Shown piece by piece: positions 1 to 64,000 of a stretch of 64,000 nt of DNA; the first letter of the stretch is position 1; every line of letters begins with the position of its first letter. Source of the DNA: Candidatus Latescibacterota bacterium (lineage in GTDB: Bacteria > Latescibacterota > UBA2968 > UBA8231); assembly GCA_965243025.1 (NCBI GenBank), contig CBDETY010000003.1:5638198-5702197 (forward strand), read 5' to 3'. The notes below the pieces were generated by a model. That model ran no database searches and was not told the origin of the DNA. It was given only the letters and a program-made list of their open reading frames with translations. Both the position numbers and the translations under genes were made by a program.

Positions 1-1
1 G

Positions 2-877
2 ATCGGCACCCTCCTCGCCTTCATCCTGCAGCCGGGGGAGGAGATGCCCGAGGGACCGTCCGGGAGCCCACCGGAAGCCGCGTCCTCAGCCCCGGGGCCG
101 TCCGGGCAAGCGCCGGCGGCTCCGGAAACAGCGCCCGCGGCCGCCCCTGTTCCGGCTCGGGCACCGGTTTCCCCGCGCCGCGGACGCCGCGGGCCGGCGA
201 TCTCTCCCCGGGCCCGGCGCGTCGCCGTCGAGCTCGGCATCGACTGGAAGCGCCTGAGCGGCAGCGGCAGGACCGGCCGCATCGTCGAGCGCGACGTGCG
301 CGCCGCCGCCGAAACCGCATCCGCGGCACCCGCCCCTGCGGCGGCCTCCCAGGCCGTCGAGGTGGACGTGACCGCCTTCGCCGGCCACTGCGACCGGCTG
401 GCGGTGCTGATGAAGCGGGCCCCTGTTGTTCCCGGCATGCTCGATCTCGTCCTGCGGTCTGTCGGCAGGGCACTTAAGGAAGCCCCGTCGCTGGCCGGAG
501 CGGACGCCGGCGTCCGCGTTCAGCGCGACCACTCCGCGGCGGTTCTGGAGCGGTTCCAGTCACTCTCCGTCCTCGACATCGGCAGGGCCCTGGCGGGGGA
601 AGAAACCGCTGTGGCCGGGGATGTCCCTGCTGCGACCCCCTTCAGCGTGGTTGCCCTCGAAGACGTCGATGTGCTGGCCCCCGGGCTCACCCCCGGAGCC
701 GTTGCCGTTCTGGGGCTGGGATCGGTGCGGGAGAGGGAGGGGGCCGGCGGGGAGAGGAAGTCGCTGAACCTGCGGTTGACTTACGACCTCTCGGCGGTGA
801 CCGACGCGGAGGCGCAGCAGTTCCTGGGGGCGTTGCGCTCATACCTCGAAGACCCCTTCACCTGGCTTTCCTGGTGA
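2..877 (+). CDS. 2-oxoacid dehydrogenase E2 (dihydrolipoamide acyltransferase)-like protein; 5' end outside window; catalytic motif degenerate
   Basis: The frame is open from nt 2 (IGTLLAFILQPGEE looks like the end of a lipoyl domain). A Pro/Ala linker follows, then the peripheral-subunit-binding motif SPRARRVAVELGIDWKRLSGSGRTGRIVERDV. The C-terminal acyltransferase-like domain ends NLRLTYDLSAVTDAEAQQFLGALRSYLEDP. Confidence 0.75.
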   Translation: MGTLLAFILQPGEEMPEGPSGSPPEAASSAPGPSGQAPAAPETAPAAAPVPARAPVSPRRGRRGPAISPRARRVAVELGIDWKRLSGSGRTGRIVERDVRAAAETASAAPAPAAASQAVEVDVTAFAGHCDRLAVLMKRAPVVPGMLDLVLRSVGRALKEAPSLAGADAGVRVQRDHSAAVLERFQSLSVLDIGRALAGEETAVAGDVPAATPFSVVALEDVDVLAPGLTPGAVAVLGLGSVREREGAGGERKSLNLRLTYDLSAVTDAEAQQFLGALRSYLEDPFTWLSW

Positions 878-1207
878 CAGGTGCCTGCGGGCGAAAGCTG
901 GCGTTCGGACGGGGGCGCCGTTGGGGCGGGCCCGCGAGCCCCCCGAACGAAGTCTGCCGCTGGTGTTCCCGCCGAGCGAAGGCAACGCCGCGAGCCGGGC
1001 TCGAGGAGAATCGCACAGATGAAGGGGTTGGATTGAACCGCGGTTTCCTCAAGATGAGGCGGCGGCCTGATTCACGCGGGTTTGCGCCCGCAGGCATTTA
1101 TTCAGACGCCGATCCGGTATTGAAATGACGCGATCGGTCCCGGCACGGGATGGCGCGGAAGCAGCGGCGCCCGGCGCCGCGGCGTGTTGTCCAGACGGGA
1201 GAACGGA

Positions 1208-1948
1208 ATGAGGCTGGAAGGCAAGATCGTCGTTACGACCGGGGGAGCCACCGGCATCGGCGGCGCCACCGCTGAGCTGTGCGCGGCCGAGGGGGCCGTG
1301 TCGATCATCCTCGACTACAACCGGGAGGAGGGCCCCTCAACCCTCGGGCGCATCGAGAGAGCCGGGGGCAGGGGGGAGTTCCACGAAGTCGACGTGCGCC
1401 GCGAGGAGCAGGTCGCCGCGGTGTTCGCGAAGATCGCCGCCGCCCACGGCCGGGTCGACGTGCTGATCTGCAGCGCCGGCGTGCTAACCGGCGCCCACCA
1501 GGAAATCACCGAGCTTGCCGAGGAGGACTGGGACACCACCATCGACACCAATCTCAAGGGGACGTACCTGACCGGAAAGCACGCGGCGCCCCTGCTGAAA
1601 GCCTCCCCGTCCTCGGTGCTGCTGCTGATCTCCTCGGGAGCCGGGGTGAGCGGCGGCAGCTCGTCCTACGCGTACGCGGCGAGCAAAGGGGGGATGCACG
1701 GGATGCAGTACAACTTCGCCAGGGAGCTTCCCGGCACCCGGGTCCACGTCGTCTGCCCCGGAAGCATCGCCACCCCGTTGAAGCTGAAGAACATCGGACA
1801 GGCGGCCGAAAAGCGGGGGGAGGATCCCGGAGCCGCCATGGAAGCGGCGAAGAAGACCCTGGGAGACCCGGTGGGGATCGCCCGCGTCCTCGCTTTCCTC
1901 GCCTCGGAGGACGCCGACTACATCAGGGGCGACATCAGGACGCGGTAG
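1208..1948 (+). CDS. SDR-family short-chain dehydrogenase/reductase
   Basis: Rossmann motif TTGGATGIGGATA and catalytic YAYAASKGG (YxxxK). ATG 1208 is preceded by GGGAGA. The ORF could extend to GTG 1184. Confidence 0.9.
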   Translation: MRLEGKIVVTTGGATGIGGATAELCAAEGAVSIILDYNREEGPSTLGRIERAGGRGEFHEVDVRREEQVAAVFAKIAAAHGRVDVLICSAGVLTGAHQEITELAEEDWDTTIDTNLKGTYLTGKHAAPLLKASPSSVLLLISSGAGVSGGSSSYAYAASKGGMHGMQYNFARELPGTRVHVVCPGSIATPLKLKNIGQAAEKRGEDPGAAMEAAKKTLGDPVGIARVLAFLASEDADYIRGDIRTR

Positions 1949-2288
1949 TCCCGGGTGCCTGTGCGTGCGGCGGCCGATGCGTCCGGGGCCGCAAAGGGGT
2001 GAGCGAACCGCCCGGATTGAGGGGTGAGCCGGATCGGCTGCCCGTTCGGTTTTGGCCGATATCCGCTACGAAGGCAAGGCGGCGATGGACCGGGCCCGCA
2101 GGGGCGGCTGAGGGAATCGTTCGCAGTGATGGGGCACGGGGAGTAAAGCCAGGGCGGCGAGCCCCCAGGGCCGTCCGGAACCTGTTTTCTCCGGATTGCG
2201 GAGGCAGGTACAATCACCCCGTTGAAAAAAGTCCATCCGGGCTGCGGCCGGCCCCTCCGGCCGAATTCCACGCGGGACCGCGCAGGTA

Positions 2289-3251
2289 CTACGGCATGAT
2301 CTCCTTGCTGAGGACGGCGCGCGTCGTCACCGGGAACTCCCCGGGCTCGCAGCACTGGCAGATCTGCACGTCGGCGGCGGCGCTCATCAGCATGTAGGCA
2401 TCCTCAAAGCCCAGGCCCATCCGCTCCTGCATGAGCAGGACCATCTCTTCGGCCGCCATTCTCGCCGCGGCCCCCAGATCCTCGTGGTCGCCTGTCGTTA
2501 TCCAGGCGTCCTCGGTCTCGATCAGCGGCCGCCGCAGCGGCACCCCCTTGCGCAGCTCCACCCCGACCGTCACCTCGGCGCAGATCTCCAGCCCGATGAA
2601 GGTGATCTCGCCGTCCCCCATGGCGCCGTGGACGTCCCCGAGCGCAAGCCCGGCTCCAGGGACCGAGACCGGCAGGTGAATGCGGCTGCCGGCCGCGGCG
2701 TACTTGTTGTCCATGTTGCCGCCGTGTGGTCCGGCGAAGGCGGTGGGTACGCCGTTCCCGGCGGGAGCCGTGCCGATGACGCCGACCATCGGGTGAGCGG
2801 GAAAGCGGACGCCGCCGAAACGGACGACTCCGTCCTTCACCTCGACGATGCGCGTGGCGTACTCCTCCGCGAGATGGGCGAGCAGTCCCTCCCCCTTCTT
2901 CACCGCGAGGAAGCCGCGGTCGGCCAGGTCGATGGACTCGAGGTGAATGCAGAGGCTGTCCCCGGGCTCGGCGCCGCGCACCGCCACCGGTCCGGTCGCC
3001 GGGTTCGAGCCGTCCGGATGGGGGCGGTCGAGCAGGTCGGCGTCGCTGCGGATCGTTCCGGTGCGGGCGTCGAAGGTCTCGAACAGGACGGTGTCGCCGC
3101 TGTCGATGGCGGCGACCGGGGCCAGCGCCTTGTCGAGGCGGTACTGGATGTGGTCTCGGGTGATGCGGTGTATCACGCCGCTGGGCTCATTCGGGGAAGA
3201 TGCGGCTGGGGATTTTCGAGGGGACCGGGCAGGTGCCGGTTTCGCCTCCAA
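2289..3251 (-). CDS. acetamidase/formamidase (FmdA/AmdA) family protein
   Basis: 320-aa ORF with family-typical stretches GPVAVRGAEPGDSL, GPHGGNMDNK and GDVHGAMGDGEI. The start is uncertain: TTG 3251 or GTG about 3176. Confidence 0.8.
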   Translation of the reverse strand: MEAKPAPARSPRKSPAASSPNEPSGVIHRITRDHIQYRLDKALAPVAAIDSGDTVLFETFDARTGTIRSDADLLDRPHPDGSNPATGPVAVRGAEPGDSLCIHLESIDLADRGFLAVKKGEGLLAHLAEEYATRIVEVKDGVVRFGGVRFPAHPMVGVIGTAPAGNGVPTAFAGPHGGNMDNKYAAAGSRIHLPVSVPGAGLALGDVHGAMGDGEITFIGLEICAEVTVGVELRKGVPLRRPLIETEDAWITTGDHEDLGAAARMAAEEMVLLMQERMGLGFEDAYMLMSAAADVQICQCCEPGEFPVTTRAVLSKEIMP

Positions 3252-3316
3252 CCAGGCGTTGTGAGGGGCAGGTCAGACGGCCGGAATCCGGTCGATCCGG
3301 CGGATTGCAGGCCCCT

Positions 3317-3649
3317 TCAGATCTCCGCGGCTTCTTCGCCGCCGGTCCCTTCCTCGTCGGCCCTGAGCCGCTCGAACTCATCCTCCCTTTCCGACAGCTC
3401 CGCTTCACAGGCCCGGATCCGGTCGCAGAGCTCCTGCACCGCCGAGTCGTCGAGGCCGGGGATCCGGCCGGATTGCACGCCGCTGTACACCTCGTTCCCC
3501 AGTTCCGCCTTGAGCCGGGAAAGGCGGGTCTTGGCGGCGGCGATGTCGAGCCGGGCGCGGCCGAGCAGGGTCAGCTCCTCGGCCTTGTTGACGGCAAGCT
3601 CGGCTCCGTCGTGGAGCCCTCTCTTGATGGTGTCCCACATTTTTTCCAC
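3317..3649 (-). CDS. hypothetical coiled-coil protein
   Basis: 110-aa ORF with non-Arg/Pro-biased, heptad-like composition (AELAVNKAEELTLLGRARLDIAAAKTRLSRLKAELGNE). No family recognised. Confidence 0.55.
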   Translation of the reverse strand: MEKMWDTIKRGLHDGAELAVNKAEELTLLGRARLDIAAAKTRLSRLKAELGNEVYSGVQSGRIPGLDDSAVQELCDRIRACEAELSEREDEFERLRADEEGTGGEEAAEI

Positions 3650-3843
3650 GTCAGCTCTCCGTGTTCAGTGGCGCCTTTCCGTGCCGCGGCGCCCTCAGCC
3701 GATGGTTCCGGCAAAGAAAAACCGCCGAAACACCTTCGATGTCGGCTTGCGGCATCGAATCGGCGCCGGCGGCGTTGAGGGCGGAGTCTCGCGAGCCGGC
3801 CTCCGGAAAGCGGCAGGGTCCCGCTTCCGGTTCCGGCGATTGA

Positions 3844-4131
3844 CTACCGGGTGTCGTTGATCGAGTACGGCAGCAGGCCGAGGTAGCGGGCCCTCTTGAT
3901 GGCCTGGACGATACGCGCCTGCTGCTTGCGGTTCGCACCGGTTCTCCGCGCAGCTTCGATCTTGCCGTTGGGGCTCAGGAATCTGGAAAGGACGTCGAGC
4001 TTCTTGTAGTCTATGTCCTCCAGCTTGAGCTTGGCGGTGAACTCCTTGCGGCTGGACTTTGCGATTTTTCGAATCCCCTTTGAGAGAAGAGTTGAGCCGC
4101 TAAAACTACCGGGCGAGGGTGCCAGAGTCAA
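3844..4131 (-). CDS. rpsR: 30S ribosomal protein S18
   Basis: IDYKKLDVLSRFLSPNGKIEAARRTGANRKQQARIVQAIKRARYLGLLPY matches the conserved S18 core. TTG start at 4131; the true start may be further in. Confidence 0.85.
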   Translation of the reverse strand: MTLAPSPGSFSGSTLLSKGIRKIAKSSRKEFTAKLKLEDIDYKKLDVLSRFLSPNGKIEAARRTGANRKQQARIVQAIKRARYLGLLPYSINDTR

Positions 4132-4148
4132 TTTCCCGGTCGGGCTCC

Positions 4149-4577
4149 GTGAACGACATCCGCATACATTCCGGCCTCGCGATTCCCGAACGGGAGCTGC
4201 GGTTCGTCTTCACCGCCAGTCCCGGTCCCGGGGGGCAGAACGTCAACCGCGTCAACACCCGCGCAGAGCTCCGCTTCGACGTGCGCAGGAGCCCGTCCCT
4301 CGAGGAGGTGCAGAGAAGCCGCCTTCTGCGCGCCCTCGGCTCCAGGGTTTCCAGGGACGGCATTCTGGCGATCCGGTCATCCCGCTTCCGGTCCCAGGGG
4401 CGCAACCGGGCAGACTGCATCGACCGGTTCGTCCGCGAGATCGCCGAGGCTCTGCGCCCGCCCCCGAAACCGCGCAAGCGCACCCGTCCCAGCCCGGCCT
4501 CCCAGGCCCGCCGAATCCAGCAGAAGCGGAACCAGTCGCTGAAGAAGGCCCTGCGCCGGCGCCCTCCGACAGCGTAA
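4149..4577 (+). CDS. arfB: alternative ribosome-rescue factor ArfB (YaeJ, peptidyl-tRNA hydrolase)
   Basis: GGQ motif in SPGPGGQNVNRVNTRAELRF and a basic C-terminal tail (KPRKRTRPSPASQARRIQQKRNQSLKK). GTG 4149 gives an N-terminus of YaeJ-like length. The ORF is open from GTG 4119. Confidence 0.85.
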   Translation: MNDIRIHSGLAIPERELRFVFTASPGPGGQNVNRVNTRAELRFDVRRSPSLEEVQRSRLLRALGSRVSRDGILAIRSSRFRSQGRNRADCIDRFVREIAEALRPPPKPRKRTRPSPASQARRIQQKRNQSLKKALRRRPPTA

Positions 4578-4628
4578 GGCCGCCGCCCGGCCGGGGCGCA
4601 GGAGGCCGCCGCCCGGCCGGGGCGCAGG
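4577..4628. repeat. perfect 26-bp tandem duplication (aggccgccgcccggccggggcgcagg x2)
   Basis: Two identical adjacent copies start at the last base of the arfB stop codon. Each contains the 10-bp palindrome cccggccggg. Confidence 0.9.
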
Positions 4629-4931
4629 AGGGCACCGGTCCGTTGGCGCGAGCTTCGGTTCGCCTCCGTGGACTGCCCCGCCGATGACTCCCCCCGCCGC
4701 GGGGGCCGCTACCGTCTTCCCGACTCACCGGCGCAAGTGCGCCGCGATTCCTCCTTCTTCGACCTCTTGCCCATCCCCGATTCCGAAATGACTTGCCAAG
4801 GTTGCCCGTCATTGCGAAATTTAACGTTAACGTAAAGGTCATGGATTGAGATCGGCGTCCCGGGAACCAGGTGTCCGGTGGCGCCGTCAAATGAAGACTG
4901 TAACCGCCCTGGCGGCAGTCAGGAGAGTGTC

Positions 4932-5780
4932 ATGCCTGGAACGAAAGAGCGGGACAAGGTCGAGAACCTCACCGAGATCTACTGGCGCGATATCAGGGAC
5001 ACCCAGCCCCTGAGCCGGCGGGACGAGGTCGACCTGTTCACCCGCATAAAGCAGGGAGACGAGGAGGCGAGGGAAAAGGTCATTACCGCCAATCTCCGGT
5101 TCGTCGTCAGCGTCGCCCGGGAGTACAAGGATTACGGGCTCTCGCTGCTCGAGCTGGTCTCCGAAGGCAACGTCGGACTGCTCGAGGCGGTCAAGAGGTT
5201 CGACGAGACGCGGGGGTTCAAGTTCATCACCTACGCCGTCTGGTGGATCCGCCAGGCGATCCTCAAGGCTCTCGCCGAGAACGGAAGGATCGCCCGCCCG
5301 CCGATGAGCCAGGTGAACGACCTGCAGAAGCTCGAGAAAGAGGCGGGAGTTCTGGCCCAGCGCCTCGGCCGCGAGCCGACCGACATCGAGCTGTGCGAGC
5401 ACGTCGACATCAGCTGGGAGCGGACGCGAAACGCCATACGGATTTCGCAGCAGGACCTGTCCTTCGACGCTCCGGTCTTCCCCGACGAGGACACGACCCT
5501 GCATGCCGTGATCGGGTCGGAGGACGAGGGGGTCGACGAGGCCCTGGACGAGCGCGAGTCGAAACGCAGGATCGCCGACTGCCTCGAGGTCCTCGACGAG
5601 CGCGAGTACCGGATCGTCCGCGACTACTACGGGTTCGGCAACCTGCCGCCGATGACCCTCGAGCAGATCGGCGGAAGCCTGGGGGTCACACGCGAACGGG
5701 TCCGGCAGCTGCGCAACCGCGCCCTGGAAAAGCTGCGCGAAAGCTGCGGGGAAACCCTCGTCCAGCTTTCGGAAAACTAG
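4932..5780 (+). CDS. RNA polymerase sigma factor, sigma-70 family (short RpoD/RpoS-like)
   Basis: Region 2: ITANLRFVVSVAREY and GNVGLLEAVKRFDETRGFKFITYAVWWIRQAI. Region 4: LEQIGGSLGVTRERVRQLRNRALEKLR. AGGAGAG lies 4 nt upstream of ATG 4932. Confidence 0.9.
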   Translation: MPGTKERDKVENLTEIYWRDIRDTQPLSRRDEVDLFTRIKQGDEEAREKVITANLRFVVSVAREYKDYGLSLLELVSEGNVGLLEAVKRFDETRGFKFITYAVWWIRQAILKALAENGRIARPPMSQVNDLQKLEKEAGVLAQRLGREPTDIELCEHVDISWERTRNAIRISQQDLSFDAPVFPDEDTTLHAVIGSEDEGVDEALDERESKRRIADCLEVLDEREYRIVRDYYGFGNLPPMTLEQIGGSLGVTRERVRQLRNRALEKLRESCGETLVQLSEN

Positions 5781-7600
5781 GCACTGCCCGCGCTCGCGGG
5801 CAGCAGACCCGGCAGCAGCGCCTCGAGTTGCTCGACCGGCTCGCGCAAGGTCTCGATGGCGCCGCGCCAGAATTCGGGCGACTCCAGGTCGCAGCCGACG
5901 GTGGAGCGCGCCACTTCCTCGGCGGCGGCGCTCCCCGTCATCCGCAGGAACTCCTCGTAGCGCGGCAGGAACCCGGCTCCCTCCTCGCGGAAGCGGGCGA
6001 AAAGCCCCCGGCTCAACAGGAAGCCGTAGGTGTAGGGGAAGTTGTAGAAGGTCACCCCGGTGATGTAGAAGTGCAGCTTCGAGGCCCAGAACAGCGGGTC
6101 CTCGCCTCCCTCGATCAGCAGTCCCTCGAACAGCTCGCGCTGGGTCGAGGCCATCAGCTCCTTCAGGCGGCTGACCGCGACCTCCCCTTCCGAGCGCTCC
6201 TCGTGAAAGCGCTTTTCGAACTCGTAGCGCACCGGGATGTCCGTCAGGTAGACCGCCGCGTGAGCGGTCTCCATGTCGAGGATGCGCGCCTTCTCCCCGT
6301 CGCCGACGCCGGGGTCCGACAGCAGTCCCTCGGTCAGGATCATTTCCGCGAAGGTCGACGCCGACTCGGCGAGCGTCATCGGGTACTGGCGGGCAAGGGG
6401 GCGCACCTCCCTCATGACGTGGCTGTGGAAGGCGTGGCCGGCCTCGTGGGCCAGGGTGCGCACGTCGTTGGCGCTGTCGTTCCAGGTCATGTAGATCCGC
6501 GATTCCCGCGTCAGCAGCGAGCCGGTGCAGAAGGCTCCCGGCCTCTTGCCCGCCCGCGGCTCCCACTCGATCCAGGCTGAGTCGATCAGGCCGCGGGTGA
6601 AGCGGCCGAGCTCGGGGTAGGCCCCGGCGAAGGCCGAGGTGACCAGCTCTCCCCCCTCGGCCCAGGAGATTTCGGAGGACGTGCCGCTCTCCAGGGGCAG
6701 CGGCGCCTCGAGGTCGTACCAGGCGACCCCGTCCGCGCCCATGGCGTCCGCCTTCAGCCGCAGGACGCGCCGCGGCAGCTCGGCGGCGTCGAAGATCGCC
6801 TCGAACATCGCGTCGAGGCTCTTGCGGGAGGTGGCCGCCTGAAACAGGGCGACGTCGAGGAAGTGATCGATGCCGCGGTGGCGGTTGAGGGTCAGCCGCG
6901 TTCCCGCGATGGCGTTGAGGGCGGCTGCGGCCACGTCCTCGACTTCGGCCCAGGCCCGGTTTCCCCCTTCGAAAGCCGCCTGCCGCACCGCCCGGTCCGG
7001 GTGGCCGGTCAGGGCGCGCCGCCGCGACATCGGCAGGCGCTCGCCGCGGCCGTCCGGCCAGGTCATGTGGAATTCGAGCTTTCCCGACAGGGTGTCGTAG
7101 AGGCGGCCCCAGGCGTGGAGGCCGTCCACCGAGAGGTCGGCGGCGACCCGTTCTTCCCCGGGCGCCATGGTGCGCCGCCCCTGCTCGCGGACGCGGGTCA
7201 GGAAGTGGGCGCAACCGGCGAGCCCGGGCGCCTCGAGGAGGGCGGAAAACTCCGCTTCGCCGGCGGGCGCGAGGCCCCGCTGGAGCTCGACGTCCAGCTT
7301 TTCCGAGCGCGCCTCGATCAGGGCGAAGGCCGCTTCCTCCCTCTTGTACGCCTCGTTGGCGGCATCGGCGGCGGTCAGGCAGCCGAGGTAGGAGCCGAGG
7401 TGGGAGAGCCGCGCCAGCAGCTCTTCGGCGCGGGCGAAGACGGCCGCCCAGGAATCGGTGTTGTCCCGGTCGAGCGGGGCCAGTGCAGCCGCCTCCTGTT
7501 CGAGGGCGTCCAGGTCGCGCTCGAGCTCCTGCTTGAAGCGGCGCATCTCCGGTCCGTCGAAAGCGGGGAAGTAGCTGCCGAGATCCCAGTTCATCGGCAA
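5777..7600 (-). CDS. pepF: M3-family oligoendopeptidase F
   Basis: 607 aa with zinc motif HEAGHAFH. Length and architecture are typical of PepF/M3B. Confidence 0.85.
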   Translation of the reverse strand: MPMNWDLGSYFPAFDGPEMRRFKQELERDLDALEQEAAALAPLDRDNTDSWAAVFARAEELLARLSHLGSYLGCLTAADAANEAYKREEAAFALIEARSEKLDVELQRGLAPAGEAEFSALLEAPGLAGCAHFLTRVREQGRRTMAPGEERVAADLSVDGLHAWGRLYDTLSGKLEFHMTWPDGRGERLPMSRRRALTGHPDRAVRQAAFEGGNRAWAEVEDVAAAALNAIAGTRLTLNRHRGIDHFLDVALFQAATSRKSLDAMFEAIFDAAELPRRVLRLKADAMGADGVAWYDLEAPLPLESGTSSEISWAEGGELVTSAFAGAYPELGRFTRGLIDSAWIEWEPRAGKRPGAFCTGSLLTRESRIYMTWNDSANDVRTLAHEAGHAFHSHVMREVRPLARQYPMTLAESASTFAEMILTEGLLSDPGVGDGEKARILDMETAHAAVYLTDIPVRYEFEKRFHEERSEGEVAVSRLKELMASTQRELFEGLLIEGGEDPLFWASKLHFYITGVTFYNFPYTYGFLLSRGLFARFREEGAGFLPRYEEFLRMTGSAAAEEVARSTVGCDLESPEFWRGAIETLREPVEQLEALLPGLLPASAGSA

Positions 7601-7865
7601 TGCCTGCGGCTGCGCCGGCCGGCGGGGGCGGGCTTGTGGGAGTCAGGTCGGGCGAAGGCTGTCCGGTGCGGGTCCGGCCGGCGGCCGCGTCCAACGCCTG
7701 GAACAGGTTGATGGCAGCCGGCGTGGTGGCGCTTAAAGTGGCAATAGCCTGGCAAGGCATTCCCTTGCGGCACTGCAGCAGGGTTGACCGGAAAGGGGCG
7801 GCGAAGCTGGAAAAAGCTGCGTCCGACAGTGGGCAGGCGGGCGGAGAAAGCTGCAGCCTGGGGGG

Positions 7866-9752
7866 CTACTGGAACTTGCAGGACTTGATCTCGCGGGAGG
7901 AGAGGCGGACCCCTCCCGCCTTCAGGCCGCGGACCGGGTAGTCGGACACGGCGAAGGACTCGTTCAGCACCCGCAGCCGGGGTTTCGGCTTGTAGTCGAC
8001 GGAGACGGTGGCGTCCGGCCGGGTGGTCAGGCGCAGCAGCTTGCACCCCTCCGGCACCAGCTCGTACGAGCGGTTGAGGATGAACTTGTCGATGACGCAG
8101 CGCTTGATGCAGGGGCGGCCCTTGGCGTCGCGGTAGACGAGGTTGAACACCGTGTCCTTGTCGACGAAACCGCAGTGGGCCATCCCCTTGCCGACGAAGA
8201 GCTTGTCGGGTGCGTCGATCACCGAGTACGAGCCGTCGGCGCGGATCACCAGCACGCGGTCGTACCGGGAGACCTCCAACAGCGCCGGGCCGTTCACCTC
8301 GTAGCCGAGATAGCCGCTCCCCTTGTCGTAGGCGAGCTTGAGGTCGCGTTTGGCCGCCTCGCGGACGTCGACCTTCTCGAGGGAGAGAATCTCGGTGCGG
8401 CGCGGAAACCGGGGGCGCTGGTTTTCGATCAGGTTTTCGAGAAAGGCGATCGCGTACGGAACGATGTGGTCGAGGTCGTGGGCGACCTGCTTCAGCCGCT
8501 CCTCGATCTCGCGCGATTCCTTCCTGGCGCGCTCGATGTCGTAGAGGGAGATGCGGCGGATGGGGATCTTGAGCAGGGTGTCGACGTCGTCGCGGGTGAC
8601 CTCCCGGCCGATCTCCTCACCGTGCGGCTCGAGGCCGGACAGTACCGCGTTAACGACCCCGTCGGAGCTCTTCTTGTTTTCGATCTCCTTGTAGATCCGG
8701 TTTTCGATGAAGATCCGCTCGATCGTCCTGGCGTGCAGCCTGTCCTCGAGCCGGCCCTGCTCGACCTGAAGCTCGGCCTTGAGGATGTCGACGAGCCGGT
8801 CGACGTTGTGGCGCAGGATCTCGGCGACCCCCATGACCCGCGGCTTGTCGCCGTCGATCACCACCGGGTTGCATGACAGGGAGAGCTCGCAATCGGTGAA
8901 GGCGTAGAGTGCGTCGACCACCTCTTCTCCGTAGACGCCGCGCGGCAGCTTGATCTCGATCTCGACGTTCTCGGCGGTGTAGTCGTGAATGCTGGAGATC
9001 TTCACCTTGTTCTTGCGGGCGGCATCCTCGATCGAGGCGATCAGCAGCTCCGTCGTCGTGCCGTAGGGGATCTCGGTGATGACGATCCGCTTGGGGTCGG
9101 ACGTGTCCATGCGCGCCCGCACCAGCACCTTGCCGGTGCCGTCTTCGTACTGCGAGACGTCGGCCATTCCCGCCGTCGGGAAATCGGGGAGAAGCTCGAA
9201 CTCCCCGTCCTTCATGATGGCGACCTGGGCCTCGAGCAGCTCGATCAGGTTGTGCGGCAGGATGCGCGTCGCCATGCCGACGGCGATCCCTTCGGCTCCC
9301 TGTGCCAGCAGCACCGGCAGCTTCGCCGGCAGGATCACCGGTTCCCGGTTGCGGCCGTCGTAGGAATCGATGTACTCGGTGATCTCCGGATCGAACAGCA
9401 CCTCGGAGGCGAGGGGGGACAGGCGGCACTCGATGTAGCGGGCCGCGGAAGCCATGTCGCCGGTGTAGATGTTGCCGAAGTTCCCCTGCCGGTCGATGAA
9501 CAGCTCCTTGTTCGCCAGCACCACGAGGGCCGAGTAGATCGAAGCTTCGCCGTGCGGGTGGAATCTCATCGTGTGGCCGACGACGTTGGCGACCTTGTGG
9601 AACTTGCCGTCGTCGAGCTCGAAGAGGGCGTGAAGGATGCGCCGCTGCACCGGCTTGAGCCCGTCGTCGACGTGCGGGATGGCGCGGTCCTTGATCACGT
9701 ACGAGGCGTACTCGACGAAGTTCTTTTCGTACAGGGTGTCTACGTAAGCCAT
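7866..9752 (-). CDS. parC: type IIA topoisomerase subunit A (ParC/GyrA-like, short form)
   Basis: N-terminal DGLKPVQRRILH and catalytic-Tyr context ASAARYIECRLS. It lies directly downstream of the subunit B gene. Confidence 0.85.
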   Translation of the reverse strand: MAYVDTLYEKNFVEYASYVIKDRAIPHVDDGLKPVQRRILHALFELDDGKFHKVANVVGHTMRFHPHGEASIYSALVVLANKELFIDRQGNFGNIYTGDMASAARYIECRLSPLASEVLFDPEITEYIDSYDGRNREPVILPAKLPVLLAQGAEGIAVGMATRILPHNLIELLEAQVAIMKDGEFELLPDFPTAGMADVSQYEDGTGKVLVRARMDTSDPKRIVITEIPYGTTTELLIASIEDAARKNKVKISSIHDYTAENVEIEIKLPRGVYGEEVVDALYAFTDCELSLSCNPVVIDGDKPRVMGVAEILRHNVDRLVDILKAELQVEQGRLEDRLHARTIERIFIENRIYKEIENKKSSDGVVNAVLSGLEPHGEEIGREVTRDDVDTLLKIPIRRISLYDIERARKESREIEERLKQVAHDLDHIVPYAIAFLENLIENQRPRFPRRTEILSLEKVDVREAAKRDLKLAYDKGSGYLGYEVNGPALLEVSRYDRVLVIRADGSYSVIDAPDKLFVGKGMAHCGFVDKDTVFNLVYRDAKGRPCIKRCVIDKFILNRSYELVPEGCKLLRLTTRPDATVSVDYKPKPRLRVLNESFAVSDYPVRGLKAGGVRLSSREIKSCKFQ

Positions 9753-9825
9753 CTCTGTTCAGTCGGGTGGGCGGCGGCCGCTGCCGGCCGGAGAGCCGGC
9801 CGCTGCGGGCCAGCGATGCCGCCTC

Positions 9826-11706
9826 TCAGACGAGGTTCTCCATGATGTACTCGCGGCGCTCCGGGGTGTTCTTGCCCATGTAGAACGAGAGAATGTCAGG
9901 CACATTGCCGTTCGCCTGGACCTTCACCAGCCGCATGTCGCCGCCGATGAACTGCCCGAACTCCTTGGGCGAGATCTCGCCGAGTCCCTTGAAGCGCGTC
10001 ACCTCGGGCTGCTTCATGCCTGCCAGCGCCCGGTCCCGCTCCTTCTCGCTGTAGCAGTAAACGGTCTTCTTCTTGTCGCGCACCCGGAACAGCGGCGTTT
10101 CGAGGATGTAGAGGTGCCCGGCGGTGACGAGCTCCTCGAAGAAGTTGAGGAAGAACGTCATCAGCAGGTTGCGGATGTGGAACCCGTCGACGTCGGCGTC
10201 GGTGGCGATCACGACCCGGTCGTAGCGCAGGTTGTCGATGCCGTCCTCGATCCCGAGGGCCATCATCAGGTTGAACAGCTCCTCGTTCTTGTAGGTGGCC
10301 GCCTTGCCGCGGCCGAACATGTTCTGCGGTTTCCCCCTGAGGGTGAAGATCGCCTGCGTGTTCGGGTCGCGCGTCGACACGATCGACCCTGCGGCGGACT
10401 GCCCCTCGGTCAGGAAGATCGTCGACTCCCCGCCGTGCCGGTGGCCGAGGTGGTACTTGCAGTCGCGCAGGTTGGGATTCCTGATCTGGATCTTCCGGGC
10501 GGCGTCCTTGGCCTCCTTCTTAACCGCGTTCAGCTCCTTGCGCAGCTTCTCGTTCTGGACGATGCGCGCTTCCACCGTCGAAGCGGCTTCGCGGTTCTTG
10601 TGCAGGAAGTCGACGACCGCCCCCTTGACCTCGTTGACGACCCAGCCGCGCAGGTCGGTGTTGCCGAGCTTGTTCTTGGTCTGCGACTCGAACACCGGGT
10701 CGCGCAGCTTGACGGCGACGGCGCCGGCCAGTCCCTCGCGCACGTCGACGCCGCCGTAGTTCTTGCGGTAGAACTCGTTGACGCCCTTGAGGATTCCCTC
10801 GCGGAAGGCGCTCTGGTGGGTGCCCCCGTCGCCGGTGAACTGGCCGTTGACGAAGGAGCGGTAGGACTCCCCGTACCCGTCTGTGTGGGTGAAGGCGAAC
10901 TCGAGCGCCTTCGACCGGTGGTAGGCGGGCGGGTAGGTTTCCCCGTCTCCCACCTCGCGCCTGAGCAGGTCGAGCAACCCCCCCTTGGACTCGAACTTCT
11001 CGCCGTCGAGAAACAGCTGCAGACCCCTGTTGAGGCAGGCGTAGTTCCACAGGCGCCGGGCGAGGAAATCGCGCTCGTACCGGTACTCCCCGAAGATCTC
11101 CCCGTCGGGTGTGAACTCGACCAGGGTGCCGGCCGGCTCCCCAGGGGCCTTCCCGGTTCGCGTGCGGCCGGCCTGGGTGCCGCGCTCGAACACCGCCTCG
11201 GCGTACTTGCCGTCGCGGTAGCTGACGACCCGGAACGATTCCGAGAGGGCGTTGACGGCCTTGGTGCCGACCCCGTTCAGCCCGACGCTGAACTGGAAGA
11301 CGTCGTCGTTGTACTTGGCGCCGGTGTTGATGACCGATACGCACTCGACGACCTTGCCGAGAGGGATGCCGCGCCCGTAGTCGCGCACCCGCACCGCTTC
11401 GCCGCCGGCCCCGGACTCGATGGCGATGTCGATCTTCTTCCCGAACCCCATGATGTGCTCGTCGACGCCGTTGTCGATCACCTCCTTGAGCAGCACGTAG
11501 ATGCCGTCGTCGGGGTCGGACCCGTTGCCGAGGCGCCCGATGTACATGCCGGTGCGCAGGCGGATGTGCTCGAGAGAGCTGAGGGTCTTGATCTTGCTCT
11601 CGTCGTACGCCGAGCCGGGATTCTTCCTGCCGTTCTTTCCCGAGCCGTTGCCGCCGGATCTGGAGAACGATATCTCGCTCTGAACCGATGTCTTTGTCGA
11701 TGTCAT
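9826..11706 (-). CDS. parE: type IIA topoisomerase subunit B (ParE/GyrB-like)
   Basis: GHKL ATPase N-terminus (LEHIRLRTGMYIG, VIDNGVDEH, GLNGVG) and TOPRIM motifs (LTEGQSAAGS, IATDADVDGFHI). ATG 11706 (MTSTKT) is chosen because the upstream part of the ORF is Arg/Pro-rich junk. Confidence 0.9.
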   Translation of the reverse strand: MTSTKTSVQSEISFSRSGGNGSGKNGRKNPGSAYDESKIKTLSSLEHIRLRTGMYIGRLGNGSDPDDGIYVLLKEVIDNGVDEHIMGFGKKIDIAIESGAGGEAVRVRDYGRGIPLGKVVECVSVINTGAKYNDDVFQFSVGLNGVGTKAVNALSESFRVVSYRDGKYAEAVFERGTQAGRTRTGKAPGEPAGTLVEFTPDGEIFGEYRYERDFLARRLWNYACLNRGLQLFLDGEKFESKGGLLDLLRREVGDGETYPPAYHRSKALEFAFTHTDGYGESYRSFVNGQFTGDGGTHQSAFREGILKGVNEFYRKNYGGVDVREGLAGAVAVKLRDPVFESQTKNKLGNTDLRGWVVNEVKGAVVDFLHKNREAASTVEARIVQNEKLRKELNAVKKEAKDAARKIQIRNPNLRDCKYHLGHRHGGESTIFLTEGQSAAGSIVSTRDPNTQAIFTLRGKPQNMFGRGKAATYKNEELFNLMMALGIEDGIDNLRYDRVVIATDADVDGFHIRNLLMTFFLNFFEELVTAGHLYILETPLFRVRDKKKTVYCYSEKERDRALAGMKQPEVTRFKGLGEISPKEFGQFIGGDMRLVKVQANGNVPDILSFYMGKNTPERREYIMENLV

Positions 11707-12070
11707 GGTTGCATCTGCATCCAACCCGGTCCGGCCGGGAGAAAGGCGGATCGGGGGGCCGTCGGGCACCTGCGGGGTCCCGCGGATTCTTCGTCGGGCA
11801 GGGGATGGAAAGCGGCGCCACCGGGGAGGTGTCGGGCCGACTCTGCCAAGATAATCACCCTTGCGGATCGGCGCACCGGCAGGGGCGCCGGGCGGATACC
11901 GCGGTTCGCCGGCCTCGCCCCGCGCTTTCCCGGCCGCCGGATTCGCATGCACGGGGGTCCCGAGCATGCGGCCGGGAGGGCAGCTTCCGGGCGGCCTCTC
12001 TGCCGCACAGGGGCTTGTTGATTCGATAACGGCCGCGGGCGCGACCGTGTCAAGCGGAGCTGTTCCGGGT

Positions 12071-13300
12071 CTACCGCCGTTTCCCCCGGTGCTCGCGGTG
12101 ATGCGGCGGTCCGTGGTGCTCCACCCGTCCCGCGCTCCTCCCTTTCGGCCTGGGGCGGCCGCGGCGCCGGCGCCCGGCGCCTGCCAGCGACAGGTCCGGC
12201 TCCCGCCCCCGCCAGGTCGGCTCGATGCCGTTGGCGTTGAGCAGGCTCTTCAGGTCCCTGAGATCGCGGTCGGTCACCAGGGTCATGGCGATCCCGGTGC
12301 GGCCCATGCGGCCGGTGCGGCCGGTGCGGTGGGTGTAGGTCTCCGCGCTCCTGGGGAAGTCGTAGTTGATCACGTGGCTCACGTGGGTGAAGTCGAGCCC
12401 GCGGCCGGCGACGTCGGTGGCGATCATGTACTTGATCTTGCGCTCGCGGAAGCGCGTGAAAAGAGACGTGCGGCGATCCTGCGTCAGGCCGCCGTGGATG
12501 ATTTCGAGCGATTGCAGGCGCCTGCGCAGGTCGCGGTGCAGGTCGCTGGCCTTGTCGCGGGAGTTGCAGAAGATCAGCGCCTGCCGGATCCCGTCCTCGG
12601 TGAGGACGTTTTCGAGGGCTTTCATGCGATCGCGGCCGGTGTGCAGGAAATGGTGCTGCAGCGACTGCGGGGCCTGCTGCTCGCGGTTGAGCTCGACGCG
12701 GACCGGATCGCGCTGGAAGCGCTTGGCCAGGGCGTCGATCTCGGGCGGCATGGTCGCCGAGAACATCAGCGTCTGGTGTTCCTGCAACAGACAGGACAGG
12801 ATGAAATCGACGTCCTCGATGAACCCCATCTTCAGCATCTCGTCCGCCTCGTCGAGAACGACGGTGCGGACCTGCGTCAGGTCGAGCCGGGTGTTCCAGA
12901 TGAAATCGATGAGGCGGCCCGGCGTCGCCACCAGGACCTGGACGCCGTGGTTCAGCTTGGCCTTCTGAATGCCCATGTCGAAACCGCCGAAGACGGCGAA
13001 GCAGACGGCGCCGGTGTGGCGGGCGAGGGAGTCGAGCTCCTGGACGTACTGGAGTGCAAGCTCCCGCGTCGGGACGAGTATGAGATACTGTATCGCCTGG
13101 GTCTCGGGATCGGCGGCGTTGACGATCGGCACGCCGCAGGCTGCGGTCTTGCCGGAGCCGGTCTCGGCCAGTCCCAGGAGGTCGCTCCCCTCGAGAATGT
13201 GGGGGATGGCCTTCTCCTGGATCGGGGTCATGTCGTCGTACTCCATCTCGGCGAGGGCCTTGTGGACTTCCGGCTTCAGGTCTGTTTCGGTGAACTTCAC
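12071..13300 (-). CDS. DEAD-box ATP-dependent RNA helicase
   Basis: Motifs AETGSGKTAA, VLDEADEML, SAT and HRTGRTGR, plus an Arg-rich C-tail. GTG 13300 is preceded by AAGGAG. Confidence 0.9.
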   Translation of the reverse strand: MKFTETDLKPEVHKALAEMEYDDMTPIQEKAIPHILEGSDLLGLAETGSGKTAACGVPIVNAADPETQAIQYLILVPTRELALQYVQELDSLARHTGAVCFAVFGGFDMGIQKAKLNHGVQVLVATPGRLIDFIWNTRLDLTQVRTVVLDEADEMLKMGFIEDVDFILSCLLQEHQTLMFSATMPPEIDALAKRFQRDPVRVELNREQQAPQSLQHHFLHTGRDRMKALENVLTEDGIRQALIFCNSRDKASDLHRDLRRRLQSLEIIHGGLTQDRRTSLFTRFRERKIKYMIATDVAGRGLDFTHVSHVINYDFPRSAETYTHRTGRTGRMGRTGIAMTLVTDRDLRDLKSLLNANGIEPTWRGREPDLSLAGAGRRRRGRPRPKGRSAGRVEHHGPPHHREHRGKRR

Positions 13301-13638
13301 GTGGTGGTGATACTCCTTTGCAGTGTGGATATGCGAGCCCGCACCGTGGCGAGGGACTGTCTGCTTCTTTGGGTTCGAGGAGGTTGGAAACTGCCGCAAG
13401 AGGCGGCAACCAGCTGACGTCTGCGGTGGGAGGCCTTTAAAATACGAACAGGGACCGGACCGGTAAAATGCGCCGGGGTGAGTTGGCGGCTGGTGCAAGG
13501 GGCAGACCCACAGTCACCGGCGCCGCTCTGAAGAACCGGGTTCGGGCGGTCCGACTGTTCCGGATGCCGGCGCGGAGGCCGGTGCAGGTTCACCGCTTCC
13601 CGGGATTCGGGAGCGGAAGTCCCGGCAGGGTCCGGTCC

Positions 13639-14670
13639 TTACAGGATCGACTCCGTCTGCTTTTCCACCTCGTCCCAGTCGAACTCCGCGCCGAGCCCGG
13701 GTCCCTGCGGCACCGGGAGGTGGCCGTTCTCCAGCAGGAGGGGGTTGAGGATCAGGGGCTCTCCCCCCTGGGATCCGGCGGTCGTGGTTTCGTAGAAGGT
13801 GCAGTTCCTTATGGCGCCGATGACGTGGGCGTGGACGAACCCGTGCATCACCCCGCGCGAGGTGATCTCGCAGTTCATGCCGAAGGCTTCGGCGAGCCGG
13901 GCGATCATCAGCATGTCGGTGATGCCGCCGCGCCAGGGCACGCTGGCGCGCACGATGTCCACCGCCTGCTGGGCAACCAGCTGCGAGGTGGAGTAGATGC
14001 TTCCCGGCAGGTACTCGGTGGCGGCGATCGGAATGTCGAGGGCTGCGGCGAGCTTCTTGAGCCCCATGATATCGAAGTCCCTGAGCGGCTCCTCGAACCA
14101 GAAGTACTCCTCTTCCTGCAGGACGCGGCCGACGCGCAAAGCGTCGGTGAACACGTACTGCTGCACGGCGTCGTGCATCAGGTGGAAGTCGGGGCCGACG
14201 GCGCGCCGGGACTCCCGCGCCACCTCCATCATCATTTCCGGCGGCTTGTCGCGGAAGTGGTCCTTGTAGCCGTAGAACCCCTCCTCCTTCGCCTGCACCG
14301 CCTCGGCGGCGAAGCGCTCCACCGCGTCGAAGTTCGGGCCCATCTTGTAGGCGGGGATCGAGTCGCGGAACCCGCCGATGAGCCGGAACACCGGCAGGTT
14401 GGTCGCCTTTCCCAGCAGGTCCCAGACGGCGACGTCGACATGCCCGCGCACCGGCTGCGGCAGGTACTGGAAGCGATCGCGGCGGCTGAGGTCCTCCCAG
14501 ATGCGCTGGCGGTCGAAGGGGTCCTGGCCGATCAGGAAGTCGCGGTACGCCGACTGGATGTGCCGCGCGGTGATCTCGTCCACCCCGAGGCAGCAGCCCT
14601 CGATGCCCTCGTCGGTGCCGATGCGCAGGAGTCCGATCGGCTGGTGGATGCGGATGTCGGTGATTTTCAT
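13639..14670 (-). CDS. enolase-superfamily enzyme (mandelate racemase/muconate lactonizing family, sugar-acid-dehydratase-like)
   Basis: VDVAVWDLLGKATNLPVFRLIGG, with acidic metal-ligand positions (HLMHDA, WFEEP, ATEY). Confidence 0.8.
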   Translation of the reverse strand: MKITDIRIHQPIGLLRIGTDEGIEGCCLGVDEITARHIQSAYRDFLIGQDPFDRQRIWEDLSRRDRFQYLPQPVRGHVDVAVWDLLGKATNLPVFRLIGGFRDSIPAYKMGPNFDAVERFAAEAVQAKEEGFYGYKDHFRDKPPEMMMEVARESRRAVGPDFHLMHDAVQQYVFTDALRVGRVLQEEEYFWFEEPLRDFDIMGLKKLAAALDIPIAATEYLPGSIYSTSQLVAQQAVDIVRASVPWRGGITDMLMIARLAEAFGMNCEITSRGVMHGFVHAHVIGAIRNCTFYETTTAGSQGGEPLILNPLLLENGHLPVPQGPGLGAEFDWDEVEKQTESIL

Positions 14671-14894
14671 GGCTTGCCCTGGTCCGGTTCGTCGGAGCGG
14701 TTTTCGCAGCCGGGAAATACCGGTTGCCGCGGGGCGGAGTCAACACGGGCTCGGGGGGCCCGTCACCTCATGCAAAGCATTTCCGGCGCATGTGGGATCG
14801 TGAAACCGCGTCCGTCCGGGGCATGGAGGACTCCGTAAGGCCGCGATCCTCCGTCGAGCACGGAAAGCTCCGGACGGAGGGGCGGCGCCGGCGG

Positions 14895-16091
14895 TCAGTT
14901 GACCATCTGCATCAGGCGCTGGGTCATGGAGCCCTCCTGGGTAAGGGCGTAGATGATGACGTTGACGACGAGCTGCCAATTGCGCCCCGCTTCATGGTCC
15001 CTGAGGTCTCCCAGTCCGGTGCCCCAACCGAAGGTTACGGCGACGAGCCGCCCCTTGACGAAATACCCCATGTTGCGGTGCCAGGAATGGATCCCCTGCT
15101 TGCCGCTGCCCAACACGTAGTAGGCGGATGGGGCCCCGCCCCCGATGTCGAAGTAGGCGGAGTACACCGGGTGGTCGTCGGGAAGCCTCTGTCTCCAGAA
15201 ATCGCGGCCGGCGACCAGCCCCCCGTATTTCTCCAGGGCTTCGAAGGGAACCGGCTCGGCATCGGGGTTGAGCCCGAACACGAACCCGCCCGCCAGTATG
15301 TAACGGGCCAGCGCCTCCAGCTCGCTCTCGTTCACCCGGTAGCCGGGCACGATGATCATCGGTATCTCCATCAGCCGGCTGTCGTCGAACGTAATCGAAC
15401 CCTCGTACTCGGCCTTGATTCCCGTCAGCTCGTTGAGGGCGTCGCGCACCTGGTCGATGCCGTGGGTAAAAAAGCCTCCTGTGCCGTACTCGATCGACTT
15501 GGCCGATTCCACGTGGGCGAAACGCACGAACCCCTTGATGTTCTGCCGGTCCGTCGGACTCTGGACGACCATTGCCTTGTAGCGGCCGGTGTCCAGGCTG
15601 TTGACGTCCATCATCTCCAGCGCCATGTCGATCTTGTTCTCGGGGGCCCGGCTGCTGGCCAGCACTTCCCGGGCGAGGGCGCGGGGTTCCAGGTCGACGC
15701 TCGTGAAGCTCGATGTCCGCGACAGCGCCACCCTCGGGTTGGCTACTTGGCGAATCACCGCGCCTGTGTTGAACGCCGCCGTCGCCTGCACCCGGTCCAT
15801 GCGGGCGGCCGTCAGCCTGACCTCGCGCCTGACCATCTGCCTTCTGGGCTGAGGGATTTTGCGCAACTCCAACGGCTTGGTCAGCCGGGGCTCTCTCATG
15901 ACGAACTTCGTCGTCAGGGGCTTGGGGGCCTTGGCTGCCCGCTCCTTGAACGGATCGATCGCAACCAGGGCCAGATGCAGAAGTGCTGCGAGGCAGAGGC
16001 TGGACCAGAAGACCTTGCGCAGGGGGCCGAGCAGCTCGTCGGGTCTGAAGCCCGACGTGGGGGAAGCGAAACGAGACGTACCGTCCGCCAT
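14895..16091 (-). CDS. DUF4159-like membrane-anchored protein
   Basis: N-terminal TM helix (VFWSSLCLAALLHLALVAI). The C-terminal region IIVPGYRVNESELEALARYILAGGFVFG ... DHPVYSAYFDI resembles DUF4159. Confidence 0.55.
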   Translation of the reverse strand: MADGTSRFASPTSGFRPDELLGPLRKVFWSSLCLAALLHLALVAIDPFKERAAKAPKPLTTKFVMREPRLTKPLELRKIPQPRRQMVRREVRLTAARMDRVQATAAFNTGAVIRQVANPRVALSRTSSFTSVDLEPRALAREVLASSRAPENKIDMALEMMDVNSLDTGRYKAMVVQSPTDRQNIKGFVRFAHVESAKSIEYGTGGFFTHGIDQVRDALNELTGIKAEYEGSITFDDSRLMEIPMIIVPGYRVNESELEALARYILAGGFVFGLNPDAEPVPFEALEKYGGLVAGRDFWRQRLPDDHPVYSAYFDIGGGAPSAYYVLGSGKQGIHSWHRNMGYFVKGRLVAVTFGWGTGLGDLRDHEAGRNWQLVVNVIIYALTQEGSMTQRLMQMVN

Positions 16092-16232
16092 GGTTCACCT
16101 CCTGAGGTGAATTCTGTGGAGGGTTCCCGGCACCCATCACACCCGGAGTTCGCTCACAATATACATCACCGGGTGGTGAAGAAATGTAAAGGAAGCAAAG
16201 TTTTTTTTGGGAGGGCCGTCTATTACTCGGTT

Positions 16233-17186
16233 CTATTCCAACAGGCTCGCCTTGATTCGTCCCCATGCCTTGTCTTCCACAACGGATTTGTCATCGCCCG
16301 GCAGCAGAACACCATCCACCCATGTATGAGCATCGCTTCCCAGGTCACTGCGTTTTCCCGTGAAGTTCCCAAGGATGTACGCATCGTGAATGAATTCGTC
16401 TTCATCGATATCCGTCACCTGAATGCTGAATCCAACAATCTTGTTTGCCCGCAGGTCTGAAACCACACTGCTTTCGGCCTCCGCAATGATGAGCTTGTCG
16501 AAAGGGGTGATATAGAACTCGATGATCCATACGGTTGGATTCATTCCATTGGCAGATCCTCCTGCGCTCGAGAACGGAGCATTGCTCCACCAGTCGCCGA
16601 ACTCGCCCATGATTTGCAGGTCGATGTTCGGGGTCTCCGGACTGATTGGGATAGCTTCATAGAATTGAGCTGCTTGGTCCTGAATTCCACAGTCTTCGAT
16701 ACTTAAACACGATTCCCCGGGATCGAATCCGGGAGAACCGTCGTGGTCTCCATCGATCATGAAATTGACGTGATCCTGAAAAAAGAAATTACCAGGATAG
16801 GCGAAATTCCCGTCCCAGCTTCGAAACAAATCGTCGGCGATAATGGCGGCTGAATAGAAACGGTCGGTTGAATCGCTCCAGCCCAGCCAGATACGGAAAT
16901 CAAGGTCGGACGGACCGTATTTGGTGCTCTGAGGATTCGAGGTCACATCGGGAAAGAAGGAGAAATCCAGTGCGGTGAGGGATGGTTCGAAAAACAACCC
17001 TTCCCATTCATCGACTTGGCCGTCGATTACATCAGTTGGAGAGATCTGGGCTTCGAGCGCGTCGCCGAAGCCCGGGGTCGCGAGGCACGCCTGTCCTTCG
17101 CCGAGGGCGTCACCGAAGACGGCATCTGAGTTTTGAAAGAGACCGTTCCAAACAGTGTAGTGAGAAAGCTTGCCTTTTAACTTCAT
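16233..17186 (-). CDS. CBM9/DOMON-like protein, paralog A (no obvious signal peptide)
   Basis: 317-aa ORF, paralogous to 58150-59103 (shared PSDLDFRIWLGW, DGDHDGS, EFYITPFD, IVGF..V.D.DE, C-terminal W.RIKAS.L). G+C is markedly lower than the flanks. Confidence 0.7.
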   Translation of the reverse strand: MKLKGKLSHYTVWNGLFQNSDAVFGDALGEGQACLATPGFGDALEAQISPTDVIDGQVDEWEGLFFEPSLTALDFSFFPDVTSNPQSTKYGPSDLDFRIWLGWSDSTDRFYSAAIIADDLFRSWDGNFAYPGNFFFQDHVNFMIDGDHDGSPGFDPGESCLSIEDCGIQDQAAQFYEAIPISPETPNIDLQIMGEFGDWWSNAPFSSAGGSANGMNPTVWIIEFYITPFDKLIIAEAESSVVSDLRANKIVGFSIQVTDIDEDEFIHDAYILGNFTGKRSDLGSDAHTWVDGVLLPGDDKSVVEDKAWGRIKASLLE

Positions 17187-17197
17187 AAAAAAGAAGA

Positions 17198-18475
17198 ATG
17201 ACCATGTCTGATAAACTGCCCCTCGCCATCGTCGGCTGCGGCGGCATGGGCCACCGCCATCTCTACGGCCTCGCCGAGCTGCAGGAAGCCGGCCTGTCTC
17301 CCTTCGAGCTGGTGGGCGCCTGCGACCCCGACCTCGACAACGCCAACTCGCTCGCCGACCAGGCCGAAGAGCTGCTTGGCGAGCGGCCCCGGCCCGTCGG
17401 GGACCTCGCCGGGCTGGCTTCCGCCGCCCCGGTCAAGGCCGTCGACATCGCCACTTTGCCCGCCCATCACCACACCGTCGCCATCGAGGCGATGGAGCGC
17501 GGCTGGCACGCGCTGTGCGAAAAACCGATGGGGCTCACGGTCCGCGCCTGCAGGCGGATGACCGCCAAGGCGGAGGAGACCGGGTGCATCCTCTCGGTTG
17601 CGGAGAACTACCGGCGCGACCCGGTGAACCGGCTCGCCAGGGCCCTCCTCGACGCCGGCGTCATCGGGCCTCCGCGCCTGATGCAGCAGGTGGCCATGGC
17701 CAACGGGGACCGCATGGTCATTTCAGACTGGCGGCACCAGAAGAACTCGAGCGGCATCCTCCTCGACGCGGGGGTTCACTATGCCGACATCATGGAGTAC
17801 TTCCTCGGGGAGGCCGACACCGTCTACGCGCAGACGCGCCTGCACGAGCCGGTCCGCAGGAACCCGGTAGCGGGGCGCAGCGGCGTCAGCAGCGGCTCGC
17901 CGGGGGGCGTCTACGAACGCTGGCAGAAGGACATGCCCGCCGAGTTCGAGGCCACGGCGGACGACGCGGGGTACGCCACCATCCTCTTCAAAAGCGGCGC
18001 CGTCGCCCAGTACATCGAGGACTACGCCGCCCACGGCCAAAGCCAGAGGCGGCGCTCCATCCACGGCAGCCTCGGCTCGCTGGAGCTTCCCGGCGACCGC
18101 TCGGGCAACCGCCTGACGCTCCACCTCGACGGGGAGGACCCGATTGACGGCGAAGCCCTGCTCGACCTGGTGCCCGACCACCGCCTCGACGAGGCCACGG
18201 CCGCGCTGTTCGGCGGCGACCGGCTGTTCGAGTACCCCTTCCCCTTTCCCGAGACCGACCGCAAGCTGATCGCCGTCGAGTACCACGAGCTGGGAACCTG
18301 CATCCAACAGGGGCGGCAACCCGAAGTCGACGCCCGCCAGGGCGCCCGCTCCGTGGCCCTGTCCTACAGCCTGATGGAGTCGCAGGCGGCCGGCCGGGCG
18401 CTCTCCGTCGACGCCGTCCGCGACGACCGGATCAACGCCTACCAGGCGGAAATCAACGAGCACCTCGGGCTTTGA
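17198..18475 (+). CDS. Gfo/Idh/MocA-family oxidoreductase
   Basis: N-terminal Rossmann LAIVGCGGMGHRH and EKPM motif (CEKPMGL). Confidence 0.85.
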   Translation: MTMSDKLPLAIVGCGGMGHRHLYGLAELQEAGLSPFELVGACDPDLDNANSLADQAEELLGERPRPVGDLAGLASAAPVKAVDIATLPAHHHTVAIEAMERGWHALCEKPMGLTVRACRRMTAKAEETGCILSVAENYRRDPVNRLARALLDAGVIGPPRLMQQVAMANGDRMVISDWRHQKNSSGILLDAGVHYADIMEYFLGEADTVYAQTRLHEPVRRNPVAGRSGVSSGSPGGVYERWQKDMPAEFEATADDAGYATILFKSGAVAQYIEDYAAHGQSQRRRSIHGSLGSLELPGDRSGNRLTLHLDGEDPIDGEALLDLVPDHRLDEATAALFGGDRLFEYPFPFPETDRKLIAVEYHELGTCIQQGRQPEVDARQGARSVALSYSLMESQAAGRALSVDAVRDDRINAYQAEINEHLGL

Positions 18476-18528
18476 AAGGGTGGACAGTGCGGGCCGATTG
18501 TTGACCCGCTGAAGGAGGCCGATTCCTT

Positions 18529-18918
18529 TTGTCTCCGATCCCCGATCCGGAGCGCGACATGCACGAAGCTGTGAGAGACTGGCTGGAGCAGTGCCGGAAC
18601 AAGCTCCGCACCGAGGCGATTACCGCCGCGGACCTCGACCGTCTCGACGGCCTGCTCGCCGAACCCCGCCAGCAGGTCCTCTACCTCTACGGCAAATCGA
18701 CCAACATGAGGTCCCCCCTGGCCGGCTGGGCCCTGTACGACCCTACCCGGCCGGAAACGCCGACCTTGCCCAGCGACGATCCGCCCTACGAATCTGTTAT
18801 CGCCGCCGTGGCCGACGGCTGGCGGGTGGTGCAGTTCCCCATCGCCAAGCTCTACGCGTACGAGGGCCAGGACAACGACTACCTCGGGTACGAGTTCGTG
18901 CTCGAGAGATTCGTTTAG
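18529..18918 (+). CDS. hypothetical protein
   Basis: 129-aa ORF with normal composition, co-directional and tightly spaced with its neighbours. Start is TTG 18529 or ATG 18559. Confidence 0.5.
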   Translation: MSPIPDPERDMHEAVRDWLEQCRNKLRTEAITAADLDRLDGLLAEPRQQVLYLYGKSTNMRSPLAGWALYDPTRPETPTLPSDDPPYESVIAAVADGWRVVQFPIAKLYAYEGQDNDYLGYEFVLERFV

Positions 18919-18927
18919 GAGAAACGG

Positions 18928-19722
18928 ATGCTTGCAATTGAACCGACCCTGGACGACGACGGCGTCATGGACTTCGTCGCCTCCGGCCTGGTCGTCCTCG
19001 AAGGTGTCATCGGGGAGAGCTTCAACCGCCGCTGCCGCGATCTCGCCCGGGGCAACTGCGACGCCCTGATCGCCTCGGACGACTTCACCCGCGAGGTGCT
19101 CCTGCACCCCCGGGTCGCCGGGGTCGCGCGCTCGCTTCTGGGGGAGGATTTCCTGGTTCCCCGGGGCGGGCACCACCACTACTTCAAGGACCCGCACCTC
19201 GGACAGACCTGGCATTCGGACGGGCTTTCGGGCAGCGGCTACGACGTCGTCGAGCTGCAGTGCTACTACTACCCCCACAGCGTGGCGCTGGCCGACGGGC
19301 CGACCATGGTTCTTCCCGGCTCCCATTGCCGCGCCGTCGACCGCGAGGCCATCGCCCACTACGGCGATATCCGCGGCCAGGTATCGCTGACCGTGCCGGC
19401 CGGAACCGTGGCGATGACCCGCTACGGCATCTGGCACAAGGCGGGCCCCAAGACCAACGACCGCGCCCGCAGCATGATCAAGTTTTCCTACCACCGCACG
19501 GCCGCGCCAAAGCGGGACTGGCTCTGCGATACCGCGGAGATTCCCGCCTGCCGCGACCGCCCGCGCCTGCCGTACGTGACCGAAGTCGAGTCCTACCGCG
19601 ACCGGGTGCGGCGCATCCGCACCTGGAACTGGCTGTGCGGCATCGACCAGGAGGTCGAGCTGCGCTGGGAAACGTCGAAGCGGGTCTCCGAACTGACAGG
19701 GGAAGGAACTCCAACTCCATAG
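18928..19722 (+). CDS. phytanoyl-CoA dioxygenase (PhyH) family Fe(II)/2OG oxygenase
   Basis: Motifs WHSD and MVLPGSH. AGGAGA RBS lies before ATG 18928. Confidence 0.8.
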   Translation: MLAIEPTLDDDGVMDFVASGLVVLEGVIGESFNRRCRDLARGNCDALIASDDFTREVLLHPRVAGVARSLLGEDFLVPRGGHHHYFKDPHLGQTWHSDGLSGSGYDVVELQCYYYPHSVALADGPTMVLPGSHCRAVDREAIAHYGDIRGQVSLTVPAGTVAMTRYGIWHKAGPKTNDRARSMIKFSYHRTAAPKRDWLCDTAEIPACRDRPRLPYVTEVESYRDRVRRIRTWNWLCGIDQEVELRWETSKRVSELTGEGTPTP

Positions 19723-19724
19723 CT

Positions 19725-19962
19725 CCCCTCAGGTCGACCGGCGAGCCGCCGATGGTGGGCGGCGCCTCTACGCCGTACCCGGGAAACTCGTCTGACAACA
19801 TGAGGGTCGCGCCTTGAAAATCCATTTCCGCGTGACCGATGCGGCCGCCCGCCTCGGACAAACGGGGCTTCTCCGGTGCGCCCAAGGCCCTGGCGTAGAA
19901 AATCGAGCGCCCCGGCCGCGTTTCAGAACCCGCAGGTAGATGAACATCCCGTGAATCGTCAT
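19725..19962 (-). pseudogene. remnant of a PhnB/VOC (glyoxalase-fold) gene, frameshifted and 3'-truncated
   Basis: AAAGGAG RBS plus ATG 19962 gives MTIHGMFIYL. A second frame continues SIFYARALGAPEKPRLSEAGGRIGHAEMDFQGATLMLSDEFPGYGVEAPPTIGGSPV, which is typical of the PhnB-like N-terminal half (compare the intact paralog at 32257-32733). The remnant runs into the 3' end of the PhyH gene. Confidence 0.55.
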
Positions 19963-19978
19963 GCCGGCTCCTTTCATT

Positions 19979-20755
19979 TCAGGAGTGTTCGAAAACGGTC
20001 TGCCGCATGCTCCAGGTTACCGGTTGCTGCCCGTCGAGTTGAGATCTGGCATGGAGCGCGCCGGCCAAGGCGGCAAGCTCCGGCGGGCTGGCCGAAGCCT
20101 TCACCGCGGGGTCCTCGCGGAGGGTTGCGAAGGTCATCCCGAACATGGCGGCGGCGTCCTTCGCGGCCACGGTGTGCTGCGCGATGCGGTTTGAGCGGAC
20201 TCGCAGGCCGTTCAGCTCCCTGACCGCGGCCAGCCGCCGGCCGACGTGGAGCTCGCCTCCCCTGCCGGCGATAGCTGCTTCCACCAGGCCCAGGTACTTC
20301 ACGAACACCGCGTCGCCGGTGTGGATGGACTCCACCTCGTCCACGAGGATTGTCCCGGTGGGCGTCATGCAGCCTTTCCATGACTCGATGGCCTTGGCGG
20401 GATCCGGGAGGTGGGAGAGCAGCAGGTGGCAGAAAACAAGGTCTGCGGCCTCGATAGGCGGAGGGCCCTCGGTCAGGTCGTGCCGGACGAACCGCAGCGC
20501 CGGGGCGGAGTCAGCGGCCAGACCCAGGAAGTGCTCCGACCGGTCGACGCCAACAGTCAGGGCGGCCCCCGACAGCCTGCTCAGGAGCCGGGTGGTGCAA
20601 CCGGGGCCGCAGCCCAGGTCTACGGCAACGCCGGGGTGAGGGGGCGCGGCATCCCGGATGAACCTCGTCATCTCGGGTTCGAAGAGCCGCGCCGCGACCT
20701 TCAGCCGTTCGGCCGCCTGGTCGGAGTCCCCCAATGCGTACGGCTCCTGTCTCAT
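19979..20755 (-). CDS. class I SAM-dependent methyltransferase
   Basis: Motif I VAVDLGCGPGCTT. Confidence 0.8.
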   Translation of the reverse strand: MRQEPYALGDSDQAAERLKVAARLFEPEMTRFIRDAAPPHPGVAVDLGCGPGCTTRLLSRLSGAALTVGVDRSEHFLGLAADSAPALRFVRHDLTEGPPPIEAADLVFCHLLLSHLPDPAKAIESWKGCMTPTGTILVDEVESIHTGDAVFVKYLGLVEAAIAGRGGELHVGRRLAAVRELNGLRVRSNRIAQHTVAAKDAAAMFGMTFATLREDPAVKASASPPELAALAGALHARSQLDGQQPVTWSMRQTVFEHS

Positions 20756-20767
20756 GGCGGGGCCGTA

Positions 20768-21097
20768 TTACTTGGGCGGAAGACTCAGCGCGCAGGAAGC
20801 GCCGGTGTCTACCCAATCCTGCAAGGAACCATGGTCTTTGGTGCCCTCGGGTCCGACGACCACCCAGCCGCGCATGGTCCTGCCGGTGAAGTCCATCTCG
20901 CGGACGTGGGGTCTGTCCAGGGCCGACTCGTACTCGGTCCGGGAGACGCGGACGATCAGGTCGTTCCCGATGACGCCGCACGCCATATTGCCCTGCAGCA
21001 TGAACGCCACGCCCCCGAACATCTTCTTCCGCACGAGGGACGGCTCCTCCCGAAGGATCCCGAGCACACGCTCGGTCAGATGTTCATCATGGGCCAA
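20768..21097 (-). CDS. TfoX N-terminal-domain protein
   Basis: HLTERVLGILREEPSLVRKKMFGGVAFMLQGNMACGV is typical of the TfoX/Sxy N-domain. Confidence 0.75.
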   Translation of the reverse strand: MAHDEHLTERVLGILREEPSLVRKKMFGGVAFMLQGNMACGVIGNDLIVRVSRTEYESALDRPHVREMDFTGRTMRGWVVVGPEGTKDHGSLQDWVDTGASCALSLPPK

Positions 21098-21181
21098 GGG
21101 CCGCCCTCCTGATTCCTGTCGTGGGGCAATGGCTTGTCGCCTCTCCGGTCCATGCCTGGACGGAGGGAAAGACTGCTGACG

Positions 21182-21985
21182 CTAGTCCTTCCGTGGTGTG
21201 TACAACATCAGGGTGCCGATCTGTTCATACCCCACAATCGGGTACAGTCTGGCCCCCGCGTGACTGGCGGTGAGTACTGCCATCCTCGAGCCAGCGGCGC
21301 GGTCGTCTCGCAGCATCCGGGACATCAGGGCACGAGCGATTCCACGGCGGCGGAACTCCGGAACCACGTACATATCCGCGCACCAGGTCCCCTGCTTCAC
21401 ATCAATGCTGCGAACCCACCCTACCGGTTTGTCGTCGACCAGCGCGACGTACTGACGCAACGGCGAACCTTCCGCAAGATGTTCGGACAGAACCTGGCGG
21501 GACCTTGCCGCCTTGTTCACCTGTTGTGCCAGATCTTCCGTGGTAACGCGAAGAATCTCTGCGGGTTTCTCGAAGCGCGGAATCCGTTTCAACTCGTGGA
21601 CCATCAAAGGCTCTGTTGCCCCAAGTCTGTAGTTGAGTGCCTTGAAGCCTGCCCGCAGCGGTTGATCGGATTCATCAACACCGTAAACCGCGCATACGGC
21701 GAATCTGCCCCGGGTGTGTTTGCGGGCAGTCCGGTCAATCATCTCCGGTGCTACACCGTGGGCGAGAAACTGTTCTCTGCGGTAGTTCCCGCGTTTTCGG
21801 GGGGCATCGCCCACGACCCAGATTTTTCCGACTCGCTCTGCCAGATAGGGGTGTGTGAAACTCCGCGTAAAACAGAATCCACGCGCGAACACCTCCATCG
21901 CCTGTTGCAGTATCTCCATTGCCTTTTCTTCCGGAATCAGGGCTTTGGGAAAATCCGCTAATGAAGGTTCATCCAGATGTTGCAA
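21182..21985 (-). CDS. GNAT-family N-acetyltransferase
   Basis: Acetyl-CoA-binding region MYVVPEFRRRGIARALMSRML. Start is TTG 21985 (17-nt overlap with the upstream gene) or ATG 21919. Confidence 0.75.
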   Translation of the reverse strand: MQHLDEPSLADFPKALIPEEKAMEILQQAMEVFARGFCFTRSFTHPYLAERVGKIWVVGDAPRKRGNYRREQFLAHGVAPEMIDRTARKHTRGRFAVCAVYGVDESDQPLRAGFKALNYRLGATEPLMVHELKRIPRFEKPAEILRVTTEDLAQQVNKAARSRQVLSEHLAEGSPLRQYVALVDDKPVGWVRSIDVKQGTWCADMYVVPEFRRRGIARALMSRMLRDDRAAGSRMAVLTASHAGARLYPIVGYEQIGTLMLYTPRKD

Positions 21986-23033
21986 GGGGATCCACAGCCT
22001 TGCCGCCGTACCTCATAATGTGGTGCCGGGGAGGGTGGTAGAAGCGGCCCACTTCTTCCAGGATTTCGGGTTTGCGCCGGATGCATTCCCGTGCCGGGAG
22101 GGTGAGAACGATGTCCTCGACATCGTGCGGTCCGATGCGCCAGTGGCCGCACACGGCTCCGGTCAACTCTCCGTCGACGAGCAGGCAGGCGAGCACTTCC
22201 AGCCCTTCGAAGCGCTCCTTGAGCTCGGCCGTATGGGGGAGGACCAGAGGGTCTCCCGGGTGAAGCATGAATACCCTCGGGTCGATTCGCGCAGGATCGA
22301 GGTTGCGGTCTTCAACGCAGGTCCATCCTTCTCCCAGGCTTTCCACCTGCACGGGTGAGAGCCCTTCACTTTCCAACCGGGTCAGAACAGTCGCCAGCCC
22401 TCGTTGAGTGAATCCCGACCAGCATTTCACCTCCTGGAAGGTGGCGAACACGTGGCTCCGGAAGAAGCGCCTGATCACGGCAGTTGCCGCTTCCTCCCAG
22501 GACAGGCGGTCAAGGTCGACCTCCGGAAGGGCGGAGCTCAGCGGAGACCAGGGCCGGTCCCAGCTGGCGTCGCTCTGGTCTTCGAACACCAGGAAGGCCT
22601 CCTGCAGGCGGTGCAGCACCGGCATCAGCTTCTTGTGCTGTATGTCCATCTCGAGGCGCAGCTGGCGCGGGGACAACCCGTCGTGGTAGCCCAGGACCTG
22701 GAGGACCCGATCCTGAATGTCGCTGAGGACCTTAAGGGGCCGGCGGAACGCCGCGGCGTAGAGCTCGAAATCCGCGGCCAGCACATAGCCGATCCTGCCG
22801 CCGGAGAACCGGCCTTTCAGCAGGTCCTGACGGGCGCGCAGTCCGTCCGCCAGGGACCGGTCGTCCCCGAGGCAGCGGTGCATGAGCCGGGGAGGGGAGC
22901 CGGGCATGTCCCGGGCTACGGGAGTCACCGGCTGCAGTCTCCTGACAAGCTCGAGGTATTCCCTCTCGTCGCGGGCAGGGGATACCAGTCCGTGGCGCCT
23001 GAGGCGGTGGGCGAGGACGGATTCCTTTTTCAT
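21969..23033 (-). CDS. winged-helix DNA-binding protein of the YcaQ/AlkZ (DUF1006, HTH_42) family
   Basis: Family-typical N-terminus MKKESVLAHRLRRHGLV and overall length. ATG 23033 overlaps the upstream stop as ATGA. Confidence 0.6.
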   Translation of the reverse strand: MKKESVLAHRLRRHGLVSPARDEREYLELVRRLQPVTPVARDMPGSPPRLMHRCLGDDRSLADGLRARQDLLKGRFSGGRIGYVLAADFELYAAAFRRPLKVLSDIQDRVLQVLGYHDGLSPRQLRLEMDIQHKKLMPVLHRLQEAFLVFEDQSDASWDRPWSPLSSALPEVDLDRLSWEEAATAVIRRFFRSHVFATFQEVKCWSGFTQRGLATVLTRLESEGLSPVQVESLGEGWTCVEDRNLDPARIDPRVFMLHPGDPLVLPHTAELKERFEGLEVLACLLVDGELTGAVCGHWRIGPHDVEDIVLTLPARECIRRKPEILEEVGRFYHPPRHHIMRYGGKAVDPLATSG

Positions 23034-23578
23034 TGGTCGACCGGAATTTCCAGCGGTTGCCTGCAGGAGCCGCAATTGACGCGGATCTCGGTGAGGACAG
23101 TCGGTATTCGATTCGGAGATCTACAGTGGGGACATACAAAAAGGCGCGGCTGCAGGGGCTGCGGAAGAAGCCGGGCTCGTGACGTCCTTCCTAACCGTAC
23201 CGGAAACGCATTCGCGGCAGCGTCCATGGCCTGAACGATTACGGGCAGGGGGGCCAGAAAGAACTCCTTTCCTTGACTGACGCGGTATTCCCCCAAAGCC
23301 GCATGTGTCAGACCTTCGGCAGCCTCTCGATTCGACACATGGACGAAGTAAACGAGCCGAAAATCCCGGTACACAGAAGTCGAAGCGCTCAGCTCGGATA
23401 CCCGGACAAATGGTTGCCGTGCGGATCGACCGATCTTGTAGACAGGATCGACGAAGGAGCTGTTGCTGCATGCATAGATCCAGCCGACGCGCCGGTACTC
23501 CCGCCGCCGCTTGTCGAAGGAGGAAATCGCCGCAAAGCTCGCCGGGATCTGGTCAATTCCTGGGTGAGGGTTCGGCAT
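23030..23578 (-). CDS. T5orf172 (GIY-YIG-like, MUG113) domain protein with C-terminal zinc ribbon
   Basis: GWIYACSN...VYKIGRSARQPFVRVSELS...GLTHAALGEYRVSQGKEFF, then CPHCRSPN...CGSCRQP. Confidence 0.7.
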   Translation of the reverse strand: MPNPHPGIDQIPASFAAISSFDKRRREYRRVGWIYACSNSSFVDPVYKIGRSARQPFVRVSELSASTSVYRDFRLVYFVHVSNREAAEGLTHAALGEYRVSQGKEFFLAPLPVIVQAMDAAANAFPVRLGRTSRARLLPQPLQPRLFVCPHCRSPNRIPTVLTEIRVNCGSCRQPLEIPVDQ

Positions 23579-23628
23579 TTCAGGCGGCGATGAGTTTCTG
23601 GGACAATCCCCTCCAGCGGGACCCCTGG

Positions 23629-24459
23629 CTACTCCTTCTCCGCGATGATCCCGAGCATCGGCGGGGCCGACAGGAACGCCCGGGGATCCCGTTCGCGCTC
23701 GTGCCAGTCGGCCTCGAAGGCGCGGCGTTCATCTTCAGTCAGCAGCCCGGATTCCACCAGCCGCGGCACGTAACCGAAGAAGAACCCGGTCGGCCACTCC
23801 CAGAGGGCCGTGCCGGGCCGGGCGAAACGCAAGATCGGTACGAGGTCGACCACACGGAACCCGGCTTCTGCCAACAGCCCGGGAAGCCGCTCGCCGACGT
23901 TGAGGTCCCCTCCGGTGCGCCGCCAGCTCTCGTACACGGCCGCGAGCACGCGGTCGAAGTCGGGGCTCGGCGGATACAGCCTGGTCGCGTGGTAGTTCAG
24001 GTAGTCCCAGACAACGAACCGGCCTCCCGGCCGCAGCCCCTTCGCCACCCTCTCGATGACGGCCGCCGGGTCCGGAAGAAAGCAGAACAGCCAGCGCGCG
24101 AAGGCGCCGTCGAGGGAATCCGGTTCGAGCTGCAATGTCTCAACCCCCTCCACGCGCGCCGTCAGGTGCGCGAGCCCGCGCCGCCCGGTTTCCCCGACCA
24201 GCGTTTCGATGAAGCGCGGGGACTCGTCCACCGCGAGAACCTGTCCGCCGGCGCCGACCCGTTGGGCAAGCTCGAGAGCGGCGAATCCCGGACCGCAGCC
24301 GAGATCGAGCAGGCGGTCGCCCGGGCCGAAGCCGGCGCGGTCCCAGAGGTCGTGCGTCTCCGGCGACCACAGTCGATGCTGGGTCTCGAGGCGCCGCCCT
24401 TCCTCTGGGTCGGTGCCGAGGAGATAGGGCTTTTCAGGGGAGGGTCCGGGGTCTGTCAC
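23629..24459 (-). CDS. class I SAM-dependent methyltransferase
   Basis: Motif I LLDLGCGPGFAALELA. Confidence 0.8.
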   Translation of the reverse strand: MTDPGPSPEKPYLLGTDPEEGRRLETQHRLWSPETHDLWDRAGFGPGDRLLDLGCGPGFAALELAQRVGAGGQVLAVDESPRFIETLVGETGRRGLAHLTARVEGVETLQLEPDSLDGAFARWLFCFLPDPAAVIERVAKGLRPGGRFVVWDYLNYHATRLYPPSPDFDRVLAAVYESWRRTGGDLNVGERLPGLLAEAGFRVVDLVPILRFARPGTALWEWPTGFFFGYVPRLVESGLLTEDERRAFEADWHERERDPRAFLSAPPMLGIIAEKE

Positions 24460-24604
24460 TGGCCGGGGTCGGAGTCGTCGGGATAGTTGAACGGCGCGTC
24501 CCCTTCGATGGAGCGGGGGTCCGCTGCTGCGCTGACCCTCACGGCGATCGCCTCACTTCTTCGTCCCGCAGCTCCTGCCCGGCCAACATCGGGCGGGCGG
24601 AGGA

Positions 24605-25180
24605 TCACCTGTCGCGGAAGCCTTTGCCGTCCAGGATTTTCCGGACGTACTTCCCGACTCGTGCGGCGCGGGTCTTGGCCTGTCTGGCGCCTGAGAAGTA
24701 CAGGTTGTACTCCCGCCTCCGGCCGGGGGTCAGGGCCTCGAACGCAGCCTTCAACGCCGGGTCCTGGTCCAGGCGGCTCCGGAGCTCGGCGGCCAGGAGG
24801 AGCTCGGGTGGCGGGCCCACCTTCAGGCCCGCTTCCTCGACATCGATGGCCTCGTCGACGTAAGCCTTGACCGTGCCGGCCAGCCGGGCAACGTCATCGA
24901 CCGAGGTGAACCGGATACGGCGGGCGGACCGCGAGTTCGGCCCCTGCTCCTCGAGAACCCCTTCGGGATCCTTCAGCAGGGCGCCCTTGAAGAACATGAG
25001 GGCGAGGAACTCCTTCATCTCCTGGAGGATGACGACGTTCCCGCCCTTGTGGCTGTAGCAGGGCTTGCGCCACTTGATCTCCTCGGTCAGTCCGCAGCCG
25101 AGCAGGATCGGCCGCAGGCAGGCCATCTCCTCCGGCCACTGTCCGGACCGTCCGATATAAGCATCAACTTCGGGGTTCAT
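24605..25180 (-). CDS. YdeI/OmpD-associated family protein (DUF1801 + YdeI)
   Basis: MNPEVDAYI...EEIKWRKPCY...ALTPGRRREYNLYFSGARQAKTRAARVGKYV. ATG 25180. Confidence 0.75.
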   Translation of the reverse strand: MNPEVDAYIGRSGQWPEEMACLRPILLGCGLTEEIKWRKPCYSHKGGNVVILQEMKEFLALMFFKGALLKDPEGVLEEQGPNSRSARRIRFTSVDDVARLAGTVKAYVDEAIDVEEAGLKVGPPPELLLAAELRSRLDQDPALKAAFEALTPGRRREYNLYFSGARQAKTRAARVGKYVRKILDGKGFRDR

Positions 25181-25487
25181 GACCACTTTACATCTTCCGT
25201 CGGCATCGGTGAATGCGCCGCCTGTTGCGGTCGCCTGACGGGATTGCGGATTCGGCACTCTTGAATGTACCCGTGCCGTCCTCTACAGTTCAACCGGCCC
25301 CTGTCGGTACGGGGGGCTCTTTCCGGCAACCGTGAATTGGAGCATCAGGGCGGTGGAAAACCTCATCGTCCGGGACTGCACTCATACCATTGCTAAGGAA
25401 TCCCGGTAAAGAATCCCGGCAGGGGGCTTCCGCCAGGCGCGGCCGCTCAGGGTGAGCGTAGAGCTTGATCCAGCGGGGACTTCTGAA

Positions 25488-26351
25488 ATGTCGATTCGCC
25501 TCAGGAAGCTGCACCCATTGATCGGGGCCGAAGTCACCGGGGTCGATCTGGCCCGCCCCCTCGACCGGGCTGCCGTGGAAGCCATCCGGAGCGCCTGGAG
25601 CCGGTACGGCGTGCTCCTCTTCCCCGAACAACCGATTACCGATGAGCAGCAGGTGGCCTTCAGCCGCCATTTCGGGACGCTGGAGATCTTTCCCCAGGCG
25701 GCGAACCGGTCCCGGACCGTCCCGGAGATCTTTCGCGTCACCAACGTGGGGGACGACGACCGCATCCTGCCGGTCGATTCCCCGGGCGGCCGCTACAGCA
25801 CGCTGATCTGCGTCTGGCACACCGACAGCAGTTACCGTCGAGTGCCCGGCAAGGGGGCGGTGCTTCACGCCATCGAGGTGGTCACAAAAGGGGGCGACAC
25901 CCTGTTTGCCAACATGTGCCATGCCTACGAGCAGATGCCGGTGGAACTGCAAGAGAGGATCGCGGGGCTGAAGGCGCGCCACAGTTTCGAGTACTCACGC
26001 CAGCTGCGGCAGCTGCCCCCCATGGATCCGGCCGAGGCGGCCGAGGTGCCGCCGGTGGACCACCCCCTGGTCCGGCGGCACGGGGACGGGCGTCGCTCGC
26101 TCTACGTCAGCGCCACCTACATGGAGCGCATCCCGGGGCTGAGCGAGGCGGACAGCAGGGGGCTCATCGACGAGCTGATGGCCTGGGCCACCCAGGACCG
26201 GTTCGTCTACCGGCATCGCTGGCGCCCCCACGACGTCCTTATGTGGGACAACCGCTGGTGCATCCACGTGGTGACCCCCTTCGACCACGGCGCCGAGCGC
26301 CGGGTGATGCACCGCACCACCATCGCCGGCACCGAACCGGTGGAAGGGTGA
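25488..26351 (+). CDS. TauD/TfdA-family Fe(II)/2-oxoglutarate dioxygenase
   Basis: LHPLIGAEVTGVDL, WHTDSSY, and a C-terminal MWDNRWCIH...RVMHRTTI. Confidence 0.85.
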   Translation: MSIRLRKLHPLIGAEVTGVDLARPLDRAAVEAIRSAWSRYGVLLFPEQPITDEQQVAFSRHFGTLEIFPQAANRSRTVPEIFRVTNVGDDDRILPVDSPGGRYSTLICVWHTDSSYRRVPGKGAVLHAIEVVTKGGDTLFANMCHAYEQMPVELQERIAGLKARHSFEYSRQLRQLPPMDPAEAAEVPPVDHPLVRRHGDGRRSLYVSATYMERIPGLSEADSRGLIDELMAWATQDRFVYRHRWRPHDVLMWDNRWCIHVVTPFDHGAERRVMHRTTIAGTEPVEG

Positions 26352-26402
26352 GGCGGATTCAGCCGCGGCGGCACGGCGAGACCTGATGGTCTCTCTGCCT
26401 CC

Positions 26403-26762
26403 TCAGGTCACCGCTTTTCGCACAATCTCGGACAGTCCGGCCTCGGTTGCGTCGTCCAGCCCGGTGAAGAACCAGGCGCAGCCCATCAGCAGGTTCGGGG
26501 CGCCCTCCTCGACGGAGAGCTTCACCTTCTCGGTAAGGCCGAAGGTCATGTACTCGTCATCCGCCCGGAAGAAGCAGAGCACCGGTCCGTCCAGGGCGTA
26601 TCCCGGCATACCGTACCACACCCTGGGATTGAGCTCGGGGGCGCTCCGTCGGATGAGCGCGTGGACTCGCTCACCCATGCCCCGGAAGGGCTCGGGCATC
26701 GCGGCAATCTTCTCGAGCACCGCGGCCTCGTCGTCGGCCTTCTTCTTCGCCTTGCTTGCCAT
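26403..26762 (-). CDS. DUF1801 (YdhG-like) domain protein
   Basis: PEPFRGMGERVHALIRRSAPELNPRVWYGMPGY. GGAGGA RBS before ATG 26762. Confidence 0.7.
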   Translation of the reverse strand: MASKAKKKADDEAAVLEKIAAMPEPFRGMGERVHALIRRSAPELNPRVWYGMPGYALDGPVLCFFRADDEYMTFGLTEKVKLSVEEGAPNLLMGCAWFFTGLDDATEAGLSEIVRKAVT

Positions 26763-26927
26763 GGGAATTCCTCCCTGCTCGGTCACGCGCCCCCGACAGC
26801 GCGGATTTCGGCTCATTTAAGGGTGCGGCAACGACCGCTCGCGAGGTGCGGTTCTCCAGGGCTGGTCGAGGGTTGCGAGGGCGACGTTTTTCTTGACTGA
26901 CCGGGTGGAGATCCGTACGGTCTGAGT

Positions 26928-27992
26928 ATGACAGAACACAGACAAACAGTCGAGACCGCACCCGCCATCGACGACGGATCGACGACGCGCGACGCCAAAG
27001 GGGAGTGGACCCCCCGGTTTCTGGGGAAAGCACAGCCTTTCGTCTGGCCGTTCCAGCCAAAAAAGCTCCTCCAGTTTCTGCTCGGTTTCCCCGGTTTCCT
27101 GTGGCCGTTCGGCGCCGTCGCCTTCTACGGGCTCGCCGCCGTGACGTGGCACTACCTCCAGCCGGGGGCCGACCAGTTGAGCAACTTCAGCGAGCTGCGC
27201 GCCTCCTGGATCCTGCCGATGTTCGCCCGCAACATCGTCATGCTTGTGATCGTCGCCGGCTCTCTGCACCTGATCCTCTACTGGCGCCGCGTCCAGGGGA
27301 CCCGCTTCAAGTACAACTCGCGGTGGCCGAGCAGCAACAGCAAGGCGTTTCTGTTCAACGACCAGGTCAAGGACAACGTCTTCTGGAGCGTCGTCAGCGG
27401 CGGCGGGATCTGGACCCTGTACGAAGTGCTCATGTTGTGGGCGTACGGCAACGGCTGGGCTCCTTACATGTCGTGGCGGGACAACCCCCTCTGGTTCATC
27501 GCCCTGGCCGCGGTTCTCCCGTTCTGGCAGGACTTCCACTTCTACGTCATACACCGCATTTCGCACTGGAAACCGCTCTACAAGTGCTCCCACTACCTGC
27601 ACCACCGCAACACGAACGTCGGGCCCTGGTCCGGTCTGTCGATGCACCCGATCGAACACCTGCTGTATTTCACCCGCTGGATCATCCTGTTCCTGGTGCC
27701 CTCGCACCCGATCCACATGTTCTACCTGATGCAGCGTCCGGCGCTCAACCCGGCCCTGGGTCACACCGGCTTCGACAGGCTCGTCCTGAAAGAAGAGAGC
27801 GAGGGCATGTCCATCGACTCCTATTTCCACTACCTGCACCACCGCTACTTCGAGTGCAACTACGGCACCGTCACGGTGCCGTTCGACCGCTGGTTCGGAT
27901 CGCTGCACGACGGCTCTCCAGAGGCGTACGCCCGCATGCGGCGCAAGCAGCGGATCCCGGCCAAGACGGACGCAGAGGCGGTCAGCGCCTGA
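26928..27992 (+). CDS. fatty-acid hydroxylase/sterol desaturase superfamily membrane protein
   Basis: Histidine boxes HRISHW, HYLHHRN and HYLHHRY, plus several hydrophobic segments. Confidence 0.8.
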   Translation: MTEHRQTVETAPAIDDGSTTRDAKGEWTPRFLGKAQPFVWPFQPKKLLQFLLGFPGFLWPFGAVAFYGLAAVTWHYLQPGADQLSNFSELRASWILPMFARNIVMLVIVAGSLHLILYWRRVQGTRFKYNSRWPSSNSKAFLFNDQVKDNVFWSVVSGGGIWTLYEVLMLWAYGNGWAPYMSWRDNPLWFIALAAVLPFWQDFHFYVIHRISHWKPLYKCSHYLHHRNTNVGPWSGLSMHPIEHLLYFTRWIILFLVPSHPIHMFYLMQRPALNPALGHTGFDRLVLKEESEGMSIDSYFHYLHHRYFECNYGTVTVPFDRWFGSLHDGSPEAYARMRRKQRIPAKTDAEAVSA

Positions 27993-28056
27993 GGGAACTC
28001 CCCGATCCGGGAAATTGAGGCGATCCCCCTGAAAGGGTGCGTCAGCGGAACTGCCG

Positions 28057-29052
28057 CTAAAGGTCTGCATCCGGCTCGGTCGGCAGCACCTCCGGGTTGA
28101 CGCAGTACTCCGGAGCCTCCCCGTTCAGCACCTTCACCATGCTCGTGGCCATGGAGTGGTAGATCCGCGCCATGGCCACCTCGCTCGTACCGGCCGTGTG
28201 GGGCGAGAACAGGCAGCGCCGGTCGCGGAACAGCCGGTGGCTCGTGTCGGGCGGCTCTTCCTCGAACACGTCGAGGCCCACCGCACCCAGCTGCCCCGAC
28301 TCCAGTCCGTCGGCGAGGACGTCGAAGCTCTCGACCACTCCACCGCGCGCGGTGTTGATGAAGACGGCGCCCGGTTTCATGCGGGCCACCGCCGCGGCAT
28401 CGATCAGTCCTCGCGTGTCGTCGTTCAGCGGAACGTGCACCGATATGTAGTCGCTGCGCGCCAGCAGCTCGTCGAGCGCCACGACGGTGACGCCGATTTC
28501 GCTCACGCTTTCCTGCCCTACGACGGGGTCGTACCCCAGTACCTCCATCTCGAATGGCTGCACGAGCCGGGCGAGCCGGGCCCCGATGCGGCCGAGCCCG
28601 ATGATGCCGAGGGTGCGGGTGGTCATGTCGCCGGTGAGAAAGTGGAAGCGCTCGTTCCAGCGGCCTTCGCGGACAATCGCGTCCGCCTGGGGCAGGCGCT
28701 TGACGATGGACAGCAGGATGGCCAGCGCCCCCTCGGCCACGGCAAACCCGCCTACCGGCGCATACACGAGGGGAATCCCGCGGGCTGTCGCAGCTTCGAC
28801 GTCGACGGTGTCGTACCCGGCGCCTGGCCGCCCGATCACGCGCAGCCCGGGAGCGGCCTGTATGATCTCCGCCGAGATCCGGATCTCCATTCCCCTGCTG
28901 ACGATGCCGATAACGTCGCCCAGCGAGGAGACCAGGGTCCCCTCGTCGGTGGCGCTTTCTACGGGAGCGACGGTCTGCAGGACGTCGATCGCCTCGGGGC
29001 CGATGGCGCCGGTGGTCAGGATCCGTTTCCCTGAATAGTCTGTTCTGTTCAT
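28057..29052 (-). CDS. D-isomer-specific 2-hydroxyacid dehydrogenase (PGDH-like)
   Basis: NAD motif GIIGLGRIGARLA, RGG...D and a C-terminal H catalytic region (SPHTAGTS). ATG 29052. Confidence 0.85.
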   Translation of the reverse strand: MNRTDYSGKRILTTGAIGPEAIDVLQTVAPVESATDEGTLVSSLGDVIGIVSRGMEIRISAEIIQAAPGLRVIGRPGAGYDTVDVEAATARGIPLVYAPVGGFAVAEGALAILLSIVKRLPQADAIVREGRWNERFHFLTGDMTTRTLGIIGLGRIGARLARLVQPFEMEVLGYDPVVGQESVSEIGVTVVALDELLARSDYISVHVPLNDDTRGLIDAAAVARMKPGAVFINTARGGVVESFDVLADGLESGQLGAVGLDVFEEEPPDTSHRLFRDRRCLFSPHTAGTSEVAMARIYHSMATSMVKVLNGEAPEYCVNPEVLPTEPDADL

Positions 29053-29228
29053 TTCAGCGCTGAGCCTCCTTTGCGGCAAACCTGGGGGGCCGGAGGTGTT
29101 AAGCTAACCTACTCCCGATCAAACCTACCAGAGCCAACAAAGTTCACGGCATCCCGCCAAGTCGGGCGACATCACATCTGCGAATCCCCCCTCGACACCT
29201 CCCGACTTTCCGACCATACTCCCCGGCC

Positions 29229-30653
29229 ATGACGGACATCCTTCACAGTACCCGATTCACCGAAGCCAGCGCCGCCTGGGACCTCTCTCCAGGGGGAGAG
29301 GGGGGTATCGAGGTCGGGCCCGATGGCGCGGTGCTGTCACCGTCCGGGGGGGAAACCGCCTCGCTGTGCGGCAGCGGCGTGCACACCCGGAACGGCGACA
29401 GCATCGAGGTGCGTTTCCGCGTGCTGGAGGGAAGCGGCCGGCTGCGTTTCGGGTTCGACGCGGAACGGCACGAGCACGCCTGTGTCGAAGTCTGCATGAA
29501 AACGGGGACGGTTTCGCTGTTCACGACCGACTGGCGGCTCGAGCAGCCGCTTGGGGCGGTTCCAGCCGAGGTGGGAGCGGAACGATCGCACAGTCTCCTA
29601 CTCGAGAAGACGGAGGGCGCGGGGGCGCTGGTCAAGAACTCCGACGTGACCGTCTACCTGGACGGGGCGCCGATCATGCACCTCGAGAACCTGGACCTGC
29701 TGCCGGAAATGGGTGTGCTCGTGGAAGCGAGCGGAGCCCGGGTGCTCGTCGAGGAGTTCGCGCACCGGGGCCGGCCATCGGAGATACCGGAGTACCTGCA
29801 TCTGGGCGGCTGCCAGGTGCTCAACGTCGACGGTATCGAAGAGAACCTCGGGTCGATCTGCCGCGGGCTTGAAAGGGCTGCCGAGGCCGGCGTCGAGCTG
29901 CTGGTTACGCCGGAGATGTCCCTTACCGGACTGTATCCCACGAGGCCCCGCACGCGGGAACCGGGACCGGTGGCCGCCGCCGAAGCGCGGCTGCGGCAGT
30001 TCATCCGCGACCTGCCGGACGCCCCGCACGTCATTGCCGGTCTGCCGGTCTGGGAAGCGGTGGCAGAGCACGACCTGCCGGAGACGAGGTTCATCGCCTC
30101 ACGGGTGTACGATCCGGACGGCGAGATCCTGTACACGGCGCGCAAGGTCCATTCCGCTGAACAGGAGATGTGGCACGGGTACCGGCTCAACGAGTTCGAC
30201 ATCGAGGGTGTACCCGTTTCGCTCTACATCTGCCACGATAACCGCTATCCGGAGCTGCAGACCCTGCCGGTGATGTTCGGGGCCCGCCTCCTCCTGCATC
30301 CCTCGAACGGCGGTGTCGTAAGCGGCGCCGTCAGCGCCTTCGAGGCGGTCGCCATCGCAGCGAGCAGACAGACACACGCCTTTCACATGCACGTGAACGC
30401 CGGCGGCGGCAGCTACATCGTAAGTCCGGAACGGCATGCGGAGCTGCTGGCTGCGAGTGAAGAATCGCGGAGCGACAACCCGAACAGCCCGGCAGTCGGA
30501 AAGCCGACGGAGTGCTTCTTCCACGCCCGCGTGCGCATCCACGACGCCTTCGGGTACTGGCCTGCACGCGCCTTCCGCGCCTCGGAGTCCATCGCCCGGG
30601 CGTACGCGGACCTGTACCGGGAGATCGGCGGCGGGAGCGAGATCCCCTCCTGA
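29229..30653 (+). CDS. carbon-nitrogen hydrolase (nitrilase superfamily) with about 190-aa N-terminal lectin/ConA-like extension
   Basis: The C-terminal half has the E-K-C triad contexts ELLVTPEMSLTG, YTARKVH and LYICHDNRYPE. The N-terminal half is beta-rich with no recognised catalytic motif. Confidence 0.7.
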   Translation: MTDILHSTRFTEASAAWDLSPGGEGGIEVGPDGAVLSPSGGETASLCGSGVHTRNGDSIEVRFRVLEGSGRLRFGFDAERHEHACVEVCMKTGTVSLFTTDWRLEQPLGAVPAEVGAERSHSLLLEKTEGAGALVKNSDVTVYLDGAPIMHLENLDLLPEMGVLVEASGARVLVEEFAHRGRPSEIPEYLHLGGCQVLNVDGIEENLGSICRGLERAAEAGVELLVTPEMSLTGLYPTRPRTREPGPVAAAEARLRQFIRDLPDAPHVIAGLPVWEAVAEHDLPETRFIASRVYDPDGEILYTARKVHSAEQEMWHGYRLNEFDIEGVPVSLYICHDNRYPELQTLPVMFGARLLLHPSNGGVVSGAVSAFEAVAIAASRQTHAFHMHVNAGGGSYIVSPERHAELLAASEESRSDNPNSPAVGKPTECFFHARVRIHDAFGYWPARAFRASESIARAYADLYREIGGGSEIPS

Positions 30654-30676
30654 CAACCATCGACAAGGCGAAACCA

Positions 30677-32197
30677 ATGCCGATGCTCAATATCGGATCG
30701 ACCAGGCAGCTCTTCTTCGACGATTACCTGATCGAAAGTCTGGTCAACGCAAAGCAGGGGCTGAACCCCGCGGTAAAGGTTGAGGGCAACCCCGTCCTCC
30801 GGCCGGAGCGCCCGTGGGAAGGAAACTTCATGCGGCCCGCCAAGGTGATCTTCGACCCGGCAGACCAGGTCTTCAGGATGTGGTATTCCTCGGCGACCAT
30901 CACCGTGCGCCTGGAAAACGGGAAACCGGTCCCCGGCGGTGCCGCGGGTCTTGTCCTGGACCAACGGGGCGACGTGATGTGCCTGGCGACCTCCGAGGAT
31001 GGAGTTAACTGGGAGCGGCCGTCACTGGGACTGGTCGAATTCGACGGCTCGACGGACAACAACATCATCCCCCGGAAGGAGGGGCTGCCGTCGGTGCCGG
31101 CTTTCCAGGATCTGCACGAGAAGGATCCCGCCAAACGGTTCAAGGCAATGCAGCTGACCGGGGGCACGCAGACCCGGGGGATGCAATACGATCTCTTCCA
31201 TTCCCCGGATGCAATCGACTGGACTCCCTACGAAGGCAATCCCGTCATCGATACCGGGAAGGAACTGGGACGTTGGTCGGGCCGTTTCCAGGGATGGGAC
31301 CCGATACGCGAGACGTACTACGTCACCATGGAAGCCAGCCACCACTGGCGGGGACCTTACGGCAAACGGCTGATCGGCAGGGCGGAAAGCCCGGACATGA
31401 TTCACTGGAGCGAGCCGGAGATCATCCTCGTGCCGGACGGGGACGACTATCCCGACACCGAGTTCTACAGCATGCCGGTCATCCCCTACGAAGGTGTTTA
31501 TGTCGGGTTGCTGTGGATCTTTCGCACCACCAACGTGACCCACCATCCGGAGGTCGTCTTCAGCCGGGACGGGTTTCACTTTCAGCGGAACTACCGGGAG
31601 CCGTTCATACCCCGCGGCGGCGCGCGGGGGGACTTCGACTACAGCAGCGTCTACGCCCAGGACACCATCGTTCACGGGGACCGCATCTTCACCTACTACA
31701 TCGGCACCAACAGCCGGTCTCCTGAAACCGCCCTGGAACTGGGAGACAAGTCCGCGGAGGGGATAGGACTGGCGGTATCACGTCTCGACGGGTTCGTCTC
31801 TCTCGACAGCGGGAAGGGCTGGGTGGTCAAGGACAGGTCCGAGGAGGAACTGCAACAGATCTACGGCGAGCGGGAAATCTTTCCGGAGCCGGAGTCCTTC
31901 GGTCAGATGACGACCCGCCCGTTCGGGTTTTCCGGATCGCGCCTGTACCTGAACGCAAGCATGGCCCCGATTGCCGCGGGGCCGGGTCCCGGCGAGGTCA
32001 GGGTCGAGATTTTAAGGGCGAATTTCAAGAAGCTGCCCGGATTCAGCTTCAGCGATGCCGATCCGGTCAGACAGACGAGCACCGCCCACCTTGTCTCGTG
32101 GAACGGGAACTCCGATTTGAGTGCGCTGGCGGGCAAGCCGGTGAAGCTGCGGTTCTACTTCAAGAACGCCAAGCTGTACTCTTTCCAGTTCAAGTAA
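30677..32197 (+). CDS. putative glycoside-hydrolase-like beta-propeller protein (family not assignable)
   Basis: 506 aa from ATG 30677. The N-terminus RQLFFDDYLIES...NPVLRPERPWEG and repeated W/Y/G-rich blades resemble GH43/GH32/GH130-type propellers. Confidence 0.5.
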   Translation: MPMLNIGSTRQLFFDDYLIESLVNAKQGLNPAVKVEGNPVLRPERPWEGNFMRPAKVIFDPADQVFRMWYSSATITVRLENGKPVPGGAAGLVLDQRGDVMCLATSEDGVNWERPSLGLVEFDGSTDNNIIPRKEGLPSVPAFQDLHEKDPAKRFKAMQLTGGTQTRGMQYDLFHSPDAIDWTPYEGNPVIDTGKELGRWSGRFQGWDPIRETYYVTMEASHHWRGPYGKRLIGRAESPDMIHWSEPEIILVPDGDDYPDTEFYSMPVIPYEGVYVGLLWIFRTTNVTHHPEVVFSRDGFHFQRNYREPFIPRGGARGDFDYSSVYAQDTIVHGDRIFTYYIGTNSRSPETALELGDKSAEGIGLAVSRLDGFVSLDSGKGWVVKDRSEEELQQIYGEREIFPEPESFGQMTTRPFGFSGSRLYLNASMAPIAAGPGPGEVRVEILRANFKKLPGFSFSDADPVRQTSTAHLVSWNGNSDLSALAGKPVKLRFYFKNAKLYSFQFK

Positions 32198-32256
32198 CTC
32201 GGTCCGCGGGAAGGTACGCCGACGCTTCGGCGGGAGCGTGACGAGCCGGCTCCGGG

Positions 32257-32733
32257 CTACTCGCCGCGGAAGGCTTTCTCCAGGGCGGGGACATCCAGTT
32301 TCTTCATCTGCAGAAAAGCCTCGGTGACGCGCTCGACCGCGGCTGCATCGCCGCTGTTCAACATCTCACCCAGTGCGACCGGCGTGATCTGCCAGGAGAC
32401 GCCGAAGCGATCGGTCAGCCAGCCGCACTGACCCTCCTCACCGCCCTCCGCAGTCAACCGCTCCCAGAGGCGGTCCACCTCGGCCTGGTCGGCGCAGTTG
32501 ACCAGGAGTGACACCGCCGGGCTGAGCTTGTAGTGGGGTCCCCCGTTGATGATGCAGAACTCCTGCCCAGCCAGCTCGAACTCGGCCGTCATGATGTCGC
32601 CGGGGTTTCCCATGCCCCCTTCGGCGTAACGCAGGATCCGCGTGACCCGCGAATCCGCGAAAAGGGACGTGTACAGCTCGAGCGCTTCCTCCACCTGCCC
32701 GTCAAACCACAGATTGGTGACGATTTTCTGCAT
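32257..32733 (-). CDS. VOC-family protein (PhnB / 3-demethylubiquinone-9 methyltransferase-domain type)
   Basis: MQKIVTNLWFDGQVEEALELY...CGWLTDRFGVSWQI. Confidence 0.8.
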   Translation of the reverse strand: MQKIVTNLWFDGQVEEALELYTSLFADSRVTRILRYAEGGMGNPGDIMTAEFELAGQEFCIINGGPHYKLSPAVSLLVNCADQAEVDRLWERLTAEGGEEGQCGWLTDRFGVSWQITPVALGEMLNSGDAAAVERVTEAFLQMKKLDVPALEKAFRGE

Positions 32734-32771
32734 GGGTTCAATCCTCTCCTGTCAGTTGGATCGTGTACGAC

Positions 32772-33773
32772 TCAAGGCGCCCCGCGCTCTTTCAGGAGCG
32801 CTGCCGCCCGGGTCGCGCCGCCGAACTCCGCCCAACCCAGCGGGGTGCCGCCGTGCGCTCCGTCGACCACGGCGGCGTCGGCGCCGCGGTCCAGCAGCAG
32901 CTCGACGCAGCCCACCGCGTCGTGCTGGGCGGCCAGGTGCATGGCGACCGCGCTGACGCCATGACCCTCGCCGCCCCAGTCGTGCCGCAGATCGGAATCG
33001 GCGCCGTGATCGAGCAGCCAGGCCGCGGCTTCCACCTTGTCGCTGTAGCAGGCCCACAGCAGCGGCGTGCCCCGGAACGGGTTGGCGTTGACGTTGGCGC
33101 CGCGGGCTACGAGTTCGTCCATCGCCTGGCACTGGTTGTTCCGCGCCGCCCACGACAGGGCCTCGTCGACGACCTCCCGGCGCTCGAGTGTCCTGTTCCA
33201 GGCGGGGAAGAACACCGGGGCGTAGAATCCGAGGCCCTCCCGGGCGGCAGGGGTCAGCTCGCTCCCCTTGAAGAACCTGCCGACATCGGCGCCGAGGGCC
33301 GCGGCGGCTCGCAGGTTGTCCGGGTACACGGGCGTCAGCACGCCGCCCATGAAGGCCTTGGCATAGAACAGGGCGTACGACAGGGGCGAACCCCCGTCTC
33401 TCCCGTAAGCCTCGGCACGGACGGAGGCCCCGGCCCGCACCAGGCGCGCGCCGAGGCCGGCGTGTCCCGCCATGGCGGCGGTGTGCAGAGGCGTCCAACC
33501 GTCGTCGTCGGCCGCGGAAGGGTCGGCGCCTGCGGCCAGGATCATGTCCACGGCCGCGTGCTGCTGACGGGTGCCGGGATCGATTGGAATGGCGATGTCG
33601 CCGGTGGCGGCGCGGCAGGCCAGATCGAGCAGTGTGCGCCCGTCGGCATCGGCGGCGGCGGTTGCGGAAGGAGAATCGGCGAGGATGGCCGCGAGGGACT
33701 CGAGGTCGCCGGCGCGGGCGGCCGTTGCCGCCTGCGTCAGTGCGTCTTCAGCCACGCCGGTCTGCCTGGTCAT
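32772..33773 (-). CDS. ankyrin-repeat protein
   Basis: Repeats such as DDDGWTPLHTAAMAGHAGLGARLVRAGASV and GTPLLWACYSDKVEAAAWLLDHGAD. Confidence 0.8.
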   Translation of the reverse strand: MTRQTGVAEDALTQAATAARAGDLESLAAILADSPSATAAADADGRTLLDLACRAATGDIAIPIDPGTRQQHAAVDMILAAGADPSAADDDGWTPLHTAAMAGHAGLGARLVRAGASVRAEAYGRDGGSPLSYALFYAKAFMGGVLTPVYPDNLRAAAALGADVGRFFKGSELTPAAREGLGFYAPVFFPAWNRTLERREVVDEALSWAARNNQCQAMDELVARGANVNANPFRGTPLLWACYSDKVEAAAWLLDHGADSDLRHDWGGEGHGVSAVAMHLAAQHDAVGCVELLLDRGADAAVVDGAHGGTPLGWAEFGGATRAAALLKERGAP

Positions 33774-34078
33774 GGGGCAGCCGCATCACCTCGGGAACTC
33801 CAGCAAGGTCACTCCCGAACATCCTTGTGGATACGTTTCACTCAGCCAAAGAGGCCTTGATCCGGCCCCAGGCCCCCCAGGCACTGCCGAAGGACCAGCA
33901 AAGGGTGTATGACGATGAGCGGCTGGATGAGACTCTTGACCATGGTCCCGCCGACCGACTGGCGTTATCCGTTTATGGAAGAAGAGTAGGAGCGGGGAGC
34001 CTCCCGCTGCTGGAAGCCCGTCACCCCGAGGCTTGTGCGCAACCGGGTCGGCCCTTCCTTGTCCCCGCCCTTCGCCGC

Positions 34079-35122
34079 TCAATACGAGAACGGCATCCGC
34101 AGTGGCGCCGTCCTTTCCGCCCGGTCGTACCACCCCTGGGGTGCGTGGTCGCTCATGTGGAGGTAGCACCTGATGTCGACGTCCGCCGCGCCTTCGGAAA
34201 ACGTCAGCAGCCGGCTCATCGAAACGTTCCTGTAGCCGTGGTATTTCGAGATGGCGGCCACGTTGACGAAGGTCACCCCCCACTTCCGCTCCACGTGGGA
34301 CCGCCCGCCGCAGGTATCGTCCGGATCCGTGTGGGTATGGCCCCCCAGCCAGAGGTCGACCGCTCCCGGGTTCGCCTCCAGCCAGAACTCGAACGCACCC
34401 GCATCCGGTTTTCCGCCGACGAAATAGAGGTACGACGCCCCGACGGGCGCCCCGTCCTCGAAGCGGCCGTGGTAGCCTCCGTCAACCCCCTCCCACGGGC
34501 CTGAGGCCACTGTCGTCTCCCTCAACATGTGGTGGTGGGCGGTTACGATGATCCTGTCCTGGTTTTCCTCGACCTTCTGTTTCCACCACTCGAAGGTCTC
34601 CCGCGTCACCGCGCCGGCCGGGTATCCCCCCCTCTGGCCGCGTCCGACCGGAGGGCCGCCGTCGTTGCGGTCCCCCATGGCCAGAAACAGGACGTTCCCC
34701 ACCTGGAACGAGTACCGCTCCCAGGTCCCCTCGACCGGGTAGGGCCGCCGGTCGGCGTGAACGCCTGAGTACCCGGGGTTCTCCCCGAGGGGATCGACCC
34801 ACTTCCGGAACCACCACTGGCACGGCTCGTCGGGGCCGCTGGCGTCGTGGTTGCCCACGATGTTGTAGAAATCTTCCCGGGGGTGCCGGGTCGACACGCT
34901 GTACTGCCGCACCACCTCCTCCCCTTCCTCGTCACCGGGCGGTGTCTGCGACCCGGACAAGTCGCCGATGTCCAGCATGATATCCCACTCGAACGGCGGA
35001 CCGCCATCGGCGCCGCCCCGTTCGGCCTGCAGGATCGCATCGGCAAGGCTGCGGCGGTCGGCATGCGCCAGGTCCGTGCCCAGGTGCGCATCCCCGCCCG
35101 CCCACAGCTTGAAGGTCCTCAC
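34079..35122 (-). CDS. calcineurin-like metallophosphoesterase
   Basis: Motifs GDAHLG, DIGDLSG, GNHD and a GGHTH-like WLGGHTHTD. GTG start at 35122. Confidence 0.8.
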   Translation of the reverse strand: MRTFKLWAGGDAHLGTDLAHADRRSLADAILQAERGGADGGPPFEWDIMLDIGDLSGSQTPPGDEEGEEVVRQYSVSTRHPREDFYNIVGNHDASGPDEPCQWWFRKWVDPLGENPGYSGVHADRRPYPVEGTWERYSFQVGNVLFLAMGDRNDGGPPVGRGQRGGYPAGAVTRETFEWWKQKVEENQDRIIVTAHHHMLRETTVASGPWEGVDGGYHGRFEDGAPVGASYLYFVGGKPDAGAFEFWLEANPGAVDLWLGGHTHTDPDDTCGGRSHVERKWGVTFVNVAAISKYHGYRNVSMSRLLTFSEGAADVDIRCYLHMSDHAPQGWYDRAERTAPLRMPFSY

Positions 35123-35285
35123 TCCGGCGGCACCGTCAGCTGCTTGAAGTGAGGGAGCCCCGGCGCTTCCCGCGAGCCGGTGACAAATGGTCCCGTCGAG
35201 GACGCGGAGTGAACCGTCGGCCCTCTGGCCATGGACGGGGTTGCCGCCGGCGACATGGCAAGGATCAGCGGGGGGTCACCGGCCC

Positions 35286-36527
35286 TCATCGGGCGGCCTC
35301 CGCCAGGTCGAGGCAGACGATTTCCCGTTCGTCGCGGAGGAAGAGACGGCCCCCCGCGAGTGTGGGCAGCGTCCAGCAGCGGCCCTCGAGAACGGGGTAG
35401 CCGGCCTTTTCGACGAAACCCGCGGGGGTGGCCTCGGCGAGGCCGAGGTTGCCGCGTTCACCGAGGATGACGAGGTGGCCGTCGGCGAAGATCAGCGTGC
35501 CCTTGCCGTAGCCCCGGGACTTCCACTTCTCGGCGCCGGTCTTCGCGTCGATGCACTTGAGGATCGAGCCGTCGAAACCGTAGAGGTGGCCCTCGTGGTA
35601 GATGGAGGTGGCGAAGTGGTTCTTCATTTCCGTATTGCGCCAGACCTCGCTGACACTGTAGCCGCTGTCCGTGGCGGAGACCTCCACCACGGTGCCGCCG
35701 GTGCCGTAGCCGGAGGAGATGAAGAAGCGGTCGGGTGGAATGAAAACCGGGGTGGCGGCGTTGACGTCGTGCCTGGTCGTCCAGGGGTGTGTCCACAGCA
35801 CCTTGCCGTTTTGCGGCGCCACGGAGACCAGCCCGTAGCCGGTGAAAAACACCGCCTGGGGCGTTTTTCCGATGGTGACGGCGATGGGAGAGGAGTAGCC
35901 CAGCTTGTCGCTGCCGGTGGTCCAGGCGACCTCGCCGCTGGATTTGTCAAAGGCCATCAGCGAACGGCCGCCAGAACCGCCGGCCTCGATCAGGACCAGG
36001 TTGCCTGCGACCAGCGGCGACGGGCAAAAGCCCCAGCGGGGCTTCCTGCTGCCGAATTCGCGCACCAGGTCGCGGCTCCATTTTTGAGAGCCGGTTTTGC
36101 TGTCGAGTGCGTAGAGTTTGCCGTAGGCGCTGGAAACATAGACCGTTCCGCCGTCCACGGTGGGGGTTCCACGCGGACCGTCGCCCCCCTGCCGTTCCAT
36201 CAACAGATCGTCGGTGCGGGTGCGCCACAGCACTTCGCCGTTGCCGGCGTCGAGACAGACCGCGTATTCCTCGCCGCCGTGGATGTACATCGTATAGAGG
36301 CGGCCGCCGGCTACGGACATCCCGGAAAACCCCTTCCCGCCCTGAGTCCGCCAGGACTCGTTGATCGACAGCTTGTCGCCGAACAGGCCGGTCTCAGGCG
36401 AGATGCCGTTGCGTTCGGGGCCGAGCCATTGCGGCCAGCCCGCCGTTTGCCAGCGCGACCAGTCCTGGGCCGAGGCGGGAAAGGCAAGCAGGAGGAGGGT
36501 CAGGGGAACCAGCAGTTCAGTCTTCAT
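35286..36527 (-). CDS. PQQ-like (BamB-type) beta-propeller repeat protein, secreted
   Basis: Signal peptide MKTELLVPLTLLLLAFPASA. Repeated G.VYV..../GKLYALD/G.V.W motifs. Confidence 0.8.
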   Translation of the reverse strand: MKTELLVPLTLLLLAFPASAQDWSRWQTAGWPQWLGPERNGISPETGLFGDKLSINESWRTQGGKGFSGMSVAGGRLYTMYIHGGEEYAVCLDAGNGEVLWRTRTDDLLMERQGGDGPRGTPTVDGGTVYVSSAYGKLYALDSKTGSQKWSRDLVREFGSRKPRWGFCPSPLVAGNLVLIEAGGSGGRSLMAFDKSSGEVAWTTGSDKLGYSSPIAVTIGKTPQAVFFTGYGLVSVAPQNGKVLWTHPWTTRHDVNAATPVFIPPDRFFISSGYGTGGTVVEVSATDSGYSVSEVWRNTEMKNHFATSIYHEGHLYGFDGSILKCIDAKTGAEKWKSRGYGKGTLIFADGHLVILGERGNLGLAEATPAGFVEKAGYPVLEGRCWTLPTLAGGRLFLRDEREIVCLDLAEAAR

Positions 36528-36679
36528 CGGGCTGCTCCGTTGCCGTTGCGGGTGGAGGTTGAAATCCGGGCGGGCGCGAGAACATGAAGCCGCCGCACCC
36601 GTGCCCATGTAATGGTAAAATATGGCACCTTTCCGGCTTTTCTGAGGTCTGCTCTTCGCGCATGGCCTTGAGAGGACAC

Positions 36680-36710
36680 AAAAAACGCGGAGCAGACGGG
36701 CTGCTCCGCG
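36680..36710 (-). terminator. rho-independent terminator downstream of the Spy/CpxP-like gene
   Basis: On the minus strand there is a 10-bp perfect stem CGCGGAGCAG/CTGCTCCGCG with a 5-nt loop, followed by TTTTTTG. It lies about 28 nt after the stop at 36738. Confidence 0.6.
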
Positions 36711-36737
36711 TCGCGGAAAAAAACAGGAAACCGGTGT

Positions 36738-37349
36738 TTACCACCGGCCGCGCCAGCGTTTGCCGCCTCCGTAGAACGCCTCGTCCTTCATCACTTCGAG
36801 CTGTTCCCGCTGCTCATCGGTCAGGACGTCTTCCAGGGCGGTGCGGTGCTTCTGGCGCGTATCGCGAATCTCCTCGCGGTGCCCGGTGCGCAACTCCTCG
36901 AGCTGTTCCTTCTGCTCGTCGGTCAGGTCCAGCTTTGAAAACGCGCCCATGCCGCCGCGCCCGGGGTGGTCCCGACCCTTGCCCCCGCGCCACATGTCGT
37001 ACCGGTCCTTCCCCTTGCCGCCGCGGCCGTCGAAAAACCTGCCGCGCCTGCCGCGCATTTCTTTCAGGGTCTCCTGCTGCTCCCCGGTCAGAATGTTCAT
37101 TACCGCCTCCCGCTGCTCCTCAGCCATGGCGGCCATGGCCTCCCGCTGCTCGCGCCTGGCTTCGCGGTGCTCCCTGCGCAACTCCTGCAACTGCTCCTTC
37201 TGCTCGCCGGTCAGGTCGAGACGCTCCAGCATCCACGGCCCGGGCTGCCCGTGCCCCCGCATCTTTCCTCCGTGCCCGGCTACGGCCACGGTGACCAGCG
37301 CGCCGAGCGCCAGCGCGGCGCCGGCTGCAATGATCCATTTCTTTTTCAT
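36738..37349 (-). CDS. Spy/CpxP-family periplasmic protein (LTxxQ repeats)
   Basis: Signal peptide MKKKWIIAAGAALALGALV. Repeated LDLTGEQKEQLQELR, LTGEQQETL, LDLTDEQKEQLEELR and LTDEQREQL. Confidence 0.75.
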   Translation of the reverse strand: MKKKWIIAAGAALALGALVTVAVAGHGGKMRGHGQPGPWMLERLDLTGEQKEQLQELRREHREARREQREAMAAMAEEQREAVMNILTGEQQETLKEMRGRRGRFFDGRGGKGKDRYDMWRGGKGRDHPGRGGMGAFSKLDLTDEQKEQLEELRTGHREEIRDTRQKHRTALEDVLTDEQREQLEVMKDEAFYGGGKRWRGRW

Positions 37350-37551
37350 CGTTCTTTCTCCCGCGTCAAGCGTCAGTTGGGTTCAACCGCCTGGCCGGCG
37401 GCTCTTGAGATATGGCCATTTCTTCTCTCCACGCCCCATTAGACCACCTGACGATGCAATTCATTTCATTGAGGGTTCATTTTTTTCCTGATTGCGGCAG
37501 CGGGACCGCAACGACACCGCCCCTGCCGCGAGGTTCGGCGCGACCGGGAAA

Positions 37552-40167
37552 TCAGTAGGCTACGTGCACCAGTCGGTGAACCGAGGTTCGAACGACTTCC
37601 GAATCCGGGTGGATTTTGATCCTCAGCAGGTAGATGCCCGGAGGTACGATTCCACCCGAGGTGCTTTTTCCGTTCCAGGTGAGAGAGTGGCGGCCGGCGG
37701 TTCTGGCTTCGACGCTCAGCCGGTTGACCAGCCTGCCGCCCAGATCGTACACCTCCACCTGGACGGGAATGGGAGATCCGAGCCGCAGCAGCGAGAAACC
37801 GACCTCCATCATGTCGTTGATTCCGTCGCCGTTCGGGGTAAAGCTGTCATCCGTTTCGAGGTCCCCGAGCAAGGTCCCCTGCTCCAGGGCAAGAACAACG
37901 GTGGTTTCGCTGTCCTCGACTCCGTTGGCATCGCCGTCGTCCACCCTCTGCCATGAACCGTCGAAGCCGGAATGACCCAGCGACCCGTTAAAGAAAGTGT
38001 TGTACCCGAAAACCGTGGTCTCGTACCGCACTTCGACCAAAGCGGATCCCCGCGTCGTTCTGACCGGGGCAGGGAGACGCAGCCAGAGTGAATCGGCGTC
38101 GTTCCTGACTACTTCGAAGCCCGCACTCCCTGTCACGTAGCGGACGGCCGACTCGCCGGTCACGTTCACCTCGGCCCGCTCGAAGGTCATGGCGATTCCC
38201 TCGGGGGCCTCGATGAGGATCTCGTCAAACCCCAGGCTTTCCCCATCGAAGGCGGAGCGGACGAAATAGGACAGTTCCTGTCTGGCGCCGAGTGTCTTCA
38301 AACGGGAAGGCAAGACCTCCCCGACGATACTCTTCGCCACCGGAGTTGCGAAGTTCAGCTGCACGGAACGCAGGGAGGCAGCCGCCATCGGGACCTCGGT
38401 CAGGAAGGTCGCGCGAATGGCGGCGTATTTTCTCGGACTTGGGGAGCTGATCCTGTCGCCCGAGCTGAAATAGGGCTGGCTCCAGCCGCTCCATTCGCTG
38501 CCCGGTACCTTTTCGACCACCGCCCGCCCCACCGCATTCTCGCCGAAGTATTTCTTGTCGGAAGCGTACGCTTCGGCGGCTTCTTCGTCCGTGCCGGGGT
38601 ACTTTTCCCCGTTCTTCTGGTAGTAGTGGGTCTTTGTCTGGAAGGTATCGCCGGTTCGGGTCTGCAGAATCAGTTCGGTGCCCGGGGGTACGTCGGCGTC
38701 CCACTGGATCGTCGTCAGGTTCCGGGGGGTGCCGGCGATCTCGATGAACGAAGACTCGCCTTCGAACGCGGACGAAATCCGCGACTCCGGCATGTACCCT
38801 TCCCCGAAGAACTGCATCTCCGACAACCCGGACCTGTCGCTTACGAACCAGTCGCCGAGTCCGAAGGTAAAGGCGACGTGTTCCACTTTCGTGAGCGGGA
38901 ACTTCAGGTCGTTGTACCGGTTGCCGGAGGCGAGATTCTCGAAGGAACCCACTGTTTTCCAGGCGAGTTCCCCGTCTGCATGAGTGCTGCCGTCCGAGAC
39001 CTGGATCCGGTAGGTGGGAAACGGAGCAGTGAACGTCCCGGCGGCATGCAGCACCCGGATGTTGTCGAGGAAGTAGGAGCCGCCGAGATCTATGAACAGG
39101 GAGCGCTCCAGGTCCGGAGGGTCCCAGGGCAACAGCTTGTCGGGGTCGAAGTAGGCATTGGTGGACCAGTGGGGCACCTTGCCGAAATAGTCTCCGTCGA
39201 CCACCGCCATCTCCGAGCCGCTGTTGTCGGAACTGGTCACTTTCCCGCCCCGGTCGAGAACGCCCGTGCCGATGTTGTCCCCGATCGCCCAGACCTCGAT
39301 CTCGGCCAGCCTGGGGCGCTCGCGGCGGTAGTGGATTACCGGCCCCTGCATGCCGCTGCCGGCCAGCCGGTCCCAGTCCTCCCTGCCATCGAGCGGGTCA
39401 CGGTTCCCCCGGGCATCCTCCCGGAAATAGAGGACATCCCCTTTCTGTTCGGGCGGCAGGTCCTCGTACGTGCCAGGGGAAACCTCTCTGCTTTTTCCGA
39501 AGTCGCTGTCAGTTATCCCGATTCCCACGTAGCGGATCACGTCGCCGCTGAAGTCGCCGGCGACATCCGGCCACTTGGTCGCCAGCTGCCTGGTCAGATC
39601 GATCTCGAACCGGCGCTCGTTCTTGACCGGTCTGTTCGTGGTGAACCGGGTGCGGAACAGCATCGGTTCGACCGGTCTCTCACCCTGGGAGGTGGTCACC
39701 TTGAAGTGCAGGAAAGGGTCCCCGACCTCTTCTTCGACAAACTCGAGGACGATCCGGGTGGCCGATACCGTCCGTCCCAGGTCGATTTGCACCCACCAGT
39801 CCTCCAGCAGGTCGGACCGGTCCGGTTCCCACCAGGTGTCCAGCCTGCCATCCATCAGGTTGGCGGCGTCCAGGGCGTTGGATCCGGCATCCCTTATTCC
39901 TCCGCCGAAATCCGCGGCGTTGAGGACGGCGTTGATGCCGGGAACGACGGTTTCCCCGCCGTCTGTTTCCAACCGGGTGCTTTTCCGAACGAAGGTGGGC
40001 ATCACCCCTTCGTCGGAGATGTGGATAGTCCCTGCGGCGGAACGCCAGCGTTCCCAGTGTTCCCGGGAATCGATTACGACTTTCCCGGGCAACAACGAGT
40101 AACCCCCCTGTGCCCAGCATGCGGCCGGAAGGGCCAGCGGGGACAGCAGGAAGACGAACTCCCTCAA
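37552..40167 (-). CDS. large secreted discoidin-like (F5/8 type C-like) multi-domain protein with FlgD-Ig-like C-terminal domain, paralog 1
   Basis: TTG 40167 gives the signal peptide (M)REFVFLLSPLALPAACWAQ. Discoidin-like LMDGRLDTWWEP...WWVQIDLGRTVSATRIVLEF, and a second copy VVDGDYFG...LFIDLGGSYFLDNIRVL. C-terminus FTPNGDGINDMMEV...VEVYDLGGRLV...GRHSLTWNG...PPGIYLLRI. Confidence 0.85.
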   Translation of the reverse strand: MREFVFLLSPLALPAACWAQGGYSLLPGKVVIDSREHWERWRSAAGTIHISDEGVMPTFVRKSTRLETDGGETVVPGINAVLNAADFGGGIRDAGSNALDAANLMDGRLDTWWEPDRSDLLEDWWVQIDLGRTVSATRIVLEFVEEEVGDPFLHFKVTTSQGERPVEPMLFRTRFTTNRPVKNERRFEIDLTRQLATKWPDVAGDFSGDVIRYVGIGITDSDFGKSREVSPGTYEDLPPEQKGDVLYFREDARGNRDPLDGREDWDRLAGSGMQGPVIHYRRERPRLAEIEVWAIGDNIGTGVLDRGGKVTSSDNSGSEMAVVDGDYFGKVPHWSTNAYFDPDKLLPWDPPDLERSLFIDLGGSYFLDNIRVLHAAGTFTAPFPTYRIQVSDGSTHADGELAWKTVGSFENLASGNRYNDLKFPLTKVEHVAFTFGLGDWFVSDRSGLSEMQFFGEGYMPESRISSAFEGESSFIEIAGTPRNLTTIQWDADVPPGTELILQTRTGDTFQTKTHYYQKNGEKYPGTDEEAAEAYASDKKYFGENAVGRAVVEKVPGSEWSGWSQPYFSSGDRISSPSPRKYAAIRATFLTEVPMAAASLRSVQLNFATPVAKSIVGEVLPSRLKTLGARQELSYFVRSAFDGESLGFDEILIEAPEGIAMTFERAEVNVTGESAVRYVTGSAGFEVVRNDADSLWLRLPAPVRTTRGSALVEVRYETTVFGYNTFFNGSLGHSGFDGSWQRVDDGDANGVEDSETTVVLALEQGTLLGDLETDDSFTPNGDGINDMMEVGFSLLRLGSPIPVQVEVYDLGGRLVNRLSVEARTAGRHSLTWNGKSTSGGIVPPGIYLLRIKIHPDSEVVRTSVHRLVHVAY

Positions 40168-40482
40168 GGTTCGCGGAATCGCAGTCAGTAGTTTTCTATC
40201 GGTCTTGACCGACCCGGGTTGATGAAACCAGGCGGGTCGGCGCCTTCCCGCGTGCGGATGGCTACCCGGGCGTGGGCTTTCCGTCCCGACCAGCTGATAT
40301 CCCCCAAGTTGGGGATGTTGGTGTATAGGGAAAAAAGGCACCTTTTATGATTCTCGGCCAAGGCGCTGATGAGTATGGGCAACTCTCTTCCCGTGGACTC
40401 CCGACCTCCCATTCCGTCCCACATGGTGCTGAATCCGGGACAGGATGCAGCCTCAATACCGCGGAAGCATTTCCCGAAAGCA

Positions 40483-42399
40483 ATGGCGATTCTTCTGCTT
40501 GTAACTGCCGCTCTTGCCGTCGACGTCCACAGGGGTTGGGGGGTGGTCGTCTACCGCATCGGAACCCCGTTCACCGCGGTGGAAAGGGACAGCCTCCGCG
40601 GCCTCGGCATCGATGTCGAGGAAATCCCCTGGTGGCCCTCGCTGGGGCACGACGCTGTCGAGCAGGACTCGCTGCAAGCCGGTTCGCTGCAACCCGACTT
40701 CTTCGACCAAGACGAAGATATCGCCGCGACTCTGTTGATCAGGGGCGGGCGGGTCGCTGCCAATATCAGCTACTTGACCAGAGATCCGAAGCTCCAGGTG
40801 ATGGTCGATGGCGACCCGGCCACGGCCTGGACATGGGCCGAGGTGACCCCGGAAAGTTTCGCAACCTTTCATCGGAACACCTGGGGTGTGATGCTCGGTC
40901 TGGGTGGTGAGTTTCTCGTCAGGGAAGTGGTTTTCAGACCGCTTGCGCACCGGCCCGATCACTACCTCGAGAATGTCCAGATCCTGGTCCGTGACCAAGG
41001 CGAAGGCGACTATGGGCCGTACGCGCATTTTCAGATGGTTGCGGAGGTGAAAGAAAACACGGAACCGGATGTCAGGGTGACCCTCGATCCGCCGGTGACT
41101 GCCGGAGAAGTCTGGTTGAGGATCATTCGGCATACCCCGAAAGAGGTCGGCATCGCCGATATCGAAATCTATGGCGGAGGGTTCGTGAGACATGCCTACT
41201 ACGAATCGGAGGTCATCGAAATGGAGGATCTCGCCAGCTGGGGAGAGATTCACTGGGAAGGGCGCCGGGATCCCGAAGCCCGCGTCGAGATTCGCACCCG
41301 GACCGGAGATGATCCACAGCCGGAAATTTTCTGGGAACAGAGGACCGAACATCAGGACCGGATCAGATTCCTCCAGGGCGGGGGCGACCTGGACTTCGCC
41401 GAATACAATCGCCAGTACGATCTGCTCGACGAGTTCCGAAAGCCCGGGGAACCGGATCGGAGAAGGACGGTCGACGTTGAAAACTGGAGCTACTGGTCCA
41501 GTCCCTATCCGTTCGAAACTCCAGGGGTCGCCATCGCCTCTCCAAGCCCGCGGAAGTTCATCCAGCTGAAAACGGAATTCCTGTCTACCGTCATGCACGG
41601 CGGGAAGATCGACTACATACAGCTCAGGGCCTCCGTTCCGCCGGCGGTCGGTGGGCTCGTCGGTGAGATCCACCCCACCGAGACTCGACTGGGTGAGGTC
41701 TCGCGTTTCACCTACTTCGTCAAGCCGACCATTCGCGCCGGAGACAGGGGATTCGACGGCATCGAGATTTCCACCCCTTCCGGAGTGGTATCGGTGGACT
41801 CGCTGCGCATAAACCGGATCGATCAGGAGTTCTCCTGGTCGGTCAACGCGGACGGCCTGGGGTTCGAGGTCATGCTTCCGCGCAGATTGGAACCCGCAGA
41901 CAGCGGGGTGCTGGTGGAGGTGGTGTTCAGCGCCACGGTGTTGAGAGAGGTGGGAAACCTGTTTGCAGGCAGGGCGATCGATACTTCGAGGCCGCAGGAA
42001 GTGCGCCAGAGGATTCTTCCAGGCAATGCAGCTCATGAGATAGACAGCGATCGTCTGTCAGTGACCACCGCGTTGAGCAACTCGCTGCTGTTGGGCTGGA
42101 AGATTTCGCCGAATCCGTTTACGCCCAACGGGGACGGCATTAACGATGCTGCGAAAATCTCCTACAAGCTCGTACGGGTCACCTCTCCGGTGCGGGTGTC
42201 CATCGGGATATACTCCCTGTCGGGCCGGCTGGTGAAGCAGGTCTACGAAGGGGAGAGTCCGATCGGTGAGTATGCTCGTTTCTGGGATGGAACGGACAGT
42301 TCGGACAGGCCGGTGGCTCCCGGGCTGTACCTGTATCGAATCGCGGCCGACGTGCGCCATCGGGAAACCGGCATCGGCATCCTGTCAGTGGCTTACTGA
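40483..42399 (+). CDS. secreted discoidin-like protein with FlgD-Ig-like C-terminal domain, shorter paralog 2
   Basis: Signal/anchor MAILLLVTAALAV. It shares the middle and C-terminal modules with the flanking paralogs (EIEIYGGGF, SPSPRKFIQLKTEFLS, FTPNGDGINDAAKISY...IGIYSLSGRLV...PGLYLYRI). Confidence 0.8.
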   Translation: MAILLLVTAALAVDVHRGWGVVVYRIGTPFTAVERDSLRGLGIDVEEIPWWPSLGHDAVEQDSLQAGSLQPDFFDQDEDIAATLLIRGGRVAANISYLTRDPKLQVMVDGDPATAWTWAEVTPESFATFHRNTWGVMLGLGGEFLVREVVFRPLAHRPDHYLENVQILVRDQGEGDYGPYAHFQMVAEVKENTEPDVRVTLDPPVTAGEVWLRIIRHTPKEVGIADIEIYGGGFVRHAYYESEVIEMEDLASWGEIHWEGRRDPEARVEIRTRTGDDPQPEIFWEQRTEHQDRIRFLQGGGDLDFAEYNRQYDLLDEFRKPGEPDRRRTVDVENWSYWSSPYPFETPGVAIASPSPRKFIQLKTEFLSTVMHGGKIDYIQLRASVPPAVGGLVGEIHPTETRLGEVSRFTYFVKPTIRAGDRGFDGIEISTPSGVVSVDSLRINRIDQEFSWSVNADGLGFEVMLPRRLEPADSGVLVEVVFSATVLREVGNLFAGRAIDTSRPQEVRQRILPGNAAHEIDSDRLSVTTALSNSLLLGWKISPNPFTPNGDGINDAAKISYKLVRVTSPVRVSIGIYSLSGRLVKQVYEGESPIGEYARFWDGTDSSDRPVAPGLYLYRIAADVRHRETGIGILSVAY

Positions 42400-42731
42400 T
42401 CCCCGTACTTCACCGCGGCCTGGTCCCCCTCCGGCCTCGGGGCCGCGCTCCGGAGGGTCGTCCCGGCCGCCGCCGGCCTGGCGGTGGCAGATCACTCGCG
42501 GTCGAACATGGGGGTGGATATCACCGCCGGCAGGGGTTGGCTCGGAGCAGTCGGGCCGGTGCGCCGGTGCGAATCTGTTCTGATCGCTCCCATATTACCG
42601 TATACTTACGGCCAATACCTGTTCGGCGGCATCCGTTCGGTGGAACAGGCGTCCGACAGGCCCCCGCTTTCTGTCCTGCTTCGCGCTCCGTTTCGGAGGC
42701 AGGACCGGCACATCCTCTGTGAGGCTGCCCC

Positions 42732-45389
42732 ATGGGAACTGCGCTCACCTGCTTTCTCGCCTGCCTTCTCCTCGCAGCTCCCGGCCGCGGCCAGGAGGGC
42801 TTCTCCCTCGAGTTGGGCCGAGCCGTGGTCGACTCGAAGGAGCAGTGGGAGCGCTGGCACGCCCCCTTCAAGACCATCCGGATCACCGACGAGGGCGTGA
42901 AGCCCGCCTTTATCCGCAAGAGCACCCTTCTCGACATCGACGGCCGGGAAACCGTCGTTCCCGGGATCAACGCCGTCCTCAACGCCTGGGAGTTCGGCGG
43001 AGGCGCAACCGTGGCCGGTTCCAACCTCGGTGCCGCTCCCGCCCTGATGGACGGCCGCCTGGACACCTGGTGGGAGCCGGACCGGTCTGACCGGCTCGAG
43101 GACTGGTGGGTGGAGGTCGATCTGGGACGCACCGTTTCGGCCAACCGCATCGTGCTCAGGTTCGTCGGCGAGGAGTTCGGAGATCCATTCCTGCATTTCA
43201 AGGTGACCACCTCCCAGGGAGAGACGGTCGTCGGTCCGCGCATCTTCAGGACCCGGTTCGTCACCGGAAACCCGGTCAAGAACGAACGGGTGTTCGAGAT
43301 CGACCTGACCAAGCAGCTTCCCACCAAGTGGCCGAGGGTGACCGGCGACTTCACGGGGGACGTGATCCGCTATGTCGGAGTCGGCATCACCGGCAGCGAC
43401 TACGGCAAGGCGAGGCGGGTCACGCAGGAGGAGTACGAAGCCCTTCCCCCCGAGCACCAGGGAGACATCGAGTACTTCCGGCAGCGTCCCTCCGGCAGCC
43501 TGACCCTGCTCGAGGAGGGGAAGGAGGGCTGGGACGCCCTGGCCGGCACCGCCAGCCAGGGGCCGGCGGTCCATTACCGCCGCGAGCTTCCCAGGCTGGC
43601 CGAGATCGAGGTGTGGGCGATCGGGGACAACATCGGCACCGGGGTGCTGGAGCGCGGCGGCGCGGTGACCAGCGACGAGAACAGCGGCGAAGAAGGGGCC
43701 GTGGTCGACGGGGACTTCTTCGGCGAGGTGATCTACTGGACCGCCCGGGGGGCCTACAACCCGAACCTGCTGCCCACCTCGGCGCCGGCCGACATCGAAC
43801 GCCAGCTGGTCGTCGACCTGGGGGGCGCGTTTTTCCTCGACAACATCCGGGTGCTGCAGATCGCCGCCCCGGCGCACACGGGACCCTTCCCCGACTACCA
43901 CATCCGCCTCTCGGACGGGTCGACCAACGCCGGCGGAACCCTGGCCTGGAAGACGGTGGGCTCGGTGTCCGGCCTCGAAACCACGGGGAGGAGCCCGACC
44001 AGCCAGCGCTACAACGACTTCAAGTTCCCGCTCACGGTCGCCAAGTATTTCTCCTTCACCTACCGGGTCTTCCCCAACACCCGATGGGTGGGAATCGCCC
44101 AGGACTTCGGTCTCTCCGAAATCCAGTTTTTCGGCGAAGGGTTCATGCCGGAGTCCTGGATCGAATCGGTTTTCGGAGGGGAGTCGCCGTACATCGAGCT
44201 GGGCGACCAGCCCCAGAACCTGGCGACGATCGAGTGGGACGCCGATACCCCTCCCGGCACCGACCTGGTCCTGCAGACGCGGACCGGCAACACGGTCGAG
44301 ACGGTGACCCATTACTACAAGAACAACGGGGATGTATACCCCGGCACCGAAGAGGAAGCGGCCAAAGCCTACAACAGCGACAAGGATCTTTTCGGCGAGA
44401 ACTCGGTCGGTCCGGCCATCACCGAGACCATACCGGGTCCGGACTGGAGCGGCTGGAGCCAGCCGTATTTCGAGCCGGGAGAGAAGATCACCTCGCCGAG
44501 TCCGCGCCGCTACGTGTCGATCCGGGCGACGTTCCTGACGGAAGATCCGATGGCGGCCGCGACGCTGCGTTCGCTGGCGCTGAACTTCGTGACGCCGGTG
44601 GCCGGGGCGATCGTGGGGGAGGTGCTGCCGTCCCGTCTGGAGGAGATCGGCCTGAAGCAGGAGCTGTCCTACTTCGTGCGCTCGACTTTCGAGGAGGGCA
44701 GCCAGGGGTTCGACGAGGTGCTCATCGAGGCGCCGGACGGGGTGGAGATGTCGCTGAGGCAGGCGCAGGTGAACGTCACCGGCCGGGAAGCGGTGACCTA
44801 CACCCCCGGCAGCGAGGGCTTCGAGGTGGTTCGGAACGAGTCGGACTCGCTGTGGGTGCGCTTTCCCGAGGCGCTCAAGACGACGAGCGGCTCGGTGCTT
44901 GTCGAGGTCGCGTTCGAAGCGACGATTTTCGGATACAACACCTACTTCATCGGCTCGACGGGTCACTCGGAGTTCGCGAACTCGTGGCAGCGGGTGGATG
45001 ACGGGGATGCCAACGGGGTCAACGACAGCGAGACGACGGTGGTGCTGGCCCTGGAGCCCGGAGAGCTGCTGGGGAACCTGGAGATCGACGGCAGCTTCAC
45101 ACCGAACGGGGACGGCGTCAACGAGGAGCTGGAGGTGGGGTATTCGCTGATGCGGGTGGGAAGAGCCGCCCCGGTGCGGGTGGAGGTGTATGACCTGGGC
45201 GGCCGCCTGGTGAGCCGCTTGAGCGACGACTCGCAGGAGGCGGGCCGCCACAAGGTGACCTGGACCGGCAGGGACGGCTCGGGGGGACTGGCTCCCCCGG
45301 GCATCTACCTGTTGCGCATCGACCTGGACGTCGACGACAAGTCGGGCAAGAACAGCTCCGTCCACCGGCTGGTGCATCTCGCGTACTGA
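42732..45389 (+). CDS. large secreted discoidin-like multi-domain protein with FlgD-Ig-like C-terminal domain, paralog 3
   Basis: Signal peptide MGTALTCFLACLLLAAPGRG. It is collinear with paralog 1 over the full length, at roughly two-thirds identical residues by eye. Confidence 0.9.
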   Translation: MGTALTCFLACLLLAAPGRGQEGFSLELGRAVVDSKEQWERWHAPFKTIRITDEGVKPAFIRKSTLLDIDGRETVVPGINAVLNAWEFGGGATVAGSNLGAAPALMDGRLDTWWEPDRSDRLEDWWVEVDLGRTVSANRIVLRFVGEEFGDPFLHFKVTTSQGETVVGPRIFRTRFVTGNPVKNERVFEIDLTKQLPTKWPRVTGDFTGDVIRYVGVGITGSDYGKARRVTQEEYEALPPEHQGDIEYFRQRPSGSLTLLEEGKEGWDALAGTASQGPAVHYRRELPRLAEIEVWAIGDNIGTGVLERGGAVTSDENSGEEGAVVDGDFFGEVIYWTARGAYNPNLLPTSAPADIERQLVVDLGGAFFLDNIRVLQIAAPAHTGPFPDYHIRLSDGSTNAGGTLAWKTVGSVSGLETTGRSPTSQRYNDFKFPLTVAKYFSFTYRVFPNTRWVGIAQDFGLSEIQFFGEGFMPESWIESVFGGESPYIELGDQPQNLATIEWDADTPPGTDLVLQTRTGNTVETVTHYYKNNGDVYPGTEEEAAKAYNSDKDLFGENSVGPAITETIPGPDWSGWSQPYFEPGEKITSPSPRRYVSIRATFLTEDPMAAATLRSLALNFVTPVAGAIVGEVLPSRLEEIGLKQELSYFVRSTFEEGSQGFDEVLIEAPDGVEMSLRQAQVNVTGREAVTYTPGSEGFEVVRNESDSLWVRFPEALKTTSGSVLVEVAFEATIFGYNTYFIGSTGHSEFANSWQRVDDGDANGVNDSETTVVLALEPGELLGNLEIDGSFTPNGDGVNEELEVGYSLMRVGRAAPVRVEVYDLGGRLVSRLSDDSQEAGRHKVTWTGRDGSGGLAPPGIYLLRIDLDVDDKSGKNSSVHRLVHLAY

Positions 45390-45694
45390 TTCCGACGCGG
45401 GGAAACCCCCCTGAGAAACAAGGCCTGAATCAGGCCGAGCGGCGTCATGGCCCGCCCAATCCATCGCCGCCGACTTCCGCAACTTCCGCTGCGCTCCTTC
45501 CTCTCTCTCAGAAAAGCCTTGAAACGCGAAGGTCGCGGTACCTGGCGCGGGTGCGCTGCACCTCGAGCCAGATGAAAACCGGGACTCCGGTTTGAAGGAC
45601 AACCATCCCGGCGCCCGCGGGGGCCGCCCCCGGGCGACTTCCTCATCAGTACCCGGTGGGTAAGTTCCAGGCCAGCCGAGTCGTGGGGGTGGTG

Positions 45695-46594
45695 TTACCT
45701 CGTCAGCGTTCCGGCGAAATGGTCGAGGAAGCGCGGCGCATCCACCGCCACGCACACGTCGGTGTTTGGCTCGGCATCCCTTGCCGGGGCCGGAACCGTC
45801 GCCCCGTTGAGGTGCCCGGACCTCGTCTCCACCTCGATCCGCATGGGCCGCGTCTCGCAGAAGGTGGGATCGAACACCATGGCGACGGCCAGCGGATCGT
45901 GCAGTAACGGCCGGCGCTGCGGGTTGTCACCCCGCCAGAGCTGGATCAGCTCGAAGCAGAGCCGGTTGATCGGGCGGTCCACGGCCCCGACCGCCCGCAC
46001 CTGGTCCAAGCTCATGCGGCACTGCTCGGTCACGTCCAGGCCGACCATGGTGATCGGAACCCCGGTCCCGAACACGATGCGCGTTGCCTCCGGATCGCAC
46101 AGGGCGTTCCACTCCGGGCGGGGGCGGTTGGTGCACCCGCCCATCAGGCAGATCCTGGCTCTGTCGGCCATGCGGGGTTCTATAGTGAAGGCGGCCGCGA
46201 TGTTCGTCAGCGGGCCGATCGGCACCAGGGTGACGTCGCCGGCGCCGCTCATGACGGTGTCGACGATGAAGTCGACCGCGCCCCGGGACGCGGGCCTGGT
46301 CGATGCCGGGTATCGCTCGAGCGCCTGCATCTGGTGCGGCTCATGTGCCGCGATCGCCGCCCGGCCCTCGGTCACCGAATCGAGCAGGGGCTTCCCCAGG
46401 CCGGCGTAAACCCCGACGTCGCTCCGCCCCAGCGCCTCCAGCACGCAGCAGGCGAGCTCGGCCCGGCGGACGGTGTCGCGGAACACGGTGGTGACCCCGA
46501 GCAACTCGATCTCCCCGCACATGAGTGCGTACGCGAGCGCCAGCGCGTCGTCGATGTCGTCCCCGATGTCGGTGTCCAGGATGATCTTGTGCAC
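45695..46594 (-). CDS. inosine/uridine-preferring nucleoside hydrolase family protein
   Basis: N-terminal fingerprint ILDTDIGDDIDDALALAYAL. Confidence 0.85.
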   Translation of the reverse strand: MHKIILDTDIGDDIDDALALAYALMCGEIELLGVTTVFRDTVRRAELACCVLEALGRSDVGVYAGLGKPLLDSVTEGRAAIAAHEPHQMQALERYPASTRPASRGAVDFIVDTVMSGAGDVTLVPIGPLTNIAAAFTIEPRMADRARICLMGGCTNRPRPEWNALCDPEATRIVFGTGVPITMVGLDVTEQCRMSLDQVRAVGAVDRPINRLCFELIQLWRGDNPQRRPLLHDPLAVAMVFDPTFCETRPMRIEVETRSGHLNGATVPAPARDAEPNTDVCVAVDAPRFLDHFAGTLTR

Positions 46595-46723
46595 TGCGCG
46601 CTCCTCTCCGGCGGGCAGACCGCCAAGGGTGGATCCATGTGCAGGTAAAAATAGAGCCGGCCGGGGAACAGACCCTGCCTGGACAGCCTCGAACGGGGCC
46701 GGATCGGTCAGGGTCGATGATTC

Positions 46724-47548
46724 TCAGGGGACCGCCACCGGCCGGGCCTTCCCCGATGTCGGGTCAGGCCGGACATCGGCCGCCTCCAGGGCGACGCGGA
46801 AACCGTAGTCGGTCAGCTGCCGGTCGGGCAGGATCGCCGAGCGGTGGGCGCAGCGGGTGACCTTGACGGCGTGCCGCCAGGAGCCGCCCCGGGAGGCGCG
46901 CCGCTGGCCGGCGGCCGGGCCGGGAGGGTTGCGGTCCGGGGAGACGGCGTAGTATCCCGGGTCGTACCAGTCCGAGCACCACTCGTGGACGAGGTCGCCC
47001 ATGTTGTGCAGGCCGTAGCCGTTTGGGGGGTCCCGGCCGACGCGGTCGGGGCGCTCAACGTCGTCGCCCCGGTAGCGGGGGTCCATCCAGTCGGGAGGGC
47101 CGTCGCCCCAGGGGTATTCCCGCTCCTCCATCCCGCCCCGGGAGGCCTTCTCGCGTTCGGCCTCGGTGGGGAGGCGGAAGGCGGCGTCCAGCTCGGCGGA
47201 GAGCCAGGCGCAGTAGGCGACGGCGTCGAACCAGCTCACCGCCACGGCCGGCTGCTCCGGGTCGGCGAAGCGCTCGTCCCCCCAGGAGCGCGGCGGCGGG
47301 CGGCCGGCCGCGTCGAGGAAGGACTGGTACTCGAGGCGGGTCACGGGCCGCAGGGCCAGGGCGAAGGCGTCGACCCAGACGCCGTGGGCGGGCGCCTCGT
47401 TGGCGCGGCCCCGGTCGCTGCCCATGCGGAACCGGCCCTCCGGGATCAGGGCCACCTCCGGCACCGCCGGGGGAACTGCGGCGGCGGAGTCCACCGCCCG
47501 GCTCATGAGCGGGCCGGAACTTCCCGGGACTCGACGATGCGCAGCCAT
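46724..47548 (-). CDS. formylglycine-generating-enzyme (FGE-sulfatase/SUMF1) domain protein, no signal peptide
   Basis: RMGSD...EAPAHGVWVDAF...PVT..EY..F, YGLHNMGDLVHEWCSDWY and RGGSWRH. The start is uncertain: ATG 47548 or 47506; the ORF is open to 47689. Confidence 0.75.
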   Translation of the reverse strand: MAAHRRVPGSSGPLMSRAVDSAAAVPPAVPEVALIPEGRFRMGSDRGRANEAPAHGVWVDAFALALRPVTRLEYQSFLDAAGRPPPRSWGDERFADPEQPAVAVSWFDAVAYCAWLSAELDAAFRLPTEAEREKASRGGMEEREYPWGDGPPDWMDPRYRGDDVERPDRVGRDPPNGYGLHNMGDLVHEWCSDWYDPGYYAVSPDRNPPGPAAGQRRASRGGSWRHAVKVTRCAHRSAILPDRQLTDYGFRVALEAADVRPDPTSGKARPVAVP

Positions 47549-47677
47549 GGAAACAATAAGGCACCATTCCGGACTCCCGGCCAAGGCGCAGAGCGCGGCG
47601 CCGAGGCCGACCTGCTCGTCATGCCCGGGGGGAAGCTCTACGGCTGGCGACGGGTGCCTGCGGATTCCCAAAACAGA

Positions 47678-47708
47678 TTTGACATACAACCATTTCGTCG
47701 TACGTTTG
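47678..47708 (+). promoter_or_regulatory. candidate promoter of the ATPase/STAND/sigma-PheS operon
   Basis: This is the only AT-rich patch locally. TTTG-N19-TAcgTTTG fits the Bacteroidetes-type -33/-7 consensus, and TTGACA (47679-47684)-N16-TACGTT is an alternative sigma-70-like reading. It lies about 45 nt upstream of ATG 47751. Confidence 0.4.
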
Positions 47709-47750
47709 GTTTATAAAACAATTCTGCTTTACAACCGAAATGGTGTGAAA

Positions 47751-48980
47751 ATGGAAAACGTCCCCGAGTTCTACACGGGCGCTCCCGTCGACCCGGTTGA
47801 CCTGCGTTTCCGCGAGACGTTTCTGGCGGAGCTGTGGCAGACGCTGCGCACCGGGCATGTGGTCCTCACGGCTCCTCGGCGAACCGGCAAGACCAGCGTC
47901 ATGGATTACCTGCGCGACCATCCCGAGAACGGATTCTCTGTGGTGTCCATCAGCGTTCAGGACCTGACCCATCCCGCCGACTTCTTCCAGGTGCTGCTCG
48001 ATGGATTCCACGATGCGCATCCGGATTTCGTGCGCGGCCGGCTTGCCGCGGGTTGGGAACTCGTCAGCGGTGTGGTCGGAAAGGTCGACGAAATCGGTGT
48101 CGGCGGCTTCAAGCTCGGGCTGCGCGAGAGCGCCCCCGACTGGCGCACGAACTGGCGCCAGTACGGCGACACGTTTCTCGCCCATGCCCGCAAAACCGAT
48201 ACCCGGATTCTTTTCATCATCGACGAGTTTCCCGACATGCTGCTCAGCCTGTCCCGGGAAGATGAAGGGTTGCCGCGCGAGTTCCTCGCCTGGTTTCGCA
48301 CCCAGCGACAGAATCCGGCGCCGGCAAGGGATTCGGTTCGCTGGCTGATCGGCGGCTCGGTCAATCTGGGCGGCACCCTCGACGCCCTCGGGCTGGTCCA
48401 CCTCATCAACGACCTCGAAGACGTTTCCCTGCCGCCCCTCACCGATGGCGACATCGAAGCCTTCGTGAAGGAGATGCTGGGCGGCCGGGGCGTCCCCTTC
48501 GACGACGACGTTACGCAACGGCTCATCGCTCGCCTGGGCAGTCCCATCCCCTTCTTCATGCAGATGACGACCCAGAATCTCTACCGGTTGTGGAAACGGG
48601 AGCAACGCAGGATCACCGGGGCGGATGTCGATGCCGTGTTCGACGCGATGGTCGTCGGTTCCGCGGCACGCACCCGACTGCAGCACTTCCATTCGAGGAT
48701 CAACCAGTACTATGCGGATCCGAAACGCTCGATTGCCCATGCCTTGCTGGGACAGATCAGCGTGAGTGAATCAGGGCTTAGGCGCGCAACCCTGTTGCAT
48801 GAGACGGAACGCCTGCTGGAAGGTCTCGGCGTCACGCTCCCGGTGCATGAACGCAGGCAGATGTTCAACCAGCTGCTGCTCGACCTGGAGAACGATTTCT
48901 ACATCGTCGAGGTCGAGGAGCCGTTCTACGACTTTGCCAGCGGCGTCCTGAAATCGTGGTGGAGGAAATACCATGCCTGA
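47751..48980 (+). CDS. P-loop ATPase (archaeal-ATPase/PF01637-like AAA+)
   Basis: Walker A VLTAPRRTGKTS and Walker B ILFIIDEFPD. The helical C-terminal half is consistent with a lid plus winged-helix. The stop overlaps the next gene start by 8 nt. Confidence 0.8.
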   Translation: MENVPEFYTGAPVDPVDLRFRETFLAELWQTLRTGHVVLTAPRRTGKTSVMDYLRDHPENGFSVVSISVQDLTHPADFFQVLLDGFHDAHPDFVRGRLAAGWELVSGVVGKVDEIGVGGFKLGLRESAPDWRTNWRQYGDTFLAHARKTDTRILFIIDEFPDMLLSLSREDEGLPREFLAWFRTQRQNPAPARDSVRWLIGGSVNLGGTLDALGLVHLINDLEDVSLPPLTDGDIEAFVKEMLGGRGVPFDDDVTQRLIARLGSPIPFFMQMTTQNLYRLWKREQRRITGADVDAVFDAMVVGSAARTRLQHFHSRINQYYADPKRSIAHALLGQISVSESGLRRATLLHETERLLEGLGVTLPVHERRQMFNQLLLDLENDFYIVEVEEPFYDFASGVLKSWWRKYHA

Positions 48981-51576
48981 GCCGACCCTAAATTCGAAAA
49001 TCGGTCTGTACCGATCCGGCGTAACCAGCCCGGAGCGCCTGCACCGCACCAGCGTCGCGCGCCAACACCTGCTCGACAACGCCATCGAATCCCTGCGCGG
49101 TTCGGTGGGCAGGAAGTCGAAGAACCACCTGCTGTTTATCGGCCCGCGCGGGATCGGCAAGACCCACCTGCTCTCGTGCATCGAAGACGCCGTTCAGTCC
49201 GATGAAACCCTGAGCCCATGTGTCGTAATCGTCCGGTTCCCGGAGGAATCGAACCGGACGCTGTCCTTCGCCGATTTCCTTATCGGCATGTGCGAAATAT
49301 TGAAGGAGGTCCTCGAAGAGGAACCGCTGTGGGCGAAGCTGTTTGCCGCAGTGCAGACCGAAGAAGACGACGCCAGGGTTGCCGACAGGCTGGTGCCGGC
49401 GATCCGCGAAGAGAACCGCAGGCGCGGCCGAACCATGCTGGTCATGCTCGAAAACCTGGGCGAGATCCTGGACCAGCAAATTCGACGCAAGAACCACGTC
49501 GCCGCCCTGCGCCAGTTCTTCATGGGCGACAACGGCTGCCTGCTGCTGGCCACCGCGCCGAGGCATTTCGACGGGATCACCGACGTGAGCCAGCCGTTCT
49601 ACGACTTCTTCGACACTCAGATCCTGGATAACCTGAGCTTCGGGGAAACGGTCGAGGTCATCCGCCTGAACCTCGAATGGGAAGAACGCACCGACATTCT
49701 CGAAACGCTGGACGAAATGCGCCCGCGGCTGCAAGCGCTTTATCGCATGACGGGGGGAAATCCACGTTTGACGATGATGCTCTACGAGCTGATCGCCCAC
49801 GAGTCGGTCATCAGCGTGCAGGATCAGTTCCTCCAGCTGCTCGACCGGATCTCGCCGTTCTACCAGGGACGATTGAACGATCTGCCGCCGGGCCAGCGCG
49901 CCCTGCTGGAATGTCTGGCGAGCATGCGCGACCAGGAGAAGACTCCGGCCGCCATTGCCGCGCGAATGCGCATGAGCCAGCAGGAGACGTCGTCGCTTCT
50001 CAAGCGTCTCACCAGTGCCCACTACCTGCGCGCAGACCGGCACCCGCGGGACAAGCGTTCGCGCCTCTACACGATACGCGAGGGTTTCTTCGACATCTGG
50101 CTCGCGATGAGCCTCTCCCGCGGGGCACGCAGGCGCATGCCGTTCCTGCTCGACTTCTTCAGTCTCTTCTACCCGAGCATCGCGGCCCGCGAGGAAAAGC
50201 GCCGTCAGTTGCGCGCGAAGCTTCTCGAAGAGGGCAGCGATGACGCGGAAAGGTCCCTCGACTACCTGAGTGAAGTCGGCGGCGAAGGGGAGCGGGCGAC
50301 CGCGAAGTTCGACATGGCCAGAACTTATGCCCGCCGTGGAGATTTCGATCAGACGGTGAGCTACGTGCGGGAAGCCGCGCCCCTGGCCGGAGACGGAGTG
50401 AGCCGGTCGATTGTCCGCATTGCCGACAGCACTCCGTCCGCTCCCGACTATCTCTCGGAAATCGAGGAGATGATCGAGTGCTGGGAGCTGCACCGCAGTG
50501 GCGAGCTCGAGGAGTTTGCCTACCGGCTGGCGGAGATGGGGGAAGGACTGACCCTCCGCACGTTCTCCGAGACCAGACTGGCGTTTCTGCGAGATACCCT
50601 GGAAAGCGTGGGGGATGCCGAGGATCGGATCGCGCAGCGCCTGGGAATTGCGGCGGTTCTGATGGATCTCGCACGCTGGGAGGAGTGCGAGGAGCAGCAG
50701 CGCCAAGCGCTTGCCGAGGCGACGGCACTCGCCGATTCCGACCTTGTCGCAAGGGCGTCGAACGAGCTGGGGCAGCTGCTGCAGCGCACAAACCGACTCG
50801 GAGAGGCGGAACCGCTGATGCGTCGTGCACTGGAGATCTTCCTGGCCGCCTACGGCGAGCAGCACCCGGAGGTGGCAACTTGCTCGAGTAACCTGGCTTC
50901 TCTGCTGCATGACACCAACCGGACCGAGGAAGCCGAACCGCTGATGCGGCGTGCCCTGGAGACCGCGGAGGCCTCCCTCGGCGAGCAGCACTCGACCGTG
51001 GCGATCTACCTGAACAACCTGGCGATTCTGCTGAAGGACACCAACCGGATCGGGGAAGCCGAACCGCTGATGCGGCGTGCGCTGGAGATCGACGTGGAGG
51101 CCCTCGGTGAGCAGCACCCAACCGTGGGGAACCGCTTGAACAACCTGGCGAATCTGCTGCTGAACACCAACCGAATCGAGGAAGCCGAACCCTTGATGCG
51201 GCGTGCGCTTGAGATCGACGAGGCCGCCTTCGGGGAACAGCACCCGAGGGTGGCGACTTGCTTGAACAACCTGGCGACTCTGCTGCATGGTAGCGGCCGG
51301 ATCGAGGAAGCCGAGCCGCTGATGCGTCGTGCGTTGGAGATCCGCGAGAGGGCTTTCGGTCAGCGGCATCCAGACGTAGCGACACACATGAACAACCTGG
51401 CGACCCTGCTGCTGGACACTCACCGGATCGAGGAAGCCGAGCCCTTGATGCGGCGATCCCTGGAAATCCTGGACACCTTCCGTCGCCAAACCGGGCACGA
51501 GCACCCGCACTTCCAAGACGCGAACGAGAGCTACCAGACCCTTAAGCGAGCCATGGGATCCAACGAGCCGGACTGA
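48973..51576 (+). CDS. STAND/ORC-Cdc6-like NTPase with winged-helix and C-terminal TPR array
   Basis: GGAGGA RBS. Walker A LLFIGPRGIGKTHLL and a Walker B-like MLVMLENLGE. wHTH TPAAIAARMRMSQQETSSLLKRLTSAHYLR. At least 6 tandem 42-aa TPR units NNLA.LL.DTNRIEEAEPLMRRALEI.E...GEQHP.VA. Confidence 0.85.
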   Translation: MPEPTLNSKIGLYRSGVTSPERLHRTSVARQHLLDNAIESLRGSVGRKSKNHLLFIGPRGIGKTHLLSCIEDAVQSDETLSPCVVIVRFPEESNRTLSFADFLIGMCEILKEVLEEEPLWAKLFAAVQTEEDDARVADRLVPAIREENRRRGRTMLVMLENLGEILDQQIRRKNHVAALRQFFMGDNGCLLLATAPRHFDGITDVSQPFYDFFDTQILDNLSFGETVEVIRLNLEWEERTDILETLDEMRPRLQALYRMTGGNPRLTMMLYELIAHESVISVQDQFLQLLDRISPFYQGRLNDLPPGQRALLECLASMRDQEKTPAAIAARMRMSQQETSSLLKRLTSAHYLRADRHPRDKRSRLYTIREGFFDIWLAMSLSRGARRRMPFLLDFFSLFYPSIAAREEKRRQLRAKLLEEGSDDAERSLDYLSEVGGEGERATAKFDMARTYARRGDFDQTVSYVREAAPLAGDGVSRSIVRIADSTPSAPDYLSEIEEMIECWELHRSGELEEFAYRLAEMGEGLTLRTFSETRLAFLRDTLESVGDAEDRIAQRLGIAAVLMDLARWEECEEQQRQALAEATALADSDLVARASNELGQLLQRTNRLGEAEPLMRRALEIFLAAYGEQHPEVATCSSNLASLLHDTNRTEEAEPLMRRALETAEASLGEQHSTVAIYLNNLAILLKDTNRIGEAEPLMRRALEIDVEALGEQHPTVGNRLNNLANLLLNTNRIEEAEPLMRRALEIDEAAFGEQHPRVATCLNNLATLLHGSGRIEEAEPLMRRALEIRERAFGQRHPDVATHMNNLATLLLDTHRIEEAEPLMRRSLEILDTFRRQTGHEHPHFQDANESYQTLKRAMGSNEPD
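50761..51516 (+). repeat. six tandem 126-nt (42-aa) near-identical TPR coding repeats
   Basis: Units start at 50761, 50887, 51013, 51139, 51265 and 51391. Long identical nucleotide runs recur (for example gaagccgaaccgctgatgcggcgtgc). Confidence 0.9.
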
Positions 51577-51624
51577 TCGGCATGCGATTGGCCGTCACAA
51601 TCTGTCGATTGTGGTGTCCTGTAA

Positions 51625-52869
51625 GTGGGTACTCCAATGGTCTGCAACTACGAGGAACTGGCTGCTCTGACCAGGGCGGCTCGAGCAGGGGATCTGCGCG
51701 CCTACGGCCGAATCGTCGAGTTGACCCGCAACTCGGTGGAGGCGGCGGCGCGGGTAATCATTCACAACCCCGAAGATGCGGAGGATATCGCGCAGGAGAC
51801 CTATGTGCGCGCCTTCGGTCAGCTCGCAAACCTGCAGGACGCCGCCTCGCTGCCGGCGTGGCTCCAGCGCATCGCCCGGAACCTGGCGCTGAACCGCAGG
51901 CGGGCCAGCCGCTGGTCATTTGTCAGCGACTTCGATGTGTCGCAGATCGCCCAGCCGGATGCCGATGCCGATGAACTCGGTCCGGCGCTCGCCCGGGCCC
52001 TTGTCGGACTGGGCGGCGAGGATCGCCAGCTGTGCGAGAGATACTACCACGGCGGTTGGACCACGGCGCGTCTGGCCGGCGAGATGAAGATCAGCGAGGT
52101 CGCTGTCCGCAAACGTCTGCAACGCGTCCGCGAACGCCTGCGAAAGGGAATCGCCATGACCGGAATGGATCTGCCCGAGCGCATCGTCGAACTCCTGTCA
52201 AAGCCGAATCTGACCGCCCTGCCGGAAAACCCGGTGGGAGCTGTCTGGGAGGCATTCAAGCGTCAGTACGACGGTTTTTCAGAGGTCGAGCTCGAGGAGA
52301 GAATCGACCCTGAAAAGGTCAGGGAGATCCTCGCAAATGCCGGCAATGGGCCGCTCGAAGAGTACCTGACAGCGGCGAGCCGCCAACAGTGGCTGCGGCG
52401 TGCGCTCACGGTGCCGATGGTGATGGAAGCAGCGGGCAGGGAGGCCCCGGTGCAGCTGATCGCCACGGGGAAGACCTACCGGATAGACAACGGGGAGGAG
52501 AGCAGTACCAAACTGCACGCCTTTCATCAGGCCGAGGTGCTGTGGGTCGGGGAAGGTTTGAGCGAGTGGCAGTTGATGGCGCCGTTCAGCGAGTTCATCC
52601 GGGAACTGAACCCGGAAATGGAGCTGCGCATCCATCATTTCGACTACTCGCTCCACTCGGAGCGGGGATGGAAGATTGCGGTTCAACTGCGGGGAATGGA
52701 ATGGAGTTCGATCGCGGGGTTGGGTCGGATGAAAGCCAGTCTCCTCGAGGCCCTGGGGTACGACTCGGACCGGTTGACGGCCGTCGCGCTCGGAGTGGGT
52801 CTGGAACGCCTGGCCATGATGCAGTACGGCATCGATGACATCCGCCGGATGGAGGCCGAGCGCGTATAG
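51625..52869 (+). CDS. ECF-type sigma-70 factor fused to a PheS-like class II aminoacyl-tRNA-synthetase catalytic-core domain
   Basis: N-terminus: sigma region 2 (DAEDIAQETYVRAF ... AWLQRIARNLALNRRR) and region 4 (EDRQLCERYYHGGWTTARLAGEMKISEVAVRKRLQRVRERL). C-terminus (about aa 195-414): WLRRALTVPMV, ATGKTYRIDNGEESSTKLHAFHQAEVL, AVALGVGLERLAMMQYGIDDIR. These parallel E. coli PheS LLRTQTSGVQ, APGRVYRND..THTPMFHQMEGL and [22 protein letters not shown] (from memory). Start is GTG 51625 or ATG 51637. Confidence 0.75.
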   Translation: MGTPMVCNYEELAALTRAARAGDLRAYGRIVELTRNSVEAAARVIIHNPEDAEDIAQETYVRAFGQLANLQDAASLPAWLQRIARNLALNRRRASRWSFVSDFDVSQIAQPDADADELGPALARALVGLGGEDRQLCERYYHGGWTTARLAGEMKISEVAVRKRLQRVRERLRKGIAMTGMDLPERIVELLSKPNLTALPENPVGAVWEAFKRQYDGFSEVELEERIDPEKVREILANAGNGPLEEYLTAASRQQWLRRALTVPMVMEAAGREAPVQLIATGKTYRIDNGEESSTKLHAFHQAEVLWVGEGLSEWQLMAPFSEFIRELNPEMELRIHHFDYSLHSERGWKIAVQLRGMEWSSIAGLGRMKASLLEALGYDSDRLTAVALGVGLERLAMMQYGIDDIRRMEAERV

Positions 52870-52883
52870 GAGCTTCGCTCCCT

Positions 52884-52945
52884 GGCATCCATGGCTCGCG
52901 GCGCACCAACCGACTCGGAGAGGCGGAACTGCTTATGCGCGGTCC
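52884..52945 (+). pseudogene. orphan fragment of one TPR repeat unit
   Basis: cgcaccaaccgactcggagaggcggaactgcttatgcgcgg matches cgcacaaaccgactcggagaggcggaaccgctgatgcgtcg at 50786-50826, with only a few mismatches. It translates to ...HGSRRTNRLGEAELLMRG, compared with ...TNRLGEAEPLMRRA. No ORF context. Confidence 0.6.
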
Positions 52946-52975
52946 GGGTTTATCGAGGCTCCTGAAGGCAAGGCG

Positions 52976-53536
52976 TCACTCGGCGACGCACCGTCCATCC
53001 CTGTACGCCAGAACCGGTTCGTTGGGCACTGAGCAGTCCGAAAAATACTCGTAGCGCTCGTTCATATCGGCTTCAAAGGCGTTATACGCTGTCAGCCGCT
53101 CGGCCAGCGCCGTCGAGTCGGTGGACGAGGCGGAGTAAACAACGTACTCCCAGGGACCGCCGCAGGGCTTGGAGCCCAGGCCCACGTACCGACAGTCCTC
53201 AATCGACGCGCCCGCAGCGTCCCCGACGAGGGCGTCGATCTCCCCTCGCATCTCCGCCAGCTGTGCACGGTCGCCTTCCTCGGTCCGCTGGTCGCCGTTG
53301 TTGTCTCCGACGACAGGATCCGAGTCCGTCGTGTCGGCGACCCCGGTGTTCGTCCCCGGTATCCGGGACTCCGCCAAACCGGCGACAGGGGCGCTGAAGG
53401 TCAGGCTGCTGGATATGCGTTTCCCGGCAGCCCCGGAATTCCCTGCCGGCTGGCCGGGTGAAACAGGATCGTCTTCACCGCATGCGCCCAGCGCCAGGAC
53501 GCAAGCCAGGAAGTACAAAGCGGATTCTGATTTCAT
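52976..53536 (-). CDS. lipoprotein, function unknown
   Basis: Signal peptide plus lipobox MKSESALYFLACVLALGAC. The mature protein is acidic. Confidence 0.7.
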   Translation of the reverse strand: MKSESALYFLACVLALGACGEDDPVSPGQPAGNSGAAGKRISSSLTFSAPVAGLAESRIPGTNTGVADTTDSDPVVGDNNGDQRTEEGDRAQLAEMRGEIDALVGDAAGASIEDCRYVGLGSKPCGGPWEYVVYSASSTDSTALAERLTAYNAFEADMNERYEYFSDCSVPNEPVLAYRDGRCVAE

Positions 53537-53769
53537 GCCGGCCTCTCGTCACAAGCGAGGAGACAACCGGCGATCCATGCCGCCGCAGTCAAGTTTTGCA
53601 TGGTCTTCCTTTCGTCAAGAGAGAGCCGCAGCCAGCACTGTGAGACCACTTGACCTGATGACAGGTTCCTCCACCTAGCGGCGCTAACTGCAGCCGCGTC
53701 AACCTGCCCACAATGTAACCCTCGCCATCAACACCAGGCCCAGGGAATATGCGCCCGTACGACTGGATT

Positions 53770-54546
53770 CTACTGCTGTCCCGATTGGTGCCGAATCGAT
53801 AGATGTTCGGGGATGCCCTGTCCCATCACCATGGCGGCGACGTCGTCCTGCGTGACGTCGGAGATCTGGAAGTCGCCGACCTTTTCGCCGTGGCTGAGAA
53901 TGGTGGCGCGGTCGGCGACCTCGAAGACATGGGGGATATTGTGGGTGATGAAAATCACCCCCAGTCCTTTTTCTTTCGCCGCGGCGATATAGCCGAGCAC
54001 CTTGCGGGTTTCGCCGACGGAAAGAGCGGATGTCGGTTCGTCGAGAATGAGCACGCGGGTCCCGAAGTGAAGGGCGCGGGCTATGGAGATCGATTGCCGC
54101 TCGCCGCCGGAGAGAAGGGCGACGGACTCCTTCGCGTTGCGGATGTGTATGCCTATCTCACCCAGCGCCGTGGCTGCCCCGGTGTCCATCCTTGCCTGGT
54201 CGAAAAGCGTGAAGGGACCGACCCGCCTGACGAGCTCCCTGCCCAAGAAGAAGTTGCGCGCGATGCTCATGCTCGGGACGAGGGCGAGATCCTGGTACAC
54301 GGTCTCGATCCCGAGGTCGCGGGCATCCTGCGGCGAGTCGAAGCGGACAGCCCTGCCCTCGAACTTCATGATACCCGAGCTCGGCGGATAAACCCCCGTG
54401 ATCACCTTGATCAGGGTGGACTTGCCCGCCCCGTTGTCCCCCAGGAGCGCGAGGACCTCACCCTCCATGAGGGTAAAGTCGATACCATCCAGCGCGACGA
54501 TATGCCCGAAACGCCGGCCGATATTGTTTAGCTCCAACAAGGCCAA
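53770..54546 (-). CDS. sugar-type ABC transporter ATP-binding protein (single NBD)
   Basis: Walker A GDNGAGKST, signature LSGGERQ and Walker B LILDEPT. TTG start. Confidence 0.85.
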   Translation of the reverse strand: MALLELNNIGRRFGHIVALDGIDFTLMEGEVLALLGDNGAGKSTLIKVITGVYPPSSGIMKFEGRAVRFDSPQDARDLGIETVYQDLALVPSMSIARNFFLGRELVRRVGPFTLFDQARMDTGAATALGEIGIHIRNAKESVALLSGGERQSISIARALHFGTRVLILDEPTSALSVGETRKVLGYIAAAKEKGLGVIFITHNIPHVFEVADRATILSHGEKVGDFQISDVTQDDVAAMVMGQGIPEHLSIRHQSGQQ

Positions 54547-54556
54547 AAACGGAGCC

Positions 54557-55735
54557 TCAGCGTTCCTTGCGCACGTAGTTGTTGATCACGACGGCCGCGA
54601 TCAGGATGACCCCGATGGCGCCCCGGAAGGCATTGGAGGGCACCTGCAGGAGAACGAGCCCGGTGCGCAGCATGCCGGTCAGCGCGGTGCCGATCGCGGA
54701 ACCGATCAGACTCCCATACCCCCCTTTGAGCAGCGTCCCTCCGATAACCACCGCGGCGATGACTTCCAGCTCCAGCCCCGTGCCCCGCAACGGGTCGACG
54801 CTTTTGAGGCGTGCGACCTGAACGATCCCGGCGAACGCGGCGAGGAATCCCGATATGACGAATGCGATCACCCGCACGCGGTCGATACGGATACCCTGAA
54901 GACGGGCGGCCTGGGCGTTGCCCCCCGTGGCAAAGACCGCATTTCCAAACCGGGTCTGACTTAAAACGATCGCGAAAAGGGCGGTCAGTCCCAGCCACCA
55001 GAGAATGCAGGTGCGGTAGTACCCCGGTTCGATGCGTCCGTTGAGCGCGGAGAAGAAATCGATTTTTACCGGAGTCAGAGGATTGGGTAGAACTGCCTGA
55101 AGGATGAGATAGCCGGCGAAAAGGACCGAGGCGGCAAGCAGGACTTTCGACTTGAGCGACCGGTTTCCCGCCCGCCAGATATCCCGCGCCGTCCACAGGA
55201 CAACCAGAAAAAAAACAAGCGCGAGTATAAGAACCACGGGACCGGGAATTTCGAGAATCGGAGGCTCGCGCGAGTAGTCGGCATAGCGGACGATGCGCCC
55301 GCCTGAAATAGCGGAAAGCGGAATGGCGCGATAGGCGAGCATCGTCCCCAAGGTGATGATGAAGGAGGGGATGCCGGTCGACACGAGGAGCAGTCCATTG
55401 ATCAGACCGAGCAGGGAACCGGCGGTCAAACCAATACATGCCGCCAGCAGGATCGGCACGCCGTTTACGGTCGCAAAGAGAAAGGCGAGAGAGGACACCC
55501 CCAGGATGGAACCGACCGAAAGGTCGAACTCCCCGGAAATCATCAGGAGCGTAATGCCGATGGCGAGGATTCCCGGAACGGCCTGGCTGTTGAGGATGGA
55601 TGAAATCGCGCTGTGGGAGAGAAAGGTGTCCGGAGCGGCCAGCGCGAAGACCAGAAAGATGACGGTGAAACCTGCCGCGGCCCCGGCTTCCGGAGAGCGC
55701 GCGAAACGTCCGCGAACAGCCTCGTAAAACTTCAA
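54557..55735 (-). CDS. ABC transporter permease (ribose/xylose-type, RbsC-like)
   Basis: A multi-TM protein. TTG 55735, preceded by AGGTAGGA, avoids overlap with the SBP gene. The ORF is open to 55822. Confidence 0.8.
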   Translation of the reverse strand: MKFYEAVRGRFARSPEAGAAAGFTVIFLVFALAAPDTFLSHSAISSILNSQAVPGILAIGITLLMISGEFDLSVGSILGVSSLAFLFATVNGVPILLAACIGLTAGSLLGLINGLLLVSTGIPSFIITLGTMLAYRAIPLSAISGGRIVRYADYSREPPILEIPGPVVLILALVFFLVVLWTARDIWRAGNRSLKSKVLLAASVLFAGYLILQAVLPNPLTPVKIDFFSALNGRIEPGYYRTCILWWLGLTALFAIVLSQTRFGNAVFATGGNAQAARLQGIRIDRVRVIAFVISGFLAAFAGIVQVARLKSVDPLRGTGLELEVIAAVVIGGTLLKGGYGSLIGSAIGTALTGMLRTGLVLLQVPSNAFRGAIGVILIAAVVINNYVRKER

Positions 55736-55742
55736 TTGATTC

Positions 55743-56711
55743 CTACCTGTAGCCGTCAGCAACCAACCCGGAAATGCGGTCGACATTCGCTGCGTCGATG
55801 GCGAACGGACCGGTGAGCACATCCTGCGCGAGGGTAAGGCCGTAGGCGTTGTTCAGGTAAAGAAAGGAAACGGTCAGGTAGCCCTGCAGATAGGGCTGTT
55901 GATCGACAGCCTGGACCGTGTATCCGCCGCGGATGTGGTCGAATATGGCGGTGCTCGTGTCGTGGGTGACGTGCAGGATTTCGCCGGCTTCCTTTCCCTC
56001 TTCCTCCAGAAAGAGATAGAAGGCATCGGCCGGCAGCGGTCCGAGGGTGGCGATGGCGTTGGTTTCGGGGTGGCCGAGGAAGTAGTCGCGCAACAGGCCC
56101 GAGGACTGCTCGACATCGTTGGATATGGTCAGGCCGTCGACGGTGATTCCCCTTTCCTCGAGAATGCTCGAGAATCCGGCGAACCGCGCTTCGAGCCCGC
56201 TGTGTCCGAGCTCCTGTATGGGACATACGGCGCGCCGCACCGCGACCCCGCGTTTCTCCGCCTCGGCGAGAACGGCTCTCGCATTGGATTGGCCGCCGAG
56301 GTACTCGCTGGCGCCGACGTAGAACTGCGTGGGCAGCGCGTTTTCGGTTCCGGCATTGGGGTCCGCCGTGTTGAGCACGATAACGGGGATGCCCGCCGCG
56401 TGCGCGCGCTCGACGCTCTCGCGGATCGCCTCCGGGTCCGGGCAGGTAATCCCGATGCCCTTGACCTTGTTGGCGATGGCGTCGTCGAGAAAATCGGTCA
56501 TGTCCTCGATCGAAAAGGTGGGATTGCTCAGCCATTGCACGTCGACGCCATACCGTTCGGCCGCGTCTTCCATGCCCTTGATCACCACGTTCCAGAACGG
56601 ATTCCCGGGCCCGCCATGGGTGACGAAAGCGAACTTGTAGCGCTCCTGGGCAACTGCGGAGTGCAGGCAAGCGAATACCAGGAATAGGGCGGGAATACAG
56701 CGGAAAATCAT
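55743..56711 (-). CDS. sugar ABC transporter periplasmic substrate-binding protein (PBP1/RbsB-like)
   Basis: Signal peptide MIFRCIPALFLVFACLHSAVA. Mature start ERYKFAFVTHGGPGNPFW. AGGAG RBS before ATG 56711. Confidence 0.85.
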   Translation of the reverse strand: MIFRCIPALFLVFACLHSAVAQERYKFAFVTHGGPGNPFWNVVIKGMEDAAERYGVDVQWLSNPTFSIEDMTDFLDDAIANKVKGIGITCPDPEAIRESVERAHAAGIPVIVLNTADPNAGTENALPTQFYVGASEYLGGQSNARAVLAEAEKRGVAVRRAVCPIQELGHSGLEARFAGFSSILEERGITVDGLTISNDVEQSSGLLRDYFLGHPETNAIATLGPLPADAFYLFLEEEGKEAGEILHVTHDTSTAIFDHIRGGYTVQAVDQQPYLQGYLTVSFLYLNNAYGLTLAQDVLTGPFAIDAANVDRISGLVADGYR

Positions 56712-56895
56712 TGGGAACTCCTGTTTTCGAGATGATGGCTCGCAAGCTAAGCAGCCCAAAAAGACCAAGTCAATCTTGCACGCCTGGAGGGTCGATCCGG
56801 GATGATGGGGGCAAATAGGTGCTTGTCAGCGGTCCCCATCCTTCAGTTTTTCCCGAGCGGGAAAGAAGACCGGACATAACAAGGAGCAAAGACAA

Positions 56896-58125
56896 TTGAA
56901 AGCCCGACCTGACCTCGTCCCCGAGACCGAGCGGGACAATCTGGAAGTCATTCAGCTCACCGACGAGCCGATCCCCTCGTCGCATGTGTACATGGAGGCG
57001 CAGATCTTCACGCCCGATTCGCGGCGGCTGATCCTCCACCGCTCGGCGCACCCGCACGGCTCCGATCCGCGGGACCCGGAGCACCAGTTTCTGATCTGCG
57101 ACCTGGAAGACGACTGCAGCCTGACGCCGATCACCACCGAGCCTGGAACGACGGGGCCGTCCGTCTCACCGGACGGCGGCTGCCTGTACTACTTCGTCGA
57201 TGAAACAGAGCCCGGAAAGGACGGACGACTGACGCTGAAGCGGGTCGGGCTGGACGGGTCTGACCGCGAGACCGTCTACGTCCTGGATCACGCGATTCCG
57301 GGGACCGGTTTCAGGCTGAGCCGGCCGTATCCGCTTTCGACGATTTCATCCGATGGCCGGCGCATCGCCATCTCCGGATTCCTCGGGGACGGCAACAGCG
57401 CCGGGGCGCCCTGGGGCCTGATCGTCTTCGAGATCGAAGAGCCCTCCGTGCGGCTGGTCTTTCACGGTCCCAGCTGGTGCAACATTCACCCGCAGTACAC
57501 GCGCGAGACGGACCCGGCGGCTGCCCACGACATCATGATCCAGGAAAACCACGGGAACACCGTTTCAGCCGACGGCAGGCTGGAACAGCTCGTCAGCGGG
57601 CGGGGCGCGGACATCCACCTGATCCGGGACGACGGCACGGACCTGCGCGACTTCCCCTGGGGCAGGGACGGGAACGAGTCCTGTCAGGGGCATCAGTGCT
57701 GGCAGGGGAGGAGCGACATTGCCATCACCAGCACCATTACGCGCGAACCGGACGAAAGACAGCTCATCTCGGGCAGGGAGGCAGCGCACGCCGGCGACGA
57801 AGGCATCAACACCCCCGGCGGCTGGCGCAACGACCTGTCCCGCTCCTTTGACGGGCCCGATTTCTGGCATTTCGCGACGGACATTGACGGGACCCGCCTG
57901 ATCACGGACGCGGGTCCGAAAGACGGGGGCGGCGCGGTCTGGCTGTTCGACCTTCCCGGGGAAGAGGAAGGCGCCCTCGCGAATACGCGGAAGGTCGCAA
58001 ACCCCGGATCGTCCTGGCAGAAGGACACCCACATCCATCCCTTCCTCTCGCCGGACGGAGGTTCGGGCTTCTTCAACTCAGATGAAAGCGGGGTGCTGCA
58101 GGCCTACATGGTGCGCGGCTGGTAA
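56896..58125 (+). CDS. TolB-like beta-propeller protein (oligogalacturonate-lyase/PL22-like)
   Basis: Pattern VIQLTDEP...HVYMEAQIFTPDSRRLIL...LICDL...TPIT...SVSPDGGCLYYFVDE plus a C-terminal HPFLSPDG. AAGGAG lies before TTG 56896. The functional call is tentative. Confidence 0.5.
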   Translation: MKARPDLVPETERDNLEVIQLTDEPIPSSHVYMEAQIFTPDSRRLILHRSAHPHGSDPRDPEHQFLICDLEDDCSLTPITTEPGTTGPSVSPDGGCLYYFVDETEPGKDGRLTLKRVGLDGSDRETVYVLDHAIPGTGFRLSRPYPLSTISSDGRRIAISGFLGDGNSAGAPWGLIVFEIEEPSVRLVFHGPSWCNIHPQYTRETDPAAAHDIMIQENHGNTVSADGRLEQLVSGRGADIHLIRDDGTDLRDFPWGRDGNESCQGHQCWQGRSDIAITSTITREPDERQLISGREAAHAGDEGINTPGGWRNDLSRSFDGPDFWHFATDIDGTRLITDAGPKDGGGAVWLFDLPGEEEGALANTRKVANPGSSWQKDTHIHPFLSPDGGSGFFNSDESGVLQAYMVRGW

Positions 58126-58149
58126 GTGACGTAAGTGCCCGTCCGAAGG

Positions 58150-59103
58150 TTACCGTAAGAAGCTGGCCTTGATGCGCGCCCACGAGTCGGTTGCGACCGC
58201 ACTGTCGCCGCTGTCGATGCCGCCGGCCGGAAGCAGGATCCCATCCATCAGGAGTTCGCCTTCGCCGACTGCAAATTCGTGAGCCGTCATCCCGAAGTAG
58301 TCGCCGAGGGCGTACCACTTGTCCGCCCTGTTTCCACCCGGCTCATCGAAATCGCTCACGGTCGCTCGAAACCCGACAATCCGTCCCTCAGCCAGGTCCG
58401 ATACCAGGCTTTTTTCGGGTTCCTTCCTGAGCAGCAGGTCGAACGGGGTGACGTAGAACTCGGTGACCCAGACCACGGGATTCTCTCCAGCGACCGAGCC
58501 CCCACCGTTTCCGTATGGTGGGTACCCCCACCAGCTTTCCCCACTTTCGAACCATGTCTCCAAATGACCCAGGCCAACGTGCGAGGTATCCATGCGCAGC
58601 GGTACGGCGAGGTACAATTGTGCTCCTTGATCCAAAAGTCCTGAATCGTCATTCGCCGTATCGAAAACGAAGTCGTTACCCCATGCGATCGAACCGTCAT
58701 GGTCGCCGTCGATCTCGATACCAACGTGGTCCTCTCCCCCCCGCTCCAGATGCTGGAAGGATCTTTCCTCCTCACCGATGTAGACGTCGTCGATGCAGAT
58801 GGCGCCCATAAAAATGCGTTCGGAATCCCCGTCCCAGCCGAGCCAGATGCGAAAGTCGAGGTCGGACGGGTTGTAATCCATGCTCTCCCCACCACCCTGG
58901 TGAGAGGTGAAACCGGTGAAATCCAGGCTCGTGAGAGATGGCCCTCCGAAATGTTCTTCCCAGTCTTCAATGGATCCATCGGTCACGTCGATAGCGGCCT
59001 CTTCGGTTATCTCGTAGAACGGAAATACCCGGTCGCCGGCATGCCCGAGGACGGGGTCCAGGTCGAACAAAGCGATCACCGCTGAAAGAAGGATCACATG
59101 CAT
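58150..59103 (-). CDS. CBM9/DOMON-like secreted protein, paralog B
   Basis: 317 aa with a short signal-like N-terminus MHVILLSAVIALF. It shares the motifs of 16233-17186 and ends SWARIKASFLR. Confidence 0.75.
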   Translation of the reverse strand: MHVILLSAVIALFDLDPVLGHAGDRVFPFYEITEEAAIDVTDGSIEDWEEHFGGPSLTSLDFTGFTSHQGGGESMDYNPSDLDFRIWLGWDGDSERIFMGAICIDDVYIGEEERSFQHLERGGEDHVGIEIDGDHDGSIAWGNDFVFDTANDDSGLLDQGAQLYLAVPLRMDTSHVGLGHLETWFESGESWWGYPPYGNGGGSVAGENPVVWVTEFYVTPFDLLLRKEPEKSLVSDLAEGRIVGFRATVSDFDEPGGNRADKWYALGDYFGMTAHEFAVGEGELLMDGILLPAGGIDSGDSAVATDSWARIKASFLR

Positions 59104-59120
59104 GACAACTTCCTATTTGT

Positions 59121-59534
59121 CTAGCAGTGTATCCCGTCCAGCTCGGGCAAGAGCTTGACGCTCTCCTGTTCGTTGGGGTCCGTCCGGGCGATCACGGCAG
59201 TGCAGGTATCGGTCTCGCTGGGATTGTATGGGAGGTGAGGGATGCCGGCGGGGATGTAGAGGAAGTCGCCGCTGTCGATGTCCACATGTTCTTCCAGGCT
59301 CTCGCCGTACCACATACCAGCTTTGCCGCTGATGATGTAAATGGCTGTCTCGTGGTCTTCGTGCAGGTGCGCCCTGGCTCGTTCTTTGGGAGGCAGGTTC
59401 AGCAGGTGCATGCAGATCCCCCGCGAGCCGGTGTTCTCCGCGGCGACCCCCGCAACATAGGTGAGTGCCTGTTTGCCTTCGTAGGATTCCCGGGGGCGAA
59501 TCACTTTGCAGGTTGGTTTCGGGTGCTCTGCCAT
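59121..59534 (-). CDS. cupin-domain protein
   Basis: Cupin motifs AHLHEDHETAIYIISG and DFLYIPAGIPH. GGAGGAAACA precedes ATG 59534. The frame stays open to ATG 59591. Confidence 0.8.
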   Translation of the reverse strand: MAEHPKPTCKVIRPRESYEGKQALTYVAGVAAENTGSRGICMHLLNLPPKERARAHLHEDHETAIYIISGKAGMWYGESLEEHVDIDSGDFLYIPAGIPHLPYNPSETDTCTAVIARTDPNEQESVKLLPELDGIHC

Positions 59535-59590
59535 TGTTTCCTCCGTGATTTTACAGACCCAGGGCGTCAGTCCGTCGAGCAGGTACAGCA

Positions 59591-59839
59591 TCAGCCGGAG
59601 AGGTCGACTTCGCGGATACCGCCTTCGATCCTTGCGAAGTCCTCGTCATCACCCACGTCGGGCATCGCTCTCAGGTACTGCTCGAACGACATCTTCGACG
59701 ACTCGGCCCCGGTGCCGAGGAGGGCCTCGCGCAGAATCGCACGGTGCTCTTCCTCGGCGGAGCGACCCTTCCGGCCGGCGCGCTCCTTGAGCCGGGCGAC
59801 GACCTCCGGTTCCAGCTTCCTGACGATCAGCTGTGCCAT
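59591..59839 (-). CDS. ribbon-helix-helix antitoxin (FitA/VapB-type)
   Basis: MAQLIVRKLEPEVVARLKERAGRKGRSAEEEHRAILREALL is the classic FitA-like RHH N-terminus. Confidence 0.8.
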   Translation of the reverse strand: MAQLIVRKLEPEVVARLKERAGRKGRSAEEEHRAILREALLGTGAESSKMSFEQYLRAMPDVGDDEDFARIEGGIREVDLSG

Positions 59840-60282
59840 GCGTGCGAATATGATAGCATTGAATCACCGGTCAACCGCCGGAATGGCCACTGCGGAAACC
59901 TCCAGCTTCTGCGGCTCGAGCGCGCGACCCGTTGACCAGGGAGGGCGGTCCCGTTGAAGAGCGAGTTGAGCTTCCGTGCCGGGTGCCCGCCATCGACGCC
60001 AATGTCGGCGCCGGTCACTCCCATCTGCGGCAGGCCCCGTCGACACTCCGGAGGAGCTGCGGGCAAAGCTCGGCCGCCACGGCGTCGAGCGGGGGTCATT
60101 TTCCTACCTTCTTGGTGGGTTGGTGGCAATCACACTTCTGCGTACTTCTCTAACTATCTCGCAGGCCGAGAAGGCTGAGCTCGCAGCCGAAGTCGGCGGT
60201 CACAACAAAAGGTCAGGTCCATGAAGCTCGGAGAATACAGCCTGGTTGACGACACCGAGTTGCGATTGGTGATCTGGGCGGC

Positions 60283-60720
60283 ATGAAGCTCTCTACCATC
60301 GGCTTCACCAGGAAGCCTGCCGGCCGATTTTTCGAACTACTCCGTCAATCGGGCGCCAGACGCGTCGTCGACGTACGGCTCAACAATGGGTCGCAGCTCG
60401 CCGGTTTCACCAAGAAGGACGACCTCCCCTACTTTCTCGATAAGCTTTGCGGCATGGAGTACGTCCACCTTCCCGCGCTGGCCCCGACGAAGGTAATTCT
60501 CGACGACTTCAAAAAGCGGAAGGGCGACTGGAAGACCTACGAGGATCGCTTCCTCGCCCTGATGCGGGAGCGGCGGATCGAGGAGACGGTCCCCAGGGAG
60601 ATCGTCGCGGACAGTTGCCTCCTGTGCAGCGAAGACAAGCCCCACCACTGCCACCGGCGTCTCGTCGCGGAGTACCTGGACCAGCATTGGGGCGGCGTCG
60701 AGATCTCCCATCTCGGATAG
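60283..60720 (+). CDS. DUF488-family protein
   Basis: LSTIGFT...VVDVRLNN...CSEDKPHHCHRRLVAEYL. Confidence 0.8.
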   Translation: MKLSTIGFTRKPAGRFFELLRQSGARRVVDVRLNNGSQLAGFTKKDDLPYFLDKLCGMEYVHLPALAPTKVILDDFKKRKGDWKTYEDRFLALMRERRIEETVPREIVADSCLLCSEDKPHHCHRRLVAEYLDQHWGGVEISHLG

Positions 60721-60729
60721 AGGCATGGC

Positions 60730-61056
60730 ATGAATAAACCGGCCGTTGAGACTTTCATTCCGACCATGGTGGACCGCATCGTGGAGGGCTTCCAGCCTGC
60801 ACGGATCGTCCTCTTCGGGTCCCATGCACGAGGCTCGGCAACCGAGTGGAGTGACGTGGACTTGCTCGTGATTCTGCCCAACGTGTCTGACAAGCGGGAC
60901 ACGGCAATCGAGATCCGCAGGACCTTGGGGGATCTACCGGTCTGCAAGGACATCGTGGTAGCGACTCCCGAGGAAGTCACCCGCCGGGGCCACATTGCCG
61001 GCACCGTGTTGCGTTCAGCACTTCGTGAAGGCCGGGTCGTTTATGAACGACCCTGA
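60730..61056 (+). CDS. nucleotidyltransferase (MNT, HEPN/MNT-type antitoxin-like)
   Basis: IVLFGSHARGSATEWSDVDLLVI (the GS...D.D motif). Confidence 0.8.
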   Translation: MNKPAVETFIPTMVDRIVEGFQPARIVLFGSHARGSATEWSDVDLLVILPNVSDKRDTAIEIRRTLGDLPVCKDIVVATPEEVTRRGHIAGTVLRSALREGRVVYERP

Positions 61057-61090
61057 AACCGTAAATGCAATTCGCCGCTGGCTTCGATAC
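61043..61090 (+). pseudogene. vestigial 5' end of a HEPN toxin gene
   Basis: ATG 61043 overlaps the MNT gene end by 14 nt and encodes MNDPETVNAIRRWLRY, a typical HEPN helix-1 start. The sequence then loses all HEPN character. Confidence 0.45.
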
Positions 61091-61178
61091 CCAGGGGGTT
61101 TACGACTCGATAGGTCCGGAGTCCGCAGCGTACAGACGCTGAATAAGGGTCGAAGGCCCCACACAAGAGAACAAGCAA

Positions 61179-61754
61179 ATGGCAATCACAAACCACGAGC
61201 GCGTCGGCAAGGGGATGGAATCGCTCCGGCAGGGCTAGCCCCGTTCGTCGAACGCGAGCTGCACCACAGGATCGAAACCGGGGCCGTCCACATGGAGTGC
61301 TCCGCCGCTTCGAAATCGACAAGCCCTACGAGTGGGACGCCGCCGCCCTTCTCCGGCTGATGTGGGAAACCTGGAACGACGGCTACCGCGACATCCTCGG
61401 TGCCACGTAGCTCAGCATGGTCAATGAGCTGCGCGTCTGGCGCAACAAGGGGGCGCACCAGGGGTCCTTCTCCAGTGACGACGCCGACCGCGCCCTCGAC
61501 TCGGTCGAGGGGCTGCTCAAGGCGGTTTCCGCGCCCCAGGCGGCAGAGGTCGCCGCGATGAAAATGGAACTGCGCCGGCGGGTGTTCGAAGAGCAGGCGC
61601 GCGGAGAACGTCGCAAGGCGGCCGGCAGTCTTGTCGAAGCCGTGAGCGATGGGGACTCAAGCCCTGGCGCGTGGTGGTGACTCCTCACGCCGACGTGGAC
61701 AGCGGCCGCTACCAGCATGCGGAGTTCGCCGCAGACCTGTGGCAGGTTCACTAA
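61179..61754 (+). pseudogene. disrupted, 3'-truncated N-terminus of a Swt1-like-HEPN/DUF499-type defence ATPase
   Basis: The pieces lie in three frames. They read MAITNHERVGKGMESLRQG | LAPFVERELHH | RFEIDKPYEWDAAALLRLMWETWNDGYRDILGAT(TAG 61408)[64 protein letters not shown] | [32 protein letters not shown](TAA). The Rx4H HEPN motif RNKGAH is present. Confidence 0.65.
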
Positions 61755-61924
61755 CTTATGCTGAGGGTGCCCCGTACCCTCAGACGTGATCGGTCACGTT
61801 TTCCAAGGACCTTGATATGCGCCGCCCCCGCATGCGATTTGGCCCACGGTCAGCAGTGCGTTCCGACATATCTTGGAGGAGGCGGGGGCGAAGATCCCCT
61901 TCATCCCCTCACGGGAGGACTTTC

Positions 61925-62934
61925 ATGGACCGCCTTCTTTTTTTGGGGCCCTTGCGATGGGCCTGAGTGCCTGCAGGGAACCTATTGACACGGTCCCTCG
62001 TGCCTTGATGCTCGAACAGCATGGTTTGGTCGAGGAGGCGAAAGGCATGTTTATAGAGATCGTCCACAGCGACGCCCATGATTCAAGCAAGGCGACATCC
62101 CTCTACCACCTCGGCTTAATCGCCTTCAATGAGAAGCGCCTTCAGGCTGCCCTTAATACGTGGAACAGTCTAACAGATCTATATCCCTCGTCTACCGAAG
62201 CCGAGCTGGTCTCCGAGCAGATGGACTACTTGGTTCGGGAAATCGCCCACCTGTCCAGCGACCTCGTCAGCGATGTCACGGCAAGGTTGTATTTTGAAGC
62301 ATGCCGAATTCTGGTCAGGCGACATTAAAATGCCCACCTGGTCAATCGACACGAGCAATTTGGACCCAATCAATTTGGCTTGCGACTGGTATGACAAGGC
62401 TATCAGGGAGTTTCCCCAAACCGACGTGGCGAGGAAAGCACACATCGAGAAATTCAGAACGATCCTGGGGAAAGAGGGGATCAAACTCTCGTTCGGCCGG
62501 TACATCGACCCTCTACTGACAGCATACCATGAATTCGAGAAGGCGTTTCCCGACGATGACAATTTGCCGGCCATGAAATACCAGATTGCCCAGGTATACT
62601 GGAGGCAAGGAATTGGCCACCTACGCCTGTCGGAAGTCCAAAAAACCATTGCGGAAGGGAGGGAATACGATGCGAAACGTGAAAAAGAATTCGCTGACCA
62701 CCCCTCTTTTCTGGCCATTCAAAATGGTCGGAAGATTCCCTGGAAAGAGCCAAGGAGTACGCAGCCAAAGCTAGTAAGAGCCTGAACGACGCAAGAAGGT
62801 CGGAAAAGACATTCAAACAACATATGATGAAAGCCAAGGAGAGGTTGAACTTGATTATCGAAGGGGGAGATTCAAATTCTTTCTACACGAGACTCGCCAC
62901 AGCTCGCCTGAACGAAATCCTTTCGCAGGAATAA
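61925..62934 (+). pseudogene. TPR/BamD-like lipoprotein gene interrupted by three frameshifts (or sequence errors)
   Basis: ATG 61925 followed by a T7 run (61938-61944). With one more T it would read MDRLLFFGALAMGLSAC, a signal peptide plus lipobox. The frame changes again near 62300 (ARLYFE | HAEFWSGD) and near 62735 (FLAIQNGRK | LERAKEYAAKASKSLNDARR...LSQE stop 62934). G+C is lower than the contig average. Confidence 0.5.
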
Positions 62935-63509
62935 CCAACTCCCTGCTTGAACGACAGTGTATCCGGGGTACAAGTCGCATGGCTATTCTCCTCCTTGACG
63001 TTTATGCGATGGAACCACGAATACCGACTTGTTTGTATGGAAACTCGAGATGGATTTCCTTCAGGTCAGTCCTGCTGTGTTGGTGTGGCGTGCTCGATCA
63101 GCTTGATAGTCAGGTGCAGGAAAGGTTCCGAACATCAACAGCACCAGGATCACCGGCATCAAGCATAGGGTCGGTATCACCGCACATCAGCCATCACCCA
63201 CTTCGTTACCGGCCAAGACAGCGCCAGGATGTTCCAAGCGAGGCCGCGTTGCTTTAGGTAGATGAATGAGGGTCGTTTGAAGATCCTTCGGAAGAACTCG
63301 TAGAACCCTTTTTGGATTTCTCTCGCCCCGTATCCGGTTCAAACCGGGACCTGAGGGACTGTTGATTGCACGCGCACCCGTACGGCGGAACCCGAATGCG
63401 CGTCGAGGATACAGGTTGGTCGACACCCGGGTAGACCCCTACGGAGTCCTTGCATTCCCGGAACTTCCGCTGCACCTTGGGGACCGACCTTAGCAAGCAA
63501 AGACCATGG

Positions 63510-63523
63510 GTGTAGGCCTACAC
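63510..63523. promoter_or_regulatory. perfect 14-bp palindrome GTGTAGGCCTACAC upstream of a small ORF
   Basis: Exact dyad symmetry 29 nt upstream of ATG 63552. Operator-like, but no supporting context. Confidence 0.25.
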
Positions 63524-63551
63524 TCAGTAAGTAACCTGGGGCAACTACGAA

Positions 63552-63755
63552 ATGGGCAAGCTATCAGGCCTTGACTGGCTGAAACTACATCAATCCCGAC
63601 CAAGGCGGGGGCATTATCAACAACGTGAACTTTTGGGCGGAAGAGAACGGGTATCCGCGCAATATCATCGACCTCGAAAACGCATCGTGACGGTCAATGT
63701 CGAGACGATTCGCATGGTGTGGGAGCAGCCGGAGCTGCGGGTGGAAGAGGTATGA
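63552..63755 (+). CDS. hypothetical small protein (67 aa)
   Basis: The ORF stop overlaps the next ATG (ATGA at 63753-63756). No recognisable RBS or family. Confidence 0.3.
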   Translation: MGKLSGLDWLKLHQSRPRRGHYQQRELLGGRERVSAQYHRPRKRIVTVNVETIRMVWEQPELRVEEV

Positions 63756-64000
63756 CTGAGTCGCACGCTGAGCCCCCAGATCTCCTTGGCCGCCTCGAGC
63801 CAGATATGGCGCGTGAGGAATTGTCGGACCGCGCAGTGGCCGCCCAAAATGAGATACGTGCTCTGCTGGATGCGGAATGTCAGGTTGGCGACCTCATCCG
63901 GATGGACTTTGGCGAGGCACACATTCTGGTTCACGACGCCCTGCGGCTGCAAGTCGGCGGCGTGCCCCACGGCTGTTTGTTGCTGGCGGCACGAACCCAG
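63753..64000 (+). CDS. hypothetical protein, 3' end outside window
   Basis: The frame is open from ATG 63753 to the window edge: MTESHAEPPDLLGRLEPDMAREELSDRAVAAQNEIRALLDAECQVGDLIRMDFGEAHILVHDALRLQVGGVPHGCLLLAARTQ. It is not in the ORF track because no stop is reached. The beta-barrel-like segment is reminiscent of N-termini of HerA/DUF87-type ATPases, but this is weak. Confidence 0.4.

Follow-up and report, generated by a model that had tools for sequence, protein, structure and literature searches.

A putative ECF sigma factor with a PheRS-alpha-like extension, adjacent to a two-ATPase cassette, in a Latescibacterota genome

Genes and features at the locus

The window (the whole 64,000-nt stretch of DNA analysed) contained three ORFs, designated g1, g2 and g3, which an earlier sequence-only reading had described as three same-strand ORFs with an overlap and a gap of about 50 nt. 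Re-derivation of the coordinates placed all three on the forward strand, with g1 and g2 overlapping by 8 nt (48973-48980) and a gap of 48 nt between g2 and g3. The AT-rich leader that had been noticed 5' of g1 was real, and it was kept together with g1 and g2 in other genomes. The convergent lipoprotein gene reported there was likewise recovered, as a 186-aa ORF (52976-53536) with a signal peptide and a lipobox-like LALGAC. Neither Rfam (gathering threshold) nor ARAGORN gave a match anywhere in the 64-kb window. The features were as follows.

47669-47750, + strand: cassette leader, AT-rich and conserved, holding TTGACATACAAC, GTCGTA and ACAACAATTCTG.TTTACAACC
47751-48980, + strand: g1, 409-aa AAA+ ATPase
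48973-51576, + strand: g2, 867-aa predicted AAA+/STAND-like NTPase with a winged helix and TPRs
50776-51464, + strand: tandem repeat in g2 with a 126-nt unit (42 aa, one TPR unit); TRF 5.1 copies, 77% matches
51594-51620, + strand: predicted ECF-type promoter of g3, GTCACAATCTGTCGATTGTGGTGTCCT, with -35 GTCACA, a 14-nt spacer and -10 GTGTC; conserved in the family
51625-52869, + strand: g3, 414 aa (410 aa in the source gene call, from ATG 51637)
51625-52176, + strand: N-terminal half of g3, ECF sigma core with sigma2 (residues 32-97) and sigma4 (residues 124-174)
52177-52869, + strand: C-terminal half of g3, degenerate PheRS-alpha catalytic core (residues ~185-414)

The Walker motifs named in the sequence-only reading were present in the translations (PRRTGKTS and IIDEFPD in g1, GPRGIGKTHLL in g2). 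Pfam profiles backed its calls of an ATPase, an NTPase-winged helix-TPR protein, a sigma factor and a PheS-like domain, the NTPase part of g2 only weakly.

The sigma/PheS-like protein, its family and its predicted promoter

The N-terminal half of g3 was recognised by Pfam Sigma70_r2 (6.5e-12, 45.5 bits against a cutoff of 24) and by the NCBIfam sigma70-ECF model TIGR02937 (62.9 bits, cutoff 42.9). The match to Sigma70_r4 was just under the cutoff (4.5e-5, 23.3 against 24.1). By these profiles g3 is a predicted ECF (group 4) sigma-70 factor. AF2 gave confident helices at residues 9-96 and 118-176, forming two helical domains, and no sigma3. The model of the whole protein had a pTM of 0.53 and low-confidence linkers, with uncertain inter-domain geometry. 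Because of the position of the promoter, ATG 51637 is probably the true start of g3.

In the C-terminal half, Pfam tRNA-synt_2d (PF01409) matched residues 251-410 (2.7e-27), and the best PDB sequence match of g3 was M. tuberculosis PheS (4.5e-16). The structure search that the sequence-only reading had recommended (AF2 and Foldseek) identified a PheRS alpha fold (TM 0.69-0.71, rmsd ~3.3 Å over ~220 residues). Profiles and model agree in indicating a class II aaRS catalytic fold. The NCBIfam pheS model (TIGR00468) gave 88.2 bits, well under its cutoff of 237.45, with a match to profile positions 150-311 alone. The model of the PheS-related ligase SrmL (NF051887) reached 60.1 bits, below its cutoff of 300, and NCBIfam returned nothing for g3 beyond generic sigma and PheS models.

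The active-site motifs were compared between the consensus of 39 fusions and 18 genuine PheS proteins. Motif 2 (GKxYR), FHQAE and motif 3 (GxGLER) were kept in g3; HPAR/DTF, THTS, the TH of the motif 2 loop, FPFTEPS and the C-terminal tail were lost in the fusions. The motif 2 arginine, FHQxE and the motif 3 arginine we take to be the class II adenylate-site residues, as in T. thermophilus PheRS. Among the aligned members, 29 positions of the PheS-like half were invariant, including R286, F300, H301, Q302 and E304, and the motif 3 arginine (R395) was nearly so. The N-terminal tRNA-binding coiled coil of PheS was missing in g3, with the sigma core in its place. Compared with PheS (TIGR00468/PF01409), g3 shares the catalytic-core fold and the patterns G..R in motif 2, FHQxE, and GxGxER in motif 3, but differs in its score (88 versus 237 bits), in the absence of the coiled coil and in the fusion to a sigma factor. 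With a score below the full-length cutoff and without the Phe-pocket motifs, g3 does not qualify as PheS on sequence grounds, and it would not be expected to charge tRNA-Phe.

Homologues of g3 were found in 78 other genomes. A word-index search returned 598 matches, the best 120 of which were mostly proteins of 410-425 aa with PF04542 plus PF01409. The family was present in MAGs labelled Acidobacteriota (mostly Vicinamibacterales), Planctomycetota, Myxococcota, Gemmatimonadota and Latescibacterota, and in the cultured host Paludibaculum fermentans; it was frequent among Acidobacteriota of soil and in several further phyla that have been little studied. The ~230-aa extension was conserved in all 20 aligned members, and dN/dS was 0.17-0.39 over both halves of g3 (0.17-0.32 in the PheS-like half). 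These comparisons portray the fusion as an old, widespread family under purifying selection. Whole-domain matches to the PheS-like part were mostly ~410-430 aa long, the size of the sigma fusion, and in the proteins compared the PheS-like domain was essentially always joined to a predicted ECF sigma. One family member, P0318, had a GNAT acyltransferase domain added after the PheS-like domain.

Ten matches of atypical length were considered as candidates for a stand-alone PheS-like domain and rejected. Five of them carried sigma domains, P0249 started with the end of sigma4, and P0242, P0247, P0251 and P0258, in which Pfam detected tRNA-synt_2d alone, looked like fragments beginning in the linker or within sigma4.

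The sigma/aaRS-like fusion is real and conserved, and apparently it has not been described before: no account of it was found in the searchable full-text literature or in ECF reviews, and an earlier listing in the supplementary ECF reclassification tables or the 2019 review of ECF extensions is possible.

The surroundings of the g3-type gene were surveyed by all-vs-all clustering of the ORFs within 6 kb at 78 loci. There was no common neighbour; the top neighbour family occurred in at most 17 of the 78 loci, in varying position and on varying strand. The recurrent neighbours (MacB/FtsX, PadR, DNA ligase and similar) were abundant paralogues or were limited to subclades, and no anti-sigma gene was among the recurrent neighbour families scanned at the 78 loci.

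The gap between g2 and g3 held the predicted bipartite promoter. With one mismatch at most, GTCACA-N14-GTGTC stood upstream of 70 of 77 homologues, versus none of 73 control regions with up to two mismatches. The exact form TCACA-N14-GTGTC occurred at 51 sites in 1.475 Mb (loci plus window), where ~2.8 were expected by chance, and 48 of the 51 lay directly upstream of sigma/PheS-like genes. Non-cognate sites were at chance level (only 3 in 1.47 Mb). No second copy of the promoter, and hence no regulon member, was recognised in the 1.475 Mb of loci plus window, and the regulon search gave no additional site in the 64-kb window even with two mismatches. Motif conservation indicates that g3 carries its own group-specific bipartite promoter, and it is probably autoregulated.

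In ECF groups already known to bear an extension, the added domain makes contact with the sigma core and influences its activity (PMC8999054, PMC7826278). Like these groups, the family of g3 has a sigma2-sigma4 core to which a C-terminal domain of more than 50 aa is fused, lacks a neighbouring anti-sigma gene, and is preceded by a bipartite promoter motif that is conserved and specific to the group. It differs in the extension itself, a ~230-aa class II core of the PheS type, which is not among the domains named in the main texts of PMC8999054 and PMC7826278. Since its fused extension is conserved and no anti-sigma gene was seen among the recurrent neighbours, g3 is assigned by its sequence features to the ECFs with extensions.

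The g1-g2 cassette and its probable independence from g3

The only Pfam match of g1 was AAA_22 (residues 34-188, 3.5e-8), and NCBIfam assigned it to no family. Its AF2 model was of moderate confidence (pLDDT 67). The best Foldseek matches were archaeal Orc1/Cdc6, ORC and RFC, with an E of 2e-5 but a TM of just 0.25-0.28. The C-terminal part was predicted to be helical or winged-helix, with a beta-hairpin. An identity of g1 with QatB was considered and rejected; the PDB sequence match had an E of 0.97, and all matches of this kind for g1 were at chance level.

The NTPase part of g2 (residues 37-165) matched AAA_16 (0.0011), NACHT (0.011) and ORC-CDC6-like (6e-4) below the Pfam cutoffs, and AAA_22 weakly. 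It was followed by a MarR_2 winged helix (residues 303-363, 1.1e-7) and by an array of TPR_12 (4.6e-75) and TPR_10 repeats (residues ~551-841). Searched against PDB sequences, the N-terminal part retrieved synthetic TPR proteins and weak P-loop matches. The idea that g1 and g2 are paralogues was discarded, as their BLASTP likeness was at the level of the P-loop only. Pfam revealed no recognisable effector domain in g1 or g2. PADLOC-DB 2.0 gave no match for g1 or g3 and a sub-threshold match of g2 to Csa3 (E 0.005). With STAND/NLR-like TPR NTPases (Avs-type, MalT-type), g2 has in common a predicted P-loop NTPase followed by a winged helix and by a TPR_10/TPR_12 array of variable number; unlike in those, no effector domain is recognisable in g1 or g2, the NACHT and AAA_16 matches are below cutoffs, and g1, with which g2 is paired, is another putative AAA+ protein of the ORC/Cdc6-like type. 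The lengths of g2 homologues clustered at 699, 741, 825, 867, 909 and 950 aa, that is in steps of 42 aa, which indicates that the number of TPR units varies among them.

More than 120 clusters of g1 were found at 78-94% identity, and the cassette proteins were 78-98% identical on many multi-Mb contigs. The g1-g2 pair was also found in MAGs carrying the labels of other phyla, its proteins there being 79-88% identical; the labels for three cassette proteins were Gammaproteobacteria, Immundisolibacterales and Gemmatimonadetes. The 8-nt overlap was identical in other loci, L081, L083 and L084 among them, and dS of g1 was only 0.25-0.63. The leader, which contains three TACAAC-like words, aligned with copies in MAGs labelled Gammaproteobacteria and Immundisolibacterales and on one 7.4-Mb contig, and the DNA 5' of it was unrelated among these copies. 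The leader is probably the promoter or operator of the cassette, and the comparisons mark g1-g2 as a horizontally spread cassette.

The genes flanking copies of g1-g2 were mostly metabolic. One copy adjoined SIR2-like, HEPN/MNT and transposase genes.

The sequence-only reading had proposed a single tight three-gene sensor/response system. This part of it did not hold, since g1-g2 and g3 do not co-occur elsewhere. Tblastn with g1 and the N-terminal part of g2 gave no match in any of the 78 other g3-bearing loci (±10 kb). Conversely, the g1-g2 pair, with the same overlap, was found without g3, and with unrelated flanks, in four other loci (four contexts outside the lineage were inspected). Conservation of the cassette ended directly after the g2 stop codon, and blastn likeness to the closest named relatives (88%) was restricted to 51583-52880.

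A syntenic relative with 95% identity (L079) had g3 intact and lacked g1-g2 at the same site. The missing block was as follows.

47703-51564, no strand: block absent from L079, 3.86 kb (g1 plus g2), with ~29 bp instead

The flanks of L079 were 93-97% identical by blastn, with breaks at 47702/47703 and 51564/51565. Remnants of the cassette were still there, the first part of the leader at one end and, immediately ahead of the g3 promoter, the final codons of g2 at the other; the cassette was therefore lost from L079 by deletion. In two further relatives (L080 and L085) g1 was frameshifted. The cassette is thus predicted to be dispensable in this lineage, and the comparative data describe g1-g2 and g3 as two unrelated units that lie side by side in one narrow lineage only. 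A scan of the g2-g3 interval for terminator-like sites was negative, so transcription could run on from the cassette into g3 in this genome.

Explanations of the locus and their meaning

We consider it likely that two independent units abut at ~51582/51583, that their adjacency is a lineage-specific accident, and that g3 is a self-contained one-component ECF and g1-g2 a horizontally spread cassette. The g3 unit (51594-52869) would be a self-contained ECF sigma gene with a degenerate PheRS alpha core as its extension. By analogy with ECF41, ECF42 and ECF238, the extension may regulate the sigma factor in cis. Most likely it would bind ATP and an amino-acid-like ligand other than Phe, or form an adenylate, because the residues for the adenylate and the amino group are kept and the phenyl pocket is lost. 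The ligand state would then alter how sigma2 and sigma4 engage RNA polymerase, and the active sigma factor would amplify its own transcription and turn on a regulon elsewhere in the genome. Gating of the sigma factor by its aaRS-like fold, as the sequence-only reading proposed, is a reasonable inference.

The PheS-like domain might instead be an active adenylate-forming or aminoacyl-transfer enzyme, or a PheT-docking or homodimerising module that ties the sigma factor to translation. In favour of such a role are the obligate dimerisation of class II cores and the pairing of PheS with PheT, together with the invariance or near-invariance of the motif 2 arginine, FHQxE and the motif 3 arginine, and the extra GNAT domain of P0318. 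We nevertheless regard it as unlikely, given the loss of HPAR/DTF, THTS, the motif 2 loop TH and FPFTEPS, the disappearance of the tRNA-binding coiled coil, and the lack of a conserved partner gene near g3.

The cassette unit (47669-51582) would encode a translationally coupled pair of ORC/Cdc6-like AAA+ proteins. With low confidence, we suggest that it acts as an NLR-like ligand sensor in which the TPR array binds a protein, and that ATP-dependent assembly of g2 with g1 might yield the output. This output could perhaps be directed at DNA through the winged helices, a tentative proposal made because no enzymatic effector domain was detectable.

A different view of g1-g2 is that of a MalT/LAL-style pair of ATP-dependent transcription regulators, whose winged helices would act on their own leader or on host genes. 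The near-identical, low-dS copies in MAGs that bear the labels of different phyla, the variable number of repeat copies, as in NLR-type sensors, the ready loss or decay of the cassette in this lineage and the copy beside SIR2-like, HEPN/MNT and transposase genes speak against it. It draws on the MarR_2 winged helix of g2, the predicted ORC/Cdc6-like fold of g1 with its C-terminal beta-hairpin, the TACAAC words repeated in the conserved leader, the lack of an effector domain and of a significant PADLOC match, and the mostly metabolic flanks. We think this view doubtful, as the opposing features point to a mobile accessory or conflict element rather than to an ordinary regulator pair.

A single g1-g2-g3 operon encoding one signalling or defence system, in which the TPR NTPases would detect a trigger and use, or work alongside, the sigma factor, is very unlikely. 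The 8-nt overlap, the 48-nt gap without a terminator-like site and the adjacency kept in three independent assemblies of close relatives (the window, L080 and L085) are what such an operon would show, but co-occurrence is absent from the 78 other g3 loci and the four other g1-g2 loci. Moreover, L079 deleted the cassette and left g3 intact, L080 and L085 carry a frameshift in g1, the gap holds a conserved predicted promoter that belongs to g3 itself, and PADLOC gave no significant match. A chimeric assembly joint at g2/g3, suggested by the meeting of two independently conserved units within a few bases at ~51582/51583, is very improbable, because L080 (ERZ21830300) and L085 (ERZ21862620), which were assembled independently from different samples, show the same junction and L079 has the last g2 codons before the g3 promoter.

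With g3 and the cassette read as independent units, the locus carries a caution: tight spacing alone suggested an operon, and comparative data pointed to accidental adjacency here. The g1-g2 pair is a highly conserved two-ATPase element and a candidate new conflict or regulatory module.

Among sigma factors, ECFs with fused extensions correspond to one-component systems, and few extension types have a known signal. It is possible, though we hold the idea only tentatively, that the sigma/PheS-like family constitutes an unrecognised class of one-component sigma factors in which an aaRS core senses amino-acid or ATP status, uncharged tRNA or PheRS beta and relays it to promoter selection. In HisZ and the HisRS-like domain of GCN2, a non-charging synthetase core is reused as a sensor of amino acids or uncharged tRNA and is coupled to regulation. 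The logic of reuse proposed for g3 would be the same by analogy; those domains are derived from HisRS and have a subunit of ATP-PRT or a kinase as output, whereas the output of g3 would be a sigma factor on the same polypeptide. The question has become testable through the promoter motif, the kept and lost active-site residues and the cultured host Paludibaculum fermentans. If the proposal is true, an extension derived from a tRNA synthetase would let a single polypeptide couple transcription initiation to the status of amino acids, ATP or translation, a bacterial counterpart of the GCN2/HisZ logic with a defined promoter, GTCACA-N14-GTGTC.

Gene layout and domain content

Three co-directional genes had been proposed for this region, together forming one sensor/response system. 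The open reading frame coordinates, with an 8-nt overlap and a 48-nt gap, confirmed the genes and their positions, and Pfam upheld every domain assignment made for them.

Features of the region, in window coordinates
47751-48980, + strand: g1, 409 aa
48973-51576, + strand: g2, 867 aa, overlapping g1 by 8 nt
51594-51620, within the g2-g3 gap: putative g3 promoter, the sole such site in the 64-kb window
51625-52869, + strand: g3, 414 aa, 48 nt after g2

The source gene call (identical protein) takes the ATG at 51637 as the g3 start, for a length of 410 aa. Pfam assigned AAA_22 to g1. In g2, weak matches to AAA_22, AAA_16, ORC-CDC6-like and NACHT (residues 37-165) were followed by a MarR_2 winged helix (residues 303-363) and a very strongly matched TPR_12/TPR_10 array, which at the DNA level is a tandem repeat with a period of 126 nt (5.1 copies, 77% matches). 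We class g2 as an AAA+/STAND-like NTPase that carries both a winged helix and a TPR array. The third gene, g3, combined Sigma70_r2 and Sigma70_r4 with tRNA-synt_2d (2.7e-27). Against NCBIfam, its N-terminus exceeded the sigma70-ECF cutoff, and its C-terminus scored 88 bits, far under the PheS cutoff of 237. Elsewhere in the window, GC content fell to 0.52 at 16001-17000 and 0.51 at 62001-63000, compared with about 0.65 in the remainder; the ORFs in these patches (16233-17186, minus strand, and 61873-62785) had no Pfam match.

Distribution of g3 and of the g1-g2 cassette

The genes g1, g2 and g3 do not co-occur in related genomes, which was the refuting condition set by the sequence-only reading itself, and its three-gene system is not supported. 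A word-index search with g3 gave 598 matches, and the best 120 were mostly 410-425 aa long with the sigma plus PheS-like architecture. A genome scan yielded 78 g3 loci, each with flanks of at most 10 kb, in MAGs labelled Acidobacteriota (mostly Vicinamibacterales), Planctomycetota, Myxococcota, Gemmatimonadota and Latescibacterota, and in one cultured strain, Paludibaculum fermentans. Tblastn searches of these 78 loci with g1 and with residues 1-540 of g2 returned no matches. All-versus-all clustering of the neighbouring ORFs revealed no conserved partner, with no family present at more than 17 of the 78 loci; the commonest (17 loci) was a MacB/FtsX permease, with PadR, which varied in position and strand. 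In many of the loci, a convergent gene followed the g3 homologue. One subclade, represented by locus L014 (7824-13267) and about eight others like it with the labels Acidobacteriota or Vicinamibacterales, has the sigma/PheS-like gene between two DNA-enzyme genes, in the order 5'-3' exonuclease gene, sigma/PheS-like gene, ATP-dependent DNA ligase gene and DJ-1/PfpI gene. This arrangement may be local synteny only or a hint of a DNA-damage-related regulon.

Compared with its closest named relatives (86-88% amino acid identity), nucleotide similarity was limited to 51583-52880, that is, g3 and 42 bp upstream. Over this segment, the genes at L001-L004, whose MAGs carry the labels Gemmatimonadetes and Latescibacterota, were 88% identical in nucleotides (dS about 0.37), while the flanking DNA could not be aligned. 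The pattern reflects either horizontal movement of the gene itself or a thorough reshuffling of gene order.

The g1-g2 pair, referred to here as the cassette, is separate from g3. Homologues of g1 fell into more than 120 clusters, which shared 78-94% identity, and the N-terminal part of g2 had 985 matches, the best 120 at 84-98% identity. Cassette contexts were inspected at four loci: two from a Gammaproteobacteria-labelled MAG, one Immundisolibacterales-labelled and one on a 7.4-Mb contig. The pair was present with the identical 8-nt overlap in all four, in unrelated flanks, and none of the four had a sigma gene beside it. Since the dS of g1 between the window and the copies in Gammaproteobacteria-labelled MAGs was only 0.25-0.63 and the flanks were unrelated, recent horizontal spread of the cassette is indicated, as far as the MAG labels can be relied upon. 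On the 7.4-Mb contig (L084, 3343-5911), the cassette adjoins a DDE transposase, a weak SIR2_2 match and a HEPN/nucleotidyltransferase pair; among the four loci, this was the sole context resembling a mobile or defence island.

The cassette had distinct edges. On the left, an AT-rich leader from about 47669 was conserved together with it, and on the right conservation ended at about 51582, directly past the stop codon of g2. The leader (47669-47750) contains three TACAAC-like words (ACATACAAC, ACAACAATTC and TTTACAACC) and a TTGACA box, and the winged helices of g1 or g2 may bind there.

In locus L079, the g3 homologue was 95% identical and the DNA on both sides of the cassette site was 93-97% identical; as in the window, an FGE-sulfatase gene precedes the site, and the genes for the lipoprotein and the ABC transporter follow it. 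The segment 47703-51564 was missing there and replaced by about 29 bp. Because remnants of both cassette ends persist, namely the leader start and the final g2 codons, the absence points to a deletion in L079 and not to an insertion in the window genome. The close relatives L080 and L085 retained the cassette-g3 adjacency, and as they come from different samples, an assembly chimera at this junction was ruled out. In both (L080, 6113-7341; L085, 1-721), g1 was split by frameshifts over two or three reading frames, with g2 and g3 intact; the cause is either genuine pseudogenisation or indel errors in the long reads. Given the loss in L079 and the split g1 in L080 and L085, the cassette is dispensable in this lineage and possibly decaying. 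Upstream of the FGE-sulfatase gene, the window (45695-47689) and L079 (1610-8952) differed again, with a nucleoside hydrolase gene in the former and about 7 kb including a response regulator and PD40 proteins in the latter, which makes the whole neighbourhood a variable region.

As to what the cassette does, the structural model of g1 (pLDDT 67) was nearest to archaeal Orc1/Cdc6, ORC and RFC subunits (E 2e-5, low TM). Homologues of g2 fell into length classes spaced by 42 aa (699, 741, 825, 867, 909 and 950 aa), reflecting copy-number variation of the repeat unit, which resembles that of NLR-type sensors. No paralogy between g1 and g2 was detectable and they were rejected as paralogues. Neither protein had a recognisable effector domain or a significant defence match in PADLOC. 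With low confidence, we favour an ATP-dependent NLR-like sensor pair whose output would be DNA-directed or still hidden; the main rival is a MalT-like regulator pair.

A putative promoter of g3

Upstream regions of g3 homologues shared a bipartite motif, GTCACA-N14-GTGTC(C/T)T, with an invariant spacer. Its exact core, TCACA-N14-GTGTC, occurred at 51 sites in 1.475 Mb of locus and window DNA (both strands), compared with about 2.8 expected by chance, and 48 of the 51 immediately preceded a sigma/PheS-like gene. When up to one mismatch was allowed, the motif was present at 70 of 77 loci, and none of 73 control regions had it at up to two mismatches. It consists of a -35-like box and a -10-like GTGTC box, separated by a spacer of fixed length. 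A bipartite site before a sigma factor's own gene is expected of an autoregulated ECF promoter (PMC7826278), and the location and layout of the putative g3 promoter match this expectation. No second copy marking a regulon member was found in the window or in the DNA around the g3 loci. No terminator-like site was found between g2 and g3, and read-through from the cassette into g3 is possible in the window genome; with a putative promoter of its own, g3 would not require it. The spacer (51597-51614) also holds a perfect 7-bp inverted repeat, CACAATC-N4-GATTGTG, overlapping the -35 box. The repeat was kept, perfectly or with one mismatch, in L001-L004, L079 and L080 and was missing in more distant homologues, and may serve as an operator or hairpin specific to this clade.

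The sigma/PheS-like family

An AlphaFold2 model of g3 built with 20 diverse homologues (mean pLDDT 79, pTM 0.53, linkers of low confidence) was confident for sigma2 (residues 9-96), sigma4 (118-176) and an alpha/beta domain (195-404). Foldseek against the PDB ranked PheRS alpha subunits first (TM about 0.7, rmsd about 3.3 Å over about 220 residues) and SepRS second, and the best PDB sequence match was PheS of M. tuberculosis (4.5e-16). The sigma core stands in place of the PheS N-terminal tRNA-binding coiled coil. Both halves of g3 were under purifying selection (dN/dS 0.17-0.39).

The consensus of 39 fusions was compared with 18 genuine PheS proteins. The fusions retain the LR..T segment, G..R of motif 2, FHQxE and GxG(L)ER of motif 3. 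They lack HP (now NP), the NF..LN.P..HPAR...DTF segment, the His and Ser of THTS, D.aTH of the motif 2 loop, FPFTEPS and the C-terminal tail. By the T. thermophilus PheRS structures, we take the retained residues to bind the adenylate and the alpha-amino group, and the lost ones to include the aromatic pair clamping the phenyl ring. This pattern of kept and lost residues suggests that ATP together with a non-Phe ligand resembling an alpha-amino acid may still fit the pocket, or that the pocket may form an adenylate.

Searched alone against 1.84 billion representative proteins, the PheS-like domain had 963 matches at E up to 0.001. Whole-domain matches were mostly about 410-430 aa long, the domain spanning roughly residues 190-415, which is the layout expected of sigma fusions; five of ten atypical-length matches examined had sigma domains, and the remainder look like fusion fragments. 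Four matched proteins (P0279, P0296, P0317 and P0318) form a second, more PheS-like fusion subfamily that keeps HPV and GRVFR and has a conserved LWxxPYV tail at its end; the superfamily therefore extends beyond the clade to which the window gene belongs. In P0318 (596 aa), a GNAT acetyltransferase domain follows the PheS-like domain, a hint that at least one lineage may carry out acyl or aminoacyl transfer.

In membership tests, g3 was recognised as an ECF sigma factor. It was rejected as PheS, with a score beneath the cutoff and the defining motifs lacking, and also as SrmL. We interpret the PheS-like domain as a dedicated sigma-factor extension rather than a working PheRS. In known ECF groups with extensions, the extension touches the sigma core and alters its competence via ligand or protein interaction (PMC8999054, PMC7826278). 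The g3 family is like these groups in its conserved fused domain and in lacking an anti-sigma gene and a conserved partner, and for these reasons we infer that it belongs functionally with them. Real catalysis with modification of a target, docking to PheT, or control through dimerisation would also be plausible roles for the domain.

Full-text literature searches and the two ECF reviews cited above yielded no account of a sigma/aaRS-like fusion, although the supplementary tables of the ECF reclassification may list one. The sigma/PheS-like fusion is a real, widespread and probably undescribed family, and the fusion gene can now be tested on its own.
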